Positions 1 through 39,400 of a stretch of 39,400 bases of DNA are shown here, one piece after another. The position numbers and the translations under genes were made by a program. The DNA comes from a virus (Duplodnaviria; Caudoviricetes). How positions within the stretch are numbered: position 1 is the first letter of the stretch; each line of letters begins with the position of its first letter. The notes below the pieces were generated by a model. That model saw only the letters and a list, made by a program, of their open reading frames with translations, ran no database searches and had not been told where the DNA came from. Location of the stretch: IMG/VR virus record IMGVR_UViG_3300035014_000032, positions 1 through 39,400 of that record. One strand, given 5' to 3'.

Positions 1-183
1 CGCCTGGCGGGCGAGCAACCGCTCCTGGAGGCCAAACATGCGCTCCAGCTTGTCCACGTCGATATTCGGGTCGCGGGCCGCCCGCTCGATGAAGGTCAGC
101 AGACCGCCGGCCAGATCAGAGGGGCGCGCCTCATCGAGAATGTCGCCGACCGTGCGGGTGGCGATGTTGGAAGGTGCGTTCAC
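1..183 (-). CDS. ERF-family ssDNA-annealing recombinase, 5' part (runs off the window)
   Basis: Manual translation from GTG at 183 (GTGA overlap): MNAPSNIA...FIERAARDPNIDVDKLERMFGLQERLLARQA, resembling ERF N-termini. Absent from the ORF track because no stop is in the window. Confidence 0.65.
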   Translation of the reverse strand, partial: MNAPSNIATRTVGDILDEARPSDLAGGLLTFIERAARDPNIDVDKLERMFGLQERLLARQA

Positions 184-404
184 GAGAAAGCTCCCAGAAG
201 ATAGAGGACCGGCAGCGAGGCGGCGACGCCTGCGAAGAAGCCCGCGCACCAGGCCGGCATGGGCGCGCCCAGCACGATCGGGTTCCCCACGTCCTGCAAT
301 GGTGCGTCTGCCCGCTCCCGCTGCATGTCGGTCATGTGAGACGGGTTGAAGTGATTGCGTCCGATAAGGGTGACGCGGCGAGGGGCGACGTAGGGGCGGT
401 TCAT
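180..404 (-). CDS. Small protein with hydrophobic C-terminal helix
   Basis: ATG at 404 overlaps the MTase stop (ATGA); C-terminus WCAGFFAGVAASLPVLYLLGAFS. Confidence 0.6.
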   Translation of the reverse strand: MNRPYVAPRRVTLIGRNHFNPSHMTDMQRERADAPLQDVGNPIVLGAPMPAWCAGFFAGVAASLPVLYLLGAFS

Positions 405-1096
405 GCCGCAGCTCCAAACAAGGAACCTTGGCGCTGAGCGTCTTCGATGCGGCGGCAAGCGATGTCGAAGTAGGCGGGCACCTTCTCGATCCCGACAAAG
501 CAACGGCCTGTTTGCACGGCGGCAATCCCGATTGAGCCGCTCCCGAGAAACGGATCAAGGATCAGCTTGTCCTCTGGGATAAAGCCTAACGCCCACGTCA
601 TGAGCGGCACCGGCTTTTGCGTCGGATGCTCACGTTTCACGCCGCTGTTGATCGCGCCGAAGCCAACCCAATCGTGGCGGAAGATACGCACTGCTCCCGG
701 CAGGTTGGTCCATGCCAACTCGCAATCGGCAAAGCTGGATTTATCCGCGCCCTTCTTGTGCCAAACCAACCAACAAGGACTGTCGAGCGGAAGACGTGAA
801 ATGAAGTGGTTCGCCCCCCAAATAATCTGACGCCGAGACATTTCCCGCAACGTGTCAAACACCTCCTTTTCAGGAGCGGATCGGTCCCACTGATGGTCCT
901 CGTAACCCTCTGGCTCGCCAAAGCCTTTCGCTGCCGAGGCCGGGCCATAGCGACGCTTTCCGCCATGCTCACCGATCCCGTATGGAGGGTCCGTCAACAC
1001 CGCGTCGACCTTGCCGAGCATCGGCAGAACCTCGCGGCAATCCCCCAGGTACAGGGTCGCGTTGCCGATCACCTCTTTGCGCTGCCACTCACCCAT
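401..1096 (-). CDS. DNA N6-adenine/N4-cytosine methyltransferase, beta class
   Basis: LYLGDC, catalytic TDPPY, HPTQKP, then SAM-binding DPFLGSG; GGAGGA SD before ATG 1096. Confidence 0.92.
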   Translation of the reverse strand: MGEWQRKEVIGNATLYLGDCREVLPMLGKVDAVLTDPPYGIGEHGGKRRYGPASAAKGFGEPEGYEDHQWDRSAPEKEVFDTLREMSRRQIIWGANHFISRLPLDSPCWLVWHKKGADKSSFADCELAWTNLPGAVRIFRHDWVGFGAINSGVKREHPTQKPVPLMTWALGFIPEDKLILDPFLGSGSIGIAAVQTGRCFVGIEKVPAYFDIACRRIEDAQRQGSLFGAAA

Positions 1097-1316
1097 TGCT
1101 CTGTCCTCCATTGGTGCGGGCGCCATCGCGCTCGATCGCAGCGAGATATTCGCGGTCTGCCTCCGTCTCTTCCGACACAGGCTTGGTAATGATGGCCCAC
1201 AGGCGGGCGTCGGGCTGGCGGGCGGTTGTCGCCACAGGCTCAAGCGTTGCCATGTGTCGCCGGTGATGATCGCGGGCGTAGGCGGTCATCTCTGCGAAGA
1301 TTGGATCGTGGCGCAT
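1089..1316 (-). CDS. Hypothetical phage protein
   Basis: TGATG overlap with upstream gene; MRHDPIFAEM... Confidence 0.6.
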   Translation of the reverse strand: MRHDPIFAEMTAYARDHHRRHMATLEPVATTARQPDARLWAIITKPVSEETEADREYLAAIERDGARTNGGQSNG

Positions 1317-1564
1317 CAGCGAACGCTCCCGTACTTCGCGAACGTCTCGTAATGCTGGCGTGACGATCCCTGATAAGTCAGGGTGTCGTTCTTCCGCTTG
1401 TAGATGATGTGCGTGGACGGACGGGTCGTGTCTTTCGGCACCCACATGCGGTAGCGCACCACCTCGTAGGGGTTGGTCAGTTCGACCAGCGTGGCGTTGT
1501 TTCGTTCAAGCCACTGGAGAAACAGATCGCGCTTGAAGTCGCGCAGAAAGTGAGGGGCGCTCAT
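1316..1564 (-). CDS. Hypothetical phage protein
   Basis: ATGA overlap; MSAPHFLRDFKRDLFLQWLE...TNPYEVVRYR. Confidence 0.7.
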   Translation of the reverse strand: MSAPHFLRDFKRDLFLQWLERNNATLVELTNPYEVVRYRMWVPKDTTRPSTHIIYKRKNDTLTYQGSSRQHYETFAKYGSVR

Positions 1565-1860
1565 GCTGCCATCTCCTGCTTTGCATGACGCCGCGCCGAT
1601 GCCTCGCAGTCGTAAACCGCAGGGGAGAGGCCGTTCGCACCCCACTTGCCGAGCAAGGTGTCCACGATCGCGTCACGGGTGAGTTCGTGTGCCGTGCTGC
1701 CAGCCCAGCGCATGTCGCGCTCAAGCTTGACGCGGTACTGCCGGGTAAGCTCCAGCGTCGGTGCAAAGTCCGTCCACGCTGCTGCGTGATCCAGTACAGC
1801 CAGAAGCTCGGTGGATAGCGCCTGCCAGCGGGCGAGGGGTGAGGTGGCCGCCAGCATCAC
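1561..1860 (-). CDS. Hypothetical phage protein
   Basis: Coupled start and stop overlaps on both sides. Confidence 0.65.
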   Translation of the reverse strand: MMLAATSPLARWQALSTELLAVLDHAAAWTDFAPTLELTRQYRVKLERDMRWAGSTAHELTRDAIVDTLLGKWGANGLSPAVYDCEASARRHAKQEMAA

Positions 1861-2033
1861 AGCGTCACCATTTCGGCTAGCTGCTCATCGATCAGCTCAC
1901 GCGCCTCAGCCTCGCTGTTCGCGTAGCCGTAGCGATCGTCACCAGGACCATCGAAGTCCTTGTGCTCGAAGTAGATCGGGGGAGCGGGGGGATAGGCTGG
2001 GCGGATGACGTAGCCGCGGTAAGAGGTCGTCAT
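1857..2033 (-). CDS. Hypothetical phage protein
   Basis: ATGA overlap; MTTSYRGYVIRPAYPP...HKDFDGPGDDRYG. Confidence 0.65.
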   Translation of the reverse strand: MTTSYRGYVIRPAYPPAPPIYFEHKDFDGPGDDRYGYANSEAEARELIDEQLAEMVTL

Positions 2034-2350
2034 GCGCCCTCTCCGATCAGGTCTGCGTCGTTGGCGAGCAGCTCGTCCATCGCGGCGCGGCGGGTGCCGA
2101 CAACATCGCCAAGCGTGCACAAATCGCTGGTGGCGGTGCCACGATTACGCTCAGCATTTGCCGTCGCGATAGCCGCGCCAAGTGCTTCCTCGGCGGTTGC
2201 GCCGTTACCCGATGTGCACCGGCCACCATAATGCGCGTTGGCGCTTACGAACGGGCGGCCGGTTTTTGCTCCGATGTGAAACTGCACGGATACGCAGTTG
2301 AGGTCGTGCTCGACGCAGAGATCGCGGAGCTGTTCGGCGAGTGTCGCCAT
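2030..2350 (-). CDS. Hypothetical phage protein
   Basis: GAGGAG SD upstream of ATG 2350. Confidence 0.7.
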   Translation of the reverse strand: MATLAEQLRDLCVEHDLNCVSVQFHIGAKTGRPFVSANAHYGGRCTSGNGATAEEALGAAIATANAERNRGTATSDLCTLGDVVGTRRAAMDELLANDADLIGEGA

Positions 2351-2382
2351 GTCTCGTCTCCTCTAGGGAGTGTGGGGGAGGG

Positions 2383-2934
2383 TCAGGCTGCTTTGCGATC
2401 GGCGAGTGCGGCTTCGATGGCCGGCAGCGCACTCAGCAGATAAAGCGCATCTTCAATCTCGCTGTCTTCGAGATGCGGCCCGCTGCGGATACGGTCGCGG
2501 AGAGTGCGGGTCAGGCCGATGCTACACACGATAGAACCGTGACGCGGACCCATGCCGTATTCACAGTCGGTGCGCTGGTCGCCAAAGCCATCGTAATTCT
2601 TGACGCCAAAATAGCGGCTTGCAATCCGCTCGCCACCAAGCGCCAAATCGGCTTTTGCTTCGGCCAGCATCGCAGCACGAATGCCCGCGCCGTTACCATC
2701 GAAGCCGCGCCGCACGTCTGACACCCGGCCCCGCACATCAATGATGGCACGACCGCGCTCGGCGCGCTCCAAATCAATGCCGGCGACGATCAACGCTTCG
2801 TCGTTGTTCAGCTTGACAAGAGCGGCCGTGCTTGCGGCCATGTACTGATTGTGAGCCTTGACCCGCTCTGCACGCTGAACCTCAAGCTCCGCGCGCTTAC
2901 CGATGATTGACTGAAGCGTCTGCGCTGTCGCCAT
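2383..2934 (-). CDS. First gene of early-left operon, unknown function
   Basis: 183-aa ORF directly downstream of the OL/pL region. Confidence 0.75.
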   Translation of the reverse strand: MATAQTLQSIIGKRAELEVQRAERVKAHNQYMAASTAALVKLNNDEALIVAGIDLERAERGRAIIDVRGRVSDVRRGFDGNGAGIRAAMLAEAKADLALGGERIASRYFGVKNYDGFGDQRTDCEYGMGPRHGSIVCSIGLTRTLRDRIRSGPHLEDSEIEDALYLLSALPAIEAALADRKAA

Positions 2935-2989
2935 CGTTCGTCCCCATCCATCTCGACAGAGGCGATGTGCCGCTGTCTGGTGTGGGGAC

Positions 2990-3053
2990 GTTATGTGCGA
3001 CTAATTCGTACGCGTCAACGACTTTTTCGCACAGAGAGCGATTTTATCGTACG
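2990..3053 (-). promoter_or_regulatory. OL region: three operators and pL
   Basis: TGTGCGA-CTAAT-TCGTACG (2994-3012), TCAACGA-CTTTT-TCGCACA (3015-3033), AGAGCGA-TTTTA-TCGTACG (3035-3053). Minus-strand TTGACG at 3018-3013; exact -10 uncertain. Confidence 0.8.
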
Positions 3054-3805
3054 CGATAGCGCCGTTGGCTAAGTCCGGCCGGCGCAAGATCGATCTTCGC
3101 GGAGAGAACGATGCCAATAACCCGAACTTCGTCGTCGGTTATCTCGGTCGAGTCTGAGGCGGGCACGCGGATCGGCTCCTGAAACTCAGGCTCGAAGGAC
3201 TCGCAGCGCAGCAGCCACGACCCGTCATCTCCCTTATCCAGCCGCTTGCACGTCATCTCGGTGAGGTCGTGAGCTGTGCGCTCCACAATGACCAGATCAC
3301 CTATTTTTGGCTCCACCGGCGAGAACTTGACCCACATGCACTCTAGGTCTGCGCCAGGCGGGATGGTCCGGTTCATGGACAACCCCTCCATGCGCACGCC
3401 GAAGCGTTTAGCGCCGGGCACCTTGGAAGGGCCGAACCTCACGTCATAGCGCTCGCTGGCAGCCCAATCGCTCTGGGCGCGCCACACACCAGCTTGCACA
3501 GCGCCATTCACCTCTACCCACTCGTCCGCATCGGGATCGCGAACGGGTTTGCGGATCGGCTCGACGTTCAGTTCGCCCGTAATTCCTGCGAGCTGCATGA
3601 TCTCCGCGCGATCGACGCCTAGCGGCTCCAGCACCTCCGCGATCTTTTTCGTGAGATCCAGCGGCAGGATCGGCTTCTTGAACTTTAGCGCCGTTTCGTA
3701 CGTCGCATAAGTGGAAGGCTGCATGCTCAGCGCCGCAGCCATCCCGCGTGATGACAGGCCGGCGCTCATGCGCAGACGCTTCAAGCGGTCGGTTACGGGT
3801 TCCAT
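3044..3805 (-). CDS. cI: CI-like repressor (XRE HTH plus S24 autopeptidase)
   Basis: HTH LSSRGMAAALSMQPSTYATYE; AG cleavage site (VQAGVW); GLSMN serine; TCKRL lysine; divergent from a Cro-like gene. Confidence 0.9.
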   Translation of the reverse strand: MEPVTDRLKRLRMSAGLSSRGMAAALSMQPSTYATYETALKFKKPILPLDLTKKIAEVLEPLGVDRAEIMQLAGITGELNVEPIRKPVRDPDADEWVEVNGAVQAGVWRAQSDWAASERYDVRFGPSKVPGAKRFGVRMEGLSMNRTIPPGADLECMWVKFSPVEPKIGDLVIVERTAHDLTEMTCKRLDKGDDGSWLLRCESFEPEFQEPIRVPASDSTEITDDEVRVIGIVLSAKIDLAPAGLSQRRYRVR

Positions 3806-3813
3806 GCGGCCAT

Positions 3814-3881
3814 AGAGCGATAACTTCGTGCATTGTCTGTACGAAAAACCCGTTGCGTTCTGTGCGATTAAGTCGTACATA
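3814..3881 (+). promoter_or_regulatory. OR region: three operators and pR
   Basis: AGAGCGA-TAACT-TCGTGCA (3814-3832), TGTACGA-AAAAC-CCGTTGC (3838-3856), TGTGCGA-TTAAG-TCGTACA (3861-3879). TTGCGT-N17-TACATA at 3853-3881. Confidence 0.8.
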
Positions 3882-3889
3882 GCTTAGAC

Positions 3890-4126
3890 ATGAGCAAAGC
3901 GACAGACCTTTTTGCCAAGCTAGGAGGCACCCGCGCAATGGCGGACCTTCTTGGCGAGCCGCCTTCAACGGTCCAAAGCTGGAAGTCCGCGGGCCGCATT
4001 CCCTCCCAAAAGCAGCCGTTGGTTATCCAGCGCGCCAGCGCAGCGGGCATCACCGTGACTGCCGACGATGTGGTTTGGCCGCTCGGCAAACGCCCGGTCG
4101 CCAAGCGCACGCAGGTGATGGCATGA
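3890..4126 (+). CDS. cro: Cro-like regulator
   Basis: 78 aa, LGGTRAMADLLGEPPSTVQSWKSAGRIP HTH, divergent from cI. Confidence 0.85.
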   Translation: MSKATDLFAKLGGTRAMADLLGEPPSTVQSWKSAGRIPSQKQPLVIQRASAAGITVTADDVVWPLGKRPVAKRTQVMA

Positions 4127-4581
4127 GCTTGATCGAAGCGCTCGTTGCGTCCTGCGGTATTACCGCCGGGTTTATCGCCTTCGCCAGCGTTCCTTGGTGG
4201 ATAGGCAGCCCCCGCCTTTTGCGTGTCTTCGGGCGTGTTCACCCCGCCGCTGATCTTTGCGTTCGATTGTTCGACATGCGCCTCGGCTGGCGAGAATCCC
4301 CTTCCGGCAGCACTTTTGACCACGAGGGCGGTGTGCACATTCATCGCCGTTATGACGGCAATGTTCGCAGCCTGTCGTTTGGCACTGCGGAAATTCCGCT
4401 CAATGCGGCCTCGCGCGCTGCACTGACGCTGGCAATCCGCCGTTATAAGAAGGCGCAGGCTCGTCACGCTGCAATCCGCACAGCGGCCGACGCAGAAGCA
4501 GCCACTGCGGCTTTCGCGTTGCGTGTTGCGGACATGTACAACCCCGACAAGGTCGTGCCGTTCAAGGGTCGTGCAGCATGA
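4123..4581 (+). CDS. Hypothetical protein with N-terminal hydrophobic segment
   Basis: ATGA overlaps at both ends. Confidence 0.65.
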   Translation: MSLIEALVASCGITAGFIAFASVPWWIGSPRLLRVFGRVHPAADLCVRLFDMRLGWRESPSGSTFDHEGGVHIHRRYDGNVRSLSFGTAEIPLNAASRAALTLAIRRYKKAQARHAAIRTAADAEAATAAFALRVADMYNPDKVVPFKGRAA

Positions 4582-5360
4582 CCGCCCCCGGCTTCACCGC
4601 ACACGGCAAAACGGATGGTGGCGCTCGTCCGCGCATCCTTGACCTGTTCTGCTGCGCTGGCGGGGCAGGGATGGGCTATCATCAGGCGGGTTTTGAGGTG
4701 GTCGGCGTCGATATTCGCCCGCAGCCGCGATACCCATTCCAATTTATCCAGGCCGACGCGCTCCAGTGGCTGCGTGACGCTATTGTCACGGGCAACATCA
4801 ACTGGTTCGACGCGATCCACGCAAGCCCGCCGTGCCAAGCGCACACGGCCATGAAGACCATGCACAACGCGCGTGAGCATGAAGACCTGGTGCCGGAAAC
4901 GCGCGACTTGCTCAAGGCGTCCGGTCTGCCGTGGATCATGGAGAACGTGGTCGGTGCGCCGATGATCGCTCCCGTCATGCTTTGCGGCACGATGTTCGGG
5001 CTGGGCGTGGAAGACGCCGATTTGCAGCGCCACCGCCTGTTCGAGTGCAGCCATCCGCCCGCGCTGATCCCGCAATGCCAGCACGGACAGCGCGACACGA
5101 TCGGGGTCTACGGCGGGCACGTTCGCAACCGTCGCCGCGCTCGCACGATCGGGGTTTATGGCGAAGGCGCGCGGGACAGTAGGCGTAAGTTCGACAAAGG
5201 CGTGCCCGACTTCACGGTCGAACAGGCGCGTGAGGCAATGGGCATCGACTGGATGACCTTGGCGGAACTCTGCCAAGCCATACCGCCCGCCTACACCAAG
5301 TTCCTGGGCGAGCATCTGCTCAATCATGTGCGTGCTCCATCCATGGAAGCAGCAGCATGA
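4578..5360 (+). CDS. DNA cytosine-C5 methyltransferase (short phage type)
   Basis: DLFCCAGGAG (motif I), SPPCQ (IV), ENV (VI), QRHRLF (VIII), QAIPP (X). Confidence 0.9.
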   Translation: MTAPGFTAHGKTDGGARPRILDLFCCAGGAGMGYHQAGFEVVGVDIRPQPRYPFQFIQADALQWLRDAIVTGNINWFDAIHASPPCQAHTAMKTMHNAREHEDLVPETRDLLKASGLPWIMENVVGAPMIAPVMLCGTMFGLGVEDADLQRHRLFECSHPPALIPQCQHGQRDTIGVYGGHVRNRRRARTIGVYGEGARDSRRKFDKGVPDFTVEQAREAMGIDWMTLAELCQAIPPAYTKFLGEHLLNHVRAPSMEAAA

Positions 5361-5554
5361 CCGCCGCAGCCCTTCTCACCGGCCTTGCCTACGGTCTGCT
5401 GTGGCTGTTCGCTGGTCTGATCGTCGCCCTCATTCTCGGCGCCTGCACCCCTCACACTGATCGCAACCGCGACAGCGAAGAGAGCGAGGCTCAACCAATC
5501 GGCGAAACGGGGCGCATTTCCTTCTTCCATGTCGTCGGAGATACTGATGTCTGA
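5357..5554 (+). CDS. Small membrane protein
   Basis: ATGA overlap; hydrophobic N-terminal helix. Confidence 0.55.
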   Translation: MTAAALLTGLAYGLLWLFAGLIVALILGACTPHTDRNRDSEESEAQPIGETGRISFFHVVGDTDV

Positions 5555-6050
5555 CAACACTGTCGTTTCGGCAGAGACCGGGACACCAAAACCGCAGAAT
5601 ACGTATTTGAGCAAAGCGCAGGTCCACGCCAAGCTGATGCGCGGCTGGGCACGCGGCATCGACAAGCACGGCAAGGGCGCGTTCGCCGACAAGATCGGTG
5701 TGTCGTCGCCAGCGCTCGACAAGCAGCTTTCCGGCTCGATGCCTGGGTTCGACGTGATCGACGCCGCGCTCGATGCCGAGCCTTCGGTGCTAGACGATTA
5801 CATCGCCGCCAAGGGCAAGCGGCTGGTCGATCAGGATGCCGTCTGTGACGTGGACGACATCGGCCTGCTGCTTTCGCGCCTGCTGGTGATGATAAACGAG
5901 GCAGAGCATCCCGAAGGTCCGGGTGGCCGCGCGATCGTGCCGCAGGAATACCTCGCTGGCGAAAAGCTAATGCGGCAGGTGCACCAGGTATCGGCACAGT
6001 GGCTTGAGAAGTGTGCGCAGATCCGTCGCCCGGTGGGAGTGGCGGCATGA
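5547..6050 (+). CDS. HTH protein, CII-like position
   Basis: GGAG SD; GKGAFADKIGVSSPALDKQLSG resembles an HTH. Confidence 0.6.
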   Translation: MSDNTVVSAETGTPKPQNTYLSKAQVHAKLMRGWARGIDKHGKGAFADKIGVSSPALDKQLSGSMPGFDVIDAALDAEPSVLDDYIAAKGKRLVDQDAVCDVDDIGLLLSRLLVMINEAEHPEGPGGRAIVPQEYLAGEKLMRQVHQVSAQWLEKCAQIRRPVGVAA

Positions 6051-6256
6051 GCATCCTCGCAGAGCTCGCCCACGTGAAGGCGCTTTTTCAGGCCCGCACG
6101 ATCGCCGCTGTCATCGGCGCAGAGCCGCCGCGGCCGGAGGACTTCGGTATCAACGCAGCCCTCGCTGATCGCAAAGCCAATCGCCCCGCGCTCAAGGCGC
6201 AAGCACGGTCTGACGCTGCAAAGCGCGGCTGGATCAGCCGGAGGGCAGGGGCATGA
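6047..6256 (+). CDS. Hypothetical basic protein
   Basis: ATGA overlap; MSILAELAHV...AAKRGWISRR. Confidence 0.6.
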   Translation: MSILAELAHVKALFQARTIAAVIGAEPPRPEDFGINAALADRKANRPALKAQARSDAAKRGWISRRAGA

Positions 6257-6564
6257 GAAAGCCATCCGACCGCATGCTTCGGCTTCTGCTGAAGGACCGC
6301 GGCGCCAAAGCTGTCGCAACGATCCTCATCAAGCGCGGGTACGAAGCTGAGCCCCGCCTCCTGCGCGACATTCGAGCGTCCATGGTGAAAGACGGCGAAG
6401 CCCGCCCGCTTCACAATGCCGCGCGCTGTCAAGAGGTGGTCCCGATCGCGGTGCCGGAGGTGGAGGCATCCCGCTCGCTGCTGCGGCTTCAGCTCACCAC
6501 GGGCCAGCATTCGATCAGTGACCCGCGGCGCATCGCCGACCTGCTGCTGGACCTCGCAGCATGA
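6253..6564 (+). CDS. Hypothetical protein
   Basis: ATGA-coupled 103-aa ORF. Confidence 0.65.
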   Translation: MRKPSDRMLRLLLKDRGAKAVATILIKRGYEAEPRLLRDIRASMVKDGEARPLHNAARCQEVVPIAVPEVEASRSLLRLQLTTGQHSISDPRRIADLLLDLAA

Positions 6565-6701
6565 TCCCCGCGCCCTGCCTCATCGTCCGCACCTCCAGCG
6601 GCATCACTCGCAAGATCGAAGCGCTCAAGCCTGTTCGTGTCCCCAGCCTCGCTGTGTGGAACGCGCAGGTTCGCGCATGGAACGGGAGCCCGGCTGCATG
6701 A
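6561..6701 (+). CDS. Hypothetical 46-aa protein
   Basis: Manual translation MIPAPCLIVRT...; ATGA overlaps at both ends. Confidence 0.5.
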   Translation: MIPAPCLIVRTSSGITRKIEALKPVRVPSLAVWNAQVRAWNGSPAA

Positions 6702-7126
6702 CGTTCGACCTCCCCATGCCACCGACGACGAACAAGCTGTTCGCCGATGTCATCGTAAAGGGGCGCGTCCGCCGCATCACCACGCGCGAATACAAGGCGT
6801 GGAAGGCTACGGCCGCAGAAGCCTTGCAGCGTCAGTACGCGGCGATGGGCGCGCCATCTGTGCACCGCCCCGTCGCCGTCACCTTGCGGGTCGGCCTGAG
6901 CTACATCGGCGACATCATGAACCGCGAGAAGGCCATCACGGATCTTCTCTGCGACGTGATCGACATGCCCGACGATCGCTACATCGACCGATACGTGGTC
7001 GAGCGCGACCGCAGCGTTGAGGGCACGATCGTCACCGTCGAAGGCAGCTACGCCGGCGAGGCACGCCCCATTGGCGAGATTATCAAGCCGATCATGCAGC
7101 GCTTGGCAGAGGGGCAGGGAGAATGA
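6698..7126 (+). CDS. rusA: RusA-like Holliday junction resolvase
   Basis: LPMPPTTNKLF N-terminus, DIMNREKAITDLL and DDRYI motifs. Confidence 0.7.
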   Translation: MTFDLPMPPTTNKLFADVIVKGRVRRITTREYKAWKATAAEALQRQYAAMGAPSVHRPVAVTLRVGLSYIGDIMNREKAITDLLCDVIDMPDDRYIDRYVVERDRSVEGTIVTVEGSYAGEARPIGEIIKPIMQRLAEGQGE

Positions 7127-8505
7127 GCCTGGCCGCAGTCGAGCCTATGGCGCTCGCCAACATCGAAACCGAATATGTGCTGCTCGCAACCTTGCTGTTC
7201 GACAGCAAGCGGGTCGACGTGGTTGCTGATCGCATCACTGGCGCCGACTTTGCGGACCCATTCTTCGGCCGTGTCTTTGATTTGATCGTGCGGGAGCATG
7301 GGCAGGGGAAGCCGGTGAGCGCCCTCACCATCCGCCCATTTCTGGAAGCTGATCCTGGCTATCAGGAGCTAGGCGGGACGAAGTGGCTTGCTGGCATCGC
7401 CAGCGCGGCCGCGGGCGTGGTCAACGCCAAGTTGGCAGCGGGGCAAATCGCCGATCTGGCAAAGCGCCGCCGCCTAATGGAGGCGCTGCGCGATACCCTT
7501 GTGGTCGGGGCTGACCTGTCACAGCCAATTGGTGCGGTGGTGGATGCTGCCGACGCGGCAATCCTAGGTGCCACAGAGACGATCAGCACGGCAAACGTCG
7601 TGACCGGCGCTGAAGCCATGGCGATGCTCCTGAAGGCGTCGGAAACGCGGCAGCGCAGCATCCGCTCGCACGTCATCCGATCGCTGGATGATCTGCTCGG
7701 CGGTATGCGGCCGCGCCAGCTTGTCATTGGCGCCGGTCGCCCCGGCATGGGCAAGACCGCGGCCGCGCTATCCTACGCGCTCGGCGCTGCGCAGGCGGGG
7801 CATGGCGTGCTGTTCGTCAGCTTGGAAATGGGCGCGGCCGAGCTGAGCGCCCGCATCGCTGCCGACCTCGCCTTTGACGGCCGGGGAGGGGTGCCCTTCT
7901 CCGATATCAACAGCGACCAGCCCAACCATGCTGCCCGGCAGGCCATGGGCAACGCGATGGCCATGCTGGAAGACATGCCGCTGCACATAGTGGACGCCGG
8001 CAGCCTTACCCTTGGCCGGCTCGACATGATCGTGCGCCGCTACCGTCGCCGCCTCGCCGCGCGCGGGCAGTCGCTGGATCTGGTGGTGGTCGATTACCTT
8101 CAGCTTCTCCGTACCGACGACAAGAAGCAGTCTGCTTACGAAACCGTCAGCGAGATCAGCCGGCGCCTGAAGGCCATGGCGAAGGATCAGGACGTGTGCG
8201 TGTTCGCGCTCGCACAGCTGAGCCGCGACGTCGAGAAGCGCGAGGACAAGCGGCCGCATCTCTCCGACCTGCGCGACAGCGGCCAGATCGAGCAGGACGC
8301 CGACGCCGTGCTATTCCTGTACCGGCACGAATATTACGTCCGGCAGGCTGAGCCGAAGCAGGGTGACCCGTCCTACCGTGACTGGGAGGCGATGCTGGCC
8401 GATTGCTCCGGCCTCATCGACTTCATCTGCGCCAAACGCCGCAACGGCATCACCGGGACGGCTACAGGGCAGTTCCACGGTGCCTATCAGGCTGTCCGGG
8501 GATGA
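7123..8505 (+). CDS. dnaB: Replicative DNA helicase, DnaB family
   Basis: GRPGMGKT Walker A, SLEM, VVDYLQL, LAQLSR, DLRDSGQIEQDAD. Confidence 0.95.
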   Translation: MSLAAVEPMALANIETEYVLLATLLFDSKRVDVVADRITGADFADPFFGRVFDLIVREHGQGKPVSALTIRPFLEADPGYQELGGTKWLAGIASAAAGVVNAKLAAGQIADLAKRRRLMEALRDTLVVGADLSQPIGAVVDAADAAILGATETISTANVVTGAEAMAMLLKASETRQRSIRSHVIRSLDDLLGGMRPRQLVIGAGRPGMGKTAAALSYALGAAQAGHGVLFVSLEMGAAELSARIAADLAFDGRGGVPFSDINSDQPNHAARQAMGNAMAMLEDMPLHIVDAGSLTLGRLDMIVRRYRRRLAARGQSLDLVVVDYLQLLRTDDKKQSAYETVSEISRRLKAMAKDQDVCVFALAQLSRDVEKREDKRPHLSDLRDSGQIEQDADAVLFLYRHEYYVRQAEPKQGDPSYRDWEAMLADCSGLIDFICAKRRNGITGTATGQFHGAYQAVRG

Positions 8506-9203
8506 GCGGCTGGCTGGCCCTCCATCGCGGCTGGCGCGACTGCGACGCTTTTGAGCCTCGCCGTGATCCCATGGCGGACGAAGACGCATGGCTGTGGCTG
8601 ATCGAGCATACCGCATGGAAGCCAATCCGCCGCACGGGCGGGCAGGGGCAGGTGGTCAGCCTGGAGCGGGGTCAGATCCACATTTCCGACCGTGCGCTGT
8701 CCACGGCTTTTCACTGGGACAAGAAGCGCGTTCGTCGCTTCATTGAGCGCCTTGAGGCGCATTCAATGATTCGCGCACATCGGGACCAGTCAGGGACCAT
8801 CCTAACCATCTGCAATTACGACAAATATCAGCAGATCGAGCAGAAGGAGGGACCAGCTAAGGACCAGCAAAGGACCACACAAGAACAAAGGAAACAAGAT
8901 TCTGCTTCTAACGAAGCAGGCGTTCCGCCCGCTGACACTGTGAAGGCCATCTTCGACATTGGCGTCACACTCTTGGCCGCTTCGGGACATGACAAACGCT
9001 CCTCCCGCTCCATCGTGGGCCGCTGGCGCAAAGACTACACCGACGCACGGGTGCTGGAGGCTCTGCTCGACTGCAAAGCCCGCCAGATCACCGATCCCGT
9101 AACCTGGATGCCGAAGCGCCTTGGCTCGACACCGAGCAATGGGCTGGACGCGCTGCGAGAGCAGGCCGCGCGGTATCGCAACGTGAAGAGGCACGCAGCA
9201 TGA
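8502..9203 (+). CDS. Phage replication initiator (lambda O-like/DnaD-like N-terminus)
   Basis: MSGWLALHRGW...AWLWLI...LERGQ...LTICNYDKYQ, with internal iterons. Confidence 0.8.
   Translation: MSGWLALHRGWRDCDAFEPRRDPMADEDAWLWLIEHTAWKPIRRTGGQGQVVSLERGQIHISDRALSTAFHWDKKRVRRFIERLEAHSMIRAHRDQSGTILTICNYDKYQQIEQKEGPAKDQQRTTQEQRKQDSASNEAGVPPADTVKAIFDIGVTLLAASGHDKRSSRSIVGRWRKDYTDARVLEALLDCKARQITDPVTWMPKRLGSTPSNGLDALREQAARYRNVKRHAA
8783..8899 (+). repeat. Putative replication origin: GGACCA iterons plus A-rich tract
   Basis: GGACCA at 8783, 8794, 8850, 8861 and 8872 (11-bp period within each cluster), then AAGAACAAAGGAAACAAGA. Confidence 0.75.
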
Positions 9204-9249
9204 CCCAGATCAATTCCACCAAGCGCGGAGAGGCGCGGGAGGCGAGAGC

Positions 9250-10119
9250 GTGAGCGCGGCACACGACTGGACCCACGACGGTCTGATGCGCGACTTGGCC
9301 GGCTACCTGCGCGGACCGGACACGCTTGTCTGGGAGGACATGCAGCTCGGCCCCAGCGGCTCACCGCGGCCCGACGTATTCACCCTGCGCAAGTCCTACA
9401 GCAAGCCGCTGCCGACCGCCTTTGAGTGCAAGGTTTCGCGCTCGGACCTTCGCAGCGACACGACCAGCGGCAAGTGGCAATCCTACCTGAAGTTCGCCGG
9501 GTCCGTCACCTTCGCGGTTCCAGACGGCCTGTGCACGGTTGCGGACATTCCTGATGGCTGCGGCTTGATCGTGCGCAAAGCCGAGGTGTGGCGATATGCC
9601 CGCCGCCCCACCGTCCAGCACGTCACACCCCCGTTCAGCGCTTGCATGAAGTTGCTAATTGATGGGGTGAACCGAGTTTCGCAGCCGAGCGAGCCCCGAC
9701 CGCGCACCGCCAAGCTTTGGGAAGAGCATGCGGCGGTCCGCAAGAAGTTTGGTGCCGCTGTGGCGAAGGCCGCGCGCGATCTGGCTTCGGCTCAGAAAGA
9801 CGCGGCAGAGCGCCAGGAGCACGAGCGGTATCTCTATCAACAGGCGCAGCAGCGAGCCGAAGCACACGGAAGGTATTTGACCGAGCAGGCTCGCAAGAAC
9901 GCTGGTGAATACGAGCAGGTAAAGGCCGAAATTTGCGAATGGTTGGGGCTCGGGCTCGATACTAGCATCTTCAACGTCAGACGCCGGCTCACCGAAATGC
10001 GCGCGGAATGCAATGCTGATCTTCGCGTTCAGGCGGTTGAGGCCAAGCTTGCTGCGGCTCGCCGGTCTGTTGAGGCGGCAACCCATGTGCTCGCGGAGAC
10101 CGTGAGTGCCGCAGCATGA
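9250..10119 (+). CDS. MmcB-like PD-(D/E)XK nuclease with coiled-coil C-terminus
   Basis: RPDV...FECKVSRSDLRSD...KWQSY...FAVP. Confidence 0.7.
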   Translation: MSAAHDWTHDGLMRDLAGYLRGPDTLVWEDMQLGPSGSPRPDVFTLRKSYSKPLPTAFECKVSRSDLRSDTTSGKWQSYLKFAGSVTFAVPDGLCTVADIPDGCGLIVRKAEVWRYARRPTVQHVTPPFSACMKLLIDGVNRVSQPSEPRPRTAKLWEEHAAVRKKFGAAVAKAARDLASAQKDAAERQEHERYLYQQAQQRAEAHGRYLTEQARKNAGEYEQVKAEICEWLGLGLDTSIFNVRRRLTEMRAECNADLRVQAVEAKLAAARRSVEAATHVLAETVSAAA

Positions 10120-10270
10120 TGCGCCTCTTACCGCATTCATCCTCTGGATGCTCAAGGCAGATGCAGAGCGCCTTGCTCGCGATCCTGCCGTCATCGCCAA
10201 GCACTTCGGCATTCCGAACGTCGATCACGTCCGCGGCTACCTGCGGATCAATGGAGGGAGAGAAGCATGA
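10106..10270 (+). CDS. Hypothetical 54-aa protein, possible HTH
   Basis: Manual translation from GTG 10106 after GGAG: MPQHDAPLTAFILWMLKADAERLARDPAVIAKHFGIPNVDHVRGYLRINGGREA; ends in an ATGA overlap. Confidence 0.5.
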   Translation: MPQHDAPLTAFILWMLKADAERLARDPAVIAKHFGIPNVDHVRGYLRINGGREA

Positions 10271-10557
10271 CTGACATGGACGATGGCTTCTTCGACGATG
10301 CCGGGCGCTGGTGGCCGAAGAATGCGGAGTGGTGCGATCGCTGCCAAGGTATGGGCACGGAGGAGTGCGACTGCGGCGGGGGTTTCTGCTGCTGCGGCGC
10401 CGGCGACAGTCTCACCTGCCGCCGCTGCGATGGCGAGGGATACTGGATCCCGACACTGGCCGATCTGAAGGCGCGAGCTGAAACGGCGAAGTGGTGGCGC
10501 GAACTCCAGAACAGTCTGCCCGCAATTGATAGCCCCGGAACCCCCACCCATGACTGA
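10267..10557 (+). CDS. Cys-rich zinc-finger protein (DnaJ-type CxxCxGxG repeats)
   Basis: CDRCQGMG and CRRCDGEG, plus additional cysteines. Confidence 0.7.
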   Translation: MTDMDDGFFDDAGRWWPKNAEWCDRCQGMGTEECDCGGGFCCCGAGDSLTCRRCDGEGYWIPTLADLKARAETAKWWRELQNSLPAIDSPGTPTHD

Positions 10558-10623
10558 CACACCCGAGCTGATCGCGGTGGCGAGGGACAAGACATTTCAC
10601 GATCACATTGTTGGGGAGGGGGA

Positions 10624-10968
10624 GTGATGGGGATGTTGCCAGCCTATCTTGAGGACCTGGTTCCGACCGAACGCCTTCGGGCGCATCAGGCGAGGGGAAC
10701 GATTTACCGGGCGCTGTTCCGCGCTGCCCGCCAGCAGCAGCCGTGCCCTACAGCCGACATGCTCTGCGAGATTACGGGCCTGTCGCCTTCCGTCACGGTC
10801 TATCACATGCAGGATCTGGAGCGCCGCGGCATGATCCGTGTCTGGCGGTATCAGCGCAGTCGTGTGGTGCAGATCGTGTGCACCGGGGAGAAGACGGCGC
10901 CCAGCAACGAGACGCAGCCGCATTGGCGGAAACGTGCGTCGATTCAGTTGGCCGAAGCGGCAGAGTAG
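10624..10968 (+). CDS. LexA-N-like winged-HTH protein, candidate late regulator
   Basis: PCPTADMLCEITGLSPSVTVYHMQDLERRGMIRV; last gene before terS. Confidence 0.7.
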   Translation: MMGMLPAYLEDLVPTERLRAHQARGTIYRALFRAARQQQPCPTADMLCEITGLSPSVTVYHMQDLERRGMIRVWRYQRSRVVQIVCTGEKTAPSNETQPHWRKRASIQLAEAAE

Positions 10969-10971
10969 GAG
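10938..10971 (+). promoter_or_regulatory. Late promoter 1 (terS)
   Basis: GTCGATTCAGT-N17-TAGGAG, ATG 5 nt later. Confidence 0.7.
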
Positions 10972-10976
10972 GGGGT

Positions 10977-11474
10977 ATGGGCCGACCGAGCAGCTACACC
11001 CCGGAGATGGGCGACAAGATCTGTGAGCAGCTTATTGAGGGGATGAGCTTGCGCAAGATTTGCCTTGCCGAGGACATGCCGAGTACGTCTGCGGTGTGTC
11101 GGTGGCTGGGGACGAACGACACCTTCCGTGAGCAATACGCGCGCGCGAGGGAGGCGCAGGCAGAAACGCTGGCCGATGAGATCCTCGATATCGCGGACGA
11201 TGGCACGAATGACTGGATGGCCGACAAAGAGGCTGAGGACGGCGTTAGGTACAATGGTGACGCCGTTCAGCGGTCACGGCTGCGGATCGACTCCCGTAAG
11301 TGGCTGGCGGCAAAGATGCTGCCCAAGAAGTACGGAGACAGCGCCACCGTGCGCCATGCCGATGCGGACGGCGAGAAACTGAAGACGGATGACGTGGCGA
11401 TCGTCACGCGCCTTGCTGCGCTCGCTACGTCTATCCAGGGGCGCAACGATGACGCTGCCGACGACGCCGGCTGA
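10977..11474 (+). CDS. terS: Terminase small subunit
   Basis: MGRPSSYTPE...ICEQLIEGMSLRKIC...LRIDSRKWLAAKMLPKKYG (Sf6-type TerS pattern). Confidence 0.9.
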   Translation: MGRPSSYTPEMGDKICEQLIEGMSLRKICLAEDMPSTSAVCRWLGTNDTFREQYARAREAQAETLADEILDIADDGTNDWMADKEAEDGVRYNGDAVQRSRLRIDSRKWLAAKMLPKKYGDSATVRHADADGEKLKTDDVAIVTRLAALATSIQGRNDDAADDAG

Positions 11475-13032
11475 GTGGGATGCGCTGCTTGCGCGCGCTA
11501 CGCCGGCTGAACGTGCGGAGATCGAGGCGCTGTTCGAGGCGGATCTCGCGCGGCATATTTGGCGCCCCCAGGTCGGTAGGCAGTCGGAGGCAGCGGATAG
11601 TCTCGCGTTCGTCACCGGCTATGGTGGCGCTGCTGGTGGTGGTAAGTCGGATCTGATCGCGGGGCTGGCGCTGACCCAGCATAAGAGATCCGCGATCTTC
11701 CGCCGAGAGAAGACCCAGACCGAAGGTATCGTGCAGCGCCTGACTGAGATTATCGGGGGCACGGCTGGCTACAACAGCCAGAAATCGTCTTGGCGCATTG
11801 ATGATCGACTGATTGAGTTCGCCGGCCTCGACAACCCGACCGACCACCAGAAGTGGCAGGGGCGCGCGCACGACTTCAAGGCGTATGACGAGGTGACGGA
11901 GCAACGGGAGGCGCAGGTGCGTTTCACGATGGGCTGGACCCGCTCCAACGATGCCAATCAGCGCTGCCGCGTCCTCATGACGTTCAACCCGCCGACGACG
12001 GCGGAAGGGCGCTGGGTGATCGATTATTTCGCGCCATGGCTGGACGATCGCCACCCGAACCCCGCGAAGCCTGGCGAGCTGCGATGGTTCACGACGCTTG
12101 CGGGCAGGGACGTGGAGGTCGAGAGCGACAAGCCCTTTGTGATCTTCAAGGGCGAGCCGCTCTATGACTTCGACCCGTCCGACTTCGGAGCCGAGAAGAT
12201 CATCTCGCCGAGGTCGCGCACGTTCATCCCTAGCAGGGTGACGGATAATTATTTCTACGTGCGCTCGGGCTACATCCAGACGCTGCAATCCCTGCCTGAG
12301 CCATTGCGGTCGCAGATGCTCAATGGCGACTTTGCAGCCGGCATGGAGGACGATCCGTGGCAGGTGATCCCGACCGCATGGATTGATGCCGCCATGGAGC
12401 GGTGGGAGCCGCGAACCACAAAAGGGCCGATGGATGCGATCGGGGCCGATATCGCGGCCGGCGGCAAGGATGACATGGTGATCGCGCGTCGGCATGGAAC
12501 ATGGTTCGACGAGCCGGTCCACATTCCCGGCATCGAATTGCCGCAGGACCGCGCCGGCCCGTTGGCTGCCGGCCATATCCTCACGCGACGCACCGATATG
12601 GCCGTGATCCTCGTCGACGTGATCGGCTGGGGTCTGTCGTGCTATAACTTCCTGATCGCCAACGGCGTGCAGACCGAGGCGGTCAACTTCGCGCAGGGCA
12701 CAAAGGATCGCAGCAAGGATGGGCGCCTGTCGTTCGTCAATCTACGGGCGCAGATGATCTGGCGAATGCGTGAAGCGCTTGACCCGACGAACCCCGATCC
12801 GATCTCGCTGCCTCCTAATCCAAAGCTGCGTGGTGATCTCGCGTCGTACAAGTGGGAGCTGCGGCCGGGCGGCATCTTCATCCAGCCGAAGGAAGAGCAA
12901 AAGAAGAAGCTGATGCGTTCGCCTGATGACGGGGACGCCTATTGCATGGCGCTGACGCCAGTGATCAAGAATGAGGTGTTTGACGCTATGGTGTCTCACC
13001 GCAGCTACGATCGCTACGCCGAGCTAGACTGA
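11449..13032 (+). CDS. terL: Terminase large subunit
   Basis: GGAAGGGKS Walker A, AYDE Walker B, TFNPP, nuclease motifs GADIA and RSPDDGDA. Confidence 0.93.
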   Translation: MTLPTTPAEWDALLARATPAERAEIEALFEADLARHIWRPQVGRQSEAADSLAFVTGYGGAAGGGKSDLIAGLALTQHKRSAIFRREKTQTEGIVQRLTEIIGGTAGYNSQKSSWRIDDRLIEFAGLDNPTDHQKWQGRAHDFKAYDEVTEQREAQVRFTMGWTRSNDANQRCRVLMTFNPPTTAEGRWVIDYFAPWLDDRHPNPAKPGELRWFTTLAGRDVEVESDKPFVIFKGEPLYDFDPSDFGAEKIISPRSRTFIPSRVTDNYFYVRSGYIQTLQSLPEPLRSQMLNGDFAAGMEDDPWQVIPTAWIDAAMERWEPRTTKGPMDAIGADIAAGGKDDMVIARRHGTWFDEPVHIPGIELPQDRAGPLAAGHILTRRTDMAVILVDVIGWGLSCYNFLIANGVQTEAVNFAQGTKDRSKDGRLSFVNLRAQMIWRMREALDPTNPDPISLPPNPKLRGDLASYKWELRPGGIFIQPKEEQKKKLMRSPDDGDAYCMALTPVIKNEVFDAMVSHRSYDRYAELD

Positions 13033-13036
13033 CCGC

Positions 13037-13070
13037 TTCGATTCAACGTCTGACTGGCCCGCGATAGTCC
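13037..13070 (+). promoter_or_regulatory. Late promoter 2 (pre-portal)
   Basis: TTCGATTCAAC-N17-TAGTCC. Confidence 0.8.
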
Positions 13071-13097
13071 CTGCCCAATGCGGCAGGAGACGATCTG

Positions 13098-13289
13098 ATG
13101 TGCGGTATCGGCAAAACGCCGGAAGTGCCGACCATTCCTGAGCGGCAGGCAGTGAAGGCGCCCGACCAGAGCGCGCCTGATATGGGTGTTACCGATCGCG
13201 CGCGCCGTCGTCGCGGCATGATGGCCTCCATCCTCACCAGCGCGCAGGGTGCAACGGGCGCAGTCAGCACGACGCTGGGCGGTGGTTGA
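13098..13289 (+). CDS. Small pre-portal virion protein
   Basis: MCG...RRRRGMMASILT...TLGGG pattern typical of genes upstream of podoviral portals; AGGAG SD. Confidence 0.75.
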   Translation: MCGIGKTPEVPTIPERQAVKAPDQSAPDMGVTDRARRRRGMMASILTSAQGATGAVSTTLGGG

Positions 13290-14935
13290 TGGCTGAAACG
13301 CTGCGGGAGCGGCTGGAGCGCCGTTACGCCGGCCTGAAATCCGCCCGGCAGTGGGTTGAGAGTGATTGGCGCGAAATTGCTAAGTTCGCCATGCCGTCAC
13401 GCTCGCGCTTTCTGAACAGCGAGGCTAACCGCAAGCGCACGTTCCGCCTGCTTGATGATTACGGGGTCGGATCGTTTCGCACATTGCAGGGCGGCATGAC
13501 GAGCGGGCTCTCGTCACCATCGCGCCCATGGTTCGCGCTCGAAACCAGCGACGACATGATGGCGGACCATGAAGTCCGCGGCTTCCTGTCCGACGCCGAG
13601 GAAACGATGTACCGCTTCCTGGCGGGCACGAACTTCTACAGTTCGGCGAAAGAAGGGTACGGCGAACTAGGCGCGTTCGGTACGGAAGCCTGCGTCATGG
13701 AGTGGAATGATCGCGCCGGTACGGCGATCTTCCATCAGTTGACCGCCGGTGAATACTGGCTTGGTGTCTCCAACGCGCTGGTGGCGGACACGCTGTATCG
13801 CCGCGTGCCTATGACGGTGAAGCAGGTTGTGGACCGCTGGGGCAATGCCGCCTCGCCGTGGGTGCGCGGTCAATACGATCGATCGAGCTATGACGCGATC
13901 GTTCCCGTCATGCACGCTGTGGAGCCGCGTGCCGACCGCAACCCCCTGCGGATCGATGGGCGCAACAAGCCATGGGCGTCGATCTATTGGGACGAGAACG
14001 CAGACAAGCGCAGTGACACGCTGAGCGAAAGCGGCTTCGACGTGAAGCCATTCTATGCCCCGCGCTGGTCCGTGATCGGCCATGACGCCTGGGGCTATTC
14101 GCCGGGTATGGACGCGCTGCCGTCCCTTCGCGAGTTGCAGCTTCAGGCCAAGCGCCGGAACGAGGCGATCGACCAACTGATCAAACCTGAAAAGGTGGTC
14201 GCTGCCAACGTCAAGCTGACCGGCAATCCCGGTAACATCGTCTCTGTGGCCTCCATCACCGAGCAGATGGTGCAGGTGCCGTACCAGATGCCGTACCAGG
14301 CCATTCAGGCAACAGCCGATCAGGTCGAGCGATGCCGGCAGCAGATAGACATGATGTCTTATGCCGACCTGTTCATGGCGATCACCAACATGCAAGGCAT
14401 CCAGCCCCGCACGGTGGAGGAAATCGCTAGCCGTAACGAGGAAAAGCTGACGCAGCTTGGCCCGGTCATCGAGCGGGTGAACACGGAAAAGCTGGAAGTC
14501 GTGATCGACTGGACCTTCGCGCAACTGTCCGCGAAGGGCCTGTTCCCTGATCCGCCGGAAGCCATCCAGGGTGTGGACCTGAGGGTCAACTTCGTTTCGA
14601 TCCTGACGCAGATGCAGCGCATGGTCGGTATCGGCCAGATCGAGCGCACGGCCGGCTTCATCGGCAATCTCGCGGGTGTGTTCCCCGAAGCGGTGGACAA
14701 GCTCGACGTTGACGAGATGATCGATGAATATGCCAGCCGGGCGGGCGCGCCGGCCAAGATGATCCGCACCGCGGACATGGTGGCGTCGATCCGCAATCAG
14801 CGGGCGCAGCAGCAGGCGGCGCAGCAGGCGGCCGAGAACATGCCGGCAATGCGCGATGGGGCAGAAGCGGCGCGGCTCCTGTCTGAGACAGACGCGAGCG
14901 GGGGCTCGCTTCTCGATAGCCTGATGCCCGCATGA
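13289..14935 (+). CDS. Portal (head-to-tail connector)
   Basis: GLSSPSRPWF, LGAFGT, RTVEEI...EEKLTQLGPV; T7 gp8/BPP-1-like. Confidence 0.93.
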   Translation: MAETLRERLERRYAGLKSARQWVESDWREIAKFAMPSRSRFLNSEANRKRTFRLLDDYGVGSFRTLQGGMTSGLSSPSRPWFALETSDDMMADHEVRGFLSDAEETMYRFLAGTNFYSSAKEGYGELGAFGTEACVMEWNDRAGTAIFHQLTAGEYWLGVSNALVADTLYRRVPMTVKQVVDRWGNAASPWVRGQYDRSSYDAIVPVMHAVEPRADRNPLRIDGRNKPWASIYWDENADKRSDTLSESGFDVKPFYAPRWSVIGHDAWGYSPGMDALPSLRELQLQAKRRNEAIDQLIKPEKVVAANVKLTGNPGNIVSVASITEQMVQVPYQMPYQAIQATADQVERCRQQIDMMSYADLFMAITNMQGIQPRTVEEIASRNEEKLTQLGPVIERVNTEKLEVVIDWTFAQLSAKGLFPDPPEAIQGVDLRVNFVSILTQMQRMVGIGQIERTAGFIGNLAGVFPEAVDKLDVDEMIDEYASRAGAPAKMIRTADMVASIRNQRAQQQAAQQAAENMPAMRDGAEAARLLSETDASGGSLLDSLMPA

Positions 14936-15285
14936 GTGAGCGCGACGATATCGCCTGGCTGATGGAGCAGCCGCAGTTCCGTCGCTTCCTGTTTCGTTCG
15001 ATTCAAACGGCCGGCGTCCTCTCGTATCGGGCGATTACAGCCAACGGGTCCGATGGCCGCGATCTCGCATATGCCGAGGGGCGCAGGAGCCTGGGGTTAG
15101 ACATCCTCCGTGAAGCGGATGCGGCACTGCCGGCCCCGCTTCAGAGCCCGTCCTGCACGCACACGCTGGCGGCGATCATCGCGGAGGCTTCCCAGACACC
15201 TACGGAGAAACCCAATGCTAGACGCAAGCCCGACCGATACGACGACCTCAGAGACGACGGAGACGACGACGGAAGCGCCGGCTGA
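14932..15285 (+). CDS. Bbp19-like protein
   Basis: WLMEQPQFRRFL...AYAEGRRSLGL; located between portal and scaffold. Confidence 0.75.
   Translation: MSERDDIAWLMEQPQFRRFLFRSIQTAGVLSYRAITANGSDGRDLAYAEGRRSLGLDILREADAALPAPLQSPSCTHTLAAIIAEASQTPTEKPNARRKPDRYDDLRDDGDDDGSAG
14997..15030 (+). promoter_or_regulatory. Late promoter 3 (scaffold/capsid, intragenic)
   Basis: TTCGATTCAAA-N17-TATCGG. Confidence 0.7.
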
Positions 15286-15898
15286 TGCCGCGCCGGCCGA
15301 AGTCGCTGCGTCTCCCGCCGAAGGCTCAATCCTTGGCGGCGATGCTCCAGCGAAAGAAGGCGAGCCGCCAGCGGTCGATCCTGCACCCGTCGTGCCAGAA
15401 AAATACGAGCTGTCCGCCCCTGAGGGGATGACGTTCGATGACGACGCGTTGGCGGTCGCCGATCCTGTGTTTCGCGAGCTTGGGCTGACCAATGACGCTG
15501 CGCAGAAGCTGATGCCAGTCGCCGGCGATTTCGCACAGCGCGTTGCCTCCGCCGCGCTGGAACGGGCGCAGGTCGACGCTGAGACGCAGTTCGCGGCGCA
15601 GAAAGCAACTTGGGCTGACGAGGCAAAGAAGGATGCAGAGATTGGTGGGGCGAAGTGGGACGAGACGGTCACGCTGTCCGCCCGCGCGCTGGACATGCTC
15701 GGCTACCCCGCCGGTTCGCCGTTCCGCCAGTTTCTGACGGAAACCGGGCTCGGCAATCACCCGGAAATGATCCGCGCTATGCGCCGCATCGGCGAGCGTG
15801 TGAGCGATGACAGTTTCGAGCGCGGCAATGGCGCTTCGAATACCCCGCCCAAGAGTGTGGCGGATCGCTGGTATCCCAAAAAGGAAGGGACTAACTGA
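15215..15898 (+). CDS. Capsid scaffolding protein
   Basis: GGAG SD; acidic low-complexity N-terminus; PEKYEL; GLGNHPEMIR. Confidence 0.85.
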   Translation: MLDASPTDTTTSETTETTTEAPADAAPAEVAASPAEGSILGGDAPAKEGEPPAVDPAPVVPEKYELSAPEGMTFDDDALAVADPVFRELGLTNDAAQKLMPVAGDFAQRVASAALERAQVDAETQFAAQKATWADEAKKDAEIGGAKWDETVTLSARALDMLGYPAGSPFRQFLTETGLGNHPEMIRAMRRIGERVSDDSFERGNGASNTPPKSVADRWYPKKEGTN

Positions 15899-16938
15899 TG
15901 GCTACGCTCGGCAGCAGCTACTACAATCTCGCCGATTACTTCCGCTCCCTCGCACCCGATGGGCAGAGCGTCGATGCCGACATGGTCGAGATGCTGATGC
16001 AGCTCACCCCTGTTGTGCAGGACGCGATCACCATCGTGGCGAACAAGGGCACCGAACACATGCACGCCGTTCGCGACGTGCTGCCTTCGGTAACGTGGGG
16101 CCGGCTGTATCGCGGCATTCCGCAGTCGAAGAGCGGGCGTTCGTCCGTTACCGATCGCACCGGCTTCGTGGAGGGTCTTTCGACCATCGACAAGCGGCTG
16201 CTTGACCTGGCGGACGGCAATGAAGCGGCCGTTCGGCTGTCCGAGGCGCGCGGCTTCGTGGAAGCGATGTGCCAGGAGGTCGAGAAGACGATCTTCTACG
16301 GCGACGAGATCACCACGCCGGAGAAGTTCAAGGGCCTTGCTGCGCGCTACAACTCGCTTGCCAATCCGAATGTGATTGATGGCGGCGGCTCGGGCGCGGA
16401 CAACACGTCGATCTACGCGGTGACGTGGGCCGAAGATCTGACGGCGCTGATCCACCCCAAGGGCACGCCTGCCGGTCTTCATCGCGAGGACAAGGGCGAG
16501 CAGCGCGTCACGGACTCGACCGGCGCTTATTACGTCATGGAAGAGCTGTTCCGCTGGTCGCTCGGCCTGGTCGTGAAGGACCCACGGTACAACTTCCGCA
16601 TCGCCAACATCGACGTGTCCAACGTGCAGGCGGGGACGGTCGATCTGTACGGCCTGCTTCGCAAGGCGTCCTATCGCTTGCAGGCGCGTCGCTCGACCAA
16701 GATGCTGAAGCCCGACGGCGCGCCGAACCCGAGCGCTGCGAGCGAAGGCCGCACGGTTCTCTACATGAACCGCGACATGCTCCAGGCGCTTGACGCGCTG
16801 GCAACCAACTCGGGCAACGGTGACAATTTCGTTCGCCTGACCCCGATGGAGCTGGAGGGCAAGGAGGTCATGTCCTGGCGCGGCATTCCGATCCGCGAAA
16901 CCGACGCCCTGCTCAACACCGAAACCGTCGTGGCCTGA
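15898..16938 (+). CDS. Major capsid protein (BPP-1-like)
   Basis: IFYGD...PEKFKGLAARY...IANID...SWRGIPIRETDALLNTE. Confidence 0.93.
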   Translation: MATLGSSYYNLADYFRSLAPDGQSVDADMVEMLMQLTPVVQDAITIVANKGTEHMHAVRDVLPSVTWGRLYRGIPQSKSGRSSVTDRTGFVEGLSTIDKRLLDLADGNEAAVRLSEARGFVEAMCQEVEKTIFYGDEITTPEKFKGLAARYNSLANPNVIDGGGSGADNTSIYAVTWAEDLTALIHPKGTPAGLHREDKGEQRVTDSTGAYYVMEELFRWSLGLVVKDPRYNFRIANIDVSNVQAGTVDLYGLLRKASYRLQARRSTKMLKPDGAPNPSAASEGRTVLYMNRDMLQALDALATNSGNGDNFVRLTPMELEGKEVMSWRGIPIRETDALLNTETVVA

Positions 16939-16960
16939 CCGGCCAGAAAAGGAGACTGAC

Positions 16961-17395
16961 ATGGCAATCGTGGACAACACGCTGGTCTATAGCGACGGGC
17001 AGGCCATCACGGCGACCGCCGCTTCGACCAACATCATCGACCATCTGAAGCCGGGCACGCCCTATGGCTGGTCCTCGCCGCTGATGCGCGATCTGGGCAA
17101 CGGCGCGGATATCCCGCTGTCGGTGCTGGTGACGCAGACGTTCAACAACCTCACGTCGCTGACCGTGGCGTTTCAGGTGTCCGATGACGCGGCGTTCACC
17201 ACGCCGGTCACGGTCGGGCAGTCGGGCGCCATCCCGCTCGCCAGCCTGACCGCTGGCAGCCGGATCACCTTCCCGTCCGAGATCCCGGAAGGGACGACGA
17301 AGCAGTATTCGCGCCTCTATTACACCGTGGCCGGCACTGCTCCGACAGCGGGCAAGATCTTCGCCGGCGTCACTGCCGGCAAGCAGACGGCATAA
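16961..17395 (+). CDS. Capsid cement protein (Bbp16-like)
   Basis: SDGQAITATAASTNIID...RLYYTVAGTAPTAGKIFAG. Confidence 0.85.
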   Translation: MAIVDNTLVYSDGQAITATAASTNIIDHLKPGTPYGWSSPLMRDLGNGADIPLSVLVTQTFNNLTSLTVAFQVSDDAAFTTPVTVGQSGAIPLASLTAGSRITFPSEIPEGTTKQYSRLYYTVAGTAPTAGKIFAGVTAGKQTA

Positions 17396-17407
17396 GGAGC
17401 AACTGAC

Positions 17408-17779
17408 ATGGCAGTGAACACCTATATCGCCTTGTCCGCCGGCTACGTTGACGGTGAGATCAAGGAAGAGGGCTCGACGTTCGCGACCGAGTTCAAGGGC
17501 ATCAAGCGTAACGAGCAGGGCGAGGTCGAGCGCGACAAGAACGGCAACCCGGTCATGGTCGCCATCAAGGACCCGTCCTGGGTGCGCCGCATTTCCCCGG
17601 CCGACGCGGCTGCGGTGGATGCTGCTACCGATCGCACGCCGGATGACATCAACGTCGGGGCGATGAGCTTGGTCGAGGCCAAGGCTTATGCCGCTAGCAT
17701 CGGCGTCGATGTGACCGCGCTGAAGAAGCAGGAAGACGTTGTCGCCGCGATCAAAGCGGCTCGCCCTCCGGTGATCTAA
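17408..17779 (+). CDS. Hypothetical virion-associated protein
   Basis: AAGGAG SD; last gene before a strong hairpin. Confidence 0.75.
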   Translation: MAVNTYIALSAGYVDGEIKEEGSTFATEFKGIKRNEQGEVERDKNGNPVMVAIKDPSWVRRISPADAAAVDAATDRTPDDINVGAMSLVEAKAYAASIGVDVTALKKQEDVVAAIKAARPPVI

Positions 17780-17787
17780 TCCCTACC

Positions 17788-17830
17788 GCCGCCGGCCCGC
17801 TGCGTATCATGCGGGCCGGCGGCTTCGATT
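17788..17830 (+). terminator. Probable intrinsic terminator after the capsid cluster
   Basis: 13-bp stem GCCGCCGGCCCGC/GCGGGCCGGCGGC followed by TTCGATT (weak U tract, shared with the next promoter). Confidence 0.6.
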
Positions 17831-17857
17831 CAATGCGGCTCGGCTGCCCGATAGGGT
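17824..17857 (+). promoter_or_regulatory. Late promoter 4 (tail adaptor, likely leaderless)
   Basis: TTCGATTCAAT-N17-TAGGGT-N6-ATG. Confidence 0.8.
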
Positions 17858-17863
17858 CCGCCC

Positions 17864-18523
17864 ATGCCCAGCGTCATCGACACCTGCAATGAGGCGCTTG
17901 CGGAGATCGGCGCTGGTTCGATCGCCGCGCTGACAGAGCCCAGCATCGAGGCTGCGGCCTGCAAACGCTTCTATCAGTCCTGCGTCCGCGACATGATTGA
18001 GATGCACGATTGGGGCTTTGCCAAGCGCCGCACGCTGCTCGCCCGGATCATCAACGATCGTCCGCACGAATGGCTCTATTCCTACGCCAAGCCGGCGGAC
18101 GTGGGGTCGCTGGTGGCGATCGTTCCGTCAGACGGGCGCATGGTCGAGGGCTTAGGCCCGCTGCGCTACGCTGAGGAGGCGGGCGCCATCTATACCAACG
18201 TCGCACGCGCGATGCTGGAATATACCACCCAGGCGGTCGAGCCGGGCGATATGCCAGCGCTGTTCCGCCGGGCGCTCGTCTATGAGCTTGCTTCGCGCCT
18301 CGCCATGCCGGTCATGAAGGATCGGAAGACTAAGGGCGACATGATCCAGCTATCCACCGCGGCGCGGCGGGAGGCCATGGCGGATGACCTCAATCGCAAC
18401 CCGCGCCAGCAGGTGCGGTACATGGACGAGATCACGCGCTCGCGGCTGGGCATCCCGGAGGGTGAAGCTGTACAGCTGTTCGAGCCGATGGCGGAAATCG
18501 TCATCACGATCAACGACGACTGA
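17864..18523 (+). CDS. Tail adaptor (tail tubular protein A, T7 gp11-like)
   Basis: CNEALAEIG...HDWGFAKRR...WLYSYAKPAD...LFRRALVYELASRLA. Confidence 0.85.
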   Translation: MPSVIDTCNEALAEIGAGSIAALTEPSIEAAACKRFYQSCVRDMIEMHDWGFAKRRTLLARIINDRPHEWLYSYAKPADVGSLVAIVPSDGRMVEGLGPLRYAEEAGAIYTNVARAMLEYTTQAVEPGDMPALFRRALVYELASRLAMPVMKDRKTKGDMIQLSTAARREAMADDLNRNPRQQVRYMDEITRSRLGIPEGEAVQLFEPMAEIVITINDD

Positions 18524-19173
18524 TGCGCGTCCCGCAAACCAACTTCGCCAAGGGCGAGATCGCGCCGGAGCTGTATGCCCGCTTCGATGTTGCTGCCTAT
18601 GCCTCGGCGGCGAAGCGAGCGCGCAACGTCCGTGTGATGAAATACGGTGGGCTGACGAAGCGCATGGGAACGCGCCTTGTGGCCGAAGTTGCCGATGCCA
18701 GTCAGCCGGTGCGGCTGTTGCCCTTCCAGTTCTCGCTTGAGCAGACCTATGCGCTGGAAATGGGGCAGGGCTACATGCGCGCCGCGGCGAACGGTGGCAT
18801 GGTGCTGGAGGAGGACCTTGCGATCACCGGTATCACCTCAGCGTCTCAGGCTGTGGTGGCATCCGCCTATCACGGTTTCGCGGTAGGCGATCAGGTCTAT
18901 CTCACGGGCGGGCTCGGCGAGATGGGCGAGCTGCTCAACCATCGCTTCTGGAAGGTCGTATCGGTCCCTGATGCCGGGCACTACACGATCAACGCAGACA
19001 CGCGCGCTGTCGCCTTCTCGGGCTGGGAGGGAGGCATCACGCGCACCGCGCCTCCTGATCCGCCTGAGCCTGATCCCGTGGTTCCTCCGCCGGTAACGCC
19101 TCCCCTCCCGCCTGTTGTGGGCGGTGGTGGGAGCGGCACGGGAACGCGCAATCCGAACGAGCAGATCCCCTGA
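18523..19173 (+). CDS. Tail nozzle (tubular protein B), N-terminal part
   Basis: QTNFAKGEIAPELYAR...GGLTKRMGT...RLLPFQFS...YALEMGQGYMR; E1-FCCH-like insert; Pro-rich tail. Confidence 0.85.
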   Translation: MRVPQTNFAKGEIAPELYARFDVAAYASAAKRARNVRVMKYGGLTKRMGTRLVAEVADASQPVRLLPFQFSLEQTYALEMGQGYMRAAANGGMVLEEDLAITGITSASQAVVASAYHGFAVGDQVYLTGGLGEMGELLNHRFWKVVSVPDAGHYTINADTRAVAFSGWEGGITRTAPPDPPEPDPVVPPPVTPPLPPVVGGGGSGTGTRNPNEQIP

Positions 19174-20966
19174 TGGGCGGCGCGCGGATCTATCGTGTCG
19201 GCACGCCCTATAACGGCGTCGAGCTTGACGAGGTGGATGTCGAGCAGACTGCCGATGTCATGTATATGGCGCATATCGACCACGCGGTGACGAAGCTGCA
19301 ACGCTTCGGCCATACAGACTGGCGGTTCTCTTCGGTGACATTCGGCCCGACGCTGGCCTCTCCTGGCGGTGTGAGTGCAACGGCGACCACCCCGAATACC
19401 GACGCGGAGAATGAGGGCGCGGCCTATTTCGCGCAGCCGGCCAGCTACGTCGTGACGGCGATCAACGACGACACCGGGCAGGAATCGCGCCCGTCGTCCG
19501 CGGCGAGCGCTACCAACGATCTGACGCTGAAGCGCAACTATAACACGGTGGCATGGTCGGCGGTCACAGGCGCGCATCGCTATCGGATTTACAAGTCGGA
19601 CAACACCCAGGATTTTGGCTATCTCGGCACGACTGACGAACTGTCGTTCGTTGACGACAATATCGGGCCGGCGCTGGATCAGGGGCCGCCGGTGGGTGAG
19701 AACCCGTTTAGCGGGCCGGGTAACTATCCTTCGACGGTGACGCTGTTTGAGCAGCGCTTGGTGCTGGCGCGCACGAAGAACCAGCCGAACGCGATCTTCG
19801 CCTCCCGCTCGGCAGACTTCGAGAATTTCGACACCTCTCGCCCGCTGCGGGATGATGACGCACTATCGATCGGGGTTGTCGCTGGCCGGGTCAACGCCAT
19901 CAACCAGATGGTGTCGATCTCGAACCTTCTGGCGCTCTCATCAGATGCCGTGTTCAAGATCGATGGGGCGACCGATGGCGGATATCTGACCGCCACCCAG
20001 ACGCGCGCCCGGCGTCAGATCGGGCGGGGTTCGTCGCGCCTGTCGCCGATCGTCGTTGACAATGTGGTGTTTTACCGGCCGGCGACAGGCTCAAGTGTTC
20101 GGGCGATCGGCTATTCGTTCGAGCAGGACGGATTCAAGGCGGATGATGTCACGATCTTCTCGCCTCACTTCTTCCGATACTTCGACATTACGTCCTGGGC
20201 TTATGCGCAGGAGCCGGACTCGCTGATCTGGGCCGTTCGATCGGATGGAAAGCTCCTGTGCTTCACATGGGAGCAGGAACAGCAGGTCTGGGGGTGGACG
20301 CTTTGCGAGACAGACGGACGCGTGGAAAGCGTCTGCGTGATCTCGGAGCATGGCGAGGATCGCCTATACCTGACTGTCTGGCGCACGATCCAGGGCGTGG
20401 AGCGGCTCTTTATCGAGCGCATGGCGTCAACGCTCTGGGGTAGCGCTGCCGACGCCTGCTATCTCGATTGCGCTGTCTCCTATGCCTATGACGAGCCGCA
20501 GGCGACATTCGCTCGTCTAGGCCACCTGGAGGGGCGGACGGTCAACGCGCTGGCAGACGGCGCAGTCGTGCGCGGCCTGGTGGTCCAAAACGGGGAGGTC
20601 ACGCTTCCGCCGGCGGTGGGCAAGGCACGAAAGGTCACGATCGGCCTACCTTACGTTTCGACCGTCGAGACGCTGCCGCTGGTGTTGGGCGGGGACGCGG
20701 CGGGAAGGCGGCAGACGCTCGGGCAGGCAGTGCTTCGTCTGGTAGATTCCAGCCAGGTCATGGCTGGGCCAACCGAGGATAAGCTGTACCTGATCAAGCA
20801 GCGCCGAGAAGACGCCTATGGCAGTCCCGACGCGCTGATGAACGGCGACTATCTGATCAGCAGCGAAAGCCATGTGTCGGGGCAAACGTCCATGGTGATC
20901 CAGCAGGATGCGCCGTTGCCGCTGACGCTGACAGGGGTTTGGCTTGAGCCTGTCGTCGGCTCTTGA
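19173..20966 (+). CDS. Tail nozzle (tubular protein B), C-terminal part
   Basis: TPY...EQTADVMYMAH, YPSTVTLFEQRL, EQQVWGW, GHLEGRTV, QDAPLPLT. Confidence 0.85.
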   Translation: MGGARIYRVGTPYNGVELDEVDVEQTADVMYMAHIDHAVTKLQRFGHTDWRFSSVTFGPTLASPGGVSATATTPNTDAENEGAAYFAQPASYVVTAINDDTGQESRPSSAASATNDLTLKRNYNTVAWSAVTGAHRYRIYKSDNTQDFGYLGTTDELSFVDDNIGPALDQGPPVGENPFSGPGNYPSTVTLFEQRLVLARTKNQPNAIFASRSADFENFDTSRPLRDDDALSIGVVAGRVNAINQMVSISNLLALSSDAVFKIDGATDGGYLTATQTRARRQIGRGSSRLSPIVVDNVVFYRPATGSSVRAIGYSFEQDGFKADDVTIFSPHFFRYFDITSWAYAQEPDSLIWAVRSDGKLLCFTWEQEQQVWGWTLCETDGRVESVCVISEHGEDRLYLTVWRTIQGVERLFIERMASTLWGSAADACYLDCAVSYAYDEPQATFARLGHLEGRTVNALADGAVVRGLVVQNGEVTLPPAVGKARKVTIGLPYVSTVETLPLVLGGDAAGRRQTLGQAVLRLVDSSQVMAGPTEDKLYLIKQRREDAYGSPDALMNGDYLISSESHVSGQTSMVIQQDAPLPLTLTGVWLEPVVGS

Positions 20967-21414
20967 GATCCGGCCGGCTCGCCTCGTTCATATCGGGCCG
21001 ATCGCCAACCGGATGCGCGAGCAGGACAGGGTCGAAGTCGGAGCGCTGGGGCACAGTCCTCGCGAAGCGCTGCGGACCGGGTTGGTCTCCGGCAATGCGT
21101 GGACGGTGCTAGTCGAGGGGCGGCCGGAGGCGATGTTCGGCCTCGTCGTGACAAGTGCGATCGAGGGGCGGGGCACGCCGTGGATGCTCGGCACTGATGC
21201 CATCTATCGCCATCCCCGGCAGATGATCCGACTTGCTCCCCGCGTGATGCAATGGGCTTTCGATTCATGTCGGCGGCTCGACAACCTAGTGTCTGCGGCG
21301 AACCATCGCGCGATCCGCCTGTTGCGGCGCTGGGGGTTCACGGTCGAGGGTGAGGCGGTGATGATCGGCGACGTGGCTTTCCTGCCGTTCTGGATGGAGC
21401 GAGGCGATGTGTGA
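20944..21414 (+). CDS. GNAT-fold virion assembly protein (T7 gp13-like)
   Basis: MREQDRVEV...PWMLGTD...NLVSAANHRAIRLLRRWGF; position after the nozzle. Confidence 0.75.
   Translation: MSLSSALEIRPARLVHIGPIANRMREQDRVEVGALGHSPREALRTGLVSGNAWTVLVEGRPEAMFGLVVTSAIEGRGTPWMLGTDAIYRHPRQMIRLAPRVMQWAFDSCRRLDNLVSAANHRAIRLLRRWGFTVEGEAVMIGDVAFLPFWMERGDV
21259..21292 (+). promoter_or_regulatory. Late promoter 5 (intragenic, before small ejection protein)
   Basis: TTCGATTCATG-N17-TAGTGT. Confidence 0.6.
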
Positions 21415-21901
21415 ACCTGGAACGCTGATCGTCGCCAGCACGGCTGCGGCTGCGGCGGGCAAGGGCGTCTCGGCGCTGAATGCGGCTGCCGGGCAACGCT
21501 ACGCTTCCCGGATCGCGACTCGCAACGCGCAGCTTGCCAATGAACAGGCGCGTGACGCGCAGGCGGCGAACCGGCTTGAGGCGCAGCGGCTGTATCGCAA
21601 GGCTGGCCAGGTCGCCGGGCAGCAGAATGCGGCCATGGCGGCGAACGGCATTGATCTGGGCTTCGGCTCGGCGCTCCAGGTGCAGGGCGATACGGCCATG
21701 CTGGTCGGCGAGGACGCGACCCAGCTCTATCGCAAAGGCTTCGAGGAAACGCGTGGGTTCGAGATCGATGCGCTCAATCAACGCGCGGAGGCGGCAGGAC
21801 GGAAGCGAGCGGCGACGGCTGCGCTGGTCGAGGGTGCGTTCGATGTGGGTAGCACGATCCTCGGCGGGGCGAAACAATACGACCAATACAAGCGGAACTA
21901 G
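21407..21901 (+). CDS. Small internal virion/ejection protein (T7 gp14-like)
   Basis: MCEP start, Ala/Gln-rich, AAMAANGIDLGFGSA. Confidence 0.8.
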   Translation: MCEPGTLIVASTAAAAAGKGVSALNAAAGQRYASRIATRNAQLANEQARDAQAANRLEAQRLYRKAGQVAGQQNAAMAANGIDLGFGSALQVQGDTAMLVGEDATQLYRKGFEETRGFEIDALNQRAEAAGRKRAATAALVEGAFDVGSTILGGAKQYDQYKRN

Positions 21902-22122
21902 TCCGGGGAGCGACCTCTCCCAAACTTATCCATGACTGCGGCGATAAGGCCGACGAACACACCTGAGGTTAAAACGACGAGTGCCGTGGCGATAACTTGG
22001 ATGGGGTTTAAACCGGGATGATCGCGACCGTGGTATGCGTCATTGGCCCAGATCAGCGCTTCAAGCGCGGCCATGATGATGGCGCCGAATGCAAAGCCCC
22101 TGCGGAAGCTGCGGCCAAACAT
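21898..22122 (-). CDS. Antisense two-helix membrane protein (moron-like)
   Basis: AAGGGG SD; two hydrophobic segments; fills the gap between two plus-strand genes and shares a CTAG stop overlap. Confidence 0.7.
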   Translation of the reverse strand: MFGRSFRRGFAFGAIIMAALEALIWANDAYHGRDHPGLNPIQVIATALVVLTSGVFVGLIAAVMDKFGRGRSPD

Positions 22123-22131
22123 CAACACCCC

Positions 22132-22165
22132 TTCGATTCAACGCCCACATAGCGGCTGATACGCC
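22132..22165 (+). promoter_or_regulatory. Late promoter 6 (transglycosylase ejection protein, likely leaderless)
   Basis: TTCGATTCAAC-N17-TACGCC-N6-ATG. Confidence 0.8.
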
Positions 22166-22171
22166 GGCAAT

Positions 22172-24277
22172 ATGCCGCGTGTTGCGATCTATGACAATCA
22201 GGTCGGCATTGCCCGCACCACAGACGCCAAGTTCCGCCCCGGCTACGTGGGTGACAGCGGGCTCGGGCGAGGTCTCCAGCGGCTCGGTGCCGGGCTGGGC
22301 GAGGCTGCAGAACAGGAGCAACGCAACCGCCAGCTATTCGCGGAAAGCACGGCCAAGCAGGCGGACGTGCAGGCTGACACCCGCCTTCGCGGCGCGCTCT
22401 ATGAAGGTGAGGGCGGTTTCTACAACCTGAAGGGCGCGGCTGCGATCGATGCGAAGGGCAGGGTCGTGGAGGAGCTGGGCAAGATCCGCTCCGAGACGAT
22501 CGCCTCGCTCAATGATCCGCTTGCTAAACGGCTGTTCGGCGAGGCGTTCGACGCCCGGATGCGCAACGAATATGTCCGCATCGCGCAGCACGAACAGCGG
22601 GAGCTTACCACCTACGGCACGCAGCAGGCTCAGGCGCGGCAGGGGACGGCACGGGACAACGCCCTGTTGCATGTCGATGACCCCGATACGTTCGGGAGCT
22701 TTGTCGCAACGGGCGAGCGGGAGATCGAGGCGGAGGGGCGTCTGAGCGGCTGGGGCGCCGATATGGTCGCGCTTAAGAAGCGGGAGTTCCGATCCGGCAT
22801 CCGCACCGACGCTATCGCAGAGCGGGCCATTTCCGATCCGGTAGGGGCGGCCGCGTACATGGTAACGCACGCCGCTGATCTGACGGCAGAGGATGCGGCC
22901 AAACTCCAGCGGGGGCTTCGTGCGCCGTTGATGGAGCGGCAGGCAGCGGCTGATGTTGATGGGCTGATGAACACCTCGACGGGTGCGATGGTGCCGATCA
23001 CGGCGCCTACGATCACGCCGGGTTCTGGCAATCTGGCGACGCAAATGGTGGCGATTACCGCCTTCTCTGAAAGCCGCAACCGAGAGACGGACCCGAAGAC
23101 CGGCAAGCGCATTACGAGCCCGGCTGGTGCGGAGGGCATCATGCAGGTGATGCCGGGCACGCAGCGCGATCCTGGCTATGGCGTAAAACCTTCCAACGGC
23201 ACCCCGGAGGATGATGCGCGTGTCGGCCGGGATTATCTCGCGGCCATGATGCGGGTCTATAAGGGCGACCCGGCAAAGGCATGGGCGGCCTATAACTGGG
23301 GGCCGGGCAACCTTGATGCTGCGATTGCGCGGCATGGAGATGCCTGGCTGTCTCATGCGCCACCTGAAACGCGCGATTATGTCGCAACCAATGTGGCGGC
23401 GCTCGGCGGCAAGCGGGGCGAGCAGGCAACGTTCGCGCCCCGGCGTGACGACCTTGGCGCGCTCTATGACGCGATCGATCGCCAGCCGTGGGACTATGAG
23501 CGCAAGAAGCTGGCGCGTGAGGAAGTTGATCGCCGTGTCGCGCGGGACGATCGCCTGAAGGCGCGCGATGAGGCGGATGCGAAGGATGCCGCGTACAGCA
23601 CGATCATGGCGCTGGGCGAGGGTTTTACCTCGATCAACCAAATTCCGATGGCGATCCGCAACCGGCTGTCGGTGGAGGCTCAGCGCTCACTCATCGACGA
23701 AGCGGAGCAGAACGCCAAGCCGAAGGCGGTCAAAGCCAACGGCGACAAAGCCATTCAGTTGACCCAACTTGCCGCGCTCAATCCCGAGGCGTTCGTCAAG
23801 ACCGATCTGCGCACCTATCGTCCGTACCTCACGGCAGCGGAATACGCATCGCTGGCGCAAGATCAGGCCAAAATGCAGGCCAAGCCGGAAGAGCGCACAA
23901 ACTATTCTAGCATCAACGCCGCGATCAACTTCTACGGCAAGGATGCCGGGATCAAGGCGAACGACGAGGACGGGCAGGCGATCTTTACCCTGATGCGCAA
24001 CACCCTGAACACGGTGACGGAGGGCAGGCGCCAGCCCACCGACGCGGAGATCAAGGTGGCGTTCGACCAGGCGGTGATGAAGACCGAAGCTCCGGGCCGG
24101 CTGTGGGGCACGCGCGAGGTGCCGCGATACGAGCGCGACGACCTGCCGAAGAACGGGATCGCCGTGCCCGCGTCCGAGCGGACGGCCATCGCCGCACAGC
24201 TGCGGGCGGCTGGTCTGCCGGTCGATGATCAGACGATCGCGCGTATCTATTTCCAACGGCAGGTGGCGCGTAACTGA
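22172..24277 (+). CDS. Internal virion protein with soluble lytic transglycosylase domain
   Basis: FSESRN, SPAGAEGIMQVMPGT, AAYNWGPG, ETRDYV. Confidence 0.88.
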   Translation: MPRVAIYDNQVGIARTTDAKFRPGYVGDSGLGRGLQRLGAGLGEAAEQEQRNRQLFAESTAKQADVQADTRLRGALYEGEGGFYNLKGAAAIDAKGRVVEELGKIRSETIASLNDPLAKRLFGEAFDARMRNEYVRIAQHEQRELTTYGTQQAQARQGTARDNALLHVDDPDTFGSFVATGEREIEAEGRLSGWGADMVALKKREFRSGIRTDAIAERAISDPVGAAAYMVTHAADLTAEDAAKLQRGLRAPLMERQAAADVDGLMNTSTGAMVPITAPTITPGSGNLATQMVAITAFSESRNRETDPKTGKRITSPAGAEGIMQVMPGTQRDPGYGVKPSNGTPEDDARVGRDYLAAMMRVYKGDPAKAWAAYNWGPGNLDAAIARHGDAWLSHAPPETRDYVATNVAALGGKRGEQATFAPRRDDLGALYDAIDRQPWDYERKKLAREEVDRRVARDDRLKARDEADAKDAAYSTIMALGEGFTSINQIPMAIRNRLSVEAQRSLIDEAEQNAKPKAVKANGDKAIQLTQLAALNPEAFVKTDLRTYRPYLTAAEYASLAQDQAKMQAKPEERTNYSSINAAINFYGKDAGIKANDEDGQAIFTLMRNTLNTVTEGRRQPTDAEIKVAFDQAVMKTEAPGRLWGTREVPRYERDDLPKNGIAVPASERTAIAAQLRAAGLPVDDQTIARIYFQRQVARN

Positions 24278-27200
24278 TGGCTGATGATTATAGCCGCGAG
24301 ATTGCGGATCTTGCGTTGCGTCGTGCCGCGCTTTCGCTGGGGGCGAACAAGCCGGCGCCCGATGCTGCCGCCAAGGCTAACCGCGTGGCACGAGCGACGG
24401 GCTTGCCGGTTGCCACGGTCGATGACAACCTCGACACGTTGTCCCGGCAGGTGGAGGTGTCCCGCGCGCAGCATATCATGCGCCGAAACCCAGAACTGGC
24501 AGCATGGGTGGCAGACACCCGCAATGCCGCTGTCGGTTCGGATGATATTGGCGGGCTGGCGCAGAACGCCAAGGCTTGGAGTCGGGCGCGCGAGGGGTCA
24601 CTGACGAACGCGCCCAAGCCGGAAGGCACGCTCTGGAACTCGCTGAAGGGCATCGGGACGGGGTTTGTCGAGACGTTTGCCCGACTGCCGAATGACATTC
24701 AGCGAGTCGGCGCAGACTGGCTGCCGTCGTTTGATCTTGCTGCGCCCGGTACGCCGCGCCTCAAGGACGCCGGGCAGGACAACGCGCGCCGCGCGAGTTT
24801 GCGATCGACAGCCCGCATTGATGCGGCCACCCCCGACTTCAAGTCGAAGACGGCGCGCTACCTCTATGGGGGGGTGTCCTCCCTTGCTCAGACGCTGCCG
24901 GCGGTCGGCGTGGGCGTTTTGACCGGAGGCGTTGGAGGTCTGGCGGCAGCCGGCGCGCAGGCTGCGTTGCCGGCCTATTCCAAGTACCGCGATCGAGGCG
25001 GTACGCGCGGCGAGGCGTTGCTAGGTGGCGCGTTGGAAGGCGGCATCGAGGTTGCCACCGAAAAACTGCCGATGGACTTCCTCGTCAATCGCTTGGGCAA
25101 GCTCGGGGCGGGCAAGTTCATTGCCGGCTATCTCGGGCGGGATATGCCCGGCGAAATGGCTGCCTCGCTGGCGCAGAACGCGATCGATACCGCCATTGCC
25201 AACCCGGACAAGACGTGGGGGGAATACCTCTCGGAACAGCCCGACGCGCTGATGCAGGCGGCTGTGTCATCGCTCATGTCGGGCGCCTTCTTCGCCGGGG
25301 CGGGCAAGGTCGGTCGGCGGTTCGCGCAGGCGGATGCGCGGAATGCCCAGGCGGCAGACGATGCGGACACGCTGACCAAGGCGATGGACAGCGCTGCGGC
25401 GAGCAAGACGCGCGCCCGTGACCCGGAGGCGTTTCAGGATTTCGTCAATCGCTTCACCGAAGGTTCGCGGGTCGAGAATGTCTTTGTCCCAGCCGAGACG
25501 GTCGCGACCTACTTCCAGTCGCAGGATATCGACTATCGCGAGGATGACTTCTGGCGCGATTACGCCGGGCAGATCGAAGAAGGTTTGCAGACCGGGGGCG
25601 ATATCGTCCTGCCGACCGCTGCCGCTGCTGCGCACCTGTCGGGTACGCCGGTATGGGACGCGATCAAGAATGACGCCCGCACCTCACCGGGAGGCCCGTC
25701 GCTGGCGGAGGTGGAAAGTCAGCGCGCCAGCTATGAAGAGACAATGGAGCAGCTTGGCTCACAGATGGCCGAGCAGATGCAGGCGGAGCAGGAAGCTGAT
25801 GCGCCGCGCATGGCGATCTACAACGATATTCGCGACAAGCTGACCAATGCTGGGCACACGCAAGAGTTCGCCGCGATCAATGCCGAACTGGTGGCACAGC
25901 GCTATGCCACGCGCGCGGCACGGCAGGGGCAGTCGCTGACCGGGCAGGAGACGGTGAACATCACCGTCAACGCCGTGCTGCCGGAGAATCTTGCGCCGAT
26001 CGTCGCGAAGGACGCGGGCGACGTGGGCATTCAGAGCGTGATCAACGTCATGCGCCGCGGGCTCGGGGTGAAGTCCGACCGGCTCAAATTCGGGGATAGC
26101 CTGGTCGAGTGGATCTCGAAGAATGGGGGCATCGAGGACAAGGGCGGCGATCTGACCGCGCTGGGCGCTGATGCTTGGCACAAAGGAAAGCCCGGCAAGC
26201 GCAAGCTGATCCGTCCGATGGAAAGCGGACAGAGCTCGTTCATTGCTGGCGCGCGGGACAATGCGAACACGCCCGACGAATTGGCGTTGCGGGCGCAGGA
26301 GGCCGGATACTTCCCGGCAGGCGAGCGGCCGGAGATCGGGCAGCTATTCGAAGCGATTGAAAGCGAGCTGCGCGGTGAGCCGGTCTATGCGCAATATGCA
26401 GGCGGGCTGACCGATGAGGACAACACGCGCGCGGCTGCCGAAGAGTTGATGCAGATCCTGGAGCAGCGCGGGCTTGATCCCGAAAAGGCGACCGATCGCG
26501 AGATCAAGGAGACGTTGCAGCAATACCGACAGGAGCAAGCGGACGCTTACCGCCAGGACGCCGACTTTGGCAGGCGCATGATGGCCGTTGTTTCCGATCG
26601 CTTTCCCGGCGTTAAGCTCGACCTTGGGGGGAATGGCGGCACGATCACGATTTCGCGCATCGAGGTGCCCAGCAGCGACCGCGATAGTGGGGTTGGCTCT
26701 GAAATTATGAAGATGCTGACGGACGCTGCCGACGCCGCGGGCGTCCGTCTCGCCCTGACGCCAAGCGACACTTTCGGTGGTTCGGTCGGGCGGCTCCGTG
26801 AATTTTACAAACGGTTCGGCTTCAAGGAAAACAAAGGGAAAAACCGTTCCTTTACAACGCGTGAAAGCATGGTGCGGAACCCACCGGGGCAGTCGTACGA
26901 CCAAACCTTCGGCGACGGCCCGCGCGGCCAGATCAGCTTCACACAGGGCCGGTCGATCATCGACCTGTTCCAGGAGCGCAACACCTCCACGTTCGCGCAT
27001 GAAATGGGCCATCAGTGGCTGGAGGAATTGCGGCAGGATGCGGAGCGCGACGACGCAACCGATCAGGTCCGCGCTGACTGGCAGACGGTGCAGGACTGGT
27101 TCGCCAGTCGCGGGCATCCGCTGGTCGATGGCAAGATCCCGGTCGACGCGCATGAGCTATGGGCGCGGGGGATCGAGCGCTACCTGATGGAAGGCAAGGC

Positions 27201-30200
27201 GCCATCCTCGACGCTGCGGCGTGTGTTCGATGCGTTCAAGTCGTGGCTGCTGCACATCTATCAGGTGGTCGACAATTTGCGCTCGCCGATCACGCCGGAA
27301 ATCCGGGAGGTGATGGACCGCCTGCTGGCGACTGATGAAGAGATCGCGGACGCGCGCGAGCAACAGGCGCTGGGCGATCTGTTCAATGCTGCGGCTGACG
27401 CAGGCATGACGGAAGCCGAGTTCGCCGCCTATAAAGCGCTTGCAACCGACGCGCGTGATGAGGCGCATTCAGCCCTCCTGTATCGCACAATGGCGTCGAT
27501 CCGGGCCGCGCGCACGAAGGAATGGAAAGCGGAGGAAGCGCGGGTCCGGGCGGATGTCACCGAGCGCGTCGACCGTCGCCCGGAGTTTCGCGCTCTGCAC
27601 TTCCTGCGCACCGGCAAGCTGCGGGAAGCGCCCGACCTGCCGGCCAATCGGCTGCGCATCGACAAGGCGTGGTTGGTCGATCGCTACGGGGAGGGTGTGC
27701 TTGCCCAGATGCCGGGCGGCGTTCCCCCGCTCTATGTCGAGAATGGCACGCATCCCGACGAGATCGCCGAAATGGTCGGTTTCGCGAACGGCGACGAGAT
27801 GGTTCGCACGCTCATCACTCTGCAAGAGCGAAAGCGCGAACTGCTTGGTCAGGACGACAAGCGATCCGTGCGCCAGGCGCTGATTGACGAAGAGACGGCG
27901 CAGGAAATGCGCGACCGGCATGGCGACCCGCTCAATGACGGATCGATCGAGGAAGAGGCGCTTGCCTTCGTCCAGAACGATACTCAGGGCGAGAAGATGG
28001 CGGCGGAACTGCGCGTGCTGGCGCGTCGGTCCAACCGGAGCCCTACGCCTTACTCGCTTGCCAAGGATTGGGCGCGAGACAAGATCGCCAGCTCCACCGT
28101 GCAGGAAGCAACCAGCGGCGCCGCAATCCAGCGCTATTCACGGGCTGCGGCAAAGGCGGGCAAGGCTGCGGAAGCTGCCATGGTCAAGCGTGACACGGAC
28201 GAGGCGTTCAAGCAGAAGCAGGCGCAGATGCTGAACAACGCGCTGGTGGCAGAGGCGACCCGCGCGCGCGAGGCGGTGGAAAAGGCGCGGAACCGACTGG
28301 CCGGCTATGCCCGCAAGCGCACCATCAAGTCGATGGATCAGGACTATCTCGAACAGATACATGACCTGCTTGAGCAGGTGGAGTTCCGCCCGCGCACGCA
28401 AGCCTCGCTGGATCGGCAGGCGTCGTTTGAAGAATGGGCTGCGGCGCGAGAGGCGGAGGGGCACGATGTCGTTGTGCCGGCATCCTTTGCCAAGTCGCTC
28501 GGCACAACGCATTGGTCGCGCCTGTCGGTGGAAAAGATGCTTGGGCTCGATGATGCCGTTGCCCAGATCGCGCACCTTGGCCGGTTCAAACAAGAGCTGA
28601 TCGACGGGGCAGAGCGCCGTGCCTTCGAGGAGGTTGTCGGGGAAGCTGTGTCGGGGATCGGCAACTTGCCGCCTCGGGCGCCCGTCACTTTCGATCCTTC
28701 TTGGTCGGATCGCATGAAGAGCAAAGTCGAGGCGGTGGATGCCGCCTTGCTCAAGATGGAAACGATTGTCGATTGGCTCGACGGCGGGAACAGCGACGGG
28801 GTGTTCAACCGTGTCGTGTTCCGCCCGATTGCAGACGCGCAGGCGCGTGAGCAGGATATGACGCGCGACTATTTTGCGCGCATCAAGACACTGATGGAGG
28901 CGGTGCCGAACGTCGCGCGCTGGGCAGATCGCGTGATGGTGCCTGAGTTGTTTGATCGGGAGACTGGAGCGGCTCTATCCGTCACGCGGCAGCGCCTTGT
29001 CGCCATGGCGCTGAACATGGGAAACGAAGGCAACATCCAGCGCTTGACCGATGGCTATGGCTGGAACCGCGACATCGTCCGGGACGTGCTTAATCGCGAG
29101 CTGACGGCGGACGACTGGCGGTTCGTGCAAGGCGTTTGGGATACGATCGAGACGCTATGGCCGGAGATCGCGGCCATGGAGCGCCGGGTCAACGGGGTGG
29201 AGCCTGAGAAGGTCGAGGCCGTTCCGATCGAGACCAGTGCCGGCACGCTGCGGGGCGGGTATTATCCCGCGATCTACGACACATCACGCGATCTCCAGGC
29301 GGAGCGGAACGCTGGCAAGGCGTCTGATCTTCTCGACGCCAAATATACCCGTGCCACCACGCGGGCCTCTGCCACCAAAGATCGCCTGGAAAAGGTGACG
29401 CGCCCGATCCTGTTGGAAGTGGGCGTAATCAATCGGCACCTCGGCGAAGTGATCCACGACATCACCCACCGGGAAGTCATCATCAACGCGCACAAATTTC
29501 TGAATGACGGGCGGGTGCAGAAGGCGGTCAACGATACGCTCGGGCCGGAGATCAGGAAGCAGTTCCAGCCATGGCTCAAGCATGTGGCAAATCAGTGGGC
29601 GGCTGAACGTGCCGGTAACGAAGGGCTGGCTGGCTTCATGGCCAAGGCGCGGGCGAACACGACTGCGGTCGGCATGGGGTTCCGCCTATCCACGGTCATC
29701 ACGCAGGTTGCCGGCTACGCGAACAGTCAGGAAGTGATCGGGGGTAAGTGGCTGGCAAACGCCGTGGCGCAGTCTGCCGCGAATTGGGCGGGAACCTTCC
29801 GCTTCGTTGCGGAGCGATCTGGCGAGATCCGCAACCGAATGGAAACGATGGATCGCGATATCGGTCAGCTGGTGCGCAGCCTTGATCTGAACCCGCTCGG
29901 CAAGGGGCTCGACGCCACGCGGAACGCCATGCGGTTCATGTATCACGGTATCGGCTGGGCTGACCGTATCGTCGTCGTGCCGACTTGGATCGCCGCCTAC
30001 AACAAGGCGCTGGCGGAAGGCGCGGAGGAACAGCAGGCCATCTACGCGGCTGACAAGGCTGTGCGCCAGTCCCAGGGGGCGGGCGGCGCAAAGGATCTCT
30101 CCGCCGTGCAGCAGGGGCAAGGGCGGTGGGGCGAGGCGCTGAAGCTCTCCACCATGTTCTATTCCTACTTTTCGGCCTTGTACCAGCGCCTGCGGACGTT

Positions 30201-30714
30201 GGGCCGGGATGCCTTGGAGAGTGGCGGCAAGCCGCGCGATATCCCGAAACTGCTTGCGCGAGCATGGTGGCTCATCATTGTTCCGCCCCTTCTGTCTCAG
30301 ATCATCGCGGGAAAGGGACCGGAGGAAGACGAGGATTGGGGGCTGTGGTCCTTCAAGCAGATGCTGTTCAACATGCTGGCGCCAATCCCGTTCGTTCGTG
30401 ACCTGGCGCAGCCGGCGTGGGACATGGCGGCCGGTGACCGTTCGTTCGGCTATCAGCTTTCGCCGGTCCAGCGTGCCGGTGAGACGCTGGTGAATGTCAG
30501 CGGTGATGCAGGGCGCATTGTCCGGGGCGAGGAGACGAAACGAGCGACGCGCAACGCACTGGAGGCAACCGGCTATGTTACCGGCCTGGTGCCGGGCCAG
30601 CTTGCTACCGCGGCGCAATTCCTTGTTGATGTCGGGTACGGCGATCAAGACCCGGAGACCGTGGGTGAGTGGTTGCGCGGCCTGTCGAAAGGCAAGGCGA
30701 AGGCCGAGGAATAG
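24277..30714 (+). CDS. Giant internal virion (ejection) protein, polyvalent, with GNAT and HExxH domains
   Basis: 2145 aa; GNAT motifs RDSGVGSEIM...LREFYKRFGF; STFAHEMGHQW; GGYYPAIYD. Confidence 0.88.
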   Translation: MADDYSREIADLALRRAALSLGANKPAPDAAAKANRVARATGLPVATVDDNLDTLSRQVEVSRAQHIMRRNPELAAWVADTRNAAVGSDDIGGLAQNAKAWSRAREGSLTNAPKPEGTLWNSLKGIGTGFVETFARLPNDIQRVGADWLPSFDLAAPGTPRLKDAGQDNARRASLRSTARIDAATPDFKSKTARYLYGGVSSLAQTLPAVGVGVLTGGVGGLAAAGAQAALPAYSKYRDRGGTRGEALLGGALEGGIEVATEKLPMDFLVNRLGKLGAGKFIAGYLGRDMPGEMAASLAQNAIDTAIANPDKTWGEYLSEQPDALMQAAVSSLMSGAFFAGAGKVGRRFAQADARNAQAADDADTLTKAMDSAAASKTRARDPEAFQDFVNRFTEGSRVENVFVPAETVATYFQSQDIDYREDDFWRDYAGQIEEGLQTGGDIVLPTAAAAAHLSGTPVWDAIKNDARTSPGGPSLAEVESQRASYEETMEQLGSQMAEQMQAEQEADAPRMAIYNDIRDKLTNAGHTQEFAAINAELVAQRYATRAARQGQSLTGQETVNITVNAVLPENLAPIVAKDAGDVGIQSVINVMRRGLGVKSDRLKFGDSLVEWISKNGGIEDKGGDLTALGADAWHKGKPGKRKLIRPMESGQSSFIAGARDNANTPDELALRAQEAGYFPAGERPEIGQLFEAIESELRGEPVYAQYAGGLTDEDNTRAAAEELMQILEQRGLDPEKATDREIKETLQQYRQEQADAYRQDADFGRRMMAVVSDRFPGVKLDLGGNGGTITISRIEVPSSDRDSGVGSEIMKMLTDAADAAGVRLALTPSDTFGGSVGRLREFYKRFGFKENKGKNRSFTTRESMVRNPPGQSYDQTFGDGPRGQISFTQGRSIIDLFQERNTSTFAHEMGHQWLEELRQDAERDDATDQVRADWQTVQDWFASRGHPLVDGKIPVDAHELWARGIERYLMEGKAPSSTLRRVFDAFKSWLLHIYQVVDNLRSPITPEIREVMDRLLATDEEIADAREQQALGDLFNAAADAGMTEAEFAAYKALATDARDEAHSALLYRTMASIRAARTKEWKAEEARVRADVTERVDRRPEFRALHFLRTGKLREAPDLPANRLRIDKAWLVDRYGEGVLAQMPGGVPPLYVENGTHPDEIAEMVGFANGDEMVRTLITLQERKRELLGQDDKRSVRQALIDEETAQEMRDRHGDPLNDGSIEEEALAFVQNDTQGEKMAAELRVLARRSNRSPTPYSLAKDWARDKIASSTVQEATSGAAIQRYSRAAAKAGKAAEAAMVKRDTDEAFKQKQAQMLNNALVAEATRAREAVEKARNRLAGYARKRTIKSMDQDYLEQIHDLLEQVEFRPRTQASLDRQASFEEWAAAREAEGHDVVVPASFAKSLGTTHWSRLSVEKMLGLDDAVAQIAHLGRFKQELIDGAERRAFEEVVGEAVSGIGNLPPRAPVTFDPSWSDRMKSKVEAVDAALLKMETIVDWLDGGNSDGVFNRVVFRPIADAQAREQDMTRDYFARIKTLMEAVPNVARWADRVMVPELFDRETGAALSVTRQRLVAMALNMGNEGNIQRLTDGYGWNRDIVRDVLNRELTADDWRFVQGVWDTIETLWPEIAAMERRVNGVEPEKVEAVPIETSAGTLRGGYYPAIYDTSRDLQAERNAGKASDLLDAKYTRATTRASATKDRLEKVTRPILLEVGVINRHLGEVIHDITHREVIINAHKFLNDGRVQKAVNDTLGPEIRKQFQPWLKHVANQWAAERAGNEGLAGFMAKARANTTAVGMGFRLSTVITQVAGYANSQEVIGGKWLANAVAQSAANWAGTFRFVAERSGEIRNRMETMDRDIGQLVRSLDLNPLGKGLDATRNAMRFMYHGIGWADRIVVVPTWIAAYNKALAEGAEEQQAIYAADKAVRQSQGAGGAKDLSAVQQGQGRWGEALKLSTMFYSYFSALYQRLRTLGRDALESGGKPRDIPKLLARAWWLIIVPPLLSQIIAGKGPEEDEDWGLWSFKQMLFNMLAPIPFVRDLAQPAWDMAAGDRSFGYQLSPVQRAGETLVNVSGDAGRIVRGEETKRATRNALEATGYVTGLVPGQLATAAQFLVDVGYGDQDPETVGEWLRGLSKGKAKAEE

Positions 30715-30716
30715 CC

Positions 30717-30750
30717 TTCGATTCAATGGCAGGTACGCGGCTGGTAGCGA
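30717..30750 (+). promoter_or_regulatory. Late promoter 7 (tailspike)
   Basis: TTCGATTCAAT-N17-TAGCGA. Confidence 0.8.
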
Positions 30751-30774
30751 TTTCCCGTTTCAAAAGGACGGGAA

Positions 30775-32940
30775 ATGTCTGTCGCAACCACCAAGACTTT
30801 CTCCGGCCCCTACCTTGCAGACGGGGTTGTCACCGCTTTTCCTTTCGACTTCCAGGCGCTCGACCCTGAGGATGTCGGTGTTCTTGTACGCGATGTCGCC
30901 GGCAGCGAGAGTGTGTACGATCCCGACTATTTCTCCGTTTCTCTCTCGGAAGAGGGCGGGACAGTCACCCTGCAATTCGCCCCTGCCGAGGGTCTGGCGG
31001 TTTATGTCTATTCCGATCCGTCTTTCTTGCAAACGATCAAGTTTGAGAATGGATCGAACTGGCTGGCTGAGCCGGTCAACATCGCGAATGATCGGGCGGC
31101 GGTTCGCGCGCTGGCGCTGAAGCGCGAGGTAGAGCAGTCGATCCGCGCGCCATTGGGTGAGGCCCTTGGCAAGCTCCCCCCGGCAGCGGTGCGCGCCGGC
31201 GGTGTCATCAAGTTCAACGATGATACGGGCGAGATCGAGGTTAAGCCGGAGGCGGAGTTCGCACCTGGGCCGGCTGGGCCGGCGAGCAACACGCGCCTCT
31301 CACTGTCTGAACTGAAGGCGGCGCCCATCACGGACAGGACCAGCCTTTATGACGGGGCATTGTGGACGTGGACGGCAGGCAATTTTACCGGCAAGGCGGA
31401 TAACGCCTCGGTCGTCCAGTCGGACAACATCCAGATCACTGAAGGCGCATGGGTCCGTCAACAGGCCGGCGCCGTCACCTATACCGCGCCGCTAGCCGAC
31501 GCCATCACGATCCCCGCGGCGGTAAAGCTCGATGACACGGTTTCGCTGTCGAGCTTCCGCTACGCTTCGGACCCGGCCGACGATTGGGCGCCGACGCTCC
31601 AGCGCGGGGTGGATGCCTTGGCGGCGCGAGGTGGTGGCACGCTGCTGCTGCCGCTCGGCACGTTCCCGGTGAAGCTGCGGCTGGCGTCCAACGGCCTCGG
31701 CGTGACGGCCTTGGAAATGAAGAGCGGCGTCTATCTACAAGGCGCATCAAAGACGGGTTCGATCATCCGGCTGGCAGACAACCAGATCGGGCAGGGCACC
31801 TACCTGCGGATCATCTGCTCGCTTGTTCCGATCAGCAATGTCGGCATCTCCAACCTGACGATCGACGGCAACCGCGACGGGCAGAACATCTGGAAGGAGC
31901 AGGGCAACGGGGGCAACATCGTCCTTGGCACCGTCTATGACTGCACCATTCGGGATGTGATCTCGATCAATGCCAACGGGCAGGGAATACAGGTCGCAGC
32001 AGCCCCGCCCCTGGTCAGTCAGCGTGTCTCGATCCGCAACTGCACCGCCAAGAATATGTCGGGCTCGACGTTGAACGCGGACGGCACGGTCAACGCGCTC
32101 TACAACGGCAACGGCATCGGCATTCAGGTATCGCGCGCCGGGTCGGTTAACATCTCGAACAACATGGTCACGAACTGCCGTGACAATGGCATCGACACGT
32201 TTTCCGATAACCTGATCAACGACCCGATCGGCGGTAGCCACATCATCGCGGGCAATAACATCAGCCTGTGCCGCACGGGGATCTTCCCTGAAACGCCGGC
32301 GGCTGTGTTGGTGACGGCCAACTATATCATTGACTGCGTGGAAGGCGGGATCTTCGCGAACCGCATCAACGGCGCCCCCCAGACCGTCCGCATCTCCAAC
32401 AACATGGTGGGCAACGTCCCGGTCGGCATCCGCGTGACGGGCGACTGCCTGCCGGCCAGCGGCGTGACGATCACCGGCAACACCATCTACTCGATCACGT
32501 CGCCTAGCGGGTTCGGCATTCAGCTCGGACTGCCCGGCGCGAACGTCAGCTACATCGACGTGAGCCGCAACACCTTCGCCATCGCTGCGGAGAACGTGCC
32601 GATGATCGGCATCACGGCAGCGCAGGCGGCGTTCATCCGGGGCACCGACAACCATTATTTCGGTGCACCGAACCCCGGCTACTTCGTGTTCAGCGATGTC
32701 ACGACTGCGGTTGAAGTCACGATCGGCGGGTTCATCGGCGTGTCGGACAGCTCTGTCGCGGATCTCGACCGCAAGTGGGGGCGGATCAAGCGGCTGGAGG
32801 TGCCCGACCTCGCCGGCTTCTTCGGCGCTGATCCGGTGGGACAACAGACGCTGGAGCCTGCCGCCACAGACGCGGCCACCACCCAGGCGCTCGCGAATAG
32901 CCTGCGCACCGCCCTTATCGAACTCGGCTTGGGAGCCTGA
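30775..32940 (+). CDS. Tailspike 1: T7-fiber-like anchor plus right-handed beta-helix (depolymerase-like)
   Basis: GPYLADGVVTAFPFDF anchor; DDWAPTLQ...GGGTLLLPLGTF; repeated Asn/Ile/Gly beta-helix rungs. Confidence 0.88.
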   Translation: MSVATTKTFSGPYLADGVVTAFPFDFQALDPEDVGVLVRDVAGSESVYDPDYFSVSLSEEGGTVTLQFAPAEGLAVYVYSDPSFLQTIKFENGSNWLAEPVNIANDRAAVRALALKREVEQSIRAPLGEALGKLPPAAVRAGGVIKFNDDTGEIEVKPEAEFAPGPAGPASNTRLSLSELKAAPITDRTSLYDGALWTWTAGNFTGKADNASVVQSDNIQITEGAWVRQQAGAVTYTAPLADAITIPAAVKLDDTVSLSSFRYASDPADDWAPTLQRGVDALAARGGGTLLLPLGTFPVKLRLASNGLGVTALEMKSGVYLQGASKTGSIIRLADNQIGQGTYLRIICSLVPISNVGISNLTIDGNRDGQNIWKEQGNGGNIVLGTVYDCTIRDVISINANGQGIQVAAAPPLVSQRVSIRNCTAKNMSGSTLNADGTVNALYNGNGIGIQVSRAGSVNISNNMVTNCRDNGIDTFSDNLINDPIGGSHIIAGNNISLCRTGIFPETPAAVLVTANYIIDCVEGGIFANRINGAPQTVRISNNMVGNVPVGIRVTGDCLPASGVTITGNTIYSITSPSGFGIQLGLPGANVSYIDVSRNTFAIAAENVPMIGITAAQAAFIRGTDNHYFGAPNPGYFVFSDVTTAVEVTIGGFIGVSDSSVADLDRKWGRIKRLEVPDLAGFFGADPVGQQTLEPAATDAATTQALANSLRTALIELGLGA

Positions 32941-32942
32941 TC

Positions 32943-33158
32943 ATGAGCATTGGTCAACTTGCTGAAAACGCTGGGTTCGGCGCCGAGCCCGCACTGTCGG
33001 TATTCGCACGCGGCTACACGGAGCGGGGGCGGTTCGGCCTGCGCGGTGAGGCGGTCGGCATCACGGACCATCAGGACGCCTACGAGGCCGGCGTCCGCGC
33101 TCGCCAGGAAGAGGACATGGCCGAGGCCCATGCACGACAGGAGCCGCACCATGGCTGA
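32943..33158 (+). CDS. Hypothetical 71-aa protein between the tailspikes
   Basis: Fills the gap between spike genes and overlaps the next start. Confidence 0.55.
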   Translation: MSIGQLAENAGFGAEPALSVFARGYTERGRFGLRGEAVGITDHQDAYEAGVRARQEEDMAEAHARQEPHHG

Positions 33159-35154
33159 TCTCGGTATTCAGATCAACGCGCGGGGCTCGAACGTCTCTGC
33201 GCAGCGCCGGGCGAACAACGTCGTCATCGAGATCGACAACACGGCAGCGGAGGCCGCCACCTCTGCCGCCCTCGCCGCAGCCACCTCCGTCCAACAGATC
33301 GGAGAGCAGGTAGAGGCGGATGCTGCGGCGGCGCTGGTGGACTTGAAGGCACGCGCGATTTTTCGCGCTCCGACATTTGCGGCGGCTGCGGCATCAGACC
33401 TGACGGGCTACACGGTACTGCGGATTGATGGGTATTACGCACCAGGCGACGGGGGGGCGGGCCAATATGGCCGTGTTGCTATCGCGCCCGCGTCGGGGAT
33501 CGGCGTCACGTCGTTTGCTAATTCCGGTTCGTGGTTTGAGTTGCAAGCCCCTGATGGCAGTTCCATCGACGTTCGAGCAGCAGGCATTGCCGGAAGCGGC
33601 AATCAGACTTCGCGCATGGTCGCGCTTTGCCTTTGGGCCGAGCGTAACGGGGTAGCCGAAGTGTTTTGCCCCTTCGCCAGCCTGATCGTCAATAACACGA
33701 CTGATTTGCGCGGACGGGTGCTTGTGGGCAACGATACGGCGCTTACTGGCTATACGCGCAACGCCAAGGCTTATCGCAATGTGCGGCTGAATGCCGTCAA
33801 TCAGTCTGATCTGGTCACGCACCCGACACCACTTGTTGATCGTACTCCCAAGCTGCTGTGGCGAGAGAGCGAAAATCAATACTTCGTCGCGGTGCAGAAA
33901 GAAAACTCTGCGCGCGGTTATCTGCTGCTGTCATTTCGCAACAACGCCACGACGACGGGAGAGAGTATCGCTATCACGTCCAACGAACCCACGCGGTGGC
34001 GGTGCGTCGGCGTGCAAGATGCAGTGTTCGTCGGCGTAGCAAAGAACACATACGAGAGTGTCACGGGAACGTGGAAGCAGACACAAACTTCTAGCCAGTT
34101 CGCAAACATCATCCCGAAATGGACCAATCGTCGGGATATGAGATACTGGAGCGCAAACCAGAACGGTCATACGATCACCTTCAAGGCAAAGGCGCTTGGA
34201 GGAAGGTTCAATCTTGCTCTGCTTTGCGGGACCGGGACGGATGCGAATATCGGCGTGACGATCGACGGCGGTGCGGCCGGTACGATCTCCGGACAGGCTA
34301 CCGCCAGTAACACGATCAAGGTTTTTTCGTTCGCCACCAGCAAGCCCGATGGCGAAGACGTGACGATCACCTTGACCAAAAACGGCATAAACGGCGTGTC
34401 GGTGTTTGTGATCGGGGTAAATTTCTATGAGTTGAAGGATTGGCCGGGGACCACTGCGGACCATTATTTCTATTATCGCGACGCATATAGTGTTACGACA
34501 AACCCCGGAGGCCGCGCGGATTATCTAACCGAGGCGAGTTCTAACGATTTTGTGATCCGCGACTATGGGAGTGCCACCTATGGTGTCCACTATCACGGTG
34601 GCGAGCAAAACATCGTCAGCAAGTGGTACGCTGATGGGGCAGAGGTAACGACCCTGACCGCCAACCAGACCTCGTTTGTTGTCAGCCGCAATATCGAGGC
34701 GCGTGGTACCTGCACCGTTGATTGGACCACCCTGCCGGGGGGGACATCAAGCGCGACTTTTGAGGAGGTGTATCGGTTCGGGGCGGGCGGATACTCCAAT
34801 TACAATCTCGCGTTCGGGACAATCCAAGCCGAAGAATTCTATACCGCAATGTTCGGCGCGGCCGAAAGCTTCACCGAAGTTGTAGAGCCTGTACGAGTTG
34901 ACATGGCGGCAGCAGAAAATCTCGCTCGCATCCCCGCTGGGAGGTGTAACCGCGTCTCACAGCGCAACCCAGCTACAGGCCAGAAGATTACGTTGGAGTT
35001 CAGCGTCTTTGCCAATGAAGAAAACCACTACGGCGGCCCGCATTGGCGTAAGGTAAACGGGTCTTACCTCAAGTTTTATTACGGGCCTGTTCTTGAAGGG
35101 CAGCGATCCTTCTCAAGCATTTCGGCTATCACAAACGCCAGATTTGAGGCGTGA
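33151..35154 (+). CDS. Tailspike/receptor-binding protein 2
   Basis: AGGAG SD before ATG 33151; GYYAPGDGGAG spike motif; beta-rich; more AT-rich codons. Confidence 0.75.
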   Translation: MADLGIQINARGSNVSAQRRANNVVIEIDNTAAEAATSAALAAATSVQQIGEQVEADAAAALVDLKARAIFRAPTFAAAAASDLTGYTVLRIDGYYAPGDGGAGQYGRVAIAPASGIGVTSFANSGSWFELQAPDGSSIDVRAAGIAGSGNQTSRMVALCLWAERNGVAEVFCPFASLIVNNTTDLRGRVLVGNDTALTGYTRNAKAYRNVRLNAVNQSDLVTHPTPLVDRTPKLLWRESENQYFVAVQKENSARGYLLLSFRNNATTTGESIAITSNEPTRWRCVGVQDAVFVGVAKNTYESVTGTWKQTQTSSQFANIIPKWTNRRDMRYWSANQNGHTITFKAKALGGRFNLALLCGTGTDANIGVTIDGGAAGTISGQATASNTIKVFSFATSKPDGEDVTITLTKNGINGVSVFVIGVNFYELKDWPGTTADHYFYYRDAYSVTTNPGGRADYLTEASSNDFVIRDYGSATYGVHYHGGEQNIVSKWYADGAEVTTLTANQTSFVVSRNIEARGTCTVDWTTLPGGTSSATFEEVYRFGAGGYSNYNLAFGTIQAEEFYTAMFGAAESFTEVVEPVRVDMAAAENLARIPAGRCNRVSQRNPATGQKITLEFSVFANEENHYGGPHWRKVNGSYLKFYYGPVLEGQRSFSSISAITNARFEA

Positions 35155-35168
35155 CGGAGGAACACCAC

Positions 35169-35258
35169 ATGAAACCCACACTCGATAAGCTCTGCAAGCT
35201 GGTGGACGCCACGCCTGGCAGCGCATGCAAGGGCATCTTGCTTGATGCGACCCCCTGA
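35169..35258 (+). CDS. 29-aa peptide with internal repeat
   Basis: GGAGG SD; MKPTLDKLCKLVDATPGSACKGILLDATP. Confidence 0.6.
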   Translation: MKPTLDKLCKLVDATPGSACKGILLDATP

Positions 35259-35279
35259 CCTGATTGGAGGCTTCCAGCC

Positions 35280-35588
35280 ATGACAGCATTGCGCGTCATT
35301 AACATCATCGTCTGGGGTGTCATGCTCGCGTACATGCTGCCGGGTGCGTGGGCTGCTACCGGCAGGGGCGCCCGATATGGCGACCCGATGCGGTTGGCGT
35401 GTGCGCTGACCGCCATCCTGTTCATCGCCTTTAACGGCTATTGGCTGGTCAACGCCGCTAATGCGCCCACTGATCCGTTCATGACGGCTCTACTGGTGCT
35501 GAGCGCGGCGCTGGCGGTGTTCATCCTCAAGCTCGGGCGAACCTATGGGCGCGGCGGCTTGCTGACCGAGACGCGTGATGGCCGGTAG
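35280..35588 (+). CDS. Three-TM membrane protein, holin candidate
   Basis: GGAGG SD; three hydrophobic segments; located in the lysis region. Confidence 0.65.
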   Translation: MTALRVINIIVWGVMLAYMLPGAWAATGRGARYGDPMRLACALTAILFIAFNGYWLVNAANAPTDPFMTALLVLSAALAVFILKLGRTYGRGGLLTETRDGR

Positions 35589-36033
35589 CGCGGTCCCTGT
35601 TGTCGTCTCGGGCTGGTCGTGGACCGCTGCGCTGATGGGCCTCGCAAACCTACTGATCGGGGGATTGCTCGTCCAGATCGTCCGCACCCGCCCAACGCTC
35701 AAGAAGATCGCGAACGAGCGCGAAGCTAACCTTTTGACGGAGCGCGCTGCCGAAATGGACAAGATGGGCGAGCGCATCGCGGCACTGGAAGCCCAGCTTG
35801 AGCAGCAGCGCGCCCGTCACGAGGCCGAGCGAGCCTTGGACCGGCACCGCCTCAACAACATGGACCAGTGCCTGACCTACCTGTTCATGGTGTTCGAGAA
35901 GATGCCGGAGAAGGTGCCGGAAGCCATGGCCGCGGTGAAGGAAATGCGCGCCGATCAACTCAAGAACGAAGCGCTGGAGAAGGCGACGATCCACGCCGCT
36001 GCCATCGCGCATGGGAAAGGGGCGGAAGGATGA
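35578..36033 (+). CDS. Membrane-anchored coiled-coil protein (lysis region)
   Basis: N-terminal TM helix followed by a heptad-rich region. Confidence 0.7.
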   Translation: MAGSAVPVVVSGWSWTAALMGLANLLIGGLLVQIVRTRPTLKKIANEREANLLTERAAEMDKMGERIAALEAQLEQQRARHEAERALDRHRLNNMDQCLTYLFMVFEKMPEKVPEAMAAVKEMRADQLKNEALEKATIHAAAIAHGKGAEG

Positions 36034-36608
36034 ACCGCACGGAACTGTTCGACCGGCTGCGGCCGATCATGCCTAATCGCACGTATTCCACCGAAGCGGT
36101 GGGCGTGGTGAACGCCATTGCTGACGATCTGGGGATGGAGCGCGTTGGGATGCCGGCGGGCGACGGTGGCAGTCTCGCCAAAGCAATCGCCACGATCAAG
36201 CAATTCGAGGGCTGCGAGTTGGAAGCCTACCCAGACCCGGGCACCGGCGGCGATCCATGGACAATTGGCTGGGGCGCAACGGGCGCGGGCATCCGCAAAG
36301 GCGTGCGCTGGACGCAGCAGCAGGCAGACGAGCGGCTGGCAACGGACGTGATGCGCTTTGCCGATGGTGTGGACCGGCTCACCGGCGGCAAGGCACGCCC
36401 CGAACAGCGGGCGGCTCTGATCTCGTTCGCTTACAACGTGGGGCTGAAGGCGCTGGAGGATTCCACGCTGCTGAAGCTGCACAGGGCCGGCGACTATACC
36501 GGCGCGGCCGCGCAGTTCGGGCGGTGGGTCAACGCCGGCGGCAAGAAGCTGAACGGCTTGGTCAAGCGGCGCGCGGCTGAAGCGGCCATCTATCGAGGTG
36601 AGGCATGA
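36030..36608 (+). CDS. Endolysin, GH24 phage lysozyme
   Basis: IKQFEGCELEAYPDPGTGGDPWTIGWG, ALISFAYNVG, GLVKRRAAE. Confidence 0.93.
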   Translation: MNRTELFDRLRPIMPNRTYSTEAVGVVNAIADDLGMERVGMPAGDGGSLAKAIATIKQFEGCELEAYPDPGTGGDPWTIGWGATGAGIRKGVRWTQQQADERLATDVMRFADGVDRLTGGKARPEQRAALISFAYNVGLKALEDSTLLKLHRAGDYTGAAAQFGRWVNAGGKKLNGLVKRRAAEAAIYRGEA

Positions 36609-36862
36609 CCTGGCGCTGGCCCGACGCACGAGGCTGGATCGGCATCGGCGTGTTCCTCCTCACCGTCATGGTGTTCGTGATGACGGCGGCGATCCCCGAA
36701 CTTCGCGACAACGAGTATTTCAAGACGCTCGGCACGCTGGTGGTCGGCGCCTTCATCAAGGACGTGGTGTCGTGGGCCTATGCCGCGACCAAGGGAGGCA
36801 GCGAATTGGCCGATCGCAATGCCGCCATCGTGGAAAAGCAGGCTGCAAAGGATCCAGCATGA
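36605..36862 (+). CDS. Two-TM membrane protein, holin/antiholin candidate
   Basis: ATGA overlap with the lysozyme gene; two hydrophobic segments. Confidence 0.65.
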   Translation: MTWRWPDARGWIGIGVFLLTVMVFVMTAAIPELRDNEYFKTLGTLVVGAFIKDVVSWAYAATKGGSELADRNAAIVEKQAAKDPA

Positions 36863-37002
36863 ACATCGGCAACATCCTCAAGTCCGGCCTCCGCAAAGCA
36901 AAAGAGAACCCCGAACTGGCGCTGGTGCTGCTGGGGCTGGTCGCGCCCAAAGCAGCCTCAAAGGTGGCGCCTATCATCGTGGCGGCGACGCGGAAACCGT
37001 GA
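36859..37002 (+). CDS. 47-aa cationic amphipathic peptide
   Basis: ATGA overlap; MNIGNILKSGLRKAKENPELALVLLGLVAPKAASKVAPIIVAATRKP. Confidence 0.65.
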   Translation: MNIGNILKSGLRKAKENPELALVLLGLVAPKAASKVAPIIVAATRKP

Positions 37003-37047
37003 GGTGGTGGCGGCCGGGGAGATTGGGCCGCTCGCGTCGGTAGGTGA

Positions 37048-37130
37048 TGGTGGGAGGGTGCGGTTTCGATCCACTCCCCGAAGGAGCCGCTTTACAGGCG
37101 GCTTGCCAGAGCCACTGGCTTTACCCTCCC
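37048..37130 (-). tRNA. tRNA-Tyr(GTA), 8/4 fold
   Basis: GGGAGGGT/ACCCTCCC-A-CCA; anticodon arm AGCCGC-CTGTAAA-GCGGCT; T arm GTGG-ATCGAAA-CCGC. Confidence 0.85.
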
Positions 37131-37132
37131 GG

Positions 37133-37222
37133 TGGCGGAGCGCGGTGGTCTCGATCCACAGCCATCTTGCAATGACCCTGCCGCTTAGCAGGCGGAGCCG
37201 GCGCCTCGCCGGTTCGCGCTCC
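37133..37222 (-). tRNA. tRNA-Ser(GCT), 8/4 fold
   Basis: GGAGCGCG/CGCGCTCC-G-CCA; anticodon loop CTGCTAA; long V arm; T arm GTGG-ATCGAGA-CCAC. Confidence 0.9.
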
Positions 37223-37226
37223 AGTT

Positions 37227-37312
37227 TGGCGGAGGGTGGAGGAATCGAACCCCTAACCTTGCGGATAGCCTAGTTTTCGAGACTAGTTGCGCTCCATAGC
37301 GCGCCACCCTCC
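37227..37312 (-). tRNA. tRNA-Ser(CGA), 8/4 fold
   Basis: GGAGGGTG/CACCCTCC-G-CCA; CTAGT-CTCGAAA-ACTAG; V arm with GCAA loop; T arm GGGG-TTCGATT-CCTC. Confidence 0.92.
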
Positions 37313-37394
37313 ATAGACGGGTGACACGCGCGACCCGTCAATATCGCAGTGCGATACTTGATGATGAGAGGGTGCGACTCGCAAACATGACCTT

Positions 37395-37423
37395 GCGTTA
37401 GCGCCGCTTGCGCGTGGCGTCAA
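37395..37423 (-). promoter_or_regulatory. Sigma70-type promoter for the tRNA operon
   Basis: Minus strand TTGACG-N17-TAACGC, with GC just before the -10. Confidence 0.65.
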
Positions 37424-37435
37424 TACGGCTATTAT
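37408..37435 (+). promoter_or_regulatory. Sigma70-type promoter for the divergent ncRNA
   Basis: TTGCGC-N16-TATTAT; six nt later lies G37442, the first base of the tRNA-like stem. Confidence 0.65.
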
Positions 37436-37441
37436 GCGCGG

Positions 37442-37549
37442 GCTGCGGCGGCATGGATGGACATGCTCGTTTGACAAGGCTGACGACCCCGACGCCTCTA
37501 CGGCGAAGGCTTAGCAGGCAGTAGCCGGTATCAAGCCCGGCCCGCAGCA
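37442..37549 (+). ncRNA. tRNA-like RNA with extended anticodon arm
   Basis: 7-bp GCTGCGG/CCGCAGC stem, D-like hairpin GCATG-GATGGA-CATGC, T-like hairpin GCCGG-TATCAAGC-CCGGC abutting the 3' strand; no encoded CCA. Confidence 0.7.
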
Positions 37550-37558
37550 ACGAAGTCT

Positions 37559-37689
37559 CCCGCTCTGCACGGAGTAACGCCGATCGCGACGGCGCCGTGC
37601 ATCGGGCTGGTCTGCCCTGCCACGTGCAGGTGCAGCAACGGGGAGGCGGTGTAGGCCGAAAGGCCGGTGATGCCGCCTCCCTTGTCGCT
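37559..37689 (+). ncRNA. Structured RNA hairpin array (possibly same transcript as the tRNA-like RNA)
   Basis: Three stem-loops; GAAA tetraloop and G-U pairs favour the plus strand. Confidence 0.55.
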
Positions 37690-37694
37690 CATCC

Positions 37695-37722
37695 ACTAAA
37701 CACAAGCCGCTTTGTGTTTAGT
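37695..37722. terminator. Probable bidirectional terminator or processing hairpin
   Basis: Perfect 11-bp ACTAAACACAA/TTGTGTTTAGT stem between converging units. Confidence 0.55.
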
Positions 37723-37807
37723 CAAACGCACCTTCACGATACACAAACCACCACCAACGCCATCAACGCCAGCGTCACCATGAAGCCGGAGACAAAGCGG
37801 CGGTCGA

Positions 37808-38020
37808 TCAGGCGAGCAGGTCTTCGTTCAAATCGTTGCCGTTGCGCTCGCTGAAACGGTCTTCCGCTCCGTTGGCGTAAACGACGGTATCGCATGGATG
37901 CACCTCTCGCCTTATCCGCGGATCATTGAGACGGTGGACGAACCCAGGCCTGCCCCATACGCGCACAGCAGACCAGAATTCCTCGCCGCGGAAACCGACG
38001 AAGTGGACGGCGGGTGTCAC
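37808..38020 (-). CDS. Hypothetical phage protein
   Basis: VHFVGFRGEEFWSAVRVWGRPGFVHR; AGAAG upstream of GTG. Confidence 0.7.
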   Translation of the reverse strand: MTPAVHFVGFRGEEFWSAVRVWGRPGFVHRLNDPRIRREVHPCDTVVYANGAEDRFSERNGNDLNEDLLA

Positions 38021-38052
38021 CTTCTACCGATCGACGGGGCGGGGCAAGGGGG

Positions 38053-38232
38053 TCAGCGCCGCCACGCCAGCGCCGTGTTAATCTGCGCGTCGGTGATCCA
38101 CGGATACTCGCGCTTCACCCAATCGCGGCTAGCCTCTGCCACCATGCGGCGCACCTGCACGACAGGCATCCGAGTGCCGGCGAGACAATAGCGGCCCTCC
38201 ATCACGTCCGGGCGGCGGGTTACGTCTGGCAC
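38053..38232 (-). CDS. DUF433-family protein
   Basis: RPDVMEGRYCLAGTRMPV...EYPWITDAQINTALAW matches the DUF433 pattern; GGAG/AGGA SD before GTG 38232. Confidence 0.8.
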   Translation of the reverse strand: MPDVTRRPDVMEGRYCLAGTRMPVVQVRRMVAEASRDWVKREYPWITDAQINTALAWRR

Positions 38233-38233
38233 G

Positions 38234-38449
38234 TCATCCTTCTCCTGCGATAGCTGCGTGTGCGCGGGACTTGTCGCTGCGGCTTGCCAGCGCCTCGCGA
38301 GCGCGCTTAAGGGCCGCGATGCGCACCTGCTGTTCCCAGTGGCCAACTTGGCCAGCCCAGCACGCGAGCGTCATCTCCTCGATCATGATCAGGTCGTCGA
38401 AGCGCGAAACCATCGTCCATGTCGCAATGGCGGTTTCTTCCTCGGTCAT
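38234..38449 (-). CDS. Hypothetical protein
   Basis: GGAG SD; ATGA overlap. Confidence 0.6.
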   Translation of the reverse strand: MTEEETAIATWTMVSRFDDLIMIEEMTLACWAGQVGHWEQQVRIAALKRAREALASRSDKSRAHAAIAGEG

Positions 38450-38727
38450 TCTCTATCTCCGTGTGGATTGGGGGAGGGGGAGACCTCACGGAACCATCCG
38501 TCGCGGACTGAACGTAGAGCGCTGAGCTGCGTTGCCCAGTCATGCAATTGGGAGGTTCGCCCTGATAGATAGCCCGCGCTAATAGGATGTTCGGCTGCGC
38601 TCGCGATTGCGACCGCCTCCGCGACGATCTGCCGGCGAAGCATGTCGGCCATCTCCTCTATCCCGCGCCGCGCTTGATCGTATAGGATTGCTTCCAAGCG
38701 CGACTGCCCTGCGGCTTCACTCATCAC
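38446..38727 (-). CDS. Hypothetical protein
   Basis: AGGGGG SD; coupled to the downstream gene. Confidence 0.6.
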   Translation of the reverse strand: MMSEAAGQSRLEAILYDQARRGIEEMADMLRRQIVAEAVAIASAAEHPISAGYLSGRTSQLHDWATQLSALRSVRDGWFREVSPSPNPHGDRE

Positions 38728-38758
38728 ACATCCCCCTGATTACGGGTAAGGCGGGGGA

Positions 38759-39400
38759 TCATGCTGCCAGCCTTCGAGGTTTTGCCGTGCGAGCGATGCT
38801 CAGCAGCAGGTCGCGGAAGGGAGTGGGCGTGTAGATCCGTGCGGTGCTATCCGTCCCCCCTCCCTTGCTGCCGACTTCGCCCAGTCGTTTGGCGCGCTTC
38901 AGGCCCATGCGAGCGATCACCTCGGGATCAAGCCGGCTTTCACCGATGCCCCAATCCAGCTCGGGCAAATCGCAACCATAGACCAGCAGCATCGTCGGCT
39001 TGCGGGCATGGTGGCCGTAACGCCCCTGCTCAACGCAGCAGGTCCATCCGCCATAGAAGTCTGCCGCGATCCAGCCGCCCTCGCGCGGCGGCTTGTTGAT
39101 CCCGAAGTGCGGCCACGCGTGCGAACCCCACGGATGCTCGATCACGCCACCATAGGCGCGAGCTGCGTTCAGTGCCGCCGCAAAGCACCCGCCATCGTCG
39201 CCCTTCTTCTTCCGCTCACCGGTGCGCTTGATCCAGAGCGGCTGACCCGCCCACAGCTTGCCCCAGCGCTGACATGGCGGGTGTGCGACGACAGGATGCG
39301 GGCCCGCGTAGAGTCGAGCGTCGCGCTGCTCGTCCCACGGGTCGATGTCGGGCAAGCCGAAATAACTGCCGGCCGTCTCGACGTAGAGAGCCGCGATCAC
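38759..39400 (-). CDS. Degenerate C5-methyltransferase-like protein
   Basis: VVAHPPCQRW and GVIEHP resemble motifs IV and VI; no FxGxG motif I. The start lies at the window edge. Confidence 0.6.
   Translation of the reverse strand: MIAALYVETAGSYFGLPDIDPWDEQRDARLYAGPHPVVAHPPCQRWGKLWAGQPLWIKRTGERKKKGDDGGCFAAALNAARAYGGVIEHPWGSHAWPHFGINKPPREGGWIAADFYGGWTCCVEQGRYGHHARKPTMLLVYGCDLPELDWGIGESRLDPEVIARMGLKRAKRLGEVGSKGGGTDSTARIYTPTPFRDLLLSIARTAKPRRLAA

Follow-up and report, generated by a model that had tools for sequence, protein, structure and literature searches.

Sequence comparison places an element at positions 37442-37549 of a 39.4-kb IMG/VR provirus record (hereafter the window, meaning the whole stretch of DNA analysed) in a real RNA family that Rfam does not catalogue and whose transcription is predicted. 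Its members combine a conserved tRNA-like frame with a hypervariable insert of 39-208 nt, and comparison of related loci indicates that inserts are exchanged between conserved ends.

The tRNA-like frame and its distribution

The window carries repressor, helicase, terminase, head, tail-fibre and endolysin genes. The element lies on the + strand, downstream of the endolysin region and divergent from three tRNA genes, and a second, identical copy is present on a 312-kb contig (locus L612). Its features and those of its immediate surroundings are as follows.

37048-37130, 37133-37222 and 37227-37312 (-): tandem tRNA genes Tyr(GUA), Ser(GCU) and Ser(CGA), with 8-bp acceptor, 4-bp T stem and encoded CCA
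37408-37413 and 37430-37435 (+): -35 and -10 hexamers of a candidate sigma-70-type promoter, separated by a 16-nt spacer, recognised by eye
37442-37448 (+): 5' strand of the closing (acceptor-like) helix, 7 bp with 37542-37548, from folding and covariation
37449-37466 (+): 2-nt C-G linker and D-like arm, from the family alignment and covariation
37451-37466 (+): D-like hairpin, 5-bp stem and 6-nt loop, with GG in the tRNA 18/19 register
37467-37523 (+): insert (cargo), 57 nt, its final base being the conserved A
37467-37480 (+): 5' segment of the insert, common to the window and three relatives
37488-37510 (+): variable apical hairpin of the insert, containing a CUA triplet
37511-37523 (+): 3' segment of the insert, common to the window and two relatives
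37524-37541 (+): T-like arm, 5-bp stem and 8-nt loop
37542-37549 (+): 3' strand of the closing helix and A37549, with CCA not encoded

The original prediction, made from the window alone, had described a tRNA-like topology in which a 7-bp stem and 2-nt linker lead through a D-like hairpin with GG and a 57-nt middle region to a T arm and a final A without CCA, and this description agrees with both sequence and folding. The candidate promoter would place transcription start at or near G37442. Here the earlier claim of a promoter and +1 was borne out in part: the two hexamers are visible by eye, but a promoter consensus scan reported zero sites and the candidate was not among its output. Across the family, a -10-like hexamer lies just upstream of 34 of 252 members, compared with 8 at a control position. 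Folding of the element as a single sequence gave a modest signal (z = -1.69, with 9 of 200 shuffles equally good); the frame is secure because its homologues covary.

Homologues were collected by exact-pattern scans of IMG/VR with the T arm, the D arm and a gapped pattern, each of which returned at least 120 loci; the tool estimated about 560, 690 and 460 stretches for the three patterns in IMG/VR and about 260 stretches in GTDB genomes. A whole-frame finder, in which all frame parts were required, recognised frames in 249 of 361 viral loci, amounting to 184 unique members, and gave no matches in control DNA (791 kb shuffled, 240 kb from unrelated viruses). Full frames were also present in 73 of 120 genome loci, bringing the total across phage contigs, bacterial genomes and cultured phages to 259 distinct members. 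As labelled, the frame-bearing genome records are chiefly alpha- and beta-proteobacteria, with some Acidobacteria, Planctomycetes and Verrucomicrobia. Four cultured phages, DMCA (host Caulobacter), phiKX1 (Komagataeibacter), Pan3 (Pseudanabaena) and PhiPLPE (Iodobacter), carry a full, unannotated copy, and both arms match in phiKX2, also from Komagataeibacter. The copy in DMCA (PQ480021) spans about 25554-25687, roughly 134 nt. A scan with a D-arm 16-mer served as a negative control: the matches shown were coding sequence, mostly in one recurring frame that we take to be terminase-like. When a 731-nt region was compared with cultured phages by BLAST, only tRNA matches appeared among the best 40 of 417 records. 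No sequencing run containing the element was listed as an RNA run; among four runs checked, the element occurred, in fragments, in the short contigs of one DNA run. Two members with different inserts occupy a single locus at L275, L291, L181, L320 and L468, and at L275 both lie inside an array of 18 tRNAs.

The original prediction had called for a covariation check in homologues. Since the finder selects for pairing, we located the arms by sequence alone and compared observed pairing with partner shuffles, a statistic that ignores relatedness among sequences. In the D-anchored set (81 of 118 with a T arm by motif), the closing helix was paired in 77-81 of 81 sequences at six positions, as against 32-56 after shuffling, and pair 3 of the T stem in 81 of 81 versus 49.5. 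In the T-anchored set (81 of 117 with a single D arm), D-stem positions were paired in 77-81 of 81 versus 53-73. The closing helix, T stem and D stem thus covary, and every one of the four Watson-Crick pair types is seen in the closing helix.

Family-wide conservation extends from this closing helix to the D-like arm (5 bp, with G18G19), the A that precedes the T stem and a T-like loop of 8 nt. At 16 nt the D arm is as long as in canonical tRNAs, with GG at 18/19, and its loop ends in GGA in 257 of 259 members, a count partly fixed by the search patterns. The final seven bases of the T-loop are identical in 217 of 259, a figure likewise biased by those patterns; among D-anchored hits the loop varies toward ordinary tRNA T-loops plus one added 5' base. 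We accordingly read the 8-nt loop at 37524-37541 as a tRNA T-loop variant with one additional 5' base. The elbow bases G18, G19, U55, C56 and A58 are present and near-invariant in the family, and from near-invariant G18G19, C56 and A58 we infer that D loop and T loop come together in a tRNA-type elbow, which the added T-loop base could weaken relative to the canonical form. The closing helix reaches at least 13 bp in about 40 members, spanning 13-21 bp in this subgroup. At ten loci (L146, L155, L172, L221, L240, L489, L490, L503, L524 and L534) helices of 14-19 bp have recurring ends, which are possibly RNase III sites in early operons.

Relation to tRNAs and other known RNAs

Family RNAs are probably neither charged nor decoding, because they have no anticodon, no encoded CCA, and a variable discriminator and helix length. 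The acceptor of the window element comprises 7 bp followed by A, while in the family the helix extends to at least 8 bp in 195 of 259 members, position -1:73 is paired in 192 of 242 (versus 99.5 ± 6.2), NCCA is encoded after the seventh pair in 6 of 259, and all four bases occur as discriminator. At 19 member loci picked for holding tRNAs, CCA is encoded in 55 of 74 tRNAs versus 1 of 20 members. A stem that could serve as a conserved anticodon stem at the insert base was present in 62 of 184 members, with 58.7 ± 4.8 expected, and anticodon-type loops in 5 of 171 inserts, with 3.9 ± 1.9 expected. The RNA is thus probably uncharged, in line with the missing CCA noted earlier, and CCA is encoded in few members; what had been described as an extended anticodon arm is instead an exchangeable insert without a conserved anticodon stem or loop.

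Database searches placed the element in none of the established classes. At the gathering threshold, Rfam gave zero matches across the whole window, and ARAGORN and Rfam neither called the element as a tRNA nor made any tmRNA call in the window; the designation as an unclassified tRNA-shaped RNA thus withstood the Rfam search that had been proposed for it. A canonical or suppressor tRNA was rejected, there being no conserved stem at the insert base, no enrichment of anticodon loops and no call by either program, and an allo-tRNA (8/4 or 9/3) was rejected because the T stem of the family has 5 covarying base pairs and the anticodon arm is absent.

YrlA, tmRNA, C4 and twister RNAs have tRNA-like or cloverleaf folds that occur in phages. 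A tmRNA is marked by the G3:U70 alanine identity, CCA and a tag reading frame; G3:U70 occurs in 2 of 259 members, stop codons are not enriched in inserts, and there is no ARAGORN or Rfam call, all in keeping with the earlier distinction from tmRNA. The distinction from YrlA Y RNAs, in which a permuted tRNA-like domain has its ends in the Ro60-binding stem and a Ro60/TROVE gene is adjacent, was equally sound: the family has the order closing stem, D arm, insert, T arm, and Rfam returned no YrlA match. Among the PHROG labels of the 142 nearest ORFs, none is Ro60/TROVE. C4/CI antisense RNAs, which have cis targets in the phage genome, were rejected on the basis that Rfam gave no match and complementarity of inserts to their own loci is not in excess.

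With the Rfam cutoff relaxed to E-values up to 10, the sole match was a twister fragment over the T arm. Twister ribozymes comprise P1, a cleavage loop L1 and two pseudoknots. That the element is a twister-related self-cleaving ribozyme is extremely improbable: its T arm comes close to the consensus of the twister P4 hairpin, but the match is partial, covering model positions 14-50 of 68 (the P4 hairpin region) and scoring 14.5 bits where the threshold is 67.2 (E = 9), the T-like loop drifts toward ordinary T-loops across the family, and the cleavage-site loop and P1 have no counterpart in the element.

The nearest known RNAs are RNA1 and RNA2 of phage T5, RNA C and RNA D of phage T4, and the engineered tRNA scaffold. 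T5 RNA1 and RNA2, annotated in AY543070 as 'tRNA-like stable RNA with unknown functions', resemble the family in having an acceptor-like stem, D-like and T arms and a non-anticodon insert, and in lying in a tRNA cluster, but differ in their 7-nt T-loops and their D-loops; on T5 the frame finder recovered RNA2 alone, and at relaxed score only. T5 RNA3 (L672, 7878-7950) folds with an 8-nt T-like loop as in the family. The T5 RNA1/RNA2 type is a descriptive class taken from GenBank annotation rather than a defined family, and the element shares its layout. T4 RNA C and RNA D (species 1 and 2 RNAs) are likewise stable phage RNAs from a tRNA cluster, and RNA C ends in a T arm; neither, however, gave a finder match even under relaxed settings, the T-loop of RNA C is canonical, and there is no insert in common. 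In the account given in PMC9697503, they are expressed late and their function is unknown. The scaffold engineered by Ponchon, Dardel and colleagues, as presented in PMC3753655, retains the acceptor, D and T arms and has arbitrary RNA in place of the anticodon region, but it is a synthetic construct with a real tRNA body and a hairpin-shaped insertion site, whereas in the family no stem is conserved at the base of the insert and CCA is not encoded.

Allo-tRNAs and other irregular tRNAs are described by Mukai et al. (PMC5389517) as having non-canonical bodies, in bacteria and phages, with some of them not used in translation; in allo-tRNAs the branches are of the 8/4 or 9/3 type and are accompanied by an anticodon arm and a long variable arm. 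The divergent tRNAs of the window are of the 8/4 type, like these allo-tRNAs, unlike the family with its 5-bp T stem and absent anticodon arm. The main text of PMC5389517 describes 8/4 tRNA-Ser and tRNA-His in alphaproteobacterial phages and no 8/4 tRNA-Tyr. Our literature search returned no description of the family, of insert exchange or of a family several hundred strong, and no occurrence of the family's long motifs among the 20 of 40 papers listed for them; an unnamed candidate could be present in the supplement of PMC5737381 or among the IMG/VR structure diagrams and alignments of PMC10690425, and six supplementary files of the latter gave no matches to the family. On these comparisons the family is best described as predicted members of the T5/T4 sort of phage tRNA-like stable RNAs, with cassette exchange, a feature we did not find in print.

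Variation and exchange of inserts

Inserts are so diverse that 161 of 171 clusters by BLAST, and 168 of 203 by shared words, are singletons. We conclude from comparative evidence that inserts are exchanged between conserved ends, because like flanks hold unrelated inserts and the same insert occurs in different flanks. Members L277 and L438 have flanks that are 96% and 97% identical around inserts that are 39% identical, with background identity averaging 38% and reaching 50% at the 99th percentile. The pairs L548/L555 and L284/L354 likewise have unrelated inserts, within looser flanks, so that clear same-slot swaps amount to a few pairs, one of them with near-identical flanks. Like inserts with at least one unlike flank were found in L438/L320 (88%), L460/L534 and L490/L521, at 88-90% identity overall, and short modules reappear within otherwise different inserts.

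Taken as a whole, inserts fold no better than flanking controls (median z -0.35, n = 184, versus -0.32, n = 121), and tolerated filler would therefore also fit. Particular motifs are nevertheless enriched on the sense strand alone, among about 20 motif tests tried: GNRA hairpins occur in 42 of 259 members, as against 15.6 ± 3.6 in shuffled sequence and 5 on the reverse strand, and loop-E-type motifs number 26, as against 10.7 ± 2.9 and 4. Kink-turns were not significantly enriched in inserts (37 versus 31.7 ± 5.2), and ANGGA (CsrA-type) motifs, stop codons, UUCG loops and anti-Shine-Dalgarno motifs (20 of 171 versus 17.9 ± 3.8) were not enriched there either. A small insert subfamily (L126, L176, L320 and L438) has a fixed loop-E-type internal loop between a variable outer helix and a hairpin; pairs in the outer helix look compensated by eye only, and RNAalifold reported no compensatory pair among the four.

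Some inserts are themselves tRNA-like, giving a shell inside a shell: L201 1531-1601 (-), L232 218-287 (+), L484 and L237/L323. Some of these are tRNA bodies and others have D-like and T-like arms; two, L201 and L232, score above the Rfam tRNA threshold. At 40 long-insert loci, Rfam at the gathering threshold found only tRNA, tRNA-Sec and tmRNA genes, and at E 0.05 in 20 further loci it found tRNAs, two of them nested in inserts, and one unrelated Burkholderiales-2 motif.

The insert of the window has three relatives, L606 (on a contig shared with L177), L642 (on one shared with L621) and L711. The first 14 insert bases are common to all four bar one position and the last 13 to three, and the apical hairpin is different in each. 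This comparison, together with folding, does not bear out the helices of the irregular long arm drawn in the original prediction: GTTT/AGGC is in neither the MFE nor the centroid structure, for GCTGA/TTAGC a rival CUG/CAG register is preferred by the MFE and by the four-sequence consensus, and the supposed 7-nt apical loop CU-CUA-CG folds as 4 bp with a 5-nt loop, the 7-nt form needing a C-G pair to be opened.

The CUA loop had been likened to an amber anticodon, and a tRNA mimic of this kind had been joined with the divergent 8/4 tRNAs into a single counter-defence module. CUA does lie in the apical loop, and three 8/4 tRNA genes run divergently 130-400 nt away, but a CUA loop occurs in 1 of 259 members, that of the window; the apex differs in all three insert relatives, the predicted loop has 5 nt, and the tRNA trio is missing beside L606, L642 and L711, with ARAGORN finding no tRNA gene at all next to L606 or L711. 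Such a module is not conserved and we regard it as highly implausible; on the sequence comparison the CUA loop is incidental, and a decoy role would more likely depend on the insert or the elbow than on an anticodon. A different tRNA-like shell, with a Ser/Leu-type D arm, a canonical T-loop and no clear anticodon, lies about 110-210 nt downstream of the member at L642, and L606 has a homologue of the window's small gene alongside in reversed orientation.

Genomic context and candidate functions

Several further structures surround the element. At 37004-37030 (-), just downstream of the tRNA-Tyr gene, a 6-bp hairpin followed by C-A-C-C-A resembles a minihelix with a CCA end. At 37550-37695 (+) a GC-rich stretch folds at -72 kcal/mol into a structure with a long GAAA-capped hairpin, and at 37697-37728 an operator-like inverted repeat of about 11 bp lies beside a TTGACT hexamer on the - strand. 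Elsewhere, some members sit inside large tRNA arrays. No recurring protein partner emerged from 142 ORFs, which a crude ORF caller identified beside about 70 of the 115 members with long loci: PHROG hits were obtained for 36, no top family appeared more than twice, and hits were spread over lysis, recombination, packaging and regulation. Such a context is consistent with an RNA gene that stands alone, with no protein dedicated to it.

Our leading reading, held with roughly even confidence, is that the frame acts as a stabilising shell displaying the insert as a probable protein-binding decoy. The RNA would be transcribed from its own promoter here and, elsewhere, released from tRNA-cluster or early-operon transcripts, a route suggested by the -10 elements, the adjacent tRNAs and the long closing helices. 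Docking of the D and T loops as an elbow, with the closing helix joining both ends, would yield a self-folding, nuclease-resistant frame, and inserts would probably be replaced by recombination with the conserved ends as homology arms. The insert would then be the active end, a compact folded RNA that may titrate away an RNA-binding protein of the host, for instance one involved in defence or regulation. The engineered tRNA scaffold counts as a precedent and supports this shell-plus-insert reading: in PMC3753655, RNAs are produced stably in E. coli by inserting them at the anticodon site of a body that keeps the acceptor, D and T arms.

The evidence on frame and insert can also be apportioned the other way, with the frame itself active, an uncharged decoy in which the elbow attracts enzymes or sensors that recognise the tRNA elbow and T arm, and the insert as tolerated filler reshuffled by recombination. 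Frame bases are conserved far beyond what engineered scaffolds or pairing need (as in the T-loop count given above, with its pattern bias), inserts have no global folding signal, and their lengths spread fivefold. Set against this, some inserts are about 90% identical across different flanks and host genera, the GNRA and loop-E enrichment is strand-specific, and the 5' segment of the window insert is kept in four phages while its apex changes; we judge an active frame rather unlikely, though a serious contender.

Variability of the insert would also suit an antisense guide that uses short seeds against host or rival-phage mRNAs, with the frame as a stable carrier and the C4 RNA of phage P1 as a model. 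Many inserts are weakly folded, and 37721-37728 is an 8-nt complement of the conserved 5' segment of the window insert. That complement, however, is missing from the fetched flanks of the three relatives, own-locus complementarity is not in excess among 74 members (a comparison that short seeds could escape), the own host genome matched no better than four other genomes for the two inserts tested, and anti-Shine-Dalgarno motifs show no enrichment, which together make a guide function improbable. We give still less credence to a cis-acting processing handle, in which the tRNA-like fold would guide RNase P or other nucleases to free neighbouring RNAs. ARAGORN at a relaxed threshold called a tRNA or tmRNA no more than 500 nt away from 34 of 184 members, in several cases at 2-30 nt, a subgroup has the 13-21-bp closing helices, and few members (23 of 258) have a U-run just downstream. 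Yet the predicted start in the window is the first base of the element, so that there is no leader to remove, tRNAs are absent from the vicinity of most members, and conserved, exchanged inserts would go unexplained. The particular version in the original prediction, a handle for the downstream RNA, went unsupported, as 37550-37695 lacked a significant homologue among the loci that were compared.

Returning to the shell with a protein-binding insert, what these data provide is one layout in hundreds of phages, a sharp sequence signature and comparative evidence for cassette exchange; members in cultured phages make the question of frame or insert, and of a protein partner, directly testable. 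If inserts are decoys, the family would be an extensive, so far unexploited class of RNA factors against host defences, and the engineered tRNA scaffold would have its counterpart in nature. A stronger version, which we put forward only tentatively, is that of a natural RNA display: hundreds of recombined folded modules, each an aptamer-like inhibitor or mimic aimed at a host RNA-binding immune or regulatory protein. Were this true, the family would already be an inventory of RNA effectors that counter defence, and it would explain the stable RNAs of T4 and T5, which have long gone without an assigned role.
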